Shown: positions 1 to 64,000, counted from the stretch's first letter. The stretch: DNA of 64,000 bases from Pseudomonadota bacterium (GCA_043825735.1 JBDRRP010000145.1:1-64000); one strand, 5' to 3'. Made by a program: numbers and translations. Notes: a model not told the origin generated them from the letters alone.

Positions 1-14
1 ATTTTATTTTTCAC
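1..14 (-). CDS. 5' end of a gene running off the window (GTG AAA AAT AAA...)
   Basis: GGGGAG RBS 8 nt upstream of a GTG on the minus strand; lies downstream of the riboswitch at 286-375. Confidence 0.4.
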
Positions 15-98
15 ATGTCTTACTCCCCCGTTAAATTGCGGCTAACATTTTTCACTTAACAAAATAACCCTGGTAACCGGGGGTGTATACCGTGAACG

Positions 99-116
99 CC
101 CCCCCCCCCCCCCCCC
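99..116. repeat. C18 homopolymer (G18 on the transcribed minus strand)
   Basis: 18 consecutive C. Confidence 0.95.
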
Positions 117-202
117 GTTGGTGCACGTTCGCGGCCTTCTATCTTGATGAAGCTGTAACAAGCCTTCATGGTTTTTTAATCATTCCGGTTGATTCTGTCT
201 TT

Positions 203-238
203 GTCATTCCGGACGAGTGAAGCGAGATCCGGAGTCCA
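203..238 (+). repeat. REP-like short palindromic element
   Basis: GTCATTCCGG...GATCCGGAGTCCA imperfect inverted repeat. Confidence 0.45.
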
Positions 239-285
239 AGGTTCAAAAAAACAAAAACCGGGTTACCGTTTGTGACCTTTTCATG

Positions 286-375
286 GATCACACATGGCAA
301 CCCGGCTGTCCGTCAACAATTGGACCCGTGGCTTTCCGCCCCAACCTTACGATGGGTTTGGCTGTCGATGTAATC
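286..375 (-). ncRNA. c-di-GMP-I (GEMM-I) riboswitch
   Basis: Minus strand: CGACAGCCAAACCCATC-GTAA-GGTTGGGGCGGAAAGCCACGGGTCC...GGACAGCCGGGTTGCC, with P1 GATTACAT/ATGTGTGATC; matches the GEMM consensus. Confidence 0.9.
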
Positions 376-865
376 TGTTGCTTAATATCTGTTATTATTA
401 CCTATTATAACCAAGTAGGTACTCAGGTATCATTTTTGCCCTTCACAGGCTCAATGCCCGCCAGCCGGCAGATTCCCCGGACCAACGCCTGCCCGCCGGG
501 TACCAGATGGGGTTCAGTCGGGGTTACCCCCAGTCTCCTCGACGATATTTCATGGAGATGACGACATTGGGTTCAATATCAGATCGTTTGGCCAGACACC
601 CCGAGAGCGACATTCGCTTACCAGCATGCCTGTCACCCCAACACACGACAGCTGGTGTGCGGTTCTCGCGCATACCACAAGATGTGGATTCACCCTGTGA
701 AATAGCTCACTATCAGTGTTTTAGGAGCGTTGTCAATATATACAATCAGTCCACGCGGTCAGAACTAACATTTGATTCAATTCTATGGATCAGGCAAAGT
801 TTGTTGCCGTTTTGTTCTTTGTCAAGTCAACACTGTCGTCTCCGGCGGACATAGGGATTCTCCGG

Positions 866-1978
866 TCAGCAACGATCCTTGTTGATGGTTTTGATTTTCA
901 CAGCCACCGACTTCCAGCGCTCCTTTTCGACGCGGTCGGCGCTCTTATGCTGTCGCTGCGACAGATACGTCATCTCCCGTTTCATTTTACGGAAGCTTTC
1001 CAGACGCCCAGGCGACACCTCGTCGGCATCCACCGCCTGAAGGACCCGGCAGCCCGGTTCGCGGGTGTGGCTGCAATCGGAAAAGCGGCATCCTGCGGCC
1101 AGGCGATCGATATCCGGAAAGGCGGTCTCGAGCCCCGCGTCATCATCCCAAAAGGCGATTTCCCGGATGCCGGGGTTGTCGATCACCATGCTGCCGTTGG
1201 GCAGAACGATGAGATCACGGCGGGTGGTGATATGCTTGCCTTTCCCTACGCGCTCGCTGACATCGCCGGTCGCCTGCAGGGCTTTGCCGTAGAGCAGATT
1301 CAACAGGGTGGACTTGCCGGCCCCTGACGAACCGATCATGGTCGCGGTCTCCCCCGGTTTCAGGCGCGCCGCCAGGGCGGGCAGGCCACGGCCGTCCAGT
1401 GACGAGACCAGTTGAACCGGCACCCCAAGGGCCACCTCCGCCACCGTGGTTTCAAACCGCTCCGGATCCGGGTGAAGGTCCGCCTTGGTGAGAACGAGCA
1501 CGGGACTCATGCCGCAACTGTACACGAGCGTCAGATACCGCTCGATGCGTCTGAGGTTGAAGTCCCGGTCAAGACCGCAAACGATGACCACTGCATCGAG
1601 ATTGGCCGCCATCGCCTGTGCGCTCGCCGGCCTCCCGTCTTTGCGGCCCCGGGCGCCGGCCGCGCCCCGCACCAGGGCGTTTTTTCTCTCAAGCACAGAC
1701 GTGATGACGGTGTCGGCCGTAAGGACCCAGTCTCCGACGACCGGATACGCCTCCTGAAACTGGTGGCGAAGCCGCCCCGCAGCGGTGACCCGCCATGCTT
1801 TATCGCCGTTCATGACAAGAAAGCCGTTTCGCCTCACCCCGACCACCCTGGCCGGCGTCGACGCGGCGTCGCGCGTTGGGCGCATCTGGTTTTGAAAGTG
1901 GGATGTCCACCCCAGCCGTTCGAGGCCGCCGGTGGTAGGGGCGGCATTCATGGTTTCGATATGTCGATGCATGCTCAT
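866..1978 (-). CDS. rsgA: Ribosome small subunit-dependent GTPase A (RsgA family, long paralog type)
   Basis: Circularly permuted GTPase motifs TKAD, GSSGAGKST, GKHIT, DNPG and Zn site CRFSDCSHTREPGC. Confidence 0.93.
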   Translation of the reverse strand: MSMHRHIETMNAAPTTGGLERLGWTSHFQNQMRPTRDAASTPARVVGVRRNGFLVMNGDKAWRVTAAGRLRHQFQEAYPVVGDWVLTADTVITSVLERKNALVRGAAGARGRKDGRPASAQAMAANLDAVVIVCGLDRDFNLRRIERYLTLVYSCGMSPVLVLTKADLHPDPERFETTVAEVALGVPVQLVSSLDGRGLPALAARLKPGETATMIGSSGAGKSTLLNLLYGKALQATGDVSERVGKGKHITTRRDLIVLPNGSMVIDNPGIREIAFWDDDAGLETAFPDIDRLAAGCRFSDCSHTREPGCRVLQAVDADEVSPGRLESFRKMKREMTYLSQRQHKSADRVEKERWKSVAVKIKTINKDRC

Positions 1979-2630
1979 TGCATTGCTCCACTATTGATCG
2001 TCCCGGTCTCGCCGGATCTGAAATATAAAACCCGTGCTTCAGATGCGTTCTATCTTCGATTTATCGATTGCGGGAGTCGTTGCCGAGGGCGGAAACAGCA
2101 GTAGTGGCGGCGCCGTGCCGCGGCGCCTGAAGAAGTGCCGATCGGCATCGGCCGATCGGTGACTGCAGGATGGGTCAATTGGCGCTGTTTGGCGCCTTGA
2201 TCAATCCGCCGCCGGGGATGCCCCCTTGTCGGCAACGGTTGACACAAAATCCAGTAGCGTCGTGTTCAAAAAAACTCCTTTCACGGTCATATCTACAGCG
2301 GCTCAGATGCTATCCCACCGGGCATGATGCCGTCAAGGGGGCTCCCCCTAACGATCTGTATCGATATGAATCAGGGTCGCCAATCCAATGGAAATGGGGC
2401 TCTGCCGACGCGCCGTTTAACCGGACCGTGCCTTGACCCGGTGGCTTTTATGCCCAATGTTTCCCAGTACGCCGACGGCACACGAAAGGCAGGACGCATC
2501 CATGACATCCATCGACACCGATCATCGCCCGGACGCCGTCGGCCCGGCCATACCAGACCTTTTGCGGGACATAGGCACGTTGCCCCTTGCCGGCAGCAAC
2601 AGTGAGGCATCGGGGATGTCGTGGGGCAAC

Positions 2631-2671
2631 AAAAAAAGCGCGGCGTTTCAGATCGTATCGAAACGCCGCGC
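2631..2671 (-). terminator. Intrinsic terminator downstream of katG
   Basis: GCGCGGCGTTTC/GAAACGCCGCGC stem followed by T7 on the minus strand. Confidence 0.8.
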
Positions 2672-2749
2672 CTGATGTATTGCCGATCGTCTCCGTGAGC
2701 GTTCGGGCTTGCTGATTCAGAAACACCCGCAAAGACGCTTTTGTGACGA

Positions 2750-4987
<2,238 letters not shown>

Positions 4988-5040
4988 TTATTCAAGTGTT
5001 GCCTTGGATACTGGGCTCTGAAGCAAGGAATAAAAATCAT

Positions 5041-5057
5041 ATGATAATAATTATCAT
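5041..5057. promoter_or_regulatory. PerR/Fur box upstream of katG
   Basis: Perfect 8-1-8 palindrome ATGATAAT-A-ATTATCAT, adjacent to a Fur-family gene. Confidence 0.75.
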
Positions 5058-5074
5058 TTATTGGGCAAAAAATT

Positions 5075-5518
5075 TTACGCTGGCTTGGCCAAACAACTGC
5101 CGCAGATGCCGAAAAAGTCCAGCCTGTGACTTAGAATTTCAAAATTGGTCTCTAACGCGACCTCTTTCTTCATTTCATCCAGGCTATCCAGGTCCGGGTC
5201 GACGATTTTTTTGCACTTGATGCAGATGACGTGAGGATGAGGGGTCGGTTTGTTCCCGTCATAACGGTTGCTCCCGTCCGGGAACCCTAACTCGAGAACT
5301 TCACCGAATGATTTAAGCATTAGAATATTTCTGTAGACTGTTGCAAGACTCATTGTCGGAAAGTCTTTTTTTATTTCCTCATGGATATTTTCAACACTGG
5401 GATGGCCCTCGCTTTTGGCAAGGATTCTGACGATCGCCATCCGCTGTGGCGTTATCTTGTGGCCATTGTCCCGTAATTTCTGGATGATGGTATCAAACCG
5501 TTTTTTATGGTCTGTCAA
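5075..5518 (-). CDS. perR: Fur-family transcriptional regulator, PerR-like
   Basis: TPQR..HPSVE..SLATVYR, HPHVICIKC, C-terminal CxxC; directly upstream of katG; TTG start. Confidence 0.85.
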   Translation of the reverse strand: MTDHKKRFDTIIQKLRDNGHKITPQRMAIVRILAKSEGHPSVENIHEEIKKDFPTMSLATVYRNILMLKSFGEVLELGFPDGSNRYDGNKPTPHPHVICIKCKKIVDPDLDSLDEMKKEVALETNFEILSHRLDFFGICGSCLAKPA

Positions 5519-5537
5519 TTGAAGCCTCTTGAAATTT

Positions 5538-5556
5538 AATAATAACGATTATCAAA
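5538..5556. promoter_or_regulatory. Second degenerate Fur/Per box (possible perR autoregulation)
   Basis: AATAATAACGATTATCAAA, resembling the 5041 palindrome. Confidence 0.45.
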
Positions 5557-5622
5557 TAATACAATTTCCTCATTCAGTCAACCGCTGCTTCAATCGCGCC
5601 CAGATGCTAACGTGACGAAAAG

Positions 5623-5817
5623 ATGCGCGCGCATGCCATCCAACCCGCGGTAACCCAGAACAAGGAAACTCAGGCCGCAATTACCCCTGAAAAGGCCTTG
5701 GAAATGCTGAAAGTCGGATTGACTGGTTCTTTTAATGATGTTCATACCGGCCAGTTCAAATCCACGGTAACAAAATTGTCCGATAGCGCGTTGGGCTCGA
5801 TCCATATTTATGCTTGA
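5623..5817 (+). pseudogene. Internally deleted beta-carbonic anhydrase remnant
   Basis: TQNKETQAAITPEKALEMLK (beta-CA N-terminus) joined directly to VGLTGSFNDVHTGQF (C-terminal G..YDV.TG motif); Zn ligands absent. Confidence 0.55.
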
Positions 5818-5818
5818 G

Positions 5819-5862
5819 AAGTCTGGACAACCTGTCAAAATGTCTAAATTTTGTCTAGACAT
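5819..5862. promoter_or_regulatory. Putative GntR-type operator pair upstream of iorA
   Basis: TGTCTAGACA palindrome (5852-5861) and related GTCTGGAC (5821-5828). Confidence 0.4.
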
Positions 5863-5955
5863 GTCGGTGTACCATCCGTTAAATAGTGTCCGTCCGGAAC
5901 AGGCGAACAGCGACGCCAGTTCAGCAATCATAGACGTCGGTAGAGGAGAGACACC

Positions 5956-7848
5956 ATGAAAAAAATGGGAGACATGCTGCTCCGGCAAGAGGCCTTTTCA
6001 GAAATCGTCATGGGCAACACGGCCATCGTCCGGGCCATGGTCGAGGCCGGCACCCGGGTGGTCAGCAGCTACCCCGGATCTCCGACACCGGAAATCGCAT
6101 CGGCCATCCGATCGATCCCTGCCGCCGCAAGGCCCTTTTATTTTGAATTCTCCACCAACGAAAAGGTGGCCACGGAACTCGCCTATGGCGCGGCGCTCAA
6201 TGGACACCTGTCCACGGTGTTTTTCAAGAGCGTCGGCCTCAATGTCGCTGCCGATACATTTGTTCAGCTCAGTCTGATGAATATCACCGGCGGCATGGTC
6301 GTGGTGCTCGGAGACGACCCGGGAGCCAACTCCTCCCAGAACGAGCAGGACAACCGGCACTATGCACTGATGAGCTACACCCCGGTGCTCGAGCCGGCGG
6401 ATCCGGCCGAGGTTTACGACTTCTATCTCGAAGCGGCCCATTTGTCCCGGCAGCATCGCCTCCCGGTGATCCTGCGGCTGACCACCCACGTCTGCCACGC
6501 CAAGGAGAAGGTGGCATTTGGCTCCTGGCATCCGCAAAAGGCTGACGATACGCCCCGGTTCGACCCGGCCAACGGCCCCTACATCCCTCTGACGACCCTG
6601 GCCATTGCGCAAAAACGCATCGCCCTGGACAGGCTTGAGCGGGTCCGCCGGCATGCCGAGAAAACCGGGCTGAACCGGGTCATCGATAACGGCAACACCG
6701 CACGGGGCGTCATCACCATGGGGTTGCCCTTTCTCTCGCTGATGGAAACCTTGGATGGCGTGGGAAACCGGCCGGATATCCTCAAACTGGCCTACGTCCA
6801 CCCCCTGCCCCACGAGGCGATCACCGCATTTCTATCCGCTCACCAGGAAGTGAAAATTCTCGAAGAACTCGACGACGTGATCGAAACCCAGATCAAGGCC
6901 CTGGCCTTCGACCGTCAGGTGCCGGTCAAAATCATCGGCAAAAACGCACCTGAGGACTGGATCGGCGAGTACAGCCCGGACAAGGTGAGGCAGGTGCTCT
7001 CTGCCACCTGGCCTGACATCGTTTCGCCGGCACCGGCCGCTGCGGCCGAAGATCCGGCGCCCCACCGCCCCGCCCAGATGTGTCCGGGATGCGGCCACCG
7101 CAGCGCCTTTCACGCCATCAAAAAAGCACTTTCGCCTACGGACATCACCGTGGCCGACATCGGCTGCCACACCCTGGGCTATCTGCCGCCCTACGAAATG
7201 GGCCAGCTGCTCATGTGCATGGGCGCCTCCACCGCAATGGCCAGCGGCTTGCGGCTGTTCAACACCAGCCGCAAAGTGGTGGCGTTCATGGGTGACTCGA
7301 CCTTCTTTCATGCCGCCCTGCCCGGCATTATCAATGCCGTTTTCAACCGGCACCCCATCACCCTGATTCTCATGGAAAACGGTACGACGGCCATGACCGG
7401 CCACCAGGACCACGCCGCCAGCGGGAAGAACTTCAATGCAAAGACCGAGCAAATCCCCGTACGCCGGGTGTTGGAAGGCCTGGGGGTCAAGCACATCTTC
7501 GAGGTGGATACCTATCAGCAGGCCAAATTGACCGAACTGGTGGTGGCGGCAACCGCCATCGACGACTTCAGCGTGGTCATCGCCAGACATCCGTGCATGC
7601 TCAAATTCACCCGTGAGCAAAGAAAAAAGCCCAACTACCAGCAACGGCATGTGACGATCGGACCGGAGACATGCCAGCGGATCCACAGCTGTATCGAAGC
7701 CTTTGGATGCCCCACCTTCACCCGGGACCTCGAGGGCAATGTCACCATCAACACCGATCTTTGCATCGGCGACGGTTCTTGCATCCAGACCTGCCCGATC
7801 AAAGCCATCACCCCGTCCGGAAAAACCGGGAAAGGCGGTGCCGCATGA
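5956..7848 (+). CDS. iorA: Indolepyruvate/2-oxoacid:ferredoxin oxidoreductase alpha subunit
   Basis: GNTAIVRA, YPGSPTPE, NEKVA, CPGCGH, ADIGC, GDSTFFH TPP motif, C-terminal ferredoxin cysteines. Confidence 0.92.
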   Translation: MKKMGDMLLRQEAFSEIVMGNTAIVRAMVEAGTRVVSSYPGSPTPEIASAIRSIPAAARPFYFEFSTNEKVATELAYGAALNGHLSTVFFKSVGLNVAADTFVQLSLMNITGGMVVVLGDDPGANSSQNEQDNRHYALMSYTPVLEPADPAEVYDFYLEAAHLSRQHRLPVILRLTTHVCHAKEKVAFGSWHPQKADDTPRFDPANGPYIPLTTLAIAQKRIALDRLERVRRHAEKTGLNRVIDNGNTARGVITMGLPFLSLMETLDGVGNRPDILKLAYVHPLPHEAITAFLSAHQEVKILEELDDVIETQIKALAFDRQVPVKIIGKNAPEDWIGEYSPDKVRQVLSATWPDIVSPAPAAAAEDPAPHRPAQMCPGCGHRSAFHAIKKALSPTDITVADIGCHTLGYLPPYEMGQLLMCMGASTAMASGLRLFNTSRKVVAFMGDSTFFHAALPGIINAVFNRHPITLILMENGTTAMTGHQDHAASGKNFNAKTEQIPVRRVLEGLGVKHIFEVDTYQQAKLTELVVAATAIDDFSVVIARHPCMLKFTREQRKKPNYQQRHVTIGPETCQRIHSCIEAFGCPTFTRDLEGNVTINTDLCIGDGSCIQTCPIKAITPSGKTGKGGAA

Positions 7849-8423
7849 AGGCCTTCAACATCTATCTGACCGGTGTGGGGGGCCAGGGCATCGGCCTGAT
7901 CAGTGAAATCATTCTCAGGGCGGCCGATCACGGCGGCCACCCGGTTAAAAGTGTGGACACCCATGGGCTGGCCCAGCGCGGCGGCATCGTCGTGTCCCAC
8001 ATACGCATCGGCGACAATGCATTCTCTCCGCTCATTCCGGCCGGCCGGACGGATCTGGTCATTTCGCTGGAAAGACACGAAGCCCTGCGGGGGGCCGCGA
8101 CCGCCCTGAAGGACAACGGGTGCCTGATCTACTACAACACCGTGTGGCAGCCGCTTTCCGTCCGGCTGAACGAAACGGCGGAGGTCACCGAAAGCGATAT
8201 CCGGGATCTTTGCCGCGCCCGGGGCATTCGCGTCATATCCGTCTTCCATGAAGAGCTGCCGGATGTCCGCATGCAGAACATGGCCGTTCTGTCGGAAATC
8301 CACCGTCACGGGCTGATCCCCGGCATCGAACTGAAGCATTACCAGCTCGCCATGGCGGACCTCATGGCCGGCACCATGTTGACCGAAAACCAGGGGTTGT
8401 TCGACAGCCGTCTGGGCGCATAG
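7845..8423 (+). CDS. iorB: Indolepyruvate ferredoxin oxidoreductase beta subunit
   Basis: GVGGQG, HGLAQRGG; ATGA overlap with iorA stop. Confidence 0.9.
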   Translation: MKAFNIYLTGVGGQGIGLISEIILRAADHGGHPVKSVDTHGLAQRGGIVVSHIRIGDNAFSPLIPAGRTDLVISLERHEALRGAATALKDNGCLIYYNTVWQPLSVRLNETAEVTESDIRDLCRARGIRVISVFHEELPDVRMQNMAVLSEIHRHGLIPGIELKHYQLAMADLMAGTMLTENQGLFDSRLGA

Positions 8424-8763
8424 TCCCGGTGGATAAAATCGGCATCCCCCCGCTGAGCCGTTGACTTGCCAGGCCTGCCGGTATTTCTATTGCCTTGCTA
8501 AAGTTTCCTGTGCATAATGAAGGCAATCCATTCTGAAAACACATCGCTGCAGACGGCCGTCCGAATAACCGGTTCAGGATCTGCTCTTTACTTCACAGCG
8601 CACGGTGAATAGTGTGGCACACGTGTTCGAACGGTTCGTGGTCCAGTCAGGGCACCTATACGCCGGGTTTCCGCTCTTTTTTGCCGAGGCGCTGGATACC
8701 TTTCTCGACGTTAACGAAGATTTCCCATGACGGATGCGCCGCCTCGGAGATTCCCGGCGCCGA

Positions 8764-11700
8764 TCAGCGGCTTTTGACCAGAGGAAAATCCATCCCTTTG
8801 GAATCGACGACGGGATACTGGGCCTCCTGCCGGTACTTCCGGGTCAACGCCGGCAGTTCTTCTTCGACATACCCCATCAGTTTTCTGACCGTGATGGTGT
8901 CGCCCTTGCTCACGGCCTTGCCGTTCAAACCCTCGAGCAGCGTATAGGTGAATACACCGTGTCCCAATTCTTTGACTTCCGCGGCGAACTGCTCTTTGGA
9001 AGATGCCGCCACAACATGTACACCGGCGGCCCGAGACAGTTGCGACAGGGCCTTTCTGTCCTCGAACCCCCTGAAGGCCACCAGTACCGCCCCGGATTTG
9101 CAGGCGTCGATGAGCACCAGCACCTTCTGGGCGGTAATGTTCTGAATCAAACCGGAAAGCTCATCGGAGGAGAGGGCCTTTTCCCGGACGTCGTCTGCCC
9201 TTTCAGGGTACGTCAGATCATAGGGGATGAAATACCATTTCTCGTCGATGCTTTCGCCGTGCCCGGCGAGATAAATCAATACGGCGTCCTGTGGCTTCGA
9301 CCGCTCTAACGTTTTCAGGCCAGCCACCAGCCCCGCTTTGGTGGCTTGATCATTGTAGACCCCGTTGATCTCTGCGTTTTTAAACAACTCCTCGCCGCGC
9401 TGCCTGAAAAAATCCGCGATGCCCCTGGCGTCGGGTTCCGCGTAATTGAGGTTCAGCGCCGGATTTTTGTATGAGTTTATCCCGACGGCCAGTACGTAGA
9501 GGGAAACCTTTTTGATGGGCGCCGCCAGCGTGACGGTGATCTCCGCCGGGTTGGATTCGGTCCGATCCCGGCTGAAGCCGACGGCCCTGAACCGGTTCAC
9601 CCCGTCAACGAGGGTGACGGTGTATGTTTTTTCGCGCCGACGCTCGGCCGAGGCGATCCGGATACCCCGGGTGTCTTCCCCGACGGCCTTCCCGTTATGA
9701 TACAGCCGGATCTCATCGATACCGCCGCCCATGTCTTCGGCCGAGACCGTTATTTGGATCTCATCGTTTTTGAACTCGGCGGCGGTCGCCGGGGAGACGA
9801 TGGCGACTTCAGGGGGTAGCGCCACCCCTTGCCGGATATCCGCGGCGGGCGACACTTTTTTGCCCTGCAGGACAGCGGCGACGTAAGCCGGATTGTAATA
9901 CTTCTCGTAAAAGTTATCGATGCTGTAGACCTGGCTGCCGACCCGGACATTCAGGTATTTGGCCCCGCTGGGCGAGGCGTTGAAATAGCCCTCGGGCGTG
10001 ATGACGATCCATTCCTCGTCGGAAAAACCGATGAACCTGGCGAGCTCCCGGCCGGTGTCGGGATCCCAGAATCGGGTGGTGCCGTCCTGGCTGCCGGAGC
10101 ACAGAAAGGCCCCGTCCGGCGCAGTGTCGATGCTGGTGATCTTTTCGGTATGGCCCGTGAACCGAGTGGTGATTTCGCCTTTTCTCAAATCGATCTTGTA
10201 AATGAAATGATTCAGGGAATCTGAAAAAAACAAAGACGTGTTATTGGATCCCGCCAGAAATGATTCGATATAGTTGACCAGGTACAACCCATCGGCCGGG
10301 AGCCTCGTGTTGAAACCGAGTTCGAACAGGCGCTTTTCCGTCAAGTTGGACAGATCCGTTTCCTTCAAGACAGCGGTGGTTTCGGAATTCTCCGCCAGTG
10401 AATAGATTTTTTGTCCGTCACGGCTGAAGATGCATTTGGCGGACTTGAAGGTCTTCAGGGTTTCGCCAGTGGTGATATCGACCAATGTCGAATTTCTGAG
10501 GTCATCATATGCCAGCAGATATCGCTCCGCAGGATCGATCGCCATCTGGTAAATATCACTGGGGCCCAGGCGCCACCGCTTGATCTCGACGCCGTCCCGG
10601 GCGCCGGAGATGATGATCTCCCCACCCAGGGCCCAGATGATTTTCCCGGCGCCTTTGGTAAAGACAGGGGCACGGACATGAAGGGACGATTTTTCCGGCG
10701 GATGGATTTTCGTAATTTGCTTCCCGGTGTGCGCATCCCAGATCGAGACAACCGCATTTTCCGCAGTCATGTCCCAACCGCCGAAAGCGACCGTGGCCCC
10801 GTCCGCGCTGACGGCGGCGGATGTCGACAGGCTGCCCGGGTCGTTTTTGATTCGCCGCAGTTGGATGCCGTTTTGAGCATCCCACAACGCGAGGCTGTTG
10901 CTGTATCCGTGGGCGGTCACCAGCACCTTTCCCGCCTGTGCAATCCGGGCGGTGATGGTCTGGCCCGCGTACCCGCCGAAGGTTCTGACCCGTTTTCCCG
11001 AAGCCAGATCCCACAGTTTCGGCTGGGGCACCTGATCACCGACCAGGGCATAGCGGCCGTCCGGACTGAATGCGATGGACTGCACCCAGTCGCCAATTCC
11101 CGCCTCGATTTTACGGATTTCCTTTCCGGTGGCCAGCTCGACCAGCCTGAAGTTCATGTATCCGCCCAGCAGGGCATAGCGGCCGCCCGCGCTAACCGCG
11201 ATGGCCGAAGTGCCGCCCGTGACGATCGATTTGATGGGCGCTCCGGTTTGAACGTTCCAGAGGCGCACACTGTCTTGCCCCCAATTCGAGGACAGGAGCT
11301 GACTGCCGTCCGGCGTGATGGCCAGCGCCACGGTCTCGGTGCCGGTGTTGTTGAAGGACAGCACCGTTTTGCCGGTATCGATGTCCCAGACGCCGATGGT
11401 GTTTACCGGTCCAGCGCCGCCTTGGTCATAGTATCTGTAAGCCACGATCGCGCTGCCGCCGTCCGGGGTCAACACGAGCGCGCTGACCTCGCCGTTGATG
11501 GCCGCGGCGTATTCCCGGATCAGCGCACCGGAAGAAAGATCCCACAGCCGCAGCAGGCCATCCTCCCCACCCGCGAGAAGGCTGTTGTCGCCGGGGCGGA
11601 AAACGACCGGCGGCCCGTTGAGGCCCTCAAGGGAAAACGCGCGGATTTTCGCACCCGAGAAAAGCTCCCACGCGGTGATGTTGTCGCCGTGGAATGTGCC

Positions 11701-12099
11701 TCCGCTGACCATGGTCCGGCCGTCCGCGCTGACGGCGATATCCGTGACGCGGTCGCGGCACCGGAAGGTTCTGATCTCCCGGCCGGTTTCCGTTTCCCAG
11801 AGCCTGACGGTCCCGTCCTTGCCGCCGGTCAGGACATACCGTCCGTCGGGCGTGAACCCGGCCACGGTGTTGGACGTGTAGCCGTCATCGGTGTGGCCCA
11901 TCTGAACAAATATTTCGGGGGGCTGGTTGACGCGCCCGGTGACGATGATGGCGCGCGTGGCGGCAACGGCGGCCACAGGCATCGACGATTCCGGGACATA
12001 TGCCTCCGGCTTCTGGTCGGCGCCGCATGCGCTCAAAAACAATGAACACATCAACACTGCCAGAATGCATCGTAATTGACATCCTCGGGAACCGTTCAT
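8764..12099 (-). CDS. Lipoprotein with WD40 beta-propellers, Ig-like domain and C-terminal caspase-family (C14) peptidase
   Basis: Lipobox FLSA-C; many WD repeats (DGTVRLWE, DGTTRFWD); catalytic dyad YLAGHG and LIDACKSG; RBS AAGGGAG before ATG 12099. Confidence 0.88.
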   Translation of the reverse strand: MNGSRGCQLRCILAVLMCSLFLSACGADQKPEAYVPESSMPVAAVAATRAIIVTGRVNQPPEIFVQMGHTDDGYTSNTVAGFTPDGRYVLTGGKDGTVRLWETETGREIRTFRCRDRVTDIAVSADGRTMVSGGTFHGDNITAWELFSGAKIRAFSLEGLNGPPVVFRPGDNSLLAGGEDGLLRLWDLSSGALIREYAAAINGEVSALVLTPDGGSAIVAYRYYDQGGAGPVNTIGVWDIDTGKTVLSFNNTGTETVALAITPDGSQLLSSNWGQDSVRLWNVQTGAPIKSIVTGGTSAIAVSAGGRYALLGGYMNFRLVELATGKEIRKIEAGIGDWVQSIAFSPDGRYALVGDQVPQPKLWDLASGKRVRTFGGYAGQTITARIAQAGKVLVTAHGYSNSLALWDAQNGIQLRRIKNDPGSLSTSAAVSADGATVAFGGWDMTAENAVVSIWDAHTGKQITKIHPPEKSSLHVRAPVFTKGAGKIIWALGGEIIISGARDGVEIKRWRLGPSDIYQMAIDPAERYLLAYDDLRNSTLVDITTGETLKTFKSAKCIFSRDGQKIYSLAENSETTAVLKETDLSNLTEKRLFELGFNTRLPADGLYLVNYIESFLAGSNNTSLFFSDSLNHFIYKIDLRKGEITTRFTGHTEKITSIDTAPDGAFLCSGSQDGTTRFWDPDTGRELARFIGFSDEEWIVITPEGYFNASPSGAKYLNVRVGSQVYSIDNFYEKYYNPAYVAAVLQGKKVSPAADIRQGVALPPEVAIVSPATAAEFKNDEIQITVSAEDMGGGIDEIRLYHNGKAVGEDTRGIRIASAERRREKTYTVTLVDGVNRFRAVGFSRDRTESNPAEITVTLAAPIKKVSLYVLAVGINSYKNPALNLNYAEPDARGIADFFRQRGEELFKNAEINGVYNDQATKAGLVAGLKTLERSKPQDAVLIYLAGHGESIDEKWYFIPYDLTYPERADDVREKALSSDELSGLIQNITAQKVLVLIDACKSGAVLVAFRGFEDRKALSQLSRAAGVHVVAASSKEQFAAEVKELGHGVFTYTLLEGLNGKAVSKGDTITVRKLMGYVEEELPALTRKYRQEAQYPVVDSKGMDFPLVKSR

Positions 12100-12204
12100 G
12101 GATCTCCCTTTTGAATCGCGTGTCATTTCCGACCGACCGCTGTTTACCGCGTATCCGGATTTTTTCCGGGTTCAATATTTACCAGTCGGTTGAAAACGAG
12201 CGGT

Positions 12205-12324
12205 TACAGTACTTGTCAGAATAATGTTCCGTTTCATCCATAAGGCCCGCTCGGATTCGGGATCCAAATAGATGACCAACAGGAGACGCCGCCCACATGG
12301 AGCGTCTTTATGACAATGGTTCCA
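12205..12324 (-). mobile_element. MITE family A copy (inverted)
   Basis: Ends TACAGTACTTGTCAGAATAATGTTCC and GGAGCGTCTTTATGACAATGGTTCCA match the ends of the 29720-29896 element. Confidence 0.65.
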
Positions 12325-12596
12325 AAGCGTCGATAAACTGGCGCCGGGGCGCAAAAGAACAATACCACAGATGACAACTGACGCACTCTATACTTATTGC
12401 TGAGTTACCGATTCTGGTAATGCACGATTATCATGATGGATGACATTCTGATAACAGTTTGCTACGATCCGTTTGACTTTCGCCGGCAACCGGGTGATAG
12501 GAGGCGCGGGCCCCTTATCCCGAAAATACCGGACCGGCCACCCGCATGAACGCCCCCCGCCTGTTTACGGCCGCAAAATGACCAGGAAAAGGATCA

Positions 12597-14300
12597 ATGA
12601 ATAACATCCGCCACCAGGCCCGGCTGGTTGACACCGAAAATACAAGCGGCAAGCCAGATTTTCGCATCGGTGGAACTGTTTTCAGAATCGGCCGCCATCC
12701 GAGCAGTGACCTTATCCTCACTCAAGGCACCGTGTCGGGCCGACACGCCATCATCGAATTGCGGCAGAATCAATATGTTGTCATCGACCAGAAAAGCACC
12801 AACAAAACCCGCCTGAACGGCGAGATACTGGAGCCGGAAAGACCTTACACGCTTAAAAACGGCGATGAAATCCGTCTCGATGTATTCCCTTTTATCTTCG
12901 TTCTGGAAGCGATGCCGCCGCCGCCCCCACCGCCACCTGAAACCGAAGACGACGATGAGACCGTCTTTTTTGACAGCCAGGCCATGCTCAATGCCACAGT
13001 GGAAACTGGACCCGCACCGCCCTCGCCCGATGATGATGAGACGGCCTTTTTTGACAGTCAGGCCATGATAGATGCCGCAGTGGAAGCAGGATCACCGCCG
13101 ACCCCGCCCGATGACGACGAGACGGCCTTTTTTGACAGTCAGGCCATGCTCGATGCCGCAGCGCAATCCGCATCGCCCCCGCCCGAGCCCGATGATGACG
13201 AGACGGTCTTTCTCGATGACAGTGAGCCTGCCTTTAATGTCGAAGCCACGTTTGTAAGGAAGGAACCGGGCTCAAAACCCGGTGAAACCAAAATCGGCAG
13301 TTATGTCGTCCGCAATCTGCTGGGTAAGGGCGGCTTTGGATCGGTCTGGGAAGGCCTGACCCCGGACGGCCATCCGGTGGCGATCAAGGTCCTCAACCCC
13401 GATGTGATTGGCAATGAACGGGCGGTCCGCAAGTTCTTCCACGAAGCCATCATCCTTTCAAAAATGGACCATCCCAACATCTGCCGGTTTATCGATTTCT
13501 TCCCTTACGAAGGCAACTACGCCATCGTTATGGATTTCGTCAAAGGCTCCGAGCTCAAGAACATCCTTGAAGCACAAAAGGGCCCCCTGCCCTTGGACAC
13601 CGCCTGCCGGATCGCAGCCCAAGCCCTGGACGCCTTTCACTATGCCCACATGAAAGACATCCTTCACCGCGACATCAAACCGGAAAACATCAGCGTCGAC
13701 GATGCCGGTACCGTCAAAATCATGGATTTCGGCATCGCCAAACTGTCCACCTCCGAATCTCAGCAAACGTCCCTTTTCATGATTTCACCGCGCTATACCG
13801 CCCCCGAACGCTTTGACGCCCATAATACCGAAGCCGTTGATCACCGCTCGGACATCTATTCACTCGGCCTGGTATTCTATGAAATGTTTGTCGGGGCGCA
13901 CCCGTTTCAAACCGACAGCCCCACCGAGATGATCGTGGCGCATGTCAACACGGTGCCTGCCCCGCCGCATGAGATTGTGAATCTGCCCCGCACAATCAGT
14001 GACGCGATCATGCGTGCGGTTGAAAAGAATCCGCAAGACCGTTTTGAAGATTTCGGGGCCTTTAAAATGGCGCTGCTCAATGACCCGCCCCGACTGTCAG
14101 GCGAGGCTGCCTTGGAACTGTCCGGTAAATATTGCCATATCGGTGCCAGGCTGTTTAAAGGTCTGGCCGGGGCAGTCAAAAAATACCAGAAAACGGCCAC
14201 ATCCTTTAAAATAGTCCAGGAAGGAAAAGAGATTACCCTGATTATCAAAACCACTGGCGGAAATGCGATCCGTATCACCAAGAGCCTGGACAGCCTTTAG
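12597..14300 (+). CDS. FHA domain + acidic repeat linker + Hanks-type Ser/Thr protein kinase
   Basis: FHA GR..SGRH..STN; kinase GKGGFG, VAIK, HRDIKPEN, DFG, APE; no TM segment. Confidence 0.93.
   Translation: MNNIRHQARLVDTENTSGKPDFRIGGTVFRIGRHPSSDLILTQGTVSGRHAIIELRQNQYVVIDQKSTNKTRLNGEILEPERPYTLKNGDEIRLDVFPFIFVLEAMPPPPPPPPETEDDDETVFFDSQAMLNATVETGPAPPSPDDDETAFFDSQAMIDAAVEAGSPPTPPDDDETAFFDSQAMLDAAAQSASPPPEPDDDETVFLDDSEPAFNVEATFVRKEPGSKPGETKIGSYVVRNLLGKGGFGSVWEGLTPDGHPVAIKVLNPDVIGNERAVRKFFHEAIILSKMDHPNICRFIDFFPYEGNYAIVMDFVKGSELKNILEAQKGPLPLDTACRIAAQALDAFHYAHMKDILHRDIKPENISVDDAGTVKIMDFGIAKLSTSESQQTSLFMISPRYTAPERFDAHNTEAVDHRSDIYSLGLVFYEMFVGAHPFQTDSPTEMIVAHVNTVPAPPHEIVNLPRTISDAIMRAVEKNPQDRFEDFGAFKMALLNDPPRLSGEAALELSGKYCHIGARLFKGLAGAVKKYQKTATSFKIVQEGKEITLIIKTTGGNAIRITKSLDSL
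12948..13220 (+). repeat. Four in-frame 81-nt (27-aa) tandem repeats
   Basis: Units start at 12948, 13029, 13110 and 13191; peptide DDDET(V/A)FFDSQAM...PxxP; fourth unit partial. Confidence 0.95.
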
Positions 14301-14517
14301 TCGCAGCAGGATTCCCCCGAGGGATTCACCGAGTGCTAAGCTGCTGAGTAACTCATGCCGAAGGGGTGTTATCGGCCCTGATCCGGGATGGCGGCGAGGT
14401 GGCACTGATGGCAATAGCGAGAGAGGGTGTCGGCGAGGTCGCCGCCCATGATGTGGGACCGGGGTCTGCCGCGGGGCATTTCATACGTCAGCCGAATCGA
14501 GGCCACAGGTTAACCGG

Positions 14518-14712
14518 CTAGTCGACAGCGGCATCCAGTGCTTCGGTTACTGCGGATCCTGAAATCAGTGTGCGGTCAGCTGCGCCATCGGCAGGCGTGT
14601 CTTCGATATCGCCTGCTTTTTTCGCCTGTTTGCGCTGACGTTTTTCGTCTTGTTTCTTTTTACGTTCAATTTCCTGCTGACGTTTTTTAAAGGAAAAATT
14701 GGTCCTTGCCAA
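14518..14712 (-). CDS. Small basic hypothetical protein downstream of csp
   Basis: MARTNFSFKKRQQEIERKKKQDEKRQRK; AAGGAGG RBS before TTG. Confidence 0.7.
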   Translation of the reverse strand: MARTNFSFKKRQQEIERKKKQDEKRQRKQAKKAGDIEDTPADGAADRTLISGSAVTEALDAAVD

Positions 14713-14751
14713 TGGGCGGCCTCCTTGGTCAATGCATTATGGGTGATCGAT

Positions 14752-14796
14752 AAAAAGAAAAAGGCATTTCTTCACCAAGTGAAGAAATGCCTTTTT
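14752..14796 (-). terminator. Intrinsic terminator after csp
   Basis: AAAAAGGCATTTCTTCAC/GTGAAGAAATGCCTTTTT perfect stem with T-run. Confidence 0.85.
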
Positions 14797-14811
14797 AAGT
14801 CGGATGGAAGA

Positions 14812-15012
14812 CTATACTACCGTTACATTGGATGCCGACGGACCTTTCGGGCCCTGCTCGACTTCAAAGGAAACACGGTCGCCTTCGCTGAGGGATTTAA
14901 AACCGGCGGCATTGATCGCGGAATGATGAACGAATACATCCGGTCCGTCTTCCTGCTCAATGAATCCAAATCCTTTTTGATCGTTGAACCACTTTACTGT
15001 GCCATTAGCCAT
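14812..15012 (-). CDS. cspA: Cold-shock protein
   Basis: GTVKWFN..KGFGFI (RNP1), DVFVHHSAI (RNP2); 66 aa; GGAGG RBS. Confidence 0.97.
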
Positions 15013-15299
15013 GATAACATCCTCCATTAAATAGGTTTTTTCAACGTCGCCTGCTGGAGGATGCCATCTTGAAAAATGGATATTTCCTTCAGAATGCTGA
15101 TGGTTCGCCGACAAATGGCGAACACTGTTGATACGCAGACAATAGGCGCTATCAGGGAATAAAGCAAGCGACTTGCCGAATTAATACGGCAAAAAGATCT
15201 TTTCTTCTGTTAATACGGTCAGTTGCCATAATCCGAAAAGCGCCTTCCAGCGGGCATTCGACCACCCCGGCCCATAAACCGCCGCCAAATCCCGCAAGC

Positions 15300-15460
15300 C
15301 TACGGCTGTTCGGTCGAGTCCTCCGCCACGGGATCGGGCTCCGACGGCGCGTAGAGCAGGAGGGCCTGGCCAGGGTGGATCGGCCGGCTGAGATCAAGGC
15401 GATTCCAGAGAAGGATGGTGTTGAGCGACACCCCGTGGCGCTCGGCGATCAACCATCGAT
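15300..15460 (-). pseudogene. C-terminal LysM domain remnant
   Basis: WLIAERHGVSLNTILLWNRL...IHPGQALLL; no credible start or upstream domains. Confidence 0.55.
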
Positions 15461-15652
15461 TCGAAAGGATACCCGCAGCCATATCAGCCCCTCTCCTGCA
15501 GGGCAGCCCAATCGGTTTTACCGCTACGACGGTACCGTGGCATCGATACCTTCGAGATTTTACACACAAGCAAAAACAACACACGACGATAATACCACGC
15601 TAACACAACCATGATTGATTTTTTGACGGAAAGCCACCTGGAAGGCGCAATC

Positions 15653-15841
15653 ATGATCACAATGGATATTATTTACCCGGCTGCCGGGCTGGTCACCCTG
15701 TTGGGATCGGTGCTGGGGTTGAAACTCTTGGACCGAATGTCCGGCAGCCTCCCGAAAAGGATCGTCGCCGCCCTCGCCCGCCCTGCCCTGCTGCAGGCGT
15801 CGGAACTGTCGGCGTCCGGGCGCGCCGGCGCAAAAGGTTAA
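15653..15841 (+). CDS. Possible small membrane protein
   Basis: One hydrophobic segment; GAAGG upstream; weak support. Confidence 0.3.
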   Translation: MITMDIIYPAAGLVTLLGSVLGLKLLDRMSGSLPKRIVAALARPALLQASELSASGRAGAKG

Positions 15842-17286
15842 ACCTCGAAGGCGCGTTTTTTCATCTGGTCGGCATCATAGTACTCGATCACGCTGCGGTA
15901 CGTGCGGAGATCGACCCGGGCCGTCACCTGGTGGGGGTTGTCGTACCAGCTGAGAGCGAGCTGATCGTCCGGTGCGTCTTCGATGACAAACGTGCCGCCG
16001 AAGCCCGGGTAGGTATTGCGAAATTCCATGAGCCGCAGCAACCGCTGCACCACCGGCCTTTCAATGTCCCGCTGGATTTCATCGAGAGCGTAATTGTGCC
16101 GGTTGACGTCGCGTCCGTTCTTTGTCAGCTCGACCAGCGCGAGGTCATTTTCCCCGGCCAGCAGCCCCACATAGTACACCTGAGGGATCCCCGGGGCGAA
16201 GAACTGGATGGTGCGCGCGGCCATGTAAGAGTCTTCGTTGCGCTCGAGTGCGGAGAAGTAGGTGCAGTTGACCTGGTAGATATCCAGATTCTGATACTCC
16301 GGCCCGGAGTAGATGTTGCGCGTGTTGGCGCCCTTTTCGTCAAGGCCGTTCAGGGTCCGCTCGATCTCTTCGGGAGAGAGCAGATCGGCCACGTCCACCA
16401 CGCCGATACCGTCATGGGTGTCGAGCGTCGTCAACTGGCGGCGGGGGCAGATGGAAAGCCAGTGCTTCAAACGCGCGCTGGTGTGGTGATAGAGGGTGTG
16501 CAGCACGAGCATGGGCAGCGCAAAATCATAGGTCCAGTACCCCTTGGCGGCGATCTTCAAGTGATAGCGATGGTGCTCGTGCACTTCAGGCAGCATCACC
16601 GTATCAAAGGGTGTCAGGTATTCGTTGAGCCACTCCAGCAGTTGCCACACTTCCGGTTCGAGGAAAAAACACGAGGTCCCCACCCGGATGGTCGTATAGG
16701 CGAAGGCATCCATGCGGATCATCCGTGCATTGGTGCGCGCCAGGTGGATGAGAAAGCTGCGCAGCACCTCCTTGGTCTTGTCGGCGGTAAGATCCAGGTC
16801 GATCTGCTCGTAGTCGAAAGTGCACCAAATTTTCTCCCGGGACCCGTCGGCCCGCTGAATCACGGTATACGGGTGGCGCGGCTTTCGGGTGTAGACCTTG
16901 GCCAGATCGGCTTGGCTGATCTCTCCGTTGGGGCTGAGCTTGTTGAAGCTGAGAAACATGTCGGCGTACTTGGAGTCCGGCCCGTTGAGAAAGTAGTCCT
17001 GAAAATAGATGGACTGCCGGCTGATGTGGTTGACCATAAAATCGATGATCAGATCGAATTCGGCCCCGATGCGCTCCACGTCGGCCCAGGTGCCGAAGAC
17101 CGGGTCCACCGCCATATAGGTCAGGGGGGCGAATCCGCGGTCGGCCGAAGACGGGTAAAAGGGCAGGAGGTGCACGCCGCCCACCGCCTTTCGAAGGTAG
17201 CGCCTGAGCACGTAGTGGAGCTCCAAAAGGTTGATCCCCAGAGAATCCGGGTAGGTAATGAGCTGGACCTTATTTTGAATGCTCAT
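15838..17286 (-). CDS. gtfA: Sucrose phosphorylase (GH13_18)
   Basis: VQLITYPDSLG, HLLPFYPSSADRGF, RMDAF nucleophile, PEVH, THDGIG, loop NLDIYQVN. Confidence 0.88.
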   Translation of the reverse strand: MSIQNKVQLITYPDSLGINLLELHYVLRRYLRKAVGGVHLLPFYPSSADRGFAPLTYMAVDPVFGTWADVERIGAEFDLIIDFMVNHISRQSIYFQDYFLNGPDSKYADMFLSFNKLSPNGEISQADLAKVYTRKPRHPYTVIQRADGSREKIWCTFDYEQIDLDLTADKTKEVLRSFLIHLARTNARMIRMDAFAYTTIRVGTSCFFLEPEVWQLLEWLNEYLTPFDTVMLPEVHEHHRYHLKIAAKGYWTYDFALPMLVLHTLYHHTSARLKHWLSICPRRQLTTLDTHDGIGVVDVADLLSPEEIERTLNGLDEKGANTRNIYSGPEYQNLDIYQVNCTYFSALERNEDSYMAARTIQFFAPGIPQVYYVGLLAGENDLALVELTKNGRDVNRHNYALDEIQRDIERPVVQRLLRLMEFRNTYPGFGGTFVIEDAPDDQLALSWYDNPHQVTARVDLRTYRSVIEYYDADQMKKRAFEV

Positions 17287-19480
17287 GGCATTCCCTCTCG
17301 ACCTTGCTGATGAAGCGGTAGTGTTTGAGCCCCTCCAGGATGCCGCCGGCACAGGGCGCGGTGGCAAAAAAAACGTTGCGCACCCCCTTGAGCCCTTCGA
17401 GATCGGCGCTGTGATTGCCCACGACCACCCCCAACGGCTCGCCGTGCAGCATTTCCGCATCGTTTCCCGAATCGCCGCTCACGAGAAACTGCCGCAGCGG
17501 GATGACCCACTTGTAGCTCAGATACCGTACGGCCTTTCCCTTGGAGGCCCGGTAAGGGAGGATATCCAGGTATTTGTCGTGAGAATAAATCAGGCTGTAG
17601 CGGCACTTGTGGGTCCGTAGCCGGTCGTGGATCGCGGCCAGCCGGTCTTTGCCCGGAGCCATATAGTAGCTGACCTTGAAGGGCCGCTGGGTGTCGGCCT
17701 CCTGGTATTTCAGCCATGAAAAGCCCTTGAGCAGATCGACAATCCTTTCGCGGTCCCACTGGTGCTGGATGTGCGTGGCCCACCCCTGCCCGAAATGGTT
17801 GGCCGGTCCGTAGTAGATTTCAGCCCCCACGGAGCTGATGATCAAATCCGGTGCGGGAACCGAAAAGCGCTTCAGGACATCGCGGGCCGAGTCGATGGTG
17901 CGACCGGTGGCCACGCCGAACCCAAGGCACTCGCGGTTTTCCGCGATGAACGCCACCAGTTCGCCCAGCCGCGAGTTGTCCTCTCCGATGAGGGTATTGT
18001 CGATGTCGGTGATCAGAAATGACCTCAGTGACAGCAGGCGCCGCCCGATGGCGTCGGTGGCCACGGTGGTGTCCATGCCGGCGTCCACGGTTTTGGCCGT
18101 CAATTCACCGATGCGGTCGACATAGGTGGCGGCATGGGTCTCCCAGGTATAATGCCGGCGCACGTTGAGCACGCCGTTTTTTGAATAGACTTCCCACAAC
18201 CGGGCATCGGCGATGATCTTCTTGACGGCAGCGGCGATATTCCCAGTCCGGGTCGGGTCCACCAGGATGCCGTTTTCGCAGTTGCGAACGATGTCCTCGG
18301 GCCCACCGTCACGCGTGGCCACGATGGGAAGCCCCGAGGCGGAAGCCTCGAGCAACGTCAGGCCAAAGGGTTCCACCAGGGCGGGATTGACAAAAACACC
18401 GCGCGTGTCGGCGGCGATCCGGTACAGGGCCGGCACTTCGAGTTCGAAGTCGTGTTTCTTGGGGATGGCCATCTTGCCGTAGAGATCGTACTTGTCCATC
18501 ATCAGCAGCATCCCGGTGAGCACTTCCCGTTCGTTTTCCTCCATCGTGTCGATGTCTTTGCGGATGCCCGCGAACACGGCCAGGTTGGCCATTGCCTGAA
18601 GCTCCAGATCCTCGCCGTAGGCCTGGATCAGGCCGGAGATATTCTTGCGTTTGTCCGGGCGGCTCAGGGCCAGGATCAGCGGTTTTTCGGGACGCATGAA
18701 AAACCGGTTCATCTCCTTGAGCATGGAGGCCTGGGCGTACATCACATCCTCGGCGACATCACTGTTGGACAGCATGTCGTGATAAAACGGATAAAACGTG
18801 TGGATGTCGATCCCGGGCGGGATTACGGCATACTCCGGCACCCCCTTGTTTTCGTAAAGGCCGTACTGGGAGGTCATCTCCTGGCGGGTGCTGGTGACCA
18901 CCAGGTCGGCATTGGCCAGAATGTCTTCCTCCACGGCAATGCGCTGGTCGATCTTGTACTTTTTGACGATGTCCGCCTCCCGCATGCCGTCGGCAAGAAG
19001 CTTCTGCAGTTTGGAGCGGCCCAGGGAATGACCCGTGTAAACAAAGGGCAGGCCGAAAATGCGCGCCAGGTGCATGGCCACGTAACCGGCATCCGGATAG
19101 TGCCCGTGGACAATGTCGGGCAGCCCCCCGTTTCGCTTGGTAAACTTGATAGTCTTGTCCACGAATTCGTCAAGATGGGGCCACAGCAGTTCTTTTCGCA
19201 GGTATTTCCGGCCGCCGCATTGAATGCGCACGATGCGGAATTTTTCGTTGACGGTCTCCACGGGCACCTGGTAGTCGTCAGAAACGCGATTGTCGTCGAT
19301 CAGTCGGGTGAACAGATCAACGCCACCGATATCGGGACGTCGACTCAGTTCCCGGCCCAGTTCCAGCACGTACTTGACCTGGCCACCGGTATCGGCGTCG
19401 CGGCCGAGCTCGATATTTTCTCCGCGAATCAGTCCGTGGAGACTGAACATCTGGACATAATACGTTGCGGCGTCCTTCAT
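17270..19480 (-). CDS. sps: Bifunctional sucrose-phosphate synthase/phosphatase (GT4 + HAD-IIB)
   Basis: HGLIRG..ELGRDADTGGQVKYV, HSLG, SRPDKRKN, EPFGLT; HAD TDIDNT and GDSGND. Confidence 0.93.
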   Translation of the reverse strand: MKDAATYYVQMFSLHGLIRGENIELGRDADTGGQVKYVLELGRELSRRPDIGGVDLFTRLIDDNRVSDDYQVPVETVNEKFRIVRIQCGGRKYLRKELLWPHLDEFVDKTIKFTKRNGGLPDIVHGHYPDAGYVAMHLARIFGLPFVYTGHSLGRSKLQKLLADGMREADIVKKYKIDQRIAVEEDILANADLVVTSTRQEMTSQYGLYENKGVPEYAVIPPGIDIHTFYPFYHDMLSNSDVAEDVMYAQASMLKEMNRFFMRPEKPLILALSRPDKRKNISGLIQAYGEDLELQAMANLAVFAGIRKDIDTMEENEREVLTGMLLMMDKYDLYGKMAIPKKHDFELEVPALYRIAADTRGVFVNPALVEPFGLTLLEASASGLPIVATRDGGPEDIVRNCENGILVDPTRTGNIAAAVKKIIADARLWEVYSKNGVLNVRRHYTWETHAATYVDRIGELTAKTVDAGMDTTVATDAIGRRLLSLRSFLITDIDNTLIGEDNSRLGELVAFIAENRECLGFGVATGRTIDSARDVLKRFSVPAPDLIISSVGAEIYYGPANHFGQGWATHIQHQWDRERIVDLLKGFSWLKYQEADTQRPFKVSYYMAPGKDRLAAIHDRLRTHKCRYSLIYSHDKYLDILPYRASKGKAVRYLSYKWVIPLRQFLVSGDSGNDAEMLHGEPLGVVVGNHSADLEGLKGVRNVFFATAPCAGGILEGLKHYRFISKVERECHEHSK

Positions 19481-19651
19481 TACGGTTCCTTTGGAAGTAA
19501 TGGGTGCGTCAGCAGACTGTTCATCGTCATGCCGGAAGTGATGCGGGCTATCGGGAGCGAATACCCCGGAAATCCGAAACATCGTGTTGAGCTTCCGATC
19601 GAAACCGCCGGTCTTCACCGCGATGACGGCCAGTTTGAAGCACCCGCGCTT

Positions 19652-20136
19652 TTATGTTGCGATCAGGCCGGGTTTCCATGGGTCATAAAACCGCGGGTCT
19701 TCCGGTACCGCACCGGGTATTTGGCAGATGCCGGCGGCAAATTGGCCGGCCACCGCGGCCGTGTGCGCCATCGCCAGCCTCCGCATCACGCCAAGGGCCA
19801 GCATGGCGCTGTACCCGTCCCCGGCGCCCACCGTATCGACCACGGAAACCGTCGGTGGCGCCGGCGCCTCGATGCGCCCGTCGGTGTGAAAAATGCTGCT
19901 GCCGGCGGCTCCCCGGGTGACGGCGAGGATCGAAATGCCGTAATGGTTCATCAGGTAGCCGGCAAATGCATCCGGCGGCCCGGGTCTGTCCAAAAGCTGC
20001 CGAATCGTCTCGAGCTCATCTTCGTTGAGTTTGAATATGTCGGCAAATGGCAGGCGACATTGAAGGGGGCCCCGCCTGAACGGTCTCTGTCGGGGAACCG
20101 ATCTACCAATACTTCTCCGATAACAAGCACAGTCAT
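19652..20136 (-). pseudogene. PfkB-family fructokinase pseudogene (internal deletion + frameshift)
   Basis: MTVLVIGEVLVD..GGAPFNVA jumps near 20045 into another frame ADIFKLNEDEL..VTRG..VDTVGAGD. Confidence 0.85.
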
Positions 20137-20451
20137 TGATGGCCCTTTTGGGCGACCGTGGCAGGCCGCGACTTTCTTATGGCTACCAATCCTTCTCCCA
20201 AATTGCAAGCCGCGCCGTCCCCGGCAGTCTCCCGCCGCATCGGCGGGGTTGGCGGAAACGCCCGGTGCACGCTGATCCGACGGACTGCAGAGAACCGGCT
20301 TGACGTTGCATCCGGGGAAATCATTGGCCTGCTGACCGGCGGCGGAGCGTGTTTTGCTTTGACACGCCCATTGCGCTGACTTAAACTGTGGACGAGAAAA
20401 ATTCATCGTTGACCATCCAATCCAGGCCGCAGCGATGAGCCGGAGAGCGCC

Positions 20452-20829
20452 ATGGAAGTGACATCACGACAAGTTTCAGGCATTACCCTGATCCGAATCG
20501 CAGGCCGGATCGATCACGACCATGCGACGGCGCTGGAAACGGCACTCGCACCCTTCCTGGAAGGGCCTGAAGCTGACGGGCGCCGCCCGCTGCTGCTGGA
20601 CATGGCAGAAGTCGGTTTTCTCACCAGCGCCGGGCTCAGGGTGTTGATGATCGCGGCCAAGGCCTGCAAACATCAGATGCGTCCCATGGCCATAGCGAAC
20701 CTGCAGCCCATGATCGCCGAGATCGTTCGCATCAGCCGGTTCGATCTGATCATCCCGGTGTACCCGTCGACGCGGGCCGCCCTTAAAGCCGTGTCGCCGG
20801 AAGCGACCGGTGCGGGATCCGGGGACTGA
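20452..20829 (+). CDS. STAS domain anti-sigma-factor antagonist
   Basis: GRID..LDMAEVGFLTSAGLRVL. Confidence 0.88.
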   Translation: MEVTSRQVSGITLIRIAGRIDHDHATALETALAPFLEGPEADGRRPLLLDMAEVGFLTSAGLRVLMIAAKACKHQMRPMAIANLQPMIAEIVRISRFDLIIPVYPSTRAALKAVSPEATGAGSGD

Positions 20830-20875
20830 CCCGCGGGCACCGATACCGTTTCAGAACGCATATCGTCAGGAATAA

Positions 20876-21838
20876 ATGATGCTGATCCGATTCTGGGGGA
20901 CCCGGGGCTCGCTGCCGGTGGCTGCCGCCGGCCCGATCATCCGGGAAAAAATCAAACAATCGCTGCTGCTGGCCAGCGGGCGTCGTTTCGATGACGCGAA
21001 GGCCGTGGACCGGTTCATCGACGAGGCCATCGATTTTCCCACCCGCCATGGATACGGTGGCGATTCCTCCTGCGTTGAGATCACCACCGGCGGCGGCGCC
21101 ATCCTCTGCGACATGGGCTCGGGCCTTCGCCGCTATGGCCAGCAGGTCCTCGCCGATCATGGCATCGCCCCGCGGGAATACCATTTTTTCATGTCCCACC
21201 TGCACTGGGACCACATCATGGGCCTGCCGTTTTTCCCGCCGGCGTATATCCCCGGAAACCGGATCCACATCTATGGCGGCCATTCGATGGCCGATATGGA
21301 AACCGCCTTCCTCAAGCAGCAGTCTGCGCCCAGTTTCCCGGTCCACTGGCAGGAAATGGGCGCCAACATCGGTTTTATCCACCTGGCGGCGGATCAGTGG
21401 CACGAGATCGCCGGGCTGCGCGTCCTGCCCAAACGGCAGACTCACCACGGCGGATCTTTCGGTTATCGTTTCGAAACCGGCGGTAAAGCCATTGTCTATG
21501 CTACCGACGCCGAGCACAAGCAGGAAGACGGGATGGAAACCCAGAGCGTGGTCGCCTTTTTTGACCGGGCCGATCTGGTGATCTTCGACGCCATGTATTC
21601 CCTGGCAGACATGATCACCGTCAAAGCGGACTGGGGCCACTCGAGCAACATGGTCGGTGTTGACCTGTGTCTGCGCGCCGGTGTCAAACACTTGTGTATG
21701 TTTCACCACGAACCGGCCTACACCGATGCCATGCTCCACCAGGTCCTGCTGGAAACGCGGCGCTATGCGGAGTTAGTGTGCGAAGGCAGACCCCTTGAGG
21801 TTTCCACCGCCTTTGACGACATGATCATCGATGTCTAA
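20876..21838 (+). CDS. MBL-fold metallo-hydrolase (phosphodiesterase-like)
   Basis: FWGTRGS, GGDSSC, SHLHWDH, TDAEH, WGHS, FHHEP. Confidence 0.88.
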   Translation: MMLIRFWGTRGSLPVAAAGPIIREKIKQSLLLASGRRFDDAKAVDRFIDEAIDFPTRHGYGGDSSCVEITTGGGAILCDMGSGLRRYGQQVLADHGIAPREYHFFMSHLHWDHIMGLPFFPPAYIPGNRIHIYGGHSMADMETAFLKQQSAPSFPVHWQEMGANIGFIHLAADQWHEIAGLRVLPKRQTHHGGSFGYRFETGGKAIVYATDAEHKQEDGMETQSVVAFFDRADLVIFDAMYSLADMITVKADWGHSSNMVGVDLCLRAGVKHLCMFHHEPAYTDAMLHQVLLETRRYAELVCEGRPLEVSTAFDDMIIDV

Positions 21839-21850
21839 GGAGGGATCATC

Positions 21851-22249
21851 ATGGCGATTCGCTTTGATCAATATCCCGAGCTCAAGCTGACGATTTTTCG
21901 ATGGGAAGGTATTGTCACGGCGAACCAGTGGTTGGACGTACACCAATCATATATGAAAAACCCCTCCCGCTTCGAGGTTCATGATTTCCTCAACGCCGAC
22001 GGAAGCGGATTCGACTACCAGGGATTCCAGTCCTTGATCCATCGCATCAACGCTGTCACCATCGACAACCCTTCCACCAAGTGCAAATCTGTTTTTGTCA
22101 CAGGAAATCTGATCGATTTCAACCTGGGTCAAACCTTCAGCATGCTGGCCGATGTTCACGGGATTTCCAGAAAGTACCTGACAGTGAACACCATGGCCGA
22201 AGCGTTCGCAGCCCTCGGCATCTCACCGCCCGAAGGCATCGGCATCTAA
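21851..22249 (+). CDS. Hypothetical protein (possibly STAS/SEC14-like fold)
   Basis: GGAGGG RBS, 132 aa, operonic spacing. Confidence 0.65.
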   Translation: MAIRFDQYPELKLTIFRWEGIVTANQWLDVHQSYMKNPSRFEVHDFLNADGSGFDYQGFQSLIHRINAVTIDNPSTKCKSVFVTGNLIDFNLGQTFSMLADVHGISRKYLTVNTMAEAFAALGISPPEGIGI

Positions 22250-22285
22250 TCGGCCGGATAGCGTCTCGAACGGGTGTTGAAAAAA

Positions 22286-22412
22286 TTGATGAATCCGGAA
22301 AAAGTGATTTTGAACCACAGAGACCGCAGAGAATATTATGAATAATTAATAAGTTATCTCTGCGCTCTCGGTGTCCTCCGTGGTGATTTCAGACTTTTTA
22401 CGGGCACATCGA
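22286..22412 (+). mobile_element. MITE family B (palindromic ACCACAGAG core)
   Basis: TIRs TTGATGAATCCGGAAAAAGT / ACTTTTTACGGGCACATCGA; near-identical to 43089-43223 and 61793-61929. Confidence 0.75.
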
Positions 22413-22414
22413 GA

Positions 22415-23581
22415 CTATGGGAAAAGCCCACGCTGGCGGGGCCGGGGGCTGCAAAAACATAGCGATTCCGACAGAGCACCTGATCGATCCTCTGACGCCA
22501 GCCACGCCTCCCAGTCCCTGCAGTACGCCGCCTGGGGCGCCTGCGCATAATCCACCCGCCACTGCCCCGAACCGGTCCGCTCAACCTGCACGGCATCGTT
22601 GAAGATCAGCGACGTCTCCTGGGCCATCACCACTGGGAATCCGTAAGGGACGTTACGGTGTTTGGGACAGTGGTTTTCCCTGATCCGTTCGGCCAGAAAG
22701 GCCACGTGGCTGTCGAGCCGCTGGCGGTGCACCGACGCCGACAGCGCCGCCGCCCTGCCGACGGTCTGCGCGATGGTTTGCGCCAGGCCCGAATCAATCT
22801 CGTAGCCGATGCTGTTTCGGCCGGCAGCCATGGCCGCGGCAGTCGTGGTGGCGGTTCCCAGAAACGGGTCGAGCACCCGGTCTCCTTTTACCGAATACAT
22901 GGCAATGAGCCGCTGGGCGATATCGAAGGGAAATGCGCCGCTGCGCTTGCGGACATCCTTTTCGCCCAGTAACTGGCGAGATCCTTTGACGTCAAACCAC
23001 ACGTCGGAAAACCAGGCGTTTCGCTCCTCCCAGAACAGGGCGCTTTCACGCCGACGCTGCTTGTCCGGATCGGTGACGAATTCCCGTTTGGGCCCCTTTC
23101 GGAAAATGAGGATGTATTCGTGCTCCAGCGTCACGTATGCCCCGGCCGGAAGCACGCCCGAGCCCATAAATTTATTGGGTGCATTGGTCTGTTTTCGCCA
23201 GATGATCCCCGGCAACGCCATGAGGCCGACCTCTGTCAGGGCCTTCTGGATCCGCATGTGGCTGGGGTAAAGGGCGAAGTCGCCCCCCACGGTCCGGGTG
23301 GCATCTCCGATGTTGATGCAGGCAAACCCTCCCGGGACCAGCACGCGGTGGACTTCGGCCCACACCGGATCCAGACGCCGGTGCATCATCTCGAAGGCGG
23401 CATTCCCCTCGCCGCGCTGAAGGGCGGCGGCTACGGCAACATCACTACGAGAGAACAGCTCATCCCACATGGCGATCATTGGATAGGGCGGAGAGGTCAC
23501 GATCAGGTGAACGCTGCCATCGGGCACCTGGTCCATGCGCTCGGCGGTATCGAAAAAAACCTCGTGTCGGGTCTGCTGCAT
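22415..23581 (-). CDS. Orphan beta-class N4-cytosine DNA methyltransferase
   Basis: TSPPYPMIAMWD catalytic motif precedes DPFLGTATT SAM-binding motif; no adjacent restriction nuclease. Confidence 0.88.
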   Translation of the reverse strand: MQQTRHEVFFDTAERMDQVPDGSVHLIVTSPPYPMIAMWDELFSRSDVAVAAALQRGEGNAAFEMMHRRLDPVWAEVHRVLVPGGFACINIGDATRTVGGDFALYPSHMRIQKALTEVGLMALPGIIWRKQTNAPNKFMGSGVLPAGAYVTLEHEYILIFRKGPKREFVTDPDKQRRRESALFWEERNAWFSDVWFDVKGSRQLLGEKDVRKRSGAFPFDIAQRLIAMYSVKGDRVLDPFLGTATTTAAAMAAGRNSIGYEIDSGLAQTIAQTVGRAAALSASVHRQRLDSHVAFLAERIRENHCPKHRNVPYGFPVVMAQETSLIFNDAVQVERTGSGQWRVDYAQAPQAAYCRDWEAWLASEDRSGALSESLCFCSPRPRQRGLFP

Positions 23582-23885
23582 GTGATGACATCTCCAGAGA
23601 GTCTCTATGCCTCCCCGATGGGGGCGCCCTCTATCCGAGTGGGCATCCGGCCGCACAGCCGAGGCATTTTGGGCATAATCTTTTTCAAGTCTATCCGCCA
23701 TCGGCGCATGCCCGATGCTGCAGTGTGAAAAAAGCGCTAAAGTTTCGACGCTTTCGGTCGATACCTTTTTCAAAGTAGACATGCCGGCTATTGGTGCCCG
23801 TTATTTCCTGCTTCTCACCGGCAAAGTAATAGTGACGGTTGACAATATCCACATTCACCGATTACAAGCGGGTATCGAGTTCACC

Positions 23886-23981
23886 GCGTCTCGAAAAAGG
23901 CAAAGCCATCGAAAGGTGGCGACGCAAAGCCACGGGTCTAAAACCGATTCAATCGGTCATGATCGCCGGGTTGCCGGATGC
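23886..23981 (+). ncRNA. c-di-GMP-I riboswitch
   Basis: GGCAAAGCCATC-GAAA-GGTGGCGACGCAAAGCCACGGGTCTAA...GATCGCCGGGTTGCCG; canonical GNRA loop and receptor. Confidence 0.93.
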
Positions 23982-24034
23982 CGCCCATTACGCCTCCGGA
24001 CCGTTGCGACATGACTGGGCCGCGAGGTTTTTTT

Positions 24035-24451
24035 ATGATGAAGTCCATACTGCGATTAACAGCCGTCCTCCTGGCCGTCGCCATCACATTGGCACTTGTC
24101 GGCTGCCGTTCTGAAATACCGGAAGACAAGACCATTGTCAAAAATGGACGTCTCTACAGGACCGGAGACGCCGCAGAGCCTTTTTCCGGCATCGTCACCG
24201 GTATCGACAGGGAGCCCGGGAGCCCGCCCTTGAGCTTTCGCAAGCGATACGTCAACGGTCTTCGGCAAGGCGATAGCAACTATTTTTACCCGAACGGCAA
24301 ACTGGCCCGGCAGGAACCTTATAAAGACGACCGTATCAACGGCATCCTGACCTGTTACTACGAAAACGGACGGCTCCAGGGACGGGCTCACGTCGTCGAC
24401 GGTGAGCGCGGCGGTGAGCACGGCGAGGTCTTTTTCCCGTTAACCCGATAA
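24035..24451 (+). CDS. Lipoprotein with MORN-like (YwqK-type) repeats
   Basis: Lipobox LVG-C; repeats YVNGLRQG..FYPNGK, YKDDRING..YYENGR. Confidence 0.8.
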   Translation: MMKSILRLTAVLLAVAITLALVGCRSEIPEDKTIVKNGRLYRTGDAAEPFSGIVTGIDREPGSPPLSFRKRYVNGLRQGDSNYFYPNGKLARQEPYKDDRINGILTCYYENGRLQGRAHVVDGERGGEHGEVFFPLTR

Positions 24452-24494
24452 ACCGGTGCACCACCCGGATAGAAAGCCGTCAGGAGAACCCCAT

Positions 24495-24836
24495 ATGTAT
24501 ACCATCCGCCAAGAGGTCAACGGCAAGACGGGGCAGTTGAACATCGGCTGGAGCCATGAGCGCAAGTTGATCGTGGCCAGTGTGGCCGTGGTCAAGACCG
24601 CGGCGCAGCTGAACCTTCCCAACCGGCTCTATAAGTTCTTATACACCAACATGGCCTCAGCCGCTGTGGATATGAGCGGCATCGGCTTCAGGATACCGGC
24701 GCACATCTTCCATGCCATCACCCGGGAGATCTTCTCCGGACGCAAGAAGGACCGCGCCATCGCCCGCGTGACGCCGGTGACTCCGCTGGTCGTCACTCCG
24801 GAGGGCGTGCAGTTTCTCTCTCGCCCCTCGTTTTGA
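24495..24836 (+). CDS. Hypothetical protein
   Basis: AGGAG RBS; 113 aa; follows the lipoprotein gene. Confidence 0.65.
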   Translation: MYTIRQEVNGKTGQLNIGWSHERKLIVASVAVVKTAAQLNLPNRLYKFLYTNMASAAVDMSGIGFRIPAHIFHAITREIFSGRKKDRAIARVTPVTPLVVTPEGVQFLSRPSF

Positions 24837-24930
24837 GCCGCCGGGGCGCATGAGCCTGCCCCGAGCCTCATGCACCGCCCTGCCTCCGGTAATTCGACAT
24901 GCATTTTCGATGTGCCGGCCGATCCGGATC

Positions 24931-25917
24931 TCACGCCAACTCGAAGTAATACATCGGTACGCCCGGGGACTGGGCCTGGCGAGCCTTGAACGCTTCGGGG
25001 GTCTCCTGGCGAAACCCCAGAGACAGGTAGAGTTGCTGGAGTTTTATGTTCCGGGTGAGCGAAATGAACCGATGGTAGCCCTTGGTTTTCATCTCGCGGA
25101 TAAATGCATTGACGGTGAAAACCCCGACCCTCTGGTTGCGAAACTTGGTGGCGATGGCCAGCGCCCCCAACTCGACGGTATCCTGATCGACAGGCTTTTC
25201 CTCGACACATCCCACAACGATATCGTCGATGCGGGTCACATAGAAAAACGGCAGGTGTTCCAACAGGTACTGCCGGTCCCTCGGCTTGATGAGCCCCTCC
25301 TTGCTGTACTGATCCAGCATGGCCGCCACCAACGGCAGACCCGCCATCGTCAGCGGCGCAAAGGTTTCGGTGAAGTTGTTGGCGATGAGGGTGCCGGCCC
25401 CCTCGATGGTCAAGAGCTCTTTACGGAGCGTCTGTCTGCCCGCCGGCACGATGTGCACCCGGTTGTATATGCCGGCGTCTATTTTCTGGCAAATGCGATC
25501 CAAAGCGTTTCTGAAGTTCACGTTTCCCACCCACCCGGCCACGTCGCTGATGAGCTGGGTGCTGATGGCGTTGATTTTGCGCCCCTTCTGATCCTGCAGA
25601 AAGCGGCGTTCCAGAAACACGAGTTTGAACGCCGTGTCGGTGCGATCGAGTACCTGCTGGTAGAAATCGGTGTCAGGCATGAGCCGGATGATGTGCGTTT
25701 CCGGCAGTCGATCCGCCAGCCGCTGAAAATGCTTCTGGTTGGCAAACCGGTTGGACATGTTGTGGATCAGGGCCGTTTTCATCCCCTGGCGGGCCAGAAA
25801 TTTCAGGTCCGAGACGATGTGCTCGAAATGATCGCGCAGAATCCCCTCCCGGCAGGCGACAACAATGTCCTTACCGGATAGCGCTCCCGTGTAGGCCTCC
25901 AGGTGCAGTTTGCTCAT
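24931..25917 (-). CDS. ArgA-like protein: shortened amino-acid-kinase-like domain + GNAT acetyltransferase
   Basis: RVHIV..ELLTIEGAGTLI (ArgA/ArgB signature); GNAT ELGALAI..FRNQRVG. Confidence 0.75.
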   Translation of the reverse strand: MSKLHLEAYTGALSGKDIVVACREGILRDHFEHIVSDLKFLARQGMKTALIHNMSNRFANQKHFQRLADRLPETHIIRLMPDTDFYQQVLDRTDTAFKLVFLERRFLQDQKGRKINAISTQLISDVAGWVGNVNFRNALDRICQKIDAGIYNRVHIVPAGRQTLRKELLTIEGAGTLIANNFTETFAPLTMAGLPLVAAMLDQYSKEGLIKPRDRQYLLEHLPFFYVTRIDDIVVGCVEEKPVDQDTVELGALAIATKFRNQRVGVFTVNAFIREMKTKGYHRFISLTRNIKLQQLYLSLGFRQETPEAFKARQAQSPGVPMYYFELA

Positions 25918-27017
25918 TTTATTTTGGAATATCCGGGTATCAGTGTCCGTGTGGAGAGCACTCCGTTGAGCTGGCGCACGGACTCGTGAATGAACTGGGA
26001 GACCATTTCCGCGTCGGAGCTGAGCAGGTCCCGGGTGATCTCAACCTTTACCAGCAGGTCCACTTCCCCGAACACCGAATGGATTTCCTTCACCCCGTCG
26101 AGTTCGAAGAGTTTCTCGATGATGCGGTTTTCCTTTTTCGCCTGAACGTTCATGAGCACGAACGCAGTGATGCGATGCTTCATGTCCGGATACTCTGTCT
26201 TCTCCAGTTCTGCCATTTTCGCTCTGAATGCCTCCATGTCTTTGGGGATGAGCTTGTCCACGCCGATGCCGTAGGAACGCTTGCGCCCCTGGTTCCACTG
26301 ATGCCATGAAATGTAGGCGTAGAGATCGGCAATGGTTCTTTTGGGAAAAGAGACGTTCAGCCGCCCCCGCTTGATAATGGCGCACAGCGGGGTGTAGATG
26401 GTCCGGTACCAGTCGATGGCGGCGTCAGTCAAGTTTACGGGCGCGTGATCGGCCTTATGAGACAAATACGTCTGGTGCTCTGAAATCTGTTCGAGCAACC
26501 CGTCATACTGCCCGACCTCCGTCAACTCGATGTCCGCGGAAAGGCCGGTCAGGTCAAAAAATGCCGCTCGTTCCCGATACCGGACGTTTTCAAGAGAGCT
26601 GGGACTGGGAATGAACTCCACGATAGTGGCCAGGATGTCGTCGTGGCCCATCTCCTTTGCTGCGGCAATGCGATGGTTGCCGTCGAGCACATAATACTCG
26701 TCCTTGATTTGATAGAGCTTCACCGGCGGCAGGGGCTTGCCCTCGCGCATGGCGGCTTTCACCCGCTCGAGGCGCTCCGATGGCACCCGCTGCTTCAACC
26801 GGAACTGGTGATCGAAGTCCTGGTAGCGGCCGACGCTGCCGACGATCTTCTCCAGCGCCACGGTGCGGATGCCCCGGTCACGACTGTCGAATGCCTGCGC
26901 GCGCTCCTGATCCTGACTGAAGCATTTGACATCGTCCACATCGCACGGTTTGTCAGGAGCGCCGGACAGCCTTGCCAGCCACCGTTTCAGACGGGATGTC
27001 GATGATGGTGTGTCCAT
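25914..27017 (-). CDS. ParB/Srx-like domain (DUF4032-type) protein with C-terminal Lrp/AsnC ligand-binding domain
   Basis: IVGSVGRYQDFD, PPVKLY..YYVLDGNHR; C-terminal TAFVLMNV..GVKEIHSVFGEVDLLVKV..GVLSTRTLI. Confidence 0.82.
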   Translation of the reverse strand: MDTPSSTSRLKRWLARLSGAPDKPCDVDDVKCFSQDQERAQAFDSRDRGIRTVALEKIVGSVGRYQDFDHQFRLKQRVPSERLERVKAAMREGKPLPPVKLYQIKDEYYVLDGNHRIAAAKEMGHDDILATIVEFIPSPSSLENVRYRERAAFFDLTGLSADIELTEVGQYDGLLEQISEHQTYLSHKADHAPVNLTDAAIDWYRTIYTPLCAIIKRGRLNVSFPKRTIADLYAYISWHQWNQGRKRSYGIGVDKLIPKDMEAFRAKMAELEKTEYPDMKHRITAFVLMNVQAKKENRIIEKLFELDGVKEIHSVFGEVDLLVKVEITRDLLSSDAEMVSQFIHESVRQLNGVLSTRTLIPGYSKIK

Positions 27018-27582
27018 AGCAATTGATGACCTGTGTATCGCCGATCCGAGTCACGCGCGCTTCGGCTGACTCGAATTGGCGGTGAATATGGCCGTGGAGA
27101 AAATACGACGGCCGGTACCGGTCGATGAGCCGCCGGTAGGTCCTGAACCCCCGGTGGCACGGGTCCTCGGCATCGTGAATAAAGCGCGGCGGTGCGTGCG
27201 CCACCACAATATCAACGCCGCGGCCCCACCAGATCGACGGTCGCAGCGAAAACAGCCGCCAGCGCATTTCCGCCTCCGTGTACTGGTAAGGTCCGCCATT
27301 GTACCACCGAGAGCCTTCGATACCGAGGATATTCATCGCCCTGAACCGAATGAGCCTGAGGTGTATGTCCGTGCAGCCCGTCGGCGTGGTGTCTTCGTAG
27401 CGGATGTCGTGGTTGCCGCGGACATAATACAGCGGCACCTGCCAAATGGCGACAAGGGTGCTCAGGTACTCCGGCGGCAGGTCTCCGCAGGAAATGACCA
27501 TGTCCACTGCCGGAGTCGATCCCGGGCCGGTGGGGCTCGTGAGCGCCGGAGTGACGGTATCGGAGACGGCGAGTATTTTCAT
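26953..27582 (-). CDS. Calcineurin-like metallophosphoesterase
   Basis: AVSD, CGDL, RGNHD, AHAPP, HGHIH. Confidence 0.9.
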   Translation of the reverse strand: MKILAVSDTVTPALTSPTGPGSTPAVDMVISCGDLPPEYLSTLVAIWQVPLYYVRGNHDIRYEDTTPTGCTDIHLRLIRFRAMNILGIEGSRWYNGGPYQYTEAEMRWRLFSLRPSIWWGRGVDIVVAHAPPRFIHDAEDPCHRGFRTYRRLIDRYRPSYFLHGHIHRQFESAEARVTRIGDTQVINCYGHTIIDIPSETVAGKAVRRS

Positions 27583-27690
27583 ATCATGTATGGGTTGCGG
27601 CGATAGCAGATCCTGCGGTAGTGCGTTTATCAAATGCCAGCGCGCCGCATCGCATCGAAACTACGTCACAATCTTCACCAGTGCAAGCCC

Positions 27691-27726
27691 GATGAAGCGG
27701 AACGTTATTCTGACAAATACGATATA
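27691..27726 (+). repeat. MITE family A end fragment
   Basis: GATGAAGCGGAACGTTATTCTGACAAATAC resembles GATGAAACGGAACATTATTCTGACAAGCAC. Confidence 0.6.
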
Positions 27727-27729
27727 CGC

Positions 27730-29622
27730 TTATGCGGCAATGCTGCAGGTATCGATAATATCGCGGATCCGTTTGCCCAGGGTGCTCATGCTGAAAGGCT
27801 TCTGGATAAAACCGCGGGCACCGTTGTGAAGGAGTTTTTCGGACTTGCTGTCCATTGAATAGCCGCTCGAAACGAGGACATTCACCTGAGGGTCTATCTT
27901 GAGGAGCTTTTCGAACAACGCTTCGCCAGAGAGCCCCGGCATCACCATGTCCATAATGACCAGATTGATATCGCCGGCTTTTTCCCGATAGATGTCCAGG
28001 GCTTCATGACCGTTTTGCGCCGACAGGGTCCGATAGCCGGCGGCCACGAGCATCCTCGTGGTGACATCATTGACCATCGGCTCATCGTCCACAACGAGGA
28101 TGGTTTCGCTGCCGCCGGCCCACTCGCCGGTGGGGGCGACGGCGACACTGGGAAGGGGGCCCGCCGCGGGCAGGTAAATACTGAACGTGGCCCCTTCGCC
28201 GACGATTGACTCAGCGTCGATATATCCGCCGTGACCTTTGACGATCCCGTAAGCGGATGCCAGCCCCAGGCCCGTCCCGCGCCCCATTTCCTTGGTGGTA
28301 AAAAAGGGGTCGAAAATACGGGTCAATGTTCGCCTGTCCATGCCGATACCGGTATCTCTGACGGTAAGGCGGATATAGCGGCCGGGCTTGGGGGTGTACT
28401 GTTTGCCGGATATATCCCGGTGGGAGACGACATCAGAGCCGAGATACAGGCTGCCGCCGTTGGGCATGGCGTCGGCGGCATTGACCATGAGGTTTACCAG
28501 CACCTGCTCCATCTGCCCGCCGTCTGCATGAACCGATTCGATTTCCGGATTCAGATCCAACTCGATGGCCACCCCCTTCATGGTGCGGCCGATGGTCTCA
28601 CCGGTTTTACGGATCACTTCGTTGAGATCGATCCGGTGAATTTCAAACTGCCCCTTGCGGGCGTAGCCTAGAAGTTGTCCTGTCAGTTTGGCACCGCTTT
28701 GGATGAGGCTTTCAACATTTTTAAGTTTGGCGGTCCCGGGATGGTCGTCCGGCAGTTCCGCCATGGCAAGGGAGAGATTGCCCAGCATTCCCATCATCAA
28801 GTTATTGAAATCGTGAGCGATACCGCCTGCAAGCGTGCCGATGGCTTCCATGCGCTGCGCCTGGTGGAGTTGGGCCTCCAATAGGTGACGTTCTTTTTCC
28901 CCGTTGATGCGATCGGTGATGTCGGACAGTGAGGCAACGAATGTCCGGGTTCCCGGGATTCTTCCCACCTGCACGACGATCTGTTTGGCTTTTTTCGACC
29001 GGTCGTTCAAGGTAAATTCGATTTCCGTCGGCAGGTCGGCATCAGCCAGTCGCCCTTTAAAATAAGCACTCAGACTGTCGGCTGTTTCGGTGGATACGAA
29101 ATCCGGGAGCCGTTTTCGGTGTTCGATTTCTTCACGCTGAAAACCGGTCATTTCGACAAATTTGAGGTTCACCCGTGAGATGGTCATATCCGGTTCGATG
29201 ATGATGGTAGCGGTGCCGGTATTCTCAAACACGTTGCGGTAATTGCGCTCGCTGGTGCGCAGGCGCTCAAGAGTGCGGTGGTGGTCTGCAATTTCGCGCT
29301 CCAACAGTTCGGTGGCCGCTTGCGATTTTTTTTCCGTCTGAAGCGCTTCCCACTGAATATGCCGAAGCCGGTCTTTGAGCTGCCGGAATTTTTGCTCACG
29401 GCGTAACCACGTCAAGCCGAGCAGACCACACACCAAGGGCAGGAAGAATCGCCCCGACAACAGGTCGGCGCCGGCAAGCAGCCAGCAGCCCCCGGCGACG
29501 ATCATAATACCCCCGACCACCATCGCCGCCGGCAGCCAGGTCAGCATGCCGCTTTGTCGCTTGTCGGCCGTGCCCCCCAGGGACGCGTTCTCGGATGAAA
29601 CAGATGCCTCGGTATGAATCAT
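27730..29622 (-). CDS. Membrane PAS hybrid histidine kinase with receiver domain
   Basis: Two TM segments, PAS, AHDFNN, NAADAM, DTGIGM, GTGLGL, REC VVDDE..MDMVMP; start uncertain. Confidence 0.92.
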   Translation of the reverse strand: MIHTEASVSSENASLGGTADKRQSGMLTWLPAAMVVGGIMIVAGGCWLLAGADLLSGRFFLPLVCGLLGLTWLRREQKFRQLKDRLRHIQWEALQTEKKSQAATELLEREIADHHRTLERLRTSERNYRNVFENTGTATIIIEPDMTISRVNLKFVEMTGFQREEIEHRKRLPDFVSTETADSLSAYFKGRLADADLPTEIEFTLNDRSKKAKQIVVQVGRIPGTRTFVASLSDITDRINGEKERHLLEAQLHQAQRMEAIGTLAGGIAHDFNNLMMGMLGNLSLAMAELPDDHPGTAKLKNVESLIQSGAKLTGQLLGYARKGQFEIHRIDLNEVIRKTGETIGRTMKGVAIELDLNPEIESVHADGGQMEQVLVNLMVNAADAMPNGGSLYLGSDVVSHRDISGKQYTPKPGRYIRLTVRDTGIGMDRRTLTRIFDPFFTTKEMGRGTGLGLASAYGIVKGHGGYIDAESIVGEGATFSIYLPAAGPLPSVAVAPTGEWAGGSETILVVDDEPMVNDVTTRMLVAAGYRTLSAQNGHEALDIYREKAGDINLVIMDMVMPGLSGEALFEKLLKIDPQVNVLVSSGYSMDSKSEKLLHNGARGFIQKPFSMSTLGKRIRDIIDTCSIAA

Positions 29623-29719
29623 GTCATCGCCGCTGGTGTTAGAATTTCTCTCGCCAGAAATATCGGCGATTCAGCACAGAACTTTAGGGAACATGCGCGC
29701 ACCAATGAATAAAATGCTT

Positions 29720-29896
29720 TATAGCCATTGTCATAAATACGTTCCGCTTTCAGAACAACGCTGGGTGACATCGAAATCGATATCGGTATCGGTATCGGTA
29801 TCGACCTGGGAAAACATCGATTTCGATCCCGATTTCGATCCCGACCCCGATAGGATCTTGGGGATGAAACGGAACATTATTCTGACAAGCACTCTA
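29720..29896 (+). mobile_element. MITE family A with internal (ATCGGT/ATCCCG)n repeats
   Basis: 26-nt imperfect TIRs (18/26 by hand) beginning with TA; core ATCGATATCGGTATCGGTATCGG...ATCGATTTCGATCCCGATTTCGATCCCGACCCCGA. Confidence 0.7.
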
Positions 29897-29947
29897 AGCG
29901 AGCGGCAAATGATACTGAGAGAGAAAAAAAAGTGTCCAGGGAGGGAA

Positions 29948-30508
29948 TCAGCCGGACTTCAGATAGGAGAGTTTTACGCGGGTGTAAGAGGTGCACAGGG
30001 TGGACCAATGGGACGCCAGCTGATTTCTCAGTTTCCGGGCTTCCTCCAGCAGGGTGTAGTCGGTAAAATCGCCGCGCCAATCCTGAAGGATGTCATAGAG
30101 GCAGCTGTAGTTGGCCATCATCAGGCGGGACTTGGCGATGCCGCCGAATCCCATGTGAAAATACCAGTTGATCTTTCGGATCAGATCGCTGAACGGGTCT
30201 TTAACGTCGGCATCGGATTTCTTCATGGACTGCTTCAACTCGTAAGTCAACAGATGGACTTTTTGTCTCACCGGGAGGAAATCGGCAATCATCTGCTGCA
30301 GCTCATTGTAGGCTGCGTCGGGGGTGTGCTCTGCGGCTTCCATGAGGAGGATGGCCCGGTCAAACACCTTCAGATAGTCTCTGTGAATGGCGGTCAGGGA
30401 AAAAAACAGGGGCTCCACTTGCTGGAAGAGAAACTGCCGCCCGGGCCGACGCTCGCTTTTTACGATATCGATGGCGCGATCAATGGCACTGGCCGTAAGC
30501 AGGAGCAT
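29948..30508 (-). CDS. Hypothetical helical protein under riboswitch control
   Basis: 186-aa ORF directly downstream of the GEMM-like leader. Confidence 0.65.
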   Translation of the reverse strand: MLLLTASAIDRAIDIVKSERRPGRQFLFQQVEPLFFSLTAIHRDYLKVFDRAILLMEAAEHTPDAAYNELQQMIADFLPVRQKVHLLTYELKQSMKKSDADVKDPFSDLIRKINWYFHMGFGGIAKSRLMMANYSCLYDILQDWRGDFTDYTLLEEARKLRNQLASHWSTLCTSYTRVKLSYLKSG

Positions 30509-30591
30509 GGTCTATCCGTCATCTCCGGAAACAGATGGGGACGTCAAAAGACGTCTAAAAGGCCGTCTAAAAACACAAATACCGGGTCGCC

Positions 30592-30676
30592 TTTCAAGGC
30601 GGCCCGGCCGACCCACCATGAGGTCCCGCAGCTTTCCGCGTCCCCTTATCCCCCGGGACTTGGCTTTTTCTTGAAA
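30592..30676 (-). ncRNA. Atypical c-di-GMP-I riboswitch
   Basis: P1 TTTCAAG/CTTGAAA enclosing GCCAAGTCCC...GGGACGCGGAAAGCTGCGGGACC...GGTCGGCCGGGCCGCC. Confidence 0.72.
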
Positions 30677-30783
30677 TTACGTGCAATTATAAGCGTACAA
30701 CCCGGTCAGCGCAATAGGCAAATCCGGTCATGATGCCAATGCTAATAGGATAATTAATCAATACCCCTCAAGGTAGGCCGGCC

Positions 30784-31764
30784 TTACCAGTCGACGACCG
30801 TTCGAACCGCATCGACGACCTGGCCGGCATTGGGCAGGACAAAGTCTTCCAGACCGGGTGAAAACGGAATGGGCACGTCCTTGGCGGCCACCCGCAGCAC
30901 CGGCGCCTTAAGGTCGTCAAACAGCGCTTCCTGAATCCGCGCAGCCAGTTCAGCCCCGAATCCGCCCGTCCGGCAGGCCTCGTGCACCACGACCGCCCGT
31001 TTGGTCTTGCGAACGGATGCGGCCACCGTGTCCATGTCGAGGGGCTTGAGGGTTCTCAAATCGACGATTTCAGTTTCGATTCCCATCTGCTGGAGGGTTG
31101 CCGCAGCCTCCCGGCACAGGTAAACGCCGGCGCCGTAAGTGATCAGGGAGGCATGGGAGCCTTCCCGTTTGACTGCCGCCCGGCCCAGGGCAATGACGGT
31201 GTCGCCCTCGGGAACCGGCCCTTCCTTGGCAAAAAGCTTCTTGTGCTGAAAAAACATGACTGGATCGTCGTCGCGAATGGCGGCCTTGATCAGTCCCTTG
31301 ACGTCAGCCGGCTCGCTGGGCACCACGACCTTCAGACCCGGTGTGTGGACAAACCAGGCCTCCAGGGACTGGGAGTGCTGGGCTGCGGCCCGCAGCCCGG
31401 CGCCGTCCGGGCACCAGACCACCAGGGGCACCCTGACTTGCCCGCCGAGCATGTATCGAATCTTCGCGGTCTGGTTGACCAGTTCATCCATGCAGCAGGT
31501 GACGAAATCCGAAAAGTGCAGGTCGACGATGGGGCGCATCCCGGTCAAGGCGGCACCCAAGCCGACCCCTACGATGGCCGACTCGCTGATGGGGGTGTCG
31601 ACGATGCGATCCGGAAAGGCCTCGGGAATGCCTTTGAACTGGCCGAAAATGCCGGCGTGGGCCTTGAGGTCCTCACCGAGGATGAAAACGGAAGGATCCC
31701 GGGTCATCTCTTCATGCAACGCCTCGGCCAGGGCCGCTGAACAGCTCAAGATGCGATCGGTCAT
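30784..31764 (-). CDS. TPP-dependent 2-oxoacid/acetoin dehydrogenase E1 beta subunit
   Basis: LGED, DTPISE, AAQHSQSLE, DLRTLKPLD. Confidence 0.92.
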   Translation of the reverse strand: MTDRILSCSAALAEALHEEMTRDPSVFILGEDLKAHAGIFGQFKGIPEAFPDRIVDTPISESAIVGVGLGAALTGMRPIVDLHFSDFVTCCMDELVNQTAKIRYMLGGQVRVPLVVWCPDGAGLRAAAQHSQSLEAWFVHTPGLKVVVPSEPADVKGLIKAAIRDDDPVMFFQHKKLFAKEGPVPEGDTVIALGRAAVKREGSHASLITYGAGVYLCREAAATLQQMGIETEIVDLRTLKPLDMDTVAASVRKTKRAVVVHEACRTGGFGAELAARIQEALFDDLKAPVLRVAAKDVPIPFSPGLEDFVLPNAGQVVDAVRTVVDW

Positions 31765-32750
31765 GGGGCATCTCCTTTGCAATGCGGGGAGGCCAGCAAG
31801 TCCTGTAGGGCATCGGCCGGCTCCGGGAAGGGACTCTCCTCGGCAAATGCGACCGCCGCGCTCAGCGCAGCCGCCACCTCGGTCCATATCTGTTCCCGAA
31901 GGGCGGCCGACAAAATCTTTCTTTCCGCCAGCAGCCGGCCATAAAGCGCCACCGGATCGCGTTCGCTCTGCCAGGTGGCCACTTCCGCCGGGGTGCGGTA
32001 TTTCTGGGGATCCCCTTCAAAATGCCCGCGCCAGCGGTAGGTCTTGTTTTCGATCAAGCTCGGGCCCTGCCTGCTGCGCGCGCGGGCGACGGCCGTCTCC
32101 GCTGCTTGACGTACCGCGAGAAGGTCGTTTCCGTCCACGACGACACCGGGCATGGCATAACCTGCCGCCCGGGCACTGATGTCTTCCACGGCGCAGGCAT
32201 TGCGATGGGGGGTGGTCGAGGCGAACTGATTGTTTTCCACGACAAAGACAATGGGCAGTTTCCATATGGCGGCCAGGTTCATGACTTCGTGCACCGGCCC
32301 GCGATTTGCGGCACCATCGCCGAAAAAGCAGACCGCCACCTGGTCTGTCTTTCTCATGGCGATCGAGAATCCGGCCCCGGCGATAATGGGCAGTCCGCCG
32401 GCGACGACGCCGTTGGCGCCGAGAATGCCCAGGGACACGTCGGCGATGTGCATGGATCCGCCTTTTCCCTTGCAATATCCGGTTTTTTTGCCGAACAGCT
32501 CGGCGACCATCCTGTTGAGGTCGGCCCCCTTGGCGATCATGTGTCCGTGACCGCGGTGCGTGGTGGTCAGGTAGTCGTCGGCCCTGAGGCAGGAACACAC
32601 CCCCACTGCCGAGGCTTCCTGGCCCAGGGACAGATGGATGAAGCCGGGAATCCTTGATGCGGCGAAAAGGGTTCCCGCAAGCAATTCGAACTGCCGAATG
32701 GTCACCATGCTCCGGTACATGCGGTGGTGCTCCGCTGCTGTCAGTGCCAT
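31761..32750 (-). CDS. TPP-dependent dehydrogenase E1 alpha subunit
   Basis: GFIHLSLGQEA, HRGHGH, GKGGSMH, FGDGA..ENN, TYRWRGH. Confidence 0.92.
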   Translation of the reverse strand: MALTAAEHHRMYRSMVTIRQFELLAGTLFAASRIPGFIHLSLGQEASAVGVCSCLRADDYLTTTHRGHGHMIAKGADLNRMVAELFGKKTGYCKGKGGSMHIADVSLGILGANGVVAGGLPIIAGAGFSIAMRKTDQVAVCFFGDGAANRGPVHEVMNLAAIWKLPIVFVVENNQFASTTPHRNACAVEDISARAAGYAMPGVVVDGNDLLAVRQAAETAVARARSRQGPSLIENKTYRWRGHFEGDPQKYRTPAEVATWQSERDPVALYGRLLAERKILSAALREQIWTEVAAALSAAVAFAEESPFPEPADALQDLLASPHCKGDAP

Positions 32751-32790
32751 AACCTGCTCCTTGAAATTCGGTAAACCCGGGGCTTCCCAA

Positions 32791-33633
32791 TCATCTTCGC
32801 ACAAAACGATTTTTCAGTGAACCGGTGCGGCCCCATGCCGAGAGCCGCCGCTCCCTGTAAACGACAAGCACGGCAAAGCTGACAAGGTAGCCGGTGGCAG
32901 CGGCAAAGGCGGCGGCGGTGCCGACATAGAGTCCCAAGGCCGGGTAGGCGAGAGACACCACCAGCGTATAGCAAATCAGCGCTCCCAGCCCGCGGGGAAA
33001 GTTCTTGACGATGGTGTAGACGTGATTGCGACCGTAACTGACGTGGATGATGAGGATCAGGGGAAACAGCGTGGTGGGAAAGGCGGAAAAAAGGCCTGCC
33101 CAGCGGGGTCCCACCCAGTGGGCCGCGCCGGTCACGGCCAAAAGAATCAAGGTCGCCAGGGCGGCCCTGAGCACCAGGACACGGAAGGTCAGCCGGACCG
33201 GTCGGTCGATGCGGCTGTCGGGGATGCGGCGAAACAGGACGGCAAAGGCGACGGTTGCCACCACGGGCAGGACCACTGCCATGGGCTTTGTCAGATGGAC
33301 GGTTTGTAGCAGGCCGATGGCGGCGGCATATCCTCCGGTGGCTGCCGCCGATGCCGCGGCAATCTCCCAGCGACGGCAGCGCACTGCCGTCCGGTAGTAC
33401 ACGTAAACGAAGCAGAGCGTTCCCACCAGCCCGGCAGTGGTGTAAACGGCGCTATCGGCGGCAAAGCCGGGGCCGATTTCCAGTCCAATAAAAAACAGAG
33501 CGATAGCGGACCCCAGAGGGTAGCCGGACAGGACACCGGCAACACGGGGGCTGACATGTTCGGCCACCACCGAGAGGGCTACGACCATTGCCAGGGTGAC
33601 CCCGATTTTAAGCAGGACAATCAATGCGGTCAT
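32791..33633 (-). CDS. Integral membrane protein of unknown function (internally duplicated)
   Basis: Multiple TM helices; repeated PRxAGxxSxxP motif; start uncertain. Confidence 0.75.
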   Translation of the reverse strand: MTALIVLLKIGVTLAMVVALSVVAEHVSPRVAGVLSGYPLGSAIALFFIGLEIGPGFAADSAVYTTAGLVGTLCFVYVYYRTAVRCRRWEIAAASAAATGGYAAAIGLLQTVHLTKPMAVVLPVVATVAFAVLFRRIPDSRIDRPVRLTFRVLVLRAALATLILLAVTGAAHWVGPRWAGLFSAFPTTLFPLILIIHVSYGRNHVYTIVKNFPRGLGALICYTLVVSLAYPALGLYVGTAAAFAAATGYLVSFAVLVVYRERRLSAWGRTGSLKNRFVRR

Positions 33634-33840
33634 GGGAAATCGTATCGCCGGGGTTTGCTCATAGAGCATGGATTTCACTTGACAACAATAGAGGGATTAA
33701 TGCTTTATGACAACACTATTTTACCACATCGAATCGGGGTCCGGACGGTCTTCGCCACCGATAGCCAAAGGACTCCCAGCGGTGATGAATGCTTCAAACC
33801 ACACCTCGGAAAACGCCCCAAAACAGAAAGGAGCAACACC

Positions 33841-34917
33841 ATGACATCCAGAGCAGCACGAACCTGGCTCGTTTGGATCCTGACCGTGGCGGTCGTGTTT
33901 GCATTCCTCCCGGCAGGCCATGCCGCCGAATTCAAGAAAGAATACAAAATGCAGGTCAATGTCGGTCCCCAATTCTACTGGGGCATGGGGGCGACCAAGT
34001 TTGCCGAGCTGGTGACGGCCAAAACCGGCGGCAAAATCAACATCAAGCCTTACTGGGGCAGCCAGCTGCTCAAGGGCGCTCAACTTAAATCGGCGCAGAT
34101 GGTTGCCAACGGCGTTATCGAGTGCGCCTTCGAGTCGACCATCAACATCTCGCCGGTGATTACGGAATGCAATATCTTCTCCCTGCCGTTTTTTATAAAC
34201 AACTTCAAAAATCTCGACAAACTCACGGGAGGGGAAACCGGAAAGGCCATTTTCGCGGCCATGGAGAAAAAAGGACTCAAGCCGCTTGCCTGGGGAGAAA
34301 ACGGATTCCGGCAGATCACCAACAGCAGACGTGAAATTGCCATGCCCGCCGATGTCAGTGGACTCAAATTCCGCGTGGTCGGCAGTCCGATCTTCATCGA
34401 CATTTTCCGTCAACTCGGCGCCGATCCGGTGAATATGAACTGGGGCGACGCGACATCGGCCTTCCAGCAGGGGGTAGTCGACGGCCAGGAAAACCCGCTG
34501 CCCAACGTCTGCATCCCGGTTCAGATCTGGCAGTATCACAAGTACCTCACCCGGTGGAACTACCTGGTGGATCCGCTGATTTTCTACTGGAGCAAAAAGG
34601 AGTTCGACGCTTTCCCGCCGGACATCCAGAAAGCCATCACCGAGGCCGCAATCGAGGCCGGGCGCTATGAAATCGCCCTGGCACGGGCCGGCATCGACGA
34701 CGGCACCGCCTTGGCCACGCTTACAAACGAGTTCAAGTACACCATGCAAATCCCGGATCCGGTTGCGTTCGTGAAGGAAAAGGGCATGACCGTGACCAAC
34801 CTCACCGACGCCCAGCGCCAGGCCTTCATGGAGGCCACCAAACCGGTTTTCGACGCATGGGTGCCTAAAATCGGGCAGGAAATCTACGCGAAAGCAAAGG
34901 CAGATATGGCAAAATAG
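33841..34917 (+). CDS. dctP: TRAP transporter substrate-binding protein
   Basis: Signal peptide ending AHA; ENGFRQITN, GLKFRV, QGVVDGQENP; AAAGGAG RBS. Confidence 0.92.
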   Translation: MTSRAARTWLVWILTVAVVFAFLPAGHAAEFKKEYKMQVNVGPQFYWGMGATKFAELVTAKTGGKINIKPYWGSQLLKGAQLKSAQMVANGVIECAFESTINISPVITECNIFSLPFFINNFKNLDKLTGGETGKAIFAAMEKKGLKPLAWGENGFRQITNSRREIAMPADVSGLKFRVVGSPIFIDIFRQLGADPVNMNWGDATSAFQQGVVDGQENPLPNVCIPVQIWQYHKYLTRWNYLVDPLIFYWSKKEFDAFPPDIQKAITEAAIEAGRYEIALARAGIDDGTALATLTNEFKYTMQIPDPVAFVKEKGMTVTNLTDAQRQAFMEATKPVFDAWVPKIGQEIYAKAKADMAK

Positions 34918-34925
34918 CCCGAAAT

Positions 34926-34970
34926 GGAAAAGCCCCTGCGGATCGGTTGACCGGTGTGCAGGGGCTTTCC
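34926..34970 (+). other. Intercistronic stem-loop between dctP and dctQ
   Basis: GGAAAAGCCCCTGC / GCAGGGGCTTTCC. Confidence 0.6.
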
Positions 34971-34998
34971 ATTAGAAGCCTGGCCCGGAGAAGATCTG

Positions 34999-35487
34999 AT
35001 GATGCCGACAGTGAAGGGCATTCGTATCGATTACTGGCTTGCCGCGATCATGCTGTTTATCATGGCGGCCATCGCCTTTGCCAACGTACTCAGCCGGTAC
35101 CTGTTCCACTTTTCGTTTGCCGCCACAGAGGAGATCACCATCAACCTCTTTGTCTGGATGACGGTGGTGGGCTCTGCCATCGCCTTTGAACGGGGCAGCC
35201 AGCTTGGCATGGTCACGCTCTACAACGTCCTGCCGAAGCGGTTGAAAAAAATGGTCATATGGTTCAGCGCCATCCTCAGCGCTGCGCTCTTTCTGCTGGT
35301 TGACATTTACATGGTGCAGGCCATCTACGAAGAGATCACCCTGTTTCAGGCAACGTCGGCGGCGCTGGGCATCCCCGTGTGGATTTACTACGCCGGCGTA
35401 CCGGTGCTGTCCGTGTTCGTGTTTATCGGCATTCGGCGCCAGGCAGCGCTTTTATTGAAACGCCTCGACGGCGGCGGGGACAAGTAG
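34999..35487 (+). CDS. dctQ: TRAP small permease
   Basis: NVLSRY..EEI; four TM segments. Confidence 0.9.
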   Translation: MMPTVKGIRIDYWLAAIMLFIMAAIAFANVLSRYLFHFSFAATEEITINLFVWMTVVGSAIAFERGSQLGMVTLYNVLPKRLKKMVIWFSAILSAALFLLVDIYMVQAIYEEITLFQATSAALGIPVWIYYAGVPVLSVFVFIGIRRQAALLLKRLDGGGDK

Positions 35488-36783
35488 ATGGAAGCTGCGG
35501 TCATCGGATCCGTCTTTTTGGTATTGATGGCTCTGGGTGTTCCCATCGGAACCGCCCTGGGCATTGCCGCCGTGGTCACCATCTATTATTTCGATCTCGG
35601 CATCGGCATGCTCGGGGTCAACTTTCTCAACGGGATCGCCTCCTTTCCGCTGCTGGCCATTCCGTTTTTCGTCCTGGCCGGGGTTATTCTCGAAAAGGCG
35701 AAGCTTGCGGCCACAATCGCCCGTTTTTTCGAACTGCTCGTCGGCCAGACCGTGGGCGGTCTGGCCATGGTGGCCGTGCTGACCTGCATGTTCTGGGGAG
35801 CGTTGTCCGGTTCCGGACCGGCCACAACGGCCGCCGTGGGCCTGATTCTGCTCACCCCGATGATTCGCCACGGCTACGACAAACATTTTGCCGCGGCCAC
35901 CATCGCCAACGCCAGCGATCTGTCGATCATCATCCCGCCGAGCATCGCCTTTATCATCTACGGCAACATCACCAGCGTGTCGGTCAGCGCCCTGTTCGTG
36001 GCCGGTATCGTTCCCGGTCTTATAACCGGGGTGGGACTACTCCTGGTGGCCTACCTGATCTCCCGCAAACGGGGCTACCGCGGGCTTGAGCGCCGGGGCA
36101 GCCTGCGGGAAATTCTCCTCGCCCTGAAAAAGTCGATCTGGGCGATTCTCACCCCTGTGATCATCCTGGGCGGGATCTACACCGGCATTTTCACCCCGAC
36201 CGAAGCCGCCGTGGTGGCCGTGTTCTACAGCCTGTTTGTCGCGGTGGTGGTCTACCGGTCCCTGACCTGGCGCGACATGGTCCAGATCCTGGTGGATGCC
36301 AGCGTCACCAGTTCGGTCATCATGTTCATTGTGGTGTTTGCAGGCATTTTTACCTGGGCCGCATCCGTAATCGGCATCATCGACCGTGCAGCGGAAGCCA
36401 TCATCCGAATATCGCCCAACGCCGTGGTCATGATCATCCTCGTAAACCTGCTGCTGCTGGCGCTGGGTATGATCATCGATGCCATTTCCATCTCCTACCT
36501 GGTCATGCCCATCCTCATTCCGGTGCTGACGGCCTTCAAGATCGATCCGCTCTGGTACGGGGTGATCTTCATATCGGCCCTGGCCATCGGCCAGGCCACG
36601 CCACCGGTGGGCGTAAACCTCTTTACAGCGGCCAACCTCATCAACGGCAACCTCGACAGCATCGCCAAGGAAGCACTGTGGTTCATCGTCATGGATATCG
36701 TCGTTCTGGTGATTCTGTCCCTGGTCCCCATTTTGTCTCTCTACCTCCCTGTGGCTGCCGGGCTGTACCAGATGCCTCAGTAG
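35488..36783 (+). CDS. dctM: TRAP large permease
   Basis: LLAIPFF, SGSGPA, IIPPS, FTPTEA, TPPVG. Confidence 0.93.
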   Translation: MEAAVIGSVFLVLMALGVPIGTALGIAAVVTIYYFDLGIGMLGVNFLNGIASFPLLAIPFFVLAGVILEKAKLAATIARFFELLVGQTVGGLAMVAVLTCMFWGALSGSGPATTAAVGLILLTPMIRHGYDKHFAAATIANASDLSIIIPPSIAFIIYGNITSVSVSALFVAGIVPGLITGVGLLLVAYLISRKRGYRGLERRGSLREILLALKKSIWAILTPVIILGGIYTGIFTPTEAAVVAVFYSLFVAVVVYRSLTWRDMVQILVDASVTSSVIMFIVVFAGIFTWAASVIGIIDRAAEAIIRISPNAVVMIILVNLLLLALGMIIDAISISYLVMPILIPVLTAFKIDPLWYGVIFISALAIGQATPPVGVNLFTAANLINGNLDSIAKEALWFIVMDIVVLVILSLVPILSLYLPVAAGLYQMPQ

Positions 36784-37355
36784 TGGGCGGTTCATGGACC
36801 ATGAAAAAGTTGTCGATCAATCCGAACGATAAACCAAACGGCCGACGAGCACTCTGGTCGGCCATTGTTTATGTGGCATGACTGTCACCGGCATGAAAGA
36901 GAGATTTGAAGATCGACGATCAAGGACGCCTCATCGGCATGGACATCCACAGCGTAAGGAATCTCTATTTCAACGGCTAAAATATTCATCCCATGCTCCC
37001 ATCAAAACCGCCCGGTTATCCATAATGATAGTTCGAATTTGTCTCAATTCAACCCGGTTAAATCCGCCGCTAATATGAAGCCGGATCGGATCAAGAACGC
37101 CGGCCGATTGAAATTTTTACCTTTTTTCTACAACAGCATAGGAAAAAGTTCAACGCACAGAACAGGCCTTTCTCATTGAGAAAATGTTTTATGGGACACC
37201 GGTGATGCCACTCGTGTGTTGGTATCAGGTGCCGGCGGCAGCTCTGAATGCCGGCCTTCTGCCGCCCGCCGCCGAGGCTCTGGCGGATAAAATGGCGGAC
37301 AGATCGCCGGCATGACGGGATACGGCAGAAAAAGGCTTTTTGGAGTTCATCATAT

Positions 37356-37389
37356 AAAAAATGGCCGACCAGCACTCTGGTCGGCCATT
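37356..37389 (-). terminator. Terminator of the tRNA pair
   Basis: AATGGCCGACCAG/CTGGTCGGCCATT stem plus T-run on the minus strand. Confidence 0.8.
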
Positions 37390-37396
37390 ATTTATT

Positions 37397-37474
37397 TGGC
37401 GTCCCCAAGGGGATTCGAACCCCTGTCGCCGGCGTGAAAGGCCGGTGTCCTGGACCGGGCTAGACGATGGGGAC
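37397..37474 (-). tRNA. tRNA-Glu(TTC)
   Basis: GTCCCCA acceptor, anticodon loop CT-TTC-AC, GGTTCGAATCCC, encoded CCA. Confidence 0.95.
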
Positions 37475-37491
37475 AAAAAGTGGCGCTAAAA

Positions 37492-37567
37492 TGGTGGGCC
37501 GTGCGCGACTCGAACGCGCGACTCTCTGCTTAAAAGGCAGATACTCTACCGACTGAGTTAACGGCCC
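37492..37567 (-). tRNA. tRNA-Lys(TTT)
   Basis: GGGCCGT acceptor, TCTGC-CT-TTT-AA-GCAGA, GTTCGAGT, encoded CCA. Confidence 0.95.
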
Positions 37568-37715
37568 CTGTCGGGCAAATCGAATTCAGCTCAGTATCGA
37601 CTTGCGAAAGCTTTGTCAATAAAAAAACCGGAGGCCCGGGCAAGAACGCCGATAGGAGCCCTGTTTGTCCCGCCTGGCGCGCCAAGGCAAAGAGGCCGCC
37701 GGTAAATAGCCAATC

Positions 37716-37892
37716 GTGTCCGGCCACAGATGGTGGATTTTGGTTCCTGGCACTTGTCCGCCGTAGCGTTGCTTTGCGTAGGCGGAAGGCCTGAACGCGT
37801 TTGAAACCGGAGGCGTAGCTCCGCTACGTCGAGGATTTCAAACGCGTGAAAACGCCGCTCTGGGCCGGAAGATGCCGCCTGTGGACGAACAC
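37716..37892. mobile_element. MITE-like element, family C
   Basis: TIRs GTGTCCGGCCACAG / CTGTGGACGAACAC; internal perfect IR ACGCGTTTGAAA/TTTCAAACGCGT around GCGTAGC-TCC-GCTACGT. Confidence 0.55.
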
Positions 37893-37895
37893 CGT

Positions 37896-39344
37896 TTAGC
37901 GGCGCCAAAACGCCGGCACCAGCAGTATAATGACAGTATAAATCTCAAGGCGGCCCAGGAGCATGCACCAGATGAGCAGCCATTTGCCGGCGGACGGAAT
38001 GGCGGCAAAATTGTCAGCCGGCCCCACCCCCCCGAAGCCCGGGCCGATATTGCCGATCGTGGCAGCGACGGCTCCCAGGGATGTGACAAAATCGACACCC
38101 ATTCCGGCCAGGATCACCGCACACACCCCGAAAAGCCCCATGTACAGCGCCAGAAATCCCATCACGCTGCGCATGACGTCGTCTGGAACGGATTTTCCGG
38201 CAACCTTGATGTGCTGGACCGCATGGGGGTGGACCAGGGTAAAGAGCTCCCGGTAGCAGTATTTGAAACACAGCATGATCCGCAGGCATTTCACCCCCCC
38301 GCCGGTAGACCCCGCGGAGGCCCCCAGGATCATGCACATCAGAAGAATCAGCTGGCTCATGGCGGGCCAGAGTTCATAATCGGCGGTCGCAAATCCCGTG
38401 GTCGTCACAATGGAGACGACCTGAAAAACACTGTAGCGCATCGCCTCCCCTACGGACTGGTAGACATCACCGTAGATATCGAAGGCCACCAGCAGGGTCA
38501 GTACGGTCACCGCTCCGAGAAAAAAACGGCATTCTGAATCCTTCCAGAAAATCAGCGTTTTCCCCCTCAGCAGCTGGTAGTGCAGTGAAAAATTGATGCC
38601 GGCCAGGAGCATAAAAACCACGATCACCAGGTCGATATACACCGAGTCGTAGTGGGCGATGGAGGTGTTCTTTGTAGAAAAACCGCCGGTGGGCATCGTC
38701 GTAAACGTATGGTTCAAGGCGTCGAAGAAGCTCATGTGGCCCACCATCAACAAGAGGACCTCGGCCAGCGAGATCAGGGCATAAATCTTCCACATGATCA
38801 TGGCGGTGTCGCGAATGCGGGGTTTGAGCTTGTCGGGCACGGGGCTGGGCACTTCTGCCTTGTATAGCTGCATGCCGCCGACCCCCAGAAACGGCAGGAT
38901 GGCCACCGACAGCACAATGATTCCCATGCCCCCCAGCCACTGGATGAAACTCCGCCAGAAGAGGATCCCCCGGTCCACCGCTTCGATCTGCGTCAACACC
39001 GAGGCTCCGGTGGTAGTGAACCCCGACACGGACTCGAAGAAGGCATCGACAAAGCTTGGGAAATCCCCACAGAAGTAAAACGGCAGAGCGCCGAAGCCCC
39101 CCACCGCGGTCCACCCCAAGGCCACGATGGCCATCCCCTCCCGAGCGCTGATAATCTCAATGGGTTTTCCGCGGGAGGCCAGAAAGGCCCCTCCGCCGGC
39201 AGCCAGGGTGATGGCCATGGACAAGGCCAGAGGCGTCACACTGCCGTCATGGTAAAAGAGTCCCACCGCCAGCGGCAGCACCATGCACGCGCCGATGGCG
39301 GCCACCAGGATCGCCACGATGTTGATGATAAACCGCCATCGCAT
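37896..39344 (-). CDS. trkH: Trk potassium uptake permease
   Basis: FESVSGFTTTG, GGMG, TGGF, TTTG, GNIGPG, GRLE. Confidence 0.96.
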   Translation of the reverse strand: MRWRFIINIVAILVAAIGACMVLPLAVGLFYHDGSVTPLALSMAITLAAGGGAFLASRGKPIEIISAREGMAIVALGWTAVGGFGALPFYFCGDFPSFVDAFFESVSGFTTTGASVLTQIEAVDRGILFWRSFIQWLGGMGIIVLSVAILPFLGVGGMQLYKAEVPSPVPDKLKPRIRDTAMIMWKIYALISLAEVLLLMVGHMSFFDALNHTFTTMPTGGFSTKNTSIAHYDSVYIDLVIVVFMLLAGINFSLHYQLLRGKTLIFWKDSECRFFLGAVTVLTLLVAFDIYGDVYQSVGEAMRYSVFQVVSIVTTTGFATADYELWPAMSQLILLMCMILGASAGSTGGGVKCLRIMLCFKYCYRELFTLVHPHAVQHIKVAGKSVPDDVMRSVMGFLALYMGLFGVCAVILAGMGVDFVTSLGAVAATIGNIGPGFGGVGPADNFAAIPSAGKWLLIWCMLLGRLEIYTVIILLVPAFWRR

Positions 39345-40708
39345 TAGAAATACTCCAACTTAACAGCGAGAATCTTCTCCAGCTTGGATATGGCCTGGCG
39401 ATGGGCGAAAATGATGATGCGGTCATCGGGTTGGATGATGCTTTCACCGGAGGGAATGATCACTTCGCTTTGTCGAATGATGGCCACGACCAGTACGCCC
39501 TTGGGAAAGGCGATGTCTTTGAGGGGCCGTGACACGATTTCCGAAGTGTCCATGGCGATGGCTTCCAAAACCTCGGCCTGCTCGCCCTTGATGGATATGG
39601 CCGATAGCACTTTACCCCGCCTCACATGCTGCAAAATGCTGTTGATGGCTGACAGCCGCGGGCTGACCACCTGGTTGAGTCCGATGGCTGACATGAGCGG
39701 AAAATAGCTGAACTTGCTGATTTTGGTGATGGTCTTTCGGGCCCCCATGCGGCTGGCCAGCAGCGACGCCAGAATATTGGTTTCCTCGTCGTCGGTGAGC
39801 GTCACCACCACGTCGGTTTCCGCGATGTTCTCCTCGGCCAGCAGGGCCTGGTCCGAGCCGTCGCCGTGGAGCACCACCGCGCGGTTGAGCTTTTCGGCCA
39901 ACTTGGCACAACGGCCGGCGTCGGTTTCAACGATTTTGGTGTAAACGGAGGTCTCCTCAAGCCGCATCGCCAATCTGAAACCAATGCGGCCGCCGCCGAT
40001 GATGAGCACCCGCCGAATGGGCTCTGCGGTTTTGCCGAAGACCGACAGGGTGTCCATCAGGGTGGATTCCTCGGCGATGAAGTAGACAATATCGCCGGCC
40101 TTGAGGTGGTCCTTGCCCCGGGGGATGATGACCTGCTCGTCGCGCACCATGCCGGCAATGAGCGGCCGCCGCGATCCCAGCTTCTGAGCGAGATCGATGA
40201 GCCGGAGCCCGTCAAGGGGGGAGCCCTGGTCGAGGGTAACCCCCACGAACTTCACCTTGCCGTCGGCGAATTCATTGACGTCCACGGCGCCCGGTACGCT
40301 CATCAGCCGGTCGATGGTGTTGACCACTTCGATTTCCGGGTTGATGACCGTGTCGATGTGGGGCGAATGGGTGCGGAAATGCTCGTGGTAGTCGTCAAAG
40401 GCCGCGCCTCTAAGCCGGGCCAGTTTCTTGGTGGTGGGCGACAGGATGTCGGTCATCATGCAGGCAACCAGGTTGGCTTCATCACTGTTGGTCACCGCCA
40501 GCATGATTTCAGCCTCGACAATGCCGGCCTCCAGCAGCGTCTCCGGCGAGCTCCCGGAGCCTTGAATGGTCTGGACGTCGCTGTGGTCCGACACTCGGCG
40601 CAAGGCAGCGGCGTCAGTGTCGATGAGGGTGACGTTCTTGTTTTCAAGAGCCAGATGTCCGGCAATGTGAAAGCCTACTTCACCGGCACCGATGATGACA
40701 ATTTTCAC
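39344..40708 (-). CDS. trkA: Trk system NAD-binding subunit
   Basis: Two RCK domains GAGEVG / GGGRIG; GTG start. Confidence 0.96.
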   Translation of the reverse strand: MKIVIIGAGEVGFHIAGHLALENKNVTLIDTDAAALRRVSDHSDVQTIQGSGSSPETLLEAGIVEAEIMLAVTNSDEANLVACMMTDILSPTTKKLARLRGAAFDDYHEHFRTHSPHIDTVINPEIEVVNTIDRLMSVPGAVDVNEFADGKVKFVGVTLDQGSPLDGLRLIDLAQKLGSRRPLIAGMVRDEQVIIPRGKDHLKAGDIVYFIAEESTLMDTLSVFGKTAEPIRRVLIIGGGRIGFRLAMRLEETSVYTKIVETDAGRCAKLAEKLNRAVVLHGDGSDQALLAEENIAETDVVVTLTDDEETNILASLLASRMGARKTITKISKFSYFPLMSAIGLNQVVSPRLSAINSILQHVRRGKVLSAISIKGEQAEVLEAIAMDTSEIVSRPLKDIAFPKGVLVVAIIRQSEVIIPSGESIIQPDDRIIIFAHRQAISKLEKILAVKLEYF

Positions 40709-40837
40709 GACAGCGTTCTCCCCAGAGGGTTACGATGAGGTCCGCAGCAGCCCACTGCCGGCGCATTGTCTAACAGTCCGGAGACAATAGTCAACCCGTA
40801 TCACGATCGTTGAATATTGCGGTTTGCTGCGGCGCTT

Positions 40838-40911
40838 ATCGATACCGATTTCGATCCCGACCCCGAGAGGGTCCTGGGATGAAACGGGACATTGTTCAGA
40901 CAAATACCATA
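40838..40911 (+). repeat. MITE family A partial copy
   Basis: ATCGATACCGATTTCGATCCCGACCCCGA..GGATGAAACGGGACATTGTTCAGACAAATAC. Confidence 0.65.
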
Positions 40912-40920
40912 AATCAGCGC

Positions 40921-41676
40921 CTAAAGTAGTATCATGGCCAGCGCAACCACCGCCACGACAACGGCCGCGGCGGCATCTGCGCGCCCCATGGCCAGGGGCG
41001 GCCGGGTGCGCGGTTCGCTGTAGCAACGGGCGGCCATGGCCAGCGCCATGCGGTCGGCGTTGAGAAATACGCGGCGCATGAGGGGAACGATCAGCAGGTG
41101 CATGCGCCGGATCGGGCGGCGCAGGTGATCGATGCACCGGGCGCGCTGGGCGGCCTGGGACACCGCGGCCTGGTGTAATATGAGGGGAATGAACCGGATC
41201 ACCAGTGCCAGTTGGACGCCCACCCGCTGTTCGTTGACCAGCGGGACCGGCCGCAGGAACCAGGTCACGGCAGCCGACAGCATCTCCACGCTGGTGGCGG
41301 CAATGACCAGTGCGGCGGCCAGCAGAATGCACAGCAGACGCCAGCTTACGAGCCCCCCTGCCGCCAGGCCTTCCTGTGAAACGGCAAGCCCGCCCCAGCC
41401 GATGAGCACGGTGCCCGGGGTAAAGATCGCTCGGGAAACGATGATGAGCGCCAAAAGCAGCATGACATACCGGCTTTCGGAAAAAAACGCGGAAAAAGAA
41501 AACCCCATGGTGAATGCCAAAGCGGCAAGCAGTACCGAGAGCACCAGAAGCCCCGCCCATCCGGCATACAGGCTCAGCATGCTGACGGCCGCCATAGCCC
41601 CCAGCTTTAATCGCGGGTCCAGCCGGTGCACGCTCGAAGCGCCCGGCCGATAACCGAACGGACTTATGCCAGCCAT
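40921..41676 (-). CDS. bioN: ECF transporter T component
   Basis: HRLDPRLKL, RFIP..AQRAR, AMAARCY. Confidence 0.88.
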   Translation of the reverse strand: MAGISPFGYRPGASSVHRLDPRLKLGAMAAVSMLSLYAGWAGLLVLSVLLAALAFTMGFSFSAFFSESRYVMLLLALIIVSRAIFTPGTVLIGWGGLAVSQEGLAAGGLVSWRLLCILLAAALVIAATSVEMLSAAVTWFLRPVPLVNEQRVGVQLALVIRFIPLILHQAAVSQAAQRARCIDHLRRPIRRMHLLIVPLMRRVFLNADRMALAMAARCYSEPRTRPPLAMGRADAAAAVVVAVVALAMILL

Positions 41677-42413
41677 GATTCAAGAACCCCGCGGTGAGTA
41701 TAGGCACACGGCGGCCGGATGCCGAATTCCGCAACCCGGGGCAGCACCGTCAGGGGCGGGCCGTCCAGGCAGATGCGACCGTGGCTCATCACCACAAGCC
41801 GGTCGGCATGGGCAATGACTTTTTCCAGATCGTGGGTGGTAACCATCACCGTCTGGCCGCTGCGGTGAAGGGATACGATCTGCTCAAGCACCTGCCGGAC
41901 CCCGGGATCATCGAGGTTGGAAAACGGTTCGTCGAATACCAGGATACCGGGCTGCATGGCCAGCACGCCGGCCACGGCCAGGCGGCGCTTTTCTCCCCCG
42001 GAAAGGGTGTGCGGCGCGCGGTCCGCCAGTTCGGTCAATGCCACAGCCGCCATGGCGAACAGCGTCCGCGCGTGCACGGTGTCAGCAGACAGATTCAGGT
42101 TCCGGGGGCCAAAGGCCACGTCTTCATAAACGGTCTCGCCCACAATCTGGCTGTCGGCGTCCTGAAATACGAATCCCACCCGCTGCCGGGCCCGTTTGAG
42201 ATCCTGTTCCACCGGCACACCGTCCACGACGACACGGCCGCGGTGCGGGCAGAGCAGTCCGTTCAGATGTTTCAGCAGCGTGGTCTTTCCAGAGCCGTTG
42301 CGGCCGGCCACGACGACAAAGCTGCCCTGCCCCACGCAAAGGCGGATGTCAAAAATGCCGCAATTCGTGCCGGGATAGACATGGGTCAGATCTTCGACGC
42401 TCAGAATGTTCAT
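41664..42413 (-). CDS. bioM: ECF transporter ATPase
   Basis: GRNGSGKT, VFQD, LSGGEK, FDEP. Confidence 0.9.
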   Translation of the reverse strand: MNILSVEDLTHVYPGTNCGIFDIRLCVGQGSFVVVAGRNGSGKTTLLKHLNGLLCPHRGRVVVDGVPVEQDLKRARQRVGFVFQDADSQIVGETVYEDVAFGPRNLNLSADTVHARTLFAMAAVALTELADRAPHTLSGGEKRRLAVAGVLAMQPGILVFDEPFSNLDDPGVRQVLEQIVSLHRSGQTVMVTTHDLEKVIAHADRLVVMSHGRICLDGPPLTVLPRVAEFGIRPPCAYTHRGVLESWLA

Positions 42414-43003
42414 CGGGGGCGATCGGGCTGATGGCGGTGGGCGCCGACCACCGGCCGCACGGCCTTGGCGATGGACAGTACCGCGGCGATCTTCAGGGCA
42501 TCGCCCAGAACGAAGGGGATCACGCCTACGGCGATGGCTTTGCCCAGAGGCATGCCGGTCACCCATTTGAGCCACGGCACGCCAATGGCATAGATCAGCA
42601 CCGATGCGGCAATGAGGCCGATCAGCTCGAGCACCCACTTTCCCCTTCCGGCATCGGACACCGCCCCCACCAGGATCACCGCCGGCAGATAACTGATCAA
42701 ATAGCCGCCCGTGGGCCCCATGAAGCGGCCCAGTCCCCCGGTGGCGCCGGCAAATACCGGAAGCCCGCAGGCGCCGGCCAACAAATAGAGGCCGACGCTG
42801 GCAGCGCCCCACCGGGGCCCCAGCAACAGGCCGGCGAGCAAAACGAAAAGGTTTTGCAAAACGATGGGCACCGGACCGATGGGGATGGCGACAAAGGCGC
42901 CGATGGCGATAAATGCGGCCATGAGGGCCGTATAGACCATGGACCGGATCTGTTCGGGTGCCAGAAGCACCGAGTCATCAACTGAAGGGGTGGTGGATGG
43001 CAT
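42410..43003 (-). CDS. bioY: Biotin ECF S component
   Basis: VPIVLQ..GLLLG..GLPVFAG..GPTGGYL. Confidence 0.93.
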   Translation of the reverse strand: MPSTTPSVDDSVLLAPEQIRSMVYTALMAAFIAIGAFVAIPIGPVPIVLQNLFVLLAGLLLGPRWGAASVGLYLLAGACGLPVFAGATGGLGRFMGPTGGYLISYLPAVILVGAVSDAGRGKWVLELIGLIAASVLIYAIGVPWLKWVTGMPLGKAIAVGVIPFVLGDALKIAAVLSIAKAVRPVVGAHRHQPDRPR

Positions 43004-43088
43004 TTGATGTTGGTTTCCTTTCACGGGGTGTTGAAAAATTTCACAAATCGGTTGTCTGTATCGTCAGGGATCGCAATAAAACCCAATG

Positions 43089-43223
43089 TCGATGAAACCG
43101 TAAAAAGTGATGTTGAACCACAGAGACCGCAGAGGGCCGCAGAGAATATGTCGAATAATTATTCATATCTCTGCGCTCTCTGCGTCCTCTGTGGTGATTT
43201 AGGACTTTTTACGGGACTGTCAA
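43089..43223 (+). mobile_element. MITE family B copy
   Basis: TCGATGAAACCGTAAAAAGTGA..ACCACAGAGACCGCAGAG..CTCTGTGGTGA..GACTTTTTACGGGACTGTCAA. Confidence 0.78.
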
Positions 43224-43232
43224 CATTGAGCC

Positions 43233-44189
43233 TTACTCAGGGTAGGCGCCGGCCGAATTCATATGGAAACAATCTCCGTAATGAACGGTCTCTATTCGTC
43301 CGTCGCAAGTCTGCACCAACAGAGCGCCCACGGAATCCACGTCCACTGCCGTACCGGTGACGGTGGTGGTGCGGGTCTCCACCCGGACCTTGCGGCCGAG
43401 GGTGACCGCGCGGGTCTTCCACAGGGAAACGATGTCTTCAAGGGAACCGGAGCCCAGGCGTTTGTGAAAACCGGTTAAAAACGCATCCAGGAGCCGTGCC
43501 CGGGCAACAGGCTTTCCGATAAGACGGGCCAGTGACGTGGTGCCGGGTATATCGGCCGGGGGTGCGTTGTTGACATTGATGCCGATGCCGATGTTGAGAA
43601 ACCTGACCATGTCCGATTCGGTCTCCATCTCAGAAAGCATGCCGCAGATTTTTGCCTCTTCCACGAGCAGGTCGTTGGGCCATTTGACCCTCGCGTGCAC
43701 TCCGGTGACGGCTTCGATGGCCAGCGCCAGTTCATAGGATGCGGCAAAAGTGCACCGGAAGCTCAATGCCGGCGGCAGCGCCGGTCGCAGCACCAGTGTG
43801 AAAAACAGTCCACCGGCAGGGGACACCCAGTGCCTCTGGAGCCGGCCGCGGCCACCGGTCTGTTGTTCTGACAGGGCGAGAGAGAAATGCGGGCACCCGT
43901 CACGGGCCAGCCGGCGGGCATCGTTCATGGTGGAATCGGTCACCCCCGTATAATGGATCAGGGACTCCCACTGTGGAAACTCCCAGGGAAACAGGGCATC
44001 GGCTGACGGAGAGAGCACGTACCCTGTCGGTGTTGCCGTGATGGGATACCCCATTTCCCGCAACCCGCGGATCTGTTTCCACACGGCCGTGCGGGAAATC
44101 CCCAGACGGGTGCTGATGGTCTCTCCGGAAACCACCCCGCCGGCACTTTTCAGTATGGTGATGATCTGGGCGCGTCGATGGGTGCTCAA
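43233..44189 (-). CDS. birA: Bifunctional biotin operon repressor/biotin ligase
   Basis: N-terminal wHTH (SRTAVWKQI), DSTM, GRGR, KWPND, KICG, GIGIN; TTG start. Confidence 0.95.
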   Translation of the reverse strand: MSTHRRAQIITILKSAGGVVSGETISTRLGISRTAVWKQIRGLREMGYPITATPTGYVLSPSADALFPWEFPQWESLIHYTGVTDSTMNDARRLARDGCPHFSLALSEQQTGGRGRLQRHWVSPAGGLFFTLVLRPALPPALSFRCTFAASYELALAIEAVTGVHARVKWPNDLLVEEAKICGMLSEMETESDMVRFLNIGIGINVNNAPPADIPGTTSLARLIGKPVARARLLDAFLTGFHKRLGSGSLEDIVSLWKTRAVTLGRKVRVETRTTTVTGTAVDVDSVGALLVQTCDGRIETVHYGDCFHMNSAGAYPE

Positions 44190-44197
44190 AGCTTTTC

Positions 44198-44225
44198 GTC
44201 AACCTTTCTCGGATTTTGGGTTAAC
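44198..44225. promoter_or_regulatory. BirA operator
   Basis: GTCAACC-N14-GGTTAAC immediately upstream of birA-bioY-ECF. Confidence 0.85.
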
Positions 44226-44408
44226 GAAAAACGATGGCAAAGTCAACGGGTATCTCCACTCCGAGCGACTTTTCGTCATGCATCCGTCGGCGGACACGCG
44301 ATGCGACCGACAATGGTGCGATACGTTTGACAGCTCCCCCCAGCTACCCTATGATCGATCCATGTTAGACAACAAGCTGGCCGTCGCCATCGGCCAGGGA
44401 GCATATTC

Positions 44409-45497
44409 ATGCTGGAAGGCCACATCGTCACATCATCTGCCGGATCACTTTGCGTTGCCACCGTGGCCCTGCTCGTTTTCTTTTATCAGTACCGCCTGTA
44501 CTTGCGCAAACCGGACTACGCGTGGAACGGATGGGGGGCCGCGCTCAGTCTGAGCACGTGTGTCTACGCGGTGGCGGTGTTCATCCAGTTCAATGCGTCT
44601 GCCGGCCCCCTCAACCTCTTTGCCGAGCTCATCCAGTACACCTGCTTTGCGCTGATCCAGCAAGCCGCCTTCGGCTATACCCTGACCTACCTGGTGCTCG
44701 ACCTCCGGTGGGTGCACACCCTTCTTGGCATCATCAATGTGACGTTGCTGGGTCTGTTGTGGTTTACCGATCTCGTCCTTGGAGACGGCTTCGTTTTCCG
44801 GGATTTCCTCTGGCTGCAGCGCCCTTACGTAGAACCAGGCCTTGGTCCGCTGGGCCCGCTGTATCTGATCTACATCGCCACCAGCCTCCTGGCCCTGCCC
44901 ATGATATGGTATGCCCACCGCCGCCTGGCCGGGCGCAGCGCCGTGATGTTCGGGGTCGGTTTTGCCGTGTGGGCGTCACTGGGATTTCACGACATCCTGG
45001 CCACACTCGGGGTGAACACGGTTCAGTTTCTCATGGAATACGGTTTTCTGGGATTCAGCGTCGTCCTGCTGATGACATCGGGAAAGGACGATGCGGATCT
45101 TGAACAGATGCTGGCTGCGGAAAAGGACCGTCTCACCGTCACGATACAGGCCATCGGCGACGGCTTTATCAGCACCGATCTGAGCGGCGCGGTGCTGCTT
45201 TACAACAAGGAAGCCGAGCGGCTGTGCGGCTGGCACCGCACGCGAATCATCGGCAAACCCATCCAGGAAGTCTACTACGTCCTTCATGGTCTCCACCGCA
45301 CCCAGCGCAATCACCTGATTGCGCAGGTTATGGACGCCGGCGGCAGTCCCATTCACTTCCCTGACGATATCCTCATCGCCATGAACGGCGACGAATGCCG
45401 CATCGCTCAGACCCTGTCCCTCATCCAGGACAACCGGGGCCGTGCCGTGGGCATGGTGGTGATCTTCAGACCGGCGCAGACCGCTCCATTCCAATAG
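44409..45497 (+). pseudogene. 7TM (HisKA_7TM-like) + PAS sensor lacking an output domain, probably truncated
   Basis: About 7 TM segments, then a PAS/PAC ending GMVVIFR (normally followed by DIT) and a stop 8 codons later inside the convergent mpl. Confidence 0.6.
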
Positions 45498-46911
45498 CAG
45501 CCAGCAGTCTTTCGTGAATGTTGTCGAAGCCGCCGTTGGACATGATCAGCACGGTGTCGCCGGATCGGCAGGTGGACGCGAGAAAATCGATGATGGCGTC
45601 GGTATCCTCGAAGTGATGGGCGTCCAGTCCCCGGCGCTGGAGATCTTCCACCAGGCGCTCGGAGGACATGCGCTGGGCTTCGGGGACTTTGTGCAGGGCG
45701 GACGGACGGCGGATGCAGATAAGATCGGCGCCATCGAAGACGGTGGGATACACTTTCTGGAAAACCTGTCGCATGCTGGAATTGGTGCGCGGTTCGAACA
45801 CGGCGACAAGGCGCCCGCCGGCCGCGTGGGGCCGGACCGCCGCAATGGTCTCACGCACCGCGGTGGGATGGTGGGCGAAATCGTCCATGACGGTGACGCC
45901 CCGGCGCTTTCCGCGGATTTCCTGCCGCCGGCGGACCCCGGAAAACGACGCCAGCGCCGCGGCCATCACCGGCGCCTCGAGTCCCTGCGCCGCGCCCGCG
46001 GCGATCACGGCCGCGGCGTTGCTCACATTGTGGCGCCCCAGCATGGGTGAGCGGAACCGCCCGAACAGGTTATCCCGGTGGTAAAGGGAAAACTGCGTCC
46101 ACGGCGGGGCGACGCTCACGTCATCGATTCTCCAGACCGCCCCGGCAGCGCCGCCATAGGTTTCGACGCGGCAGCGGGCACCGGAGAGAACGCGATCGAT
46201 GTTCGCGTCTCCGTGGCAGGCCACGAGAAGGCTCTCCCGGGGCATCCCGTGGACGAACCGGGAAAACGCCTCACAGACATGGTCCAGATCGCGATAGATG
46301 TCGGCGTGGTCGAACTCGACACTGGTGAGGATGGCGACGGCCGGCCGGAAGTGAAGAAACTTCGGCCCCTTGTCGAAATAGGCCGTGTCGTACTCGTCAC
46401 CTTCAAGGACGGCCACCTGACCGCCGCCCCGGCGGCAGTTGCTGTCGAAATCCTTCAGGATGCCTCCGATCATAAAGGAGGGATCCAGCCCCGCCCGGTA
46501 GAGAACCCAGGCCAGAAGTGATGATGTGGTGGTTTTCCCGTGGGTGCCGGTCACTACCAGGGCGCGCTTTTGCCCCACCAGGAACCGGTTGAGGGCCTGG
46601 GGCAGCGAACAGTAGGCAAGCCCCATCTCCCGCACGCGCCGGGCCTCGGGGTTGTCCGCTTTCACGGTATTTCCCACCACCACAAGATCCGGCGCCGGCG
46701 TCAGATGGTCTGGATCGAATCCGTCGAGCAGATGGATTCCCCTGGACGCCAGAAAGGTGCTCATCGGGGGATAGACATTTGCGTCGGAGCCGGTGACGGT
46801 GATACCACTGTCCTTGAGAATGCAGGCAAGGGCACCCATGGCCGTGCCGCAGGCGGCGATCAGGTGTACCCGCCCCACCGCTTCAGGGATATGGTTGTTA
46901 ACGTCGGTCAT
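45466..46911 (-). CDS. mpl: Murein peptide ligase
   Basis: CGTAMG..DANVYPPMS, GTHGKTTT, EGDEYD, DHADIY, DDFAHHPT, EPRTNS, SNGGF. Confidence 0.93.
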   Translation of the reverse strand: MTDVNNHIPEAVGRVHLIAACGTAMGALACILKDSGITVTGSDANVYPPMSTFLASRGIHLLDGFDPDHLTPAPDLVVVGNTVKADNPEARRVREMGLAYCSLPQALNRFLVGQKRALVVTGTHGKTTTSSLLAWVLYRAGLDPSFMIGGILKDFDSNCRRGGGQVAVLEGDEYDTAYFDKGPKFLHFRPAVAILTSVEFDHADIYRDLDHVCEAFSRFVHGMPRESLLVACHGDANIDRVLSGARCRVETYGGAAGAVWRIDDVSVAPPWTQFSLYHRDNLFGRFRSPMLGRHNVSNAAAVIAAGAAQGLEAPVMAAALASFSGVRRRQEIRGKRRGVTVMDDFAHHPTAVRETIAAVRPHAAGGRLVAVFEPRTNSSMRQVFQKVYPTVFDGADLICIRRPSALHKVPEAQRMSSERLVEDLQRRGLDAHHFEDTDAIIDFLASTCRSGDTVLIMSNGGFDNIHERLLAAIGMERSAPV

Positions 46912-46950
46912 GGCTCTTTGCCGCTCCTTGCCCGTAGAGGCTCCTACGGA

Positions 46951-47391
46951 TTATGCTTGTGAATCGGCAAGGGCCGCGGTGGCGCAGGACTCATCGACGC
47001 CAAATCGGATAAAGAGTTTCTCGCGTTCACCGTCGACTTCGGGGTTGTTGTTGTTCCAGTCGAAAATTCGGCAGGCATCGGTATCGCTGGACGGGATGGA
47101 ACACCCGATGAATGGCATCAGGGGATCGCCGGCAATGGATTTGTAGTTGAGCATCATGGCTGAATGCTGGGGAAACCGGTCGAACTCGAAGAGTTGAACC
47201 AGATACACCGCGCATTCACCATCGAAAAAATCACTGTTGGCGCGGTAGTTGATGATGCGGTCACGAAACATCCTGAGCGCCCGCTCCGCCACGTCAGCTT
47301 CGACGATCATGTTGAACTCGCCATGCCGGCGGTTGGCTTCCTCGATTTCTTCCTGGTTCGTGATATGAATAAAGTGCCCCATGAAAATCAT
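46951..47391 (-). CDS. Hypothetical protein
   Basis: 146-aa ORF with AAGGA upstream, co-oriented with mpl. Confidence 0.65.
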   Translation of the reverse strand: MIFMGHFIHITNQEEIEEANRRHGEFNMIVEADVAERALRMFRDRIINYRANSDFFDGECAVYLVQLFEFDRFPQHSAMMLNYKSIAGDPLMPFIGCSIPSSDTDACRIFDWNNNNPEVDGEREKLFIRFGVDESCATAALADSQA

Positions 47392-47487
47392 TGCATTGTC
47401 CTTTCATTCCGATACCCGATAGTCCGCCGGGCAAAGGCCCGAAGGGTCACCCGCAGCCTATAGCATAATTGGTGCCTGTTCATAAAT

Positions 47488-47556
47488 GGTAGATTTTGGT
47501 GCACCGCTGCGATGGCTTGACCGTCCACCAGGTCTGTGGCAGCATTACGGCGGTTG
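47488..47556 (+). ncRNA. Candidate SAH-riboswitch-like element
   Basis: ACCGCTGCGA-TGG..CCA-CCAGG...ACGGCGGT; P1 not in canonical register. Confidence 0.4.
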
Positions 47557-47617
47557 GCGCTCCGGAACACGGCGGCGCTGCCCGTATCTATCTCCAACAC
47601 GATCTCCGGGAGGCACC

Positions 47618-48838
47618 ATGATCTCGTTCAATCCGGAACAGGAGCTGTGGCGTGTCACCAGGGAATTTGGCGAACACGGCGGCGTAACGCCATCCATATC
47701 GCGCTCGTCCACGTTCACCGTCATGGACCCTGCCGCAATGCCGGAAATTTTCGAGGGCCTGCGGGGGCCGGACAAGGACGGTTGTTTTCTCTACAGCCGG
47801 CATTTCAATCCCACCCTGGATGTCTTGTCGCGATACCTGGCCGCCATGGAAGGCACCGAGGCAGCTGTGTGCACGGCCAGCGGAATGTCGGCCATCGCCT
47901 GCAGTCTGCTTCAGTTCTGCCGTCACGGGGATCACATCGTCTCCAGTGACACCATCTACGGAGGCACGCATGCCCTTTTGGAAAAGCTGCTGCCCCAGAT
48001 GGGCATCACGGTAAGCTTTGTGGATCCCACCGATCTGGCCGCCGTCGAAGGGGCCATTCGACCGGAAACCCGCGTGCTTTATGCCGAAACCATCGGCAAC
48101 CCGACCCTGAAAGTCACCGATCTGCCGGCATGGGCCGAACTGGCCGAGTCGCGGGGGCTCACCTTCATCGTGGACAACACATTTTCTCCGGTCATGGTAT
48201 CCCCGGCGCAGCATGGCGCGCACGTGGTGGTGCACTCGCTGACCAAGTTCGTCAATGGCGCCAGTGACATGATCGCGGGGGCCATCTGCTGCAGCAACGC
48301 CTTTCGCCTGCGGCTCATGGACCTGCACACCGGAAGGGTCATGCTGCTGGGGCCCACGATGGATCCCCGGGTCGCCTTTGACCTGATCCAGCGCCTGCCT
48401 CACCTGCCGCTGCGCATGCGCGAGCACTCCCGGCGGGCCATGATCATTGCCCAGCGACTGCACGCCCTTGGACTGCCCGTGATTTACCCCGGCCTCGCCA
48501 CGCATCCTCAGCACCTCACGCTGACGGCGATCGTGAACAGGGGGTTCGGCTTCGGTGGCATGATGGCCATTGACTGCGGCACTCGTGAAAAAGCCGAAAG
48601 GCTCATGTCGGTGCTCCAAAACCAGGAACGGTTCGGCCTCATTGCCGTATCTCTGGGATATTTTGATACGCTGATGTCGTGTTCGGGGTCATCCACCTCA
48701 TCGGAAATCGCCCCCGAGGACCAATCGCGCATGGGGCTCAGCCCCGGTCTATTGAGGCTATCCATCGGCTACTCCGGCAGCATCGAGGACCGGGTGGCCC
48801 AGATCGAAAACGCCGTGGCCACGGTGGGAATGGTATGA
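47618..48838 (+). CDS. Methionine gamma-lyase-like PLP enzyme (Cys/Met metabolism family)
   Basis: FGEHGGVTPSI, YSRHFNP, SGMSAI, YGGT, DNTF, HSLTK (PLP lysine), AVSLG; GGGAGG RBS. Confidence 0.88.
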   Translation: MISFNPEQELWRVTREFGEHGGVTPSISRSSTFTVMDPAAMPEIFEGLRGPDKDGCFLYSRHFNPTLDVLSRYLAAMEGTEAAVCTASGMSAIACSLLQFCRHGDHIVSSDTIYGGTHALLEKLLPQMGITVSFVDPTDLAAVEGAIRPETRVLYAETIGNPTLKVTDLPAWAELAESRGLTFIVDNTFSPVMVSPAQHGAHVVVHSLTKFVNGASDMIAGAICCSNAFRLRLMDLHTGRVMLLGPTMDPRVAFDLIQRLPHLPLRMREHSRRAMIIAQRLHALGLPVIYPGLATHPQHLTLTAIVNRGFGFGGMMAIDCGTREKAERLMSVLQNQERFGLIAVSLGYFDTLMSCSGSSTSSEIAPEDQSRMGLSPGLLRLSIGYSGSIEDRVAQIENAVATVGMV

Positions 48839-49213
48839 CGCCCGGACACCGCCGCGTTCACGGCCACGGTGTGAATCCTTGGGACTGTATATATTCTTCT
48901 AAGTTTCTATTGAATAGTTTTTACTTTTTTTGTGCCCCCTGGCGCACCGCGCACATTTCTGCTAAATCGCTCAAAGTCATGGAAGCCGCAGCGCTGATTG
49001 GACCCGTAAAATTCCCTTCCATCGTCATGCCGGTTTCCATAACCTGTTTGATATCGTTCTGTTCTAGGGCAAGGAACGGGCTTGCCCATTTCCCCCGCGC
49101 CCTTTAGAACGGATGCCGGATCGCCACAACAGACGTATGTTTACAAAAATTCTAAACCACGCGCCGAACCGTCACAACAACCCCTGGGGCCTGCAACCGC
49201 CAGAAAGGTTTCA

Positions 49214-50071
49214 ATGAAAAAGCCAGTCATCGCCTTCCAGGGCGTTCACGCCGCGCACACGGATCTGGCCTGCCGCCAAGCCTATCCCGGTATGACCACC
49301 CTGCCCTGCCACACCTTCGAGGAGGTCTTTGCGGCCGTACGGTCAGGGGCGGCCGTCCTGGGCATGATTCCCATCGAGAACTCACATGCTGGACGGGTCG
49401 CGGAAATTCACAACCTGTGGATAGGGGCAGCGGTTTTCATCGTTGCCGAGCACTTTCAGCCCATCGCCCACCACCTGTTCGCCGTTGCCGGCAGCGACCC
49501 GGCCGGCATCAGCGATGTCTACTCTCATCCGCAGGCCCTCATGCAATGCCGGGACAACCTGAACGCGCTCGGGCTGCGCATCCACCACTACGCGGACACG
49601 GCCCTGGCGGCCAAGGACGTGGCACGCTGGGGAGATCCCAAAAAGGCCGCGCTGGCCTCGGCGCTGGCCGGCGAGATGTACGGTCTTGAGCGGATCGGCT
49701 CCGATCTCCAGGACAGTCGTGACAACACCACGGTGTTTGTGACCATATCCCTTCGCCCTGTGGATCCGGACCCGGCCGATGGCATGGTCATCACCTCGCT
49801 GCTGTTCAGTGTGCGCAACATCCCCGCCGCCCTGTACAAGGCTCTGGGCGGATTTGCCACCAATCAGGTCAACCTGCTCAAACTCGAAAGTTATATCCCG
49901 GTGGGTGTTTCCCAGGAGAAAGCCAAATTTTTCATCACCCTGGAGGGCCATACCCGGGACAGAAGTGTCCAACTGGCCCTGGATGAGCTGGAATACTTCT
50001 GTGACACCGTCGACATCATCGGCACCTATCACGCTGCACCCCAGCGGTTTAAACCTCAACGGCCGGCGTAG
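49214..50071 (+). CDS. pheA: Prephenate dehydratase with ACT domain
   Basis: AFQG, PIENS, SHPQALMQC, DNTTVF, NLLKLES. Confidence 0.92.
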   Translation: MKKPVIAFQGVHAAHTDLACRQAYPGMTTLPCHTFEEVFAAVRSGAAVLGMIPIENSHAGRVAEIHNLWIGAAVFIVAEHFQPIAHHLFAVAGSDPAGISDVYSHPQALMQCRDNLNALGLRIHHYADTALAAKDVARWGDPKKAALASALAGEMYGLERIGSDLQDSRDNTTVFVTISLRPVDPDPADGMVITSLLFSVRNIPAALYKALGGFATNQVNLLKLESYIPVGVSQEKAKFFITLEGHTRDRSVQLALDELEYFCDTVDIIGTYHAAPQRFKPQRPA

Positions 50072-50097
50072 GCCCCCCTTCAGTGAAAGGAACCGTC

Positions 50098-50634
50098 ATG
50101 CCGTTTTTCAATCTCATCCGCTCCCGCAGAAGCGTCCGTGCCTTCACGCCGACGCCGGTGGAAAGAGAAAAAGTGGACCTGCTCGTGGAGGCGGCCCTTC
50201 GGGCACCCTCGTCGCGAAACACCTGTCCCTGGGAGTTTATCGTGGTGGACGATGCGGCCACCATTGCCGGCCTAGCCTGCGCCAAGCCCCACGGCGCCGG
50301 CTTTCTGGCCGGTGCGCCCCTGGCCGTTGTGGTGACGGCTGACCCGAAGCGCTGTGACGTCTGGATCGAAGATGCCGCCATCGCCACCACATTCATTCAC
50401 CTGGCGGCGCACAGCCTTGGTCTGGGCAGCTGCTGGATCCAGTTGAGAAATCGCCAGCACACTGCGGAGGTCTCTTCAGAGGCCTATGTACGCGACCTGC
50501 TGGGCATCCCCGATGACCGCCGCGTGTTGTCGATGGTTGCCGTGGGATACCCTGAGAGGCGCCCCGAGGGGCACGCTGTCGCCAGCCTTCCGTCCGGAAA
50601 GGTTTTTCAGAACCGCTACGGCACACCGCGCTGA
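50098..50634 (+). CDS. Nitroreductase family protein
   Basis: RRSVRAF, APSSRN..PWEF, LGLGSCW. Confidence 0.92.
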   Translation: MPFFNLIRSRRSVRAFTPTPVEREKVDLLVEAALRAPSSRNTCPWEFIVVDDAATIAGLACAKPHGAGFLAGAPLAVVVTADPKRCDVWIEDAAIATTFIHLAAHSLGLGSCWIQLRNRQHTAEVSSEAYVRDLLGIPDDRRVLSMVAVGYPERRPEGHAVASLPSGKVFQNRYGTPR

Positions 50635-50784
50635 TGACAGTGAGGCATCAACCGTCGATTGACCCTGGCCGGTTCGTTGGCTATGATACGTTGGTCAGGT
50701 CTCCATCAACCGGCGGCACGCCCCCGCCATTGACAACACCATGACACCGCACTGCGGCGGTGATATGAGAGGATGCCCCCAATC

Positions 50785-51624
50785 ATGCGGATCAGGAGCT
50801 ACGGCGCACGGGGTTCGGTACCGGTATCGGGCAAGGATTATCTGAAATACGGCGGCGACACGACCTGCGTAGAAATTCTGACCGGCAGCGGGGAAACCAT
50901 CGTCGTTGATGCCGGCAGTGGCATGCGGCGGCTGGGCGACCGTCTCATTGCAGAAAACCGCCTGCAGTTTCACCTGCTTTTCACCCATTTTCACTGGGAC
51001 CATATCATCGGATTCACGGTCTTCAAACCAAACTACCTCGAAGCCACCCGGACAAATATCTGGCATCCTCGGCAGATCCAGGGCGACATCCGCGCCACCC
51101 TGAAGAACCTCATGAGTCCGCCCGGTTTTCCCATCCGCTATAGCCGGCTCAACGCCACTCACATGTTTCAGCAACATGATATGCGATCATTTGGCATCGC
51201 GATGACCTCGGTGCATACCATCGCCATCAGCCACACGCATCCGGGCCTCGGATACCGCTTCGAAGAAAACGGCAAGAGCTTCGTAATTCTCACCGACAAC
51301 GAACTCGGCCGGCAACACCCCGGAGGGCAACCGTTTGAAGACTACGTCACGTTTGCCCGGGAGGCCGACCTGATGTTTCACGACGCTCAATATACCCGCC
51401 AGGAGTATCCGTCCAAGGCCGGCCGGGGGCACTCGAGCGTTACCGACGCCCTTGACCTGGCACTGAAAGCCGGCGTACACCGCTTCGGCCTGTTTCACCA
51501 CAGCCCCGATAGGACTGACGCAGCCCTGGACGCGCTGGTGGCGGACTGCCGCGCACGAATTGCCGAGGCCGGCAGTCCGATGACCTGCTTTGCGGTGGGC
51601 CAGGACACCGACATCACCCTATAG
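50785..51624 (+). CDS. MBL-fold metallo-hydrolase (paralog of 20876)
   Basis: GARGS, YGGDTTC, THFHWDH, TDNE, GHS, FHHSP. Confidence 0.88.
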   Translation: MRIRSYGARGSVPVSGKDYLKYGGDTTCVEILTGSGETIVVDAGSGMRRLGDRLIAENRLQFHLLFTHFHWDHIIGFTVFKPNYLEATRTNIWHPRQIQGDIRATLKNLMSPPGFPIRYSRLNATHMFQQHDMRSFGIAMTSVHTIAISHTHPGLGYRFEENGKSFVILTDNELGRQHPGGQPFEDYVTFAREADLMFHDAQYTRQEYPSKAGRGHSSVTDALDLALKAGVHRFGLFHHSPDRTDAALDALVADCRARIAEAGSPMTCFAVGQDTDITL

Positions 51625-51660
51625 CCAGACCACCGCCCCGGGGACTGCAAAGGACCTGTT

Positions 51661-53463
51661 ATGTCGACACGCACCGTGCCTCAACGAAAAGATATTCCAG
51701 CAGCGCATCAGTGGGATCTGACCCCCCTTTTTGACTCCGATGCGCAGTGGGAAACCCTGTTCGACCAAGTCACTTCCGACCTTGAGGGATACGCCGCCTA
51801 CCGAGGGCGCCTGGGCGAATCGCCGGCGCTGCTGCGTGAAGCAATCGCCTACGATCTGGATGTTTCCCTGAACCTGTCACGGCTTTACACCTTTGCTCAC
51901 CTGCGCTCAGACGAGGACAAAGCAAACACCCGCGCCCTGGGTTTTTACCAGCGGGCCGCCAGCCTCTATACCCGGGCCGCCGAGTGCTCGAGTTTCTACC
52001 GACCGGAACTCATGGCCATCCCGGCGCCGCGCATGGCGGCGTTTCTGGACAGCGCGGACCTGGCGCCGTACCGGTTCCATCTGGAAACCATCCTGCGCTA
52101 CGCCCCTCATACCCTGACAGGCACCGAAGAAGCGTTGCTGGCCAAAAGCGGTGAAATGAGTCAGGCGGCCGCCCAGGTCTTCGGACAGTTGGACAATGTA
52201 GACTTGCAGTTCGGCACCATCACCACGGCAGACGGCAGCCAGAGCGAGCTGAGTCACGGCAACTTCATCACCTTTCTCATGGACCCGGACCGCGACATCC
52301 GAAAATGCGCCTTCAGGCAATACTACGCCCAGTATGACGCCCACCGGCACACACTGGCAGCGGCACTGGCCGCATCGGCCAAAAAAGACGTGTTTTACGC
52401 CAGGGCGCGCAACTACACCGACTGCCGCTCGGCCGCCCTTTTCCCGGACAACATGCCGTCATCGGTCTACGACAATCTGGTCACCACCGTACGAGAAAAC
52501 CGCGCGCCACTGTTCGATTATCTGGCGCTGCGGCGCAAGGCACTGAACCTGGAGGCGCTGCACATCTACGACACCTATGTGCCCCTGGTTGCCGATGTCG
52601 ATTTTATCATGCCATTTGAAGAGGCCGTGGACGTGTGTGTCCAGGCACTGGCCCCGCTGGGAACGGTTTATGGAGACACCCTGCGCCAAGGCCTGCTCGG
52701 CGGGTGGGTGGACCGCTACGAAAACCGTGGCAAACGCAGCGGGGCCTACTCATCGGGCTGTTACGGCTCGCCGCCGTATATTCTCATGAACTACGAAGAT
52801 CACGCCATCAACAGCCTCTACACCCTGATCCATGAGGCCGGCCATTCCATGCACACGTACCTGTCCAATCAGGCTCAACCCCATGTCTATCATGGATACG
52901 CCATCTTCGTGGCCGAAGTGGCTTCTACCCTCAACGAGACCCTGCTCAGCCATTATCTGCTGGACCGCCATGCCAACGATCCCCGAATGCGCGCGTACAT
53001 CCTGAACCGGGAAATCGACAACATCCGGGCCACCCTCTACCGACAGACCATGTTCGCCGAATTCGAACAGCGGGTTCACGCTGCGGCCGAAAGCGACCAA
53101 CCCCTGACCGTGGACACCTTTCAGAACATCTACCGAGAGCTGCTGGAGACCTATTTCGGCGCCCATCTCATCCTTGATCCGGAATTGACGCTGGAATGTT
53201 TCCGCATCCCGCATTTTTATACGGCTTTTTATGTCTACAAATACGCTACCGGTATCAGCGCCGCCATCTCCCTGGCCCGGGGCATTCTCGAGGGCGGCAG
53301 CAAGAAAACAGATGAATATCTCGAGTTTCTATCCCTGGGGGGCAGCCGCTACCCCCTGGACGCCCTGGCCGTAGCGGGTGTCGACATGACCTCCCCGCAG
53401 CCCATCACCGCCGCCATCGCCCATTTTTCCCTTCGCTTGGCCCAGCTGACCGAAACACTGTGA
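51661..53463 (+). CDS. pepF: Oligoendopeptidase F (M3B)
   Basis: WDL, GKRSGAYS, HEAGHSMH, AEVAST, HFY..YVYKY. Confidence 0.95.
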   Translation: MSTRTVPQRKDIPAAHQWDLTPLFDSDAQWETLFDQVTSDLEGYAAYRGRLGESPALLREAIAYDLDVSLNLSRLYTFAHLRSDEDKANTRALGFYQRAASLYTRAAECSSFYRPELMAIPAPRMAAFLDSADLAPYRFHLETILRYAPHTLTGTEEALLAKSGEMSQAAAQVFGQLDNVDLQFGTITTADGSQSELSHGNFITFLMDPDRDIRKCAFRQYYAQYDAHRHTLAAALAASAKKDVFYARARNYTDCRSAALFPDNMPSSVYDNLVTTVRENRAPLFDYLALRRKALNLEALHIYDTYVPLVADVDFIMPFEEAVDVCVQALAPLGTVYGDTLRQGLLGGWVDRYENRGKRSGAYSSGCYGSPPYILMNYEDHAINSLYTLIHEAGHSMHTYLSNQAQPHVYHGYAIFVAEVASTLNETLLSHYLLDRHANDPRMRAYILNREIDNIRATLYRQTMFAEFEQRVHAAAESDQPLTVDTFQNIYRELLETYFGAHLILDPELTLECFRIPHFYTAFYVYKYATGISAAISLARGILEGGSKKTDEYLEFLSLGGSRYPLDALAVAGVDMTSPQPITAAIAHFSLRLAQLTETL

Positions 53464-53771
53464 CTAGAATATGCCGCGGAAGAGGCCCCTGTCGAAGCGC
53501 ACCGTCCGCCTGACCCGCCGGGTTCCGTGTCTCCTTGTGACCCGGTAATGTAATGTGCTATGAGGCGAGAGCGCGTTTGACGGGTTTCGGGACTTTTACG
53601 GGACTGTCAATCCTTGAGGCGGTGCACTGCAGGGCCCGGGGCTGACAATCGGCGGGACCCGACGCTGTCGCCGAAAGATTCGATGCACGGGAGTCTGAAG
53701 TTACGAACAGGTGCTTTTCAATTGCCCGTTAGTACGGCAGCGCTGCCGGGCAAACCACCATCGCACACAGG

Positions 53772-56228
53772 ATGCGTTTTATGAAATTGTCCATCCGCTG
53801 GGCCCTCATCGCCGGACTGCTGCTCATCATCTGGGGCCTGCAGGCCATCACCGTGAGTTCCTCCTACTTAACGTCCCAACGTGTCCTGATGGGTCACGCT
53901 CGGGACATCATGGACAACATCGCCGAATTTGCAGTGGAGCAGGCCCGGCACCACCTGGATCTTGCCCAGGGGGCCGCACATCTGACCAAACGGCTGATCA
54001 CTGCCAAGGTGGTAAGCTCCGACAGCGGCCAGATCGATTCGCTGGAACGGTATTTCTTTGATCAACTGGCCATTTACCCGCATTTTGCCGGAATCTATTT
54101 CGGCATGCCCAACGGCAGTTTCTTCATGGTCAGCCGATTTCGATACAACGACGTCGACGGCTTGCGCACCAAAGCGATTCAGCAGGTGGACGGCCAGCGG
54201 GTAGTAAAGCTCACCTACCGGGATGCCCAAGGCAATCTTTTGGGTGAAGAGATCGACCCCAACGACACCTATGACCCTCGCGAGCGCCCCTGGTACATCA
54301 AGGCAAAAAAGCAGGAACACATCGTGTGGACGGACCCCTACGTCTTTTTCACCAGCCAGAAACCGGGAATCACCATTGCCGGACCGGTCTACGGCAAAGA
54401 ATCCCAGTTGCAGGGAATCGTCGGGGTGGATATCGAAATCGATCAGTTGTCCATATTCATGGCTAAACTGCGCATCGGTAAACACGGCCGCGCATTCATG
54501 ATGAACCGTAATATGGACGTGGTCGCCTTTCCGGACCTCTCCAAGATCACACTGGAAAACGCCGCTTTCCCCGGACGCACACGCCTGGTGAAGATCACCG
54601 AAATCGATGACCCCTTAAGCCAAAGCGCCTTTCATTCAATAAAATGGGAAAAGGACGCCGAAGGGTCACTGCTCATCACGGCCCCGCTTTTTGCTCAGTT
54701 CACTTTTGACGGCCACCAGTACAATGCCATGTTCACTCCCTTTCCCAATGAACACTGGCCATGGGTCATCGGTGTCTACCTGCCCGAAGATGATTACCTG
54801 GGCGATATCAAGGACAACCGGCTGTTTAACATCATGGTCACCCTGGGGGTGTCGGTTGCAGCCACGGTGCTGACCCTCATCTTTGCCGGCAGCATTATCC
54901 GGCCGGTGGCCGAACTTGAAGCCGAAGCCCGCGCGATCAGGCTGCAGGACCTCAAGCCAACCCCGCCGGTACAGTCTGTCTACATGGAAATTCAGGAGAC
55001 CGCCAACAGCTTCGCCACCATGAAGGCGGCGCTGCGTGAGCACGAGAAGGAAAAGGAGCAGCTGGAAAAGCAAATCCGGCACTCCCAGAAGATGGAAGCC
55101 ATCGGCACCCTGGCCGGCGGCGTAGCCCACGATTTCAACAACATCCTTTACCCCATCATCGGCTACACCGAGATGGCCATGGACGAGCTCGCTGAAGGGA
55201 CCGCCGCCCGGGAGAACATGGAAGAAGTCCTGACCGCGGCCAAACGCGCCCGCCGCCTTGTTGAGCAGATCCTCACATTCAGCCGCCAGGATCAGCAGGG
55301 TCGCATCCCGATCAAACTGCAACCCATTGTGAAAGAGTCGCTGACACTGCTTCGCGCCACGCTTCCCAGCACCATTGTCATCCAGCAGGAAATCGACGAT
55401 GGCTCGGGACCCGTGCTCGCTGACCCGACCCAGATGCAGCAGGTGATCATGAACCTGTGCACCAACGCTTTTCACGCCATGCAAGTGGGTGGCGGCACGC
55501 TCACCGTGCGTATCGAAGAAGTAAAAATTGCCTCCGAAGAACCGGGCGGTGACACCGGCAGGCCGGAAGTCTTCATCAAGCTGAGCATCGCCGACACCGG
55601 CTGCGGCATGTCACGAGAAACGCTCGATCGCATTTTCGAGCCCTACTTCACGACCAAACGTTTTGGGGAAGGCACCGGCATGGGGTTGGCCGTCGTGCAC
55701 GGAATCGTCAACAGCCATGCCGGCAGTATTCAGGTGCAGAGCACACCCGGCAATGGCACACTGGTGGAAATCTATCTACCCCGCACGGAAAAAGCGATCG
55801 ATGAAATCCAGTTGCGCAACGCCGAAGCCAAGCGGGGCCGAGAGCGTGTCCTGCTGGTCGACGATGAAGAACAGATCGTGCGCATGCTCAAGCAAATGCT
55901 CACCCATCTGGGCTACGATGTCCACGCATGCACTGACAGCATTTCAGCCCTTGAACGCTTCGATGAAAGCCCGTATAATTTTGACCTCGTCATCACCGAT
56001 ATGACCATGCCCAGGCTCACTGGAGACATCATGGCCAGAGAGATGCTCAAAATCAGACCCGATGTGCCCATTATCCTGTGCACAGGCTTCAGTGAGCTCA
56101 TCGACGAGAAGAAAGCGATTGAGATGGGCATACGCAAACTGATTATCAAACCGGTAGTAAAAACCGAACTGTCTGAAACGATTCGGGAAGTGCTCGATAT
56201 CACCCGAACGGATTTCTCCCGAGGGTAG
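53772..56228 (+). CDS. dCache-HAMP hybrid histidine kinase with receiver domain
   Basis: YDPRERPWY, WTDPY, AHDFNN, NAFHAM, GTGMGL, REC LVDDE..TDMTMP. Confidence 0.93.
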   Translation: MRFMKLSIRWALIAGLLLIIWGLQAITVSSSYLTSQRVLMGHARDIMDNIAEFAVEQARHHLDLAQGAAHLTKRLITAKVVSSDSGQIDSLERYFFDQLAIYPHFAGIYFGMPNGSFFMVSRFRYNDVDGLRTKAIQQVDGQRVVKLTYRDAQGNLLGEEIDPNDTYDPRERPWYIKAKKQEHIVWTDPYVFFTSQKPGITIAGPVYGKESQLQGIVGVDIEIDQLSIFMAKLRIGKHGRAFMMNRNMDVVAFPDLSKITLENAAFPGRTRLVKITEIDDPLSQSAFHSIKWEKDAEGSLLITAPLFAQFTFDGHQYNAMFTPFPNEHWPWVIGVYLPEDDYLGDIKDNRLFNIMVTLGVSVAATVLTLIFAGSIIRPVAELEAEARAIRLQDLKPTPPVQSVYMEIQETANSFATMKAALREHEKEKEQLEKQIRHSQKMEAIGTLAGGVAHDFNNILYPIIGYTEMAMDELAEGTAARENMEEVLTAAKRARRLVEQILTFSRQDQQGRIPIKLQPIVKESLTLLRATLPSTIVIQQEIDDGSGPVLADPTQMQQVIMNLCTNAFHAMQVGGGTLTVRIEEVKIASEEPGGDTGRPEVFIKLSIADTGCGMSRETLDRIFEPYFTTKRFGEGTGMGLAVVHGIVNSHAGSIQVQSTPGNGTLVEIYLPRTEKAIDEIQLRNAEAKRGRERVLLVDDEEQIVRMLKQMLTHLGYDVHACTDSISALERFDESPYNFDLVITDMTMPRLTGDIMAREMLKIRPDVPIILCTGFSELIDEKKAIEMGIRKLIIKPVVKTELSETIREVLDITRTDFSRG

Positions 56229-56295
56229 GCGGCGCTCTCCGGTAGCCCTTTCTTCCACCCCGGCCCCGCTTGCCGAAACAGAAACGGCCAAACGC

Positions 56296-57234
56296 ATGCT
56301 CGCATCCTCGTCCCCATGCATCTTTCCCATCGCCGGCGGCAAGGGCGGCGTCGGAAAGAGCTTTGTCTCAGCCAGCCTGGGGGCCTTTCTGGCCAAGCTG
56401 CACCAATCGGTCATCCTGGTGGACCTGGACCTCGGCGCCGCCAATCTGCATACCCTTCTGGGCCTATCCCCCCCTGTCAAGGGGCTTCACCAGTTTCTCA
56501 ACAAATCCGTTTTGGATTTGGCATCGGTGGCCGTCCCCACAGCCATCCCCAATCTACAATTGATCAGTTCCTGCCAGTGCTCCATGGAGGTGGCTAACCT
56601 CTATCACCAGCAAAAAATCAAAATCATCAACGCCATCCGTCGCCTGAAGGCCGATTACGTGCTGCTTGATCTTGGAGCGGGCACCCATTTCAATACATTG
56701 GATTTCTTTCTAAGCGGTGAGCAGGGAATCGTGGTGATGACGCCGGAGCCCACGGCCATCGAAAACACGATCCGCTTCATTCGATCGGTGACCATCCGAA
56801 AACTCAAACAGCTTATCAAGCAGCACGAATTTCACGTCATCGTTCGCGATGCGGTGGACCAGGCGCAGAAAGGCGCTCTCAACTCGCCGGACGTCATCGA
56901 GCGCATCCTACGCTACGACCCCGACAAGAAGGATCTGATGCTGCGCTGCCTGGGAGAGTTCACCTTCCAGCTGACCATCAACCAGTTTCGCAAAACCAAC
57001 GACGCCCGTATCGGGGAAAAACTGCGAATGGTCTGCAGCCGCCACTTCTACAGCCGGTTCGACTGTCTGGGGCTCATCAACTATGACGACAGGGTCCACG
57101 ACAGCATCTTGTCGCGCACCCTGTACGTGCACAAGTATCCTTACACCACCGCCGCAGTGGATCTGAGAAACATCGCCGGCGAGTTGATCACCCGGGCCAT
57201 CAACACCCCCCTGTCCGCAGAGGCCGTCTTATGA
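56296..57234 (+). CDS. MinD/FlhG-like P-loop ATPase
   Basis: GGKGGVGKS deviant Walker A, DLDLGAANL, DLGAG, TPEPTAIEN. Confidence 0.9.
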   Translation: MLASSSPCIFPIAGGKGGVGKSFVSASLGAFLAKLHQSVILVDLDLGAANLHTLLGLSPPVKGLHQFLNKSVLDLASVAVPTAIPNLQLISSCQCSMEVANLYHQQKIKIINAIRRLKADYVLLDLGAGTHFNTLDFFLSGEQGIVVMTPEPTAIENTIRFIRSVTIRKLKQLIKQHEFHVIVRDAVDQAQKGALNSPDVIERILRYDPDKKDLMLRCLGEFTFQLTINQFRKTNDARIGEKLRMVCSRHFYSRFDCLGLINYDDRVHDSILSRTLYVHKYPYTTAAVDLRNIAGELITRAINTPLSAEAVL

Positions 57235-57881
57235 AAGTGAATTTGGGTGAGACCCACTATCAAATTCTTCAGGTTCCGGTGACGGCCACCCTTTTTGAAA
57301 TCAGGCAGGCGTATACTGATGCGTGCGCCCTTTACAGTGAAGAAGCACTGGTCACTTATTCCATGTTCGATCCCGGCCAGCGCAAAGTGATCCTGGCGAC
57401 CCTCGCCGAAGCCTTCCAGACACTGGTAGATCCGGCACGACGGCAGGCCTACGACGCCTACCTGATCGAAGCCGGGGCACTTTCCGCCGATGTGCTGGCG
57501 AATGATGAAAAGCAGAACAAAAAACCCATTCCGATTTTCGAAGTTCCGACAGCTGCCAGCACGGACAGCGTAAAGAAACGGATCCGCGCGGCATCTGGAT
57601 CGGCAGATTTTCGTCGGCAGGTTGACGGTGTTTTAGAAAAAGAGCGGATTAGCGGCAGCGATCTGAGGCAGATCCGGGAAAAGCTGGGCATCACCTGCGA
57701 GGAAATCTACGATGCCACGCGCATCAGCGTATCCATCATTACCGCCATCGAATCGGACAACGCCGCCAACCTGCCATCGGCGCTCTACCTTAAAAATTTC
57801 CTGAAAACCTATGCCACCCTTCTTGAAATGGACCCTGTGCGCACCATGGCCGGGTACCTGAAAAATCTCGGCATGGATTGA
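57231..57881 (+). CDS. J-like domain + RodZ-like HTH protein
   Basis: HYQILQV..EIRQAY..EAFQTL..RRQAYD (no HPD); C-terminal G.DLRQIRE..AIES..LPS.LYLKNFL; ATGA overlap. Confidence 0.8.
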   Translation: MKVNLGETHYQILQVPVTATLFEIRQAYTDACALYSEEALVTYSMFDPGQRKVILATLAEAFQTLVDPARRQAYDAYLIEAGALSADVLANDEKQNKKPIPIFEVPTAASTDSVKKRIRAASGSADFRRQVDGVLEKERISGSDLRQIREKLGITCEEIYDATRISVSIITAIESDNAANLPSALYLKNFLKTYATLLEMDPVRTMAGYLKNLGMD

Positions 57882-57967
57882 CACCGCCGACGCAATCGCC
57901 ATCATATGTTTCGACAATCTCGCAAAAAGCGGTTTTCTCCCGAAGGCGCCAAGTACGCCCGTGATCG

Positions 57968-59050
57968 GTGAACAAGAACGGTTGGGGTCATCTTGACCGA
58001 TTGCGGGAGGGGATAAACCCCTCCCCTACAAAACAGCCAGAACCCCAACTGGAGACTACTGAGTATCAGGCTCGTAAAACCCATGGAAGGTCCGTCCGCT
58101 ATCTGCTGCGGGAGTCTTATCCGGAGCACGGCGTCTTTCTCAGTCGGGATGTTTTCGACCTGGGCGCCGATCCCGGCCGCTTTATCATTTACCCCGGCGG
58201 CAATGCATTTTACTTTTCAGAAGACCTGGACGATGCGCTGACGGCCGCCGGTCACGCAGCTCCCTTCGATGAGTTGGAAGATCTCTTCTGGCCATTTCTG
58301 AAACCGGATATCCGGCGGGCGCTGTCACATTTTCACCACCGACAGGCGGGCCGACCGGGACCTCCGGAAACGATGCGCGGCGCCGTTCACCTCTTCGACC
58401 GGCGCCGGCTCTTTTATCTCAAATGCGGGCGCGTGGATGGTGCCGCCATCGGCAATGTCCCCGAAAAACTCTTTCTCCCCTTGCGAAACCGCTCCCGGGA
58501 TGAAATCGAGCAGCGCTTTCTCCAGTGGGAGCTCATCTTGAAACCGACGGAGCTGCGCCATTACGTCTATGCCATCTTGGACCTCCAACGTCATTTCACC
58601 CACCCCATGGCCACCCGGTTTCCTTCCGCCATGGATCCGGAAGAAATGGACACGCACTTCACGGCCGCCCTGTGCCGGCTGCACGGTGACACCACATTCT
58701 GGAGCGGATTTCCCGTTGGCGAAAAACTGCACCCCTACCTTTACCGCTATGCGGTGATGTATTTCGACAATCCTTTCCCGCGTCGTGATTTCATGAACGA
58801 CTACTTCCGCGAATTCATCGACAGCCGGCGCTATTTCCGTTTCCCGTCGCGGGCCCCGACGCTGGCGGCCGATGAAATCAGCCGCCTGCTGGGATTGTCT
58901 GAGGACCGGCTCGGACGGATGACCCGCAGTGAGCTCACCCGGCACTTCCGGAAAATGGCATTGTCGGCCCACCCCGACCACGGCGGCAACAGCGAGCGGT
59001 TCATCGCCATCACCGAAGCCTACCAGGCCGCACTGCACCGGCTAAAATAA
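57968..59050 (+). CDS. Protein with C-terminal J domain; start uncertain
   Basis: C-terminal LLGL..FRKMALSAHPDHGG..F.AI.EAY; best RBS sits at 58051 before a GAG codon. Confidence 0.7.
   Translation: MNKNGWGHLDRLREGINPSPTKQPEPQLETTEYQARKTHGRSVRYLLRESYPEHGVFLSRDVFDLGADPGRFIIYPGGNAFYFSEDLDDALTAAGHAAPFDELEDLFWPFLKPDIRRALSHFHHRQAGRPGPPETMRGAVHLFDRRRLFYLKCGRVDGAAIGNVPEKLFLPLRNRSRDEIEQRFLQWELILKPTELRHYVYAILDLQRHFTHPMATRFPSAMDPEEMDTHFTAALCRLHGDTTFWSGFPVGEKLHPYLYRYAVMYFDNPFPRRDFMNDYFREFIDSRRYFRFPSRAPTLAADEISRLLGLSEDRLGRMTRSELTRHFRKMALSAHPDHGGNSERFIAITEAYQAALHRLK
58005..58029 (-). repeat. GTAG-family REP element
   Basis: GTAG-GGGAGGGG-TTTAT-CCCCTCCC on the minus strand. Confidence 0.75.
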
Positions 59051-59059
59051 AGGGTTCGA

Positions 59060-59131
59060 GGGGTCAAGGGGTCAAGGGGTCAAGGGGTCAAGGGGTCAAG
59101 GGGTCAAGGGGTCAAGGGGTCAAGGGGTCAA
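59060..59131 (+). repeat. (GGGGTCAA)x9 perfect tandem repeat
   Basis: Counted directly; flanked by degenerate units GGGTTCGA and GGGTCCGA. Confidence 0.95.
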
Positions 59132-59238
59132 GGGTCCGAGTGAATAACAATTATTTTTGGTTTTCTCCGTGCCCTCCGTGCCTCCGTGGTGATCCCAATG
59201 TCATCGGGGCCGCCGGCCATTTACGCTAAACTGGAGCT

Positions 59239-60600
59239 TCATAGAGAAGCGGATATCTTTATTCCGGTATAGGTCTCCGGCGTGATCGCCCGCAGCTCGG
59301 CCTTGATAGTGTCGCTGACGGCCAGGGAATCGATGAAGGCGTGGATGGCTCCCCGGTCGATGGCGGCTTTTCCTCGGGTGAGGGCCTTGAGGGCCTCGTA
59401 GGGTTCAGGATAGCCCTCGCGGCGCAGGATGGTCTGAATCCCCTCTGTGACCACGGCCCAATTTGCCTCAAGATCGCGGGCGATGGTGTCGCGGTCCAGG
59501 GTCAGCTTGTCCAGGCCCCGCATCAGGCTCACCAGAGCGATGCGCATGTGCCCCATCGGCACACCGATGAACCGGGTCACCGTGGAGTCGGTGAGGTCTC
59601 GCTGAAGGCGTGAAATGGGCAACTTCCGGGAAAGGTGGGACAGGCCGGCGTTGGCGATGCCGAAGTTGCCCTCGGCATTTTCGAAATCGATGGGATTGAC
59701 CTTGTGGGGCATGGTAGAGGAGCCCACCTCGGAAGCGATCACCCGCTGGCGAAAGTAATTCATGGAGATGTAGGTCCACACGTCCCGGCACAGGTCCACC
59801 AGGATGGTGTTGATCCGCCGGAGGCCGTCGAAGAATGCCGCCATGTGATCATAGGGCTCGATCTGGGTGGTGCAGCGGGTGCGCGTGAGCCCCAGCGCGT
59901 CACCCACCAGCCGGTCGGCGAACGCGATCCAGTCGATGTCCGGATAAGCGACATGGTGGGCGTTGAAATTGCCCGTGGCGCCGCCGAACTTGGCGGCGAA
60001 GGGCACGGCATCGACCAGCGCGAGCTGGCCGCGCAGCCGTTCCACGAACACCAAAAGCTCCTTGCCCAGAAGCGTAGGAGATGCCGGCTGGCCGTGGGTC
60101 CGAGCCAGCATGGCCACGTCTTCCCATCGCTCGGACAGGGCCTCGAGTTTTTCGATCACCTGCAAAAGACTCGGGCGCATGACCGCCTGCCACCCATCTC
60201 TGAGCGATGCCGGCACGGCGGTGTTGTTGATATCCTGGCTGGTGAGGCCGAAATGGATGAACTCCTTTGTGTCCCCAAGCCCCAGGTGGTCAAATCGTTC
60301 CTTTAGAAAATACTCCACGGCCTTGACGTCGTGGTTGGTAGTCCGCTCGATGGCCTTGACGTCGCGGGCATCGTCTTCACTGAAAGCGACGGGAATCTGC
60401 CGGAGCGCCTCAATCTGCGCGCCGGTGACGCCGGCCAGCGGCGGCAGGGGGATCTCGCACAGGGCGATAAAATAGGCGATTTCCGTGGCCACCCGGTAGC
60501 GGATCAGGGCGCCTTCGCTAAAATAACCGGCCAGCGGTTCAGTGGCCCTGCGATAGCGGCCGTCCACCGGGGAGATGGCGTTGAGCGGTGTGAGAGACAT
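59239..60600 (-). CDS. purB: Adenylosuccinate lyase
   Basis: ISPVDGRY, TNHDVKAVEY, HFGLTSQD, ARTHGQ, SSTMPHKVNPIDFEN, SRLQRDL. Confidence 0.97.
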   Translation of the reverse strand: MSLTPLNAISPVDGRYRRATEPLAGYFSEGALIRYRVATEIAYFIALCEIPLPPLAGVTGAQIEALRQIPVAFSEDDARDVKAIERTTNHDVKAVEYFLKERFDHLGLGDTKEFIHFGLTSQDINNTAVPASLRDGWQAVMRPSLLQVIEKLEALSERWEDVAMLARTHGQPASPTLLGKELLVFVERLRGQLALVDAVPFAAKFGGATGNFNAHHVAYPDIDWIAFADRLVGDALGLTRTRCTTQIEPYDHMAAFFDGLRRINTILVDLCRDVWTYISMNYFRQRVIASEVGSSTMPHKVNPIDFENAEGNFGIANAGLSHLSRKLPISRLQRDLTDSTVTRFIGVPMGHMRIALVSLMRGLDKLTLDRDTIARDLEANWAVVTEGIQTILRREGYPEPYEALKALTRGKAAIDRGAIHAFIDSLAVSDTIKAELRAITPETYTGIKISASL

Positions 60601-60752
60601 GGAGGGTCCTTTACTGTCGGATAGCGGCAACCCGCTTTTAACATTGAATCGAGTTCTGTGCACAGCCGAGATACGATATCAGCGATTCGCCTGGCATGGT
60701 GGCACGCAGTATAGGCAAGGCCTGCGGGGCCTGTCAAGAAACCCGCTCCCCC

Positions 60753-60780
60753 CTTGAAAATATGGCTTCCGGGCCTATAT
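60753..60780 (+). promoter_or_regulatory. Sigma32 (RpoH)-type promoter of htpX
   Basis: CTTGAA-N14-GCCTATAT preceded by a C-run, upstream of a heat-shock protease. Confidence 0.6.
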
Positions 60781-60863
60781 AATTGAGCGCCCGGTTCGTC
60801 GTGAGATAACGATGACCCCGTTAATGTCATGAACCGCATGAGGGAAAGGACCTCGCTTTCGCC

Positions 60864-61796
60864 ATGGGAAACCAAATCCGCACCACCGTGCTGCTGGCCG
60901 TTTTGACGGCCGTCATCGTCTGGATCGGTCAGGTGATGGGCGGTCGCCAGGGAATGATTCTGGCGCTGATTTTCGCCGGCGCCATGAACTTTGCCAGCTA
61001 TTGGTATTCGGACAAGATCGTTCTCGGAATGGTCAAGGCCCGGGAGGTGACTCCGGATCAGGCACCGGACGTCTACCGCCTCGTGGCGCAGCTGGCGCAA
61101 AACGCAGGGCTGCCCATGGCGCGGGTCTACGTCATCCCCCAGGATACCCCCAACGCCTTTGCCACCGGGCGCAACCCGGAGCACGCCGTGGTGGCGGTCA
61201 CCGAAGGGTTGCTGCGCCTCATGGACCGGGAGGAGCTGGCCGGCGTGCTGGCCCATGAACTGGCCCATGTCAAAAACCGGGACATTCTGATCGGCTCCGT
61301 CGCCGCCACCCTGGCCGGCGCCATCATGGTACTGGCCAGCATGGCCCGCTGGTCGGCCATCTTCGGCGGTTTTCGCTCCAACGATGAAGACCGTGGCATG
61401 GGGGGTATCGGACTGCTGGTCATGTCCATCATCGCGCCCATGGCCGCGGGCCTGATCCAGATGGCCATTTCCCGCTCCCGGGAGTACCTGGCCGATGCCA
61501 CCGGCGCCCGCATCGCCGGCGCGCCCGGGGGCCTTGCGCGGGCTCTGGAAAAACTCGGCGGATACAATCGCCGGATGCCCATGGATGCCAACCCGTCCAC
61601 TGCGCACATGTTCATCGTCAACCCGCTCACCGGCAGCCGCATGTCCGCGCTGTTTTCAACGCACCCCCCCATCGAGGAGCGCATCGCCCGGCTGCGCGGG
61701 CAGGCGCCCCGACCGATTGACGACGTTTCAGCCGACACGCCCGTCGGAGATTCCCGCCGGCAGAACGGGAAGAATTTCTGGGACCGGTTATCCTGA
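60864..61796 (+). CDS. htpX: Zn metalloprotease HtpX
   Basis: [28 protein letters not shown]. Confidence 0.95.
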
Positions 61797-61929
61797 TGGC
61801 CATGCAAAGAGTCTGAGATCACCACAGAGGGCGCAGAGAGCGCAGAGATAACTTATTAATTATTCGATATATTCTCTGCGATCCCCTGCGGTCTCTGTGG
61901 TTCAAAATTACTTTTTACAGTTTTATCAG
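61793..61929 (-). mobile_element. MITE family B copy (inverted)
   Basis: Reverse complement matches the 22286 and 43089 copies. Confidence 0.75.
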
Positions 61930-62088
61930 CATTGATCATTTTTGATTCACCGAGCTCCCCGGGCATCGCAGGTAACCGGCATCGAACTTTCTCTCTATCC
62001 CCCCTTGGACTGATTTCCAGTGTGTTTCTTTTCTCCGGTCTATCCTGTATATCCCTGTTAACGATCGCTGATTGACCGTTGTTTTCTG

Positions 62089-63135
62089 ATGATGATCACG
62101 CCGCGGATCACGCGGATGGAAAGCTGGAAAGTTATTGAGGCCATGTTTGCCGCCACCGACCTGAATGTCTTGCGCCAGTGGCGCGATGCCGGCACCCCGC
62201 CGGTGACGCTCACCCTCCGCACCGCACCCGGCGCCCAAAGTGAGGCACTTCTGGCATATGCTGAGTCGCTGGCCACTCACCTGCCCGCGGTCACGATCAA
62301 ACGCCGCTCGGCAGACCGGGAGACCGATCCACCGGCGCTGGTGATCACCGAGCGGCTACACTATCTGGCCACGCCGATGGGCCCGGAGCTGGCGCCCTTT
62401 CTCAAAGCACTCCTGGACAGCGGCCGCGGGCTGCCTTCGCTGACATCGGAGACGGCCCGGGGCCTTTCTGCCCTGCCCCTGCCCGCCCGGCTGGAAGTGT
62501 TCATCACGCCCCAGTGCCCGTTTTGTCCAGTAACCGTCTCGACCCTGCTGCCACTGGCGCTGGCCCCCGGACGCCAGCGGCTGTCGGTCATCGACGGCAC
62601 CCTGTTCCCCGATCTGGCCGCCGCCAGAGCCATCCGCACCGCACCCACCGTCATCCTGGACGGAAGCTTCCGGTGGACCGGAAAACCGGGGATCGACGAG
62701 ATTGTGGACGTCATGGTCAACCGCGAGCCCTCCCGCCTGAGCCCGGACAGTCTGAGGGGCATCATTGAAGACGGCATGGCCGAAACGGTGGCCCGGATGA
62801 TGATCGATCACGGCGGCATCTTCGACAACCTGCTGCCGCTGCTGGCCCATGACAAATGGCCGGTGCGGCTGGGAGCCATGGTGGTGATGGAGTCCTTCCA
62901 GACCCTGCGCCCCGATCTGGCGGCAGAAGCCCCCGAGCGCCTCTGGTCCCTGATGGAAACCGCGGCCAATCCGGTCAAAGGTGATCTTCTCCACGTCATC
63001 GGCGAAACCGGCGACTTGCGCCAGGTGGCGCGCCTGGAGGCTCTGCTGGGCGAAGGCCTGCCGCCGGATCTGGCCGAAGCGGCCGCCGATGCGCTGGAAG
63101 CCATCCGCGGGCGGGTACGGCCGGACGGCAGATGA
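62089..63135 (+). CDS. Thioredoxin-fold (AhpF N-terminal-like) protein with C-terminal HEAT-like repeats
   Basis: VFITPQCPFCP, TAPT cis-Pro; VRLGA and LHVIGETG helical repeats; start uncertain. Confidence 0.75.
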   Translation: MMITPRITRMESWKVIEAMFAATDLNVLRQWRDAGTPPVTLTLRTAPGAQSEALLAYAESLATHLPAVTIKRRSADRETDPPALVITERLHYLATPMGPELAPFLKALLDSGRGLPSLTSETARGLSALPLPARLEVFITPQCPFCPVTVSTLLPLALAPGRQRLSVIDGTLFPDLAAARAIRTAPTVILDGSFRWTGKPGIDEIVDVMVNREPSRLSPDSLRGIIEDGMAETVARMMIDHGGIFDNLLPLLAHDKWPVRLGAMVVMESFQTLRPDLAAEAPERLWSLMETAANPVKGDLLHVIGETGDLRQVARLEALLGEGLPPDLAEAAADALEAIRGRVRPDGR

Positions 63136-63374
63136 CAGAGGTCAGATGACAGAGGACCCGCCTTCGCTAAAAAGCATGCTACGGCGGGCAGGCAGAGGAA
63201 GAGAAACACCAAAAATCAAAATCAACTGCGAGTTATCCACAGATTTCACAGATTAACACAGATTAAAACCAAGGGGCTTCGGCCTGCGGCCGGACTGCAA
63301 CAGCAACTGCCAATTGACCGCAGACGAACGCAGACAGACGCAGACAGTTGAGAGCGGCCTTCGGCCGGTCAGTC

Positions 63375-63470
63375 CGATCCTAACGATCCAAACGATCCAA
63401 ACGATCCAAACGATCCAAACGATCCAAACGATCCAAACGATCCTAACGATCCTAACGATCCTAACGATCC
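63375..63470 (+). repeat. (CGATCCWAA)x10.7 tandem repeat
   Basis: Counted directly; every unit contains GATC. Confidence 0.95.
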
Positions 63471-63494
63471 GCCGGCGCCAACCACGGGAGGGGC

Positions 63495-64000
63495 CTACAT
63501 GGTCCTGGCCAGCGCGAACAGCGGCGCGTGATTGGAGGTGAAAAACGGCGGGGCCCGGCGAAGGATGGCGGCGATGGCCGGATCTTTTCGAAACACCCCG
63601 TCCACAAAGCGGCGCACATTGCGCCGGTGCCAGCCCAGGGGGTGGACGAAATCGCGGTAGCAGCCCAGATCGGCGGCGGAAAAGGGCCGCGTTTCAAGGG
63701 TGACGGCGTCCGGGCTGCCTGCGGGCAGGTTGAAAACCGCCACGTTGAGATAGTCAACGGACGCCGCGTGCGCGCGAACAAATGCCAGCGTGCGCCTGGC
63801 GGCGGTTTCGTCTTCGCTGGGCGTTCCGAAAAGAACGTACACATAGGTGGCGATGCCGGCCCGATGAAGGGTGGTGAGCACCCGCGATGCCGTTTCCAGC
63901 CGGAGCCCCTTGTCCATGGCGTCCAGAACGCCCTGGTCTCCGGATTCCAGTCCCAGTTTGAGCATGACGCAGCCGCTGCGGCGCAGGGCCGCCGCGGTGT
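63495..64000 (-). CDS. C-terminal part of a radical SAM protein (truncated by window edge)
   Basis: GC.MLKLGLESG..VLDAMDKG..YVLFGTPSE. Confidence 0.8.
   Translation of the reverse strand, partial: TAAALRRSGCVMLKLGLESGDQGVLDAMDKGLRLETASRVLTTLHRAGIATYVYVLFGTPSEDETAARRTLAFVRAHAASVDYLNVAVFNLPAGSPDAVTLETRPFSAADLGCYRDFVHPLGWHRRNVRRFVDGVFRKDPAIAAILRRAPPFFTSNHAPLFALARTM

Follow-up and report, generated by a model that had tools for sequence, protein, structure and literature searches.

Three tightly packed genes in a 64,000-nucleotide stretch of DNA from a Pseudomonadota bacterium (the window) raise the question of whether a metallophosphoesterase, a protein joining a ParB/Srx fold to an amino acid-binding domain and an ArgA-like acetyltransferase act together, and in what kind of process. 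The original prediction, made from the sequence alone, described them as one coupled module. The ParB fold was recently recast as a general NTP-binding module, well beyond its role in chromosome segregation.

Domain architecture of the phosphoesterase and ParB/Srx-RAM proteins

The three genes all lie on the minus strand, and open reading frames were confirmed at 26953..27582 (metallophosphoesterase, MPE), 25914..27017 (ParB-RAM, 367 aa) and 24931..25917 (ArgA-like, 328 aa). The two overlaps originally described fared differently. The 4-nt ATGA overlap between the ParB-RAM and ArgA-like genes was read directly from the sequence, but the 65-nt overlap between the MPE and ParB-RAM genes holds only if the latter starts at its first ATG (27017). 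An alternative GTG start, 26 codons later, yields the 341-aa version (P0001) and leaves a 13-nt gap after the MPE gene; relatives show both arrangements, overlap and gap. The MPE frame extends upstream as far as a TTG at 27633 (26953..27633, 226 aa), and the ATG at 27582, which gives a protein of 209 aa, is the start common to its relatives. A hybrid PAS-HisKA-HATPase-receiver histidine kinase identified with Pfam (27730..29622, minus strand) lies directly upstream and may be co-transcribed with these genes. It is a non-conserved partner; of 81 loci, 20 have kinase-like ORFs close to the pair, at varying positions, and the rest of the neighbourhood also varies among loci.

The ParB-RAM protein was modelled with AlphaFold2 (pLDDT 86) and comprises three domains. 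Structural alignment supported an N-terminal ParB/Srx-fold nucleotide-binding domain (approximately residues 44-140, 26598..26888), which carries the motif GSVGR (residues 60-64, 26826-26840) and the P-motif DGNHR (residues 112-116, 26670-26684). Residues 46-144 of the model matched Arabidopsis sulfiredoxin (6ky4) with a Z-score of 9.3 over 82 aligned residues (rmsd 3.2, VIA-align), followed by human Srx (Z 8.2), SerK (5x0b, Z 7.9), PadC and KorB (both Z 7.5) and SbnI (Z 7.0). Residues G60, D112, G113 and R116 were invariant across 57 sequences. Box II (GxxR) is present, G113-N-H-R116 aligning to the GERR of B. subtilis ParB, and DGNHR aligns to DGHHR of SerK (1vk1, 5x0b) and to DGVHR of SbnI. 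The P-motif is therefore of the DGxHR type found in SerK, SbnI and Srx and not of the GERR type of CTP clamps. In sulfiredoxin the catalytic Cys sits in a G-C-H-R motif; by our own reading Asn114 occupies this position, and no column of the family alignment (A1) that is invariant or close to it holds a Cys. Scanned directly with Pfam, the protein had no ParB match at E <= 0.1; the identical cluster P0001 and nearly all relatives carry a precomputed PF02195 assignment.

The C-terminal domain is a RAM (Lrp/AsnC ligand-binding) domain (approximately residues 281-362, 25932..26177), matching AsnC_trans_reg (PF01037) over residues 288-360 with an E-value of 1.3e-7 (31.8 bits, cut-off 25). Residues 278-367 matched Lrp/AsnC RAM domains with Z-scores of 11-12 (11.5-11.9; 11.9 to both 1ri7 and 2cg4), and the domain is 42% identical to the stand-alone RAM protein 2e1a. 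The union of a ParB/Srx fold with a RAM domain was thus recovered as proposed. Full-length Lrp/AsnC regulator models matched through the RAM part only (residues 278-360), and their N-terminal winged HTH is absent. Alignments revealed a family-specific six-residue insert within the invariant stretch R329-D-L-L, S334-D, E337.

Between the two lies an all-helical domain (approximately residues 141-275, 26193..26597). The Pfam DUF4032 model (PF13224) did not match the ParB-RAM protein, nor any protein of its own genome (E <= 0.01) or of the 201 genomes of the phylum searched, but hhalign against DUF4032-bearing relatives gave a probability of 99.9 (E 2.6e-34), and this match covers the part of P0279 that Pfam assigns to DUF4032. 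By profile comparison, the middle domain is homologous to DUF4032, which the Pfam model is too restricted to recognise in this lineage. Modelled alone, the domain reached a pLDDT of 91.5. Searches of solved folds gave a best Z-score of 4.6 (none >= 5) and no Foldseek match at E <= 0.001, and because these searches matched nothing we leave the domain unnamed as a fold, neither an HTH nor the C-terminal domain of SerK or SbnI.

This architecture could suggest a nucleotide-switched, amino acid-responsive DNA-binding regulator akin to ParB, Noc, KorB or VirB, in which the N-terminal domain would be an NTP gate, the DUF4032-like domain would bind DNA, RAM would provide dimerisation and ligand binding, and the phosphoesterase would be an accessory. 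The domain order indeed mirrors that of ParB (N-terminal NTP-binding, central helical and C-terminal oligomerisation domains), RAM domains characterise Lrp/AsnC transcription factors, Foldseek matches of the model include Noc, ParB and PadC chains, and source annotations as well as one Atlas cluster name read 'transcriptional regulator'. However, no HTH family was matched in Pfam or NCBIfam, as originally noted, and the middle domain resembles no solved DNA-binding fold, although both are weak negatives. The score against canonical ParB (TIGR00180) was 15.1 bits, below the cut-off of 58.45, and DGNHR replaces GERR, so that the Glu needed for CTP hydrolysis by ParB is absent. A near-obligate phosphoesterase partner and the fusions described below would also be left unexplained. 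We consider this reading unlikely.

The product of the first gene (26953..27582) matched Metallophos in Pfam with an E-value of 3.4e-10 (41.1 bits, cut-off 21.5). Metallophosphoesterases share a set of metal-ligand motifs, DxH, GD, GNH(D/E), H and GHxH. In an alignment of 37 sequences (A4; 75 relatives were also aligned), residues D8, C32-G-D34, G56-N-H-D59, H129, H143 and H163-G-H165 were invariant and H167 was kept in at least 90%. In motif I, D8 is kept and the +2 position is variable and not His, so that the first DxH lacks its His; Cys32 and Cys142 are conserved beside the metal motifs. A sequence search of solved structures returned no match, and a profile search returned weak matches only, to MPPED2 (PDB 3rl4, E 9.2e-4) and to the RNA lariat debranching enzyme Dbr1 (E 2.4e-3). 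The protein is a divergent small calcineurin-like metallophosphoesterase.

Conservation of the pair and position of the ArgA-like gene

Searches with the ParB-RAM protein returned 2434 relatives at E <= 0.001, and at least 535 were confirmed among the 599 pattern matches listed in species genomes. Among 80 species-genome loci, 77 have the MPE gene directly upstream of the ParB-RAM gene. In metagenomes, it is adjacent or fused in all 21 RAM-type loci whose upstream sequence extends for 750 nt or more; two loci (L014 and L019) have no MPE despite room upstream. In a sample of 151 genomes of the order, MPE was found in 51, the ParB-RAM gene in 50, either gene in 52 and both in 49, and the two were adjacent on one contig in 46 of these 49. 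In one genome (G074), whose assembly has 7 contigs, the two genes lie on separate contigs. In-frame fusions of the two proteins were identified in four sequences (L059, L129, L130 and a 582-aa frame of G079:C21), and a 460-aa library protein (P0280) carries both parts. Three other candidate fusions were rejected: the MPE of L051 (536-aa ORF) has its own stop, and L001 and L002 merely have long upstream open frames. Prediction of a complex between the two proteins using alignments A1 and A4 gave a score of 0.00, which weighs neither way.

Of 38 loci in which a ParB-DUF4032 gene without a RAM domain has room upstream, 24 keep MPE (adjacent in 23 and fused in 1) and 12 have no MPE nearby. Sensor domains are swapped among relatives, which carry Usp, Fer4 (4Fe-4S), a Zn-ribbon or a PAS-HAMP-RAM form; a Pfam scan of 14 long relatives (560-820 aa) found no further partner domains beyond DUF4032 and Usp. 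Since RAM-less relatives keep MPE and the sensors vary, the core consists of MPE and the ParB/Srx-DUF4032 unit, and the sensor is exchangeable. Cultured carriers include Desulfosarcina alkanivorans PL12 (L033) and Desulfoferrobacter suflitae DRH4 (L046), and two genomes have a paralogous copy of the pair as well (about 32% identity). Collectively, these data indicate that MPE and the ParB/Srx-RAM protein form a real, strongly conserved and widespread functional pair.

The third gene (24931..25917) encodes a degenerate, shortened AAK-like domain (approximately 25348-25917) and a GNAT domain (approximately 24988-25338; Pfam GNAT, E 8.4e-10). The match to TIGR01890 was partial (68.1 bits, cut-off 202.85; model positions 195-408 only) and the Atlas model compared with classical ArgA clusters (437-443 aa) at TM 0.72 and 0.67, which together support the shortened kinase-like domain plus GNAT described originally; Pfam AA_kinase gave no match. 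The GNAT domain aligns to the classical N-acetylglutamate synthase (NAGS) ArgA of Neisseria gonorrhoeae (ngNAGS, PDB 2r8v) at E 2.6e-13. An Arg of chain 2r8v, which we take to be the glutamate-binding Arg316 of ngNAGS after counting a 20-residue tag, aligns to R213, whereas the invariant R313 and S317, compared with its other glutamate-binding residues Arg425 and Ser427, fall beyond the aligned stretch. The NAGS arginine-site motif, given as E-(L/I)-(F/M)-(T/S)-x-x-G-x-G-T in PMC4490483, is kept as E167-L-L-T-I-E-G-A-G-T176 (25390-25419), with Leu at the F/M position, and E167, L168, E172, G173 and G175 were invariant in 25 sequences. The protein resembles classical ArgA in its GNAT domain, arginine-site motif, putative Arg316 equivalent and AAK plus NAT layout, and differs from it in an AAK-like domain that is smaller by some 100 residues and in scoring below the TIGR01890 cut-off. 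On these sequence features, it is probably an ordinary, shortened, arginine-sensitive N-acetylglutamate synthase. The possibility raised originally that it is simply the only such enzyme of the genome appears to hold in its first part but not in its second: ArgJ is encoded in the same genome, over its cut-off, so the ArgA-like gene is not the sole route to N-acetylglutamate.

The original prediction treated the three genes as one unit, with a kinase-like writer, a phosphoesterase eraser and an acetyltransferase acting on a common small molecule under two amino acid-sensing domains. The phosphoesterase and ParB-RAM genes were indeed conserved together, but the acetyltransferase proved no part of the conserved module; lack of conservation of the trio in other genomes is an outcome that the original prediction had named as refuting it. 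No ArgA-like gene was found within 6 kb of the pair in 80 loci; in the 17 genomes holding both, it adjoins the pair in two, the genome studied here and G062 of the same genus, and lies on another contig in the other 15. Seven further genomes have the ArgA-like gene with the ParB-RAM gene not found, the flanks of the ArgA-like gene showed no conserved neighbour in 10 loci of the order sample, and the residues conserved in its product are those expected of an ordinary NAGS under arginine control. In favour of a single unit are the 4-nt start/stop overlap, the same adjacency in G062, four metagenome contigs (9930, 3161, 3811 and 10170 nt) that probably share this adjacency, because contigs of equal size were returned for both protein matches, and the presence of the ParB-RAM gene in 17 of 24 genomes with the ArgA-like gene against a background of 33 of 127, the related genomes being non-independent. 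We regard the three-gene unit as very unlikely and the ArgA-like gene as lying outside the conserved MPE and ParB-RAM system. It may be co-expressed with the cassette in this genus, where co-occurrence above background and start/stop coupling make a functional tie possible. The ArgA-like acetyltransferase is thus no guide to the chemistry of the cassette, which corrects the first reading.

A candidate phospho-switch and its alternatives

Our preferred reading, to which we give somewhat less than an even chance, is that the pair encodes an amino acid-gated, NTP-using enzyme or switch of the ParB/Srx fold whose product or state is reversed by the phosphoesterase, the ArgA-like gene being separate. 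The ParB/Srx-DUF4032 unit would bind an NTP or NDP and either phosphorylate a target, whether a small molecule or the side chain of a protein, or adopt a nucleotide-locked state. RAM domains bind amino acids and drive oligomerisation in Lrp/AsnC proteins, and an amino acid bound to a RAM oligomer could gate this step. MPE would then reset the system, as an eraser to the ParB/Srx writer, by removing the phosphate or degrading the nucleotide ligand or product. In other lineages, the ParB/Srx-DUF4032 and phosphoesterase core carries Usp, 4Fe-4S or no sensor, and in this genus alone the ArgA-like gene would have been placed behind the cassette, with the 4-nt start/stop overlap. A broader version, speculative and fairly unlikely, is that of an unrecognised, widespread cycle of phospho-signalling or metabolite phosphorylation, with a ParB-fold writer, plug-in sensors (RAM responding to amino acids, Usp to nucleotides and 4Fe-4S to redox state) and a dedicated MPE eraser, which in this genus would be wired to arginine metabolism via the translationally coupled short N-acetylglutamate synthase.

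Two other readings appear highly improbable. The pair could be a nucleic acid-targeting or defence module, combining a 'ParB-like nuclease', as relatives are named in some sources, with a phosphoesterase nuclease of the Mre11/SbcD kind. In PADLOC, MPE matches model PDLC04908 of the candidate defence system PDC-S10 (E 1.5e-12), Dbr1 is among its closest solved relatives by profile, and the variable flanks recall mobile cassettes; however, the ParB-RAM protein has no PADLOC match, no recurrent defence or mobility genes were found beside the pair among the loci examined, and no base-composition anomaly was seen. Both genes occur in single copy, their identity staying at 50-70% across the order and into spirochaetes, and RAM, Usp and Fer4 are metabolic-sensing domains. 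As for a free-serine kinase with a phosphoserine phosphatase balancing serine and O-phosphoserine under amino acid feedback, the DGxHR motif, the fold, a phosphatase partner that would fit the chemistry and the rank of SerK (NF053625, E 0.0046) as best non-RAM NCBIfam match are outweighed by a score of 16.1 bits against a cut-off of 380, confined to residues 105-136, by a second domain for which no resemblance to a solved chain, that of SerK or SbnI among them, was detected, and by a patchy distribution (50 of 151 genomes of the order) unlike that of a core biosynthetic step.

Here the ParB fold occurs in a family of thousands whose members are linked to a phosphoesterase of their own and to metabolite-sensor domains that can be exchanged, and this makes the pair a testable candidate for a new class of enzyme or switch in sulfate reducers, spirochaetes and Chloroflexota. 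In agreement with the earlier remark that no characterised pathway has this architecture, literature searches for DUF4032 or for PF02195, PF01037 and PF13224 together found nothing describing it; those combining ParB, RAM and AsnC found only unrelated Sa-Lrp work, and those on ParB-like proteins, metallophosphoesterases and Usp nothing relevant among the papers listed.

Comparison with known ParB/Srx, phosphoesterase and RAM proteins

The closest likeness of the N-terminal fold is to the enzyme branch formed by SerK (Thermococcus), SbnI (Staphylococcus) and sulfiredoxin (Z 7.0-9.3). Like SerK and SbnI, the ParB-RAM protein has a D-G-x-H-R P-motif, no recognised HTH and no ParA partner. It differs from this branch in sequence scores far under the family cut-offs, in a DUF4032-like second domain that has no solved counterpart, in the added RAM domain and obligate phosphoesterase partner and, by our reading of the motif, in the Asn that replaces the catalytic Cys of sulfiredoxin. 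Kaljevic et al. (bioRxiv 10.1101/2025.10.10.680097) report that Box II hardly varies across NTP binders and that SerK, SbnI and Srx use the fold to bind ATP; the SerK-like protein that they tested bound CTP. They also describe archaeal ParB-fold CBS fusions, a metabolite-sensor fusion analogous to the one studied here; AsnC, Lrp, DUF4032, phosphoesterase and Usp are absent from the main text of that survey, in whose supplements the fusion may be listed. With the ParB-CTPase-fold switches ParB, Noc, KorB, VirB and PadC, the protein shares the fold, the GxxR Box II and the combination of an NTP module with lineage-specific domains, and it has no recognised HTH and lacks the ParB C-terminal domain and GERR motif.

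For MPE, the best solved profile match is MPPED2, a Class III-type metallophosphodiesterase, over the C-terminal half including GHxH. The match is very weak, and MPE is distinguished by its length of about 200 aa, the missing motif I His and the conserved Cys32 and Cys142. The C-terminal 80 residues of the ParB-RAM protein have the RAM fold and resemble stand-alone RAM and Lrp/AsnC proteins (2e1a, 2zbc, 1ri7 and 2cg4) at up to 42% identity. Unlike the Lrp/AsnC regulators, the protein has no N-terminal HTH, carries the invariant six-residue insert in the RDLLSS region and presents RAM fused to an enzyme-like module instead of a DNA-binding domain.

Conservation of the metallophosphoesterase and ParB-RAM gene pair

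ORF calls, Pfam/NCBIfam-type matches and structural models bore out the three consecutive minus-strand ORFs of the original prediction, each with the claimed domain content. ORF 1 (26953..27633, minus strand) encodes a metallophosphoesterase (MPE) of 226 aa if read from a TTG codon; the ATG at 27582, a start common to 75 relatives, gives 209 aa. ORF 2 (25914..27017, minus strand) encodes a 367-aa protein, hereafter ParB-RAM, and ORF 3 (24931..25917, minus strand) an ArgA-like acetyltransferase of 328 aa. The claimed four-base overlap (ATGA) between ORFs 2 and 3 was confirmed; the 65-nt overlap between ORFs 1 and 2 is conditional on the 367-aa start, since the 341-aa database version P0001 implies a GTG start 26 codons inward, leaving a 13-nt gap. 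Both arrangements occur among relatives. Nothing unusual was found in the base composition at the locus.

The MPE and ParB-RAM genes form a conserved arrangement. Relatives of the ParB-RAM protein numbered 2434 at E <= 0.001, and at least 535 of the 599 pattern matches listed in a species-genome scan encode one. Eighty species-genome loci were kept for neighbourhood analysis, and an MPE homologue was directly upstream of the ParB-RAM gene in 77 of them; among the three others, L024 lacks upstream room, whereas L014 and L019 have room yet no MPE. A further 80 metagenome loci were collected with a DUF4032-type alignment and scored if at least 750 nt were available upstream; the RAM-type genes meeting this length had an MPE in 21/21 cases (20 adjacent, 1 fused). 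Of 151 genomes sampled evenly across the order, 51 contained the MPE, 50 the ParB-RAM gene and 49 both; in the three single-gene genomes, the gene lies at a contig end (G131, G137) or the assembly is 75% complete (G100). The pair was adjacent on one contig in 46/49 genomes, the remainder being interrupted at contig ends (G031, G141) or carrying the genes on separate contigs (G074). In-frame MPE-ParB fusions were found at three loci (L059, L129, L130) and on one contig of the order sample (G079:C21), and a 460-aa library protein, P0280, contains both parts. No other neighbour of the pair was conserved, and the remaining surroundings vary among loci. In one genome of the order (G001:C2:25787-27451), both genes are disrupted by several stop codons with split matches, and the cassette appears from this sequence to be decaying.

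The third gene had been proposed to belong to the same module, but conservation of the trio was not borne out: an ArgA-like gene was found near the pair in 0/80 loci, with 6 kb searched on each side. It is present in 24/151 order genomes, and the ParB-RAM gene accompanies it in 17 of these, against 33 of the other 127. The two genes thus occur together more often than their separate frequencies predict, in counts drawn from genomes that are related and not independent. Only the window genome and G062, of the same genus, have both on one contig (2/17); in the other 15 they are on separate contigs. Close database matches to the two proteins fall in pairs on contigs of equal length, which suggests that the genes may also be neighbours in a few close relatives of 73-89% identity. 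No conserved flanks of the ArgA-like gene were seen in 10 loci examined. The trio is not a conserved arrangement.

Directly upstream of the MPE lies a gene for a hybrid PAS-HisKA-HATPase-receiver histidine kinase (27730..29622, minus strand). Because it is on the same strand and ends 96-147 nt upstream of the MPE start, the cassette may be transcribed by read-through from it. Kinase-like ORFs were found near the pair in 20/81 loci, at differing positions. Short tandem repeats of a hexamer and a dodecamer (29770-29851; ATCGAT x5.8; CGATTTCGATCC x2.2) are found in the gap on the upstream side of this kinase gene. On the other side of the trio, an N6/N4 DNA methylase is encoded at 22415-23782 (minus strand, E 1.7e-37), with no restriction partner among the nearby ORFs examined.

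Domain composition of the three proteins

An AlphaFold2 model of the ParB-RAM protein, built from 57 sequences, reached a pLDDT of 86. Family-model signals for SerK and ParB were faint (residues 76-136), and residues 46-144 of the model matched sulfiredoxin (Z 9.3 and 8.2), SerK (7.9), PadC and KorB (7.5) and SbnI (7.0). The phosphate motif D112-G-N-H-R116 aligned to GERR of ParB and to DGHHR/DGVHR of serine kinases, and G60, D112, G113 and R116 were invariant in the 57 sequences. The middle domain was all-helical (pLDDT 91.5 when modelled separately) and resembled no solved structure (best Z 4.6; no Foldseek E <= 0.001). An hhalign comparison showed it to be homologous to the part of its relatives labelled DUF4032 (probability 99.9, E 2.6e-34), and no match of the Pfam DUF4032 model reached this lineage. 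W203, R227, D231 and H239 are among its conserved residues. The C-terminal part is an Lrp/AsnC RAM domain (residues 288-360, E 1.3e-7); model residues 278-367 matched Lrp/AsnC and stand-alone RAM proteins at Z 11-12, with concordant Foldseek results. Compared with stand-alone RAM proteins, the domain carries a six-residue insert (25932-26177, minus strand; residues 329-337) inside the family-invariant stretch R329-D-L-L, S334-D, E337, which may reshape a ligand or oligomer interface.

ORF 1 encodes a calcineurin-like metallophosphoesterase (Metallophos E 3.4e-10). Conservation was assessed in 37 aligned sequences, and in 75 by scripted comparison: D8, C32-G-D34, G56-N-H-D59, H129, D137, D140, H143 and H163-G-H165 were invariant, H167 and C142 nearly so. 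The protein lacks the histidine of the first DxH motif; the rest of the predicted ligand set argues for a functional metal site. The two cysteines in this set flank metal motifs, C32 before GD and C142 before H143, and might bind additional metal or act as a redox switch. Profile comparison with solved structures gave only weak best matches, to MPPED2 (E 9.2e-4) and lariat debranching enzyme (2.4e-3). The MPE also resembles the PADLOC candidate-defence model PDC-S10 (E 1.5e-12), and the neighbourhood of the pair offered no further support for a defence role.

The shortened kinase-like domain plus GNAT domain ascribed to ORF 3 was corroborated. A GNAT domain was detected, models of N-acetylglutamate synthase (NAGS) matched over their own C-terminal half only, and the Atlas model gave TM 0.72 and 0.67 to classical ArgA clusters (437-443 aa). 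The family, about 330 aa long, has 737 matches. According to the NAGS review PMC4490483, NAGS and arginine-sensitive NAGK have the arginine-site motif E-(L/I)-(F/M)-(T/S)-x-x-G-x-G-T in common, and Arg316, Arg425 and Ser427 of ngNAGS contact the product. ORF 3 carries E167-L-L-T-I-E-G-A-G-T176, with key positions invariant in 25 relatives, and its R213 aligns with the residue mapped to Arg316; the invariant R313 and S317 fall outside the stretch aligned with ngNAGS. Judged by these motifs, the protein is best read as a NAGS of reduced length that is probably regulated by arginine. It is not the sole route to N-acetylglutamate, a possibility raised earlier, because the same genome encodes ArgJ (over its cut-off), along with an ArgB-like gene.

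Exchangeable sensor domains and a proposed mechanism

An exhaustive representative search returned 2882 proteins at E <= 0.001, most sharing only about residues 30-260 of the ParB-RAM protein. Among 44 representatives scanned, DUF4032 was the common label; additional domains were Usp (N- or C-terminal), 4Fe-4S, Zn-ribbon and MPE. One representative, the 508-aa PAS-HAMP signalling protein P0255, matches residues 192-365 at its C-terminal end, a segment made up of the RAM domain and the final portion of the DUF4032-like domain; other signalling proteins can therefore use this segment modularly. At RAM-less ParB-DUF4032 loci with upstream room, the MPE was adjacent or fused in 24/38, nearby in 2 and absent in 12. 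Besides the RAM-type pair, two order genomes have a second, RAM-less MPE and ParB-DUF4032 pair at about 32% identity (G018:C30, L102 3869-5537; G041:C3, L101), apparently the result of an ancient duplication of the entire cassette. Since RAM-less relatives keep the MPE, carry other domains and duplicate as a pair, the unit under selection is MPE plus ParB/Srx-DUF4032, with RAM one of several plug-in sensors.

The ParB/Srx fold includes a DNA-clamp branch and an enzyme branch (SerK, SbnI, Srx). For the ParB-RAM protein we favour the enzyme branch over the DNA-clamp branch, given the DGxHR form of its motif, the finding of no HTH family in Pfam or NCBIfam and its enzyme partner. The near-obligate linkage of the two genes and their domain identities are demonstrated, as is conservation of the RAM domain, the nucleotide-phosphate motif and most metal ligands. 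We tentatively propose a general mechanism, which we regard as quite possible, in which the ParB/Srx-DUF4032 unit would use a nucleotide to phosphorylate a substrate or switch state, a RAM oligomer would tie this step to an amino acid, and the MPE would reverse it. No nucleotide is named here because, according to Kaljevic et al. (bioRxiv 10.1101/2025.10.10.680097), sequence does not reveal which nucleotide a ParB fold prefers.

No published description of the pair's architecture was found in the literature, and it is absent from the main text of that ParB-fold survey. The three-gene reading, which had lent the locus a more exotic look, does not hold up. The conserved pair is a variation within the ParB/Srx world and not a separate kind of system.
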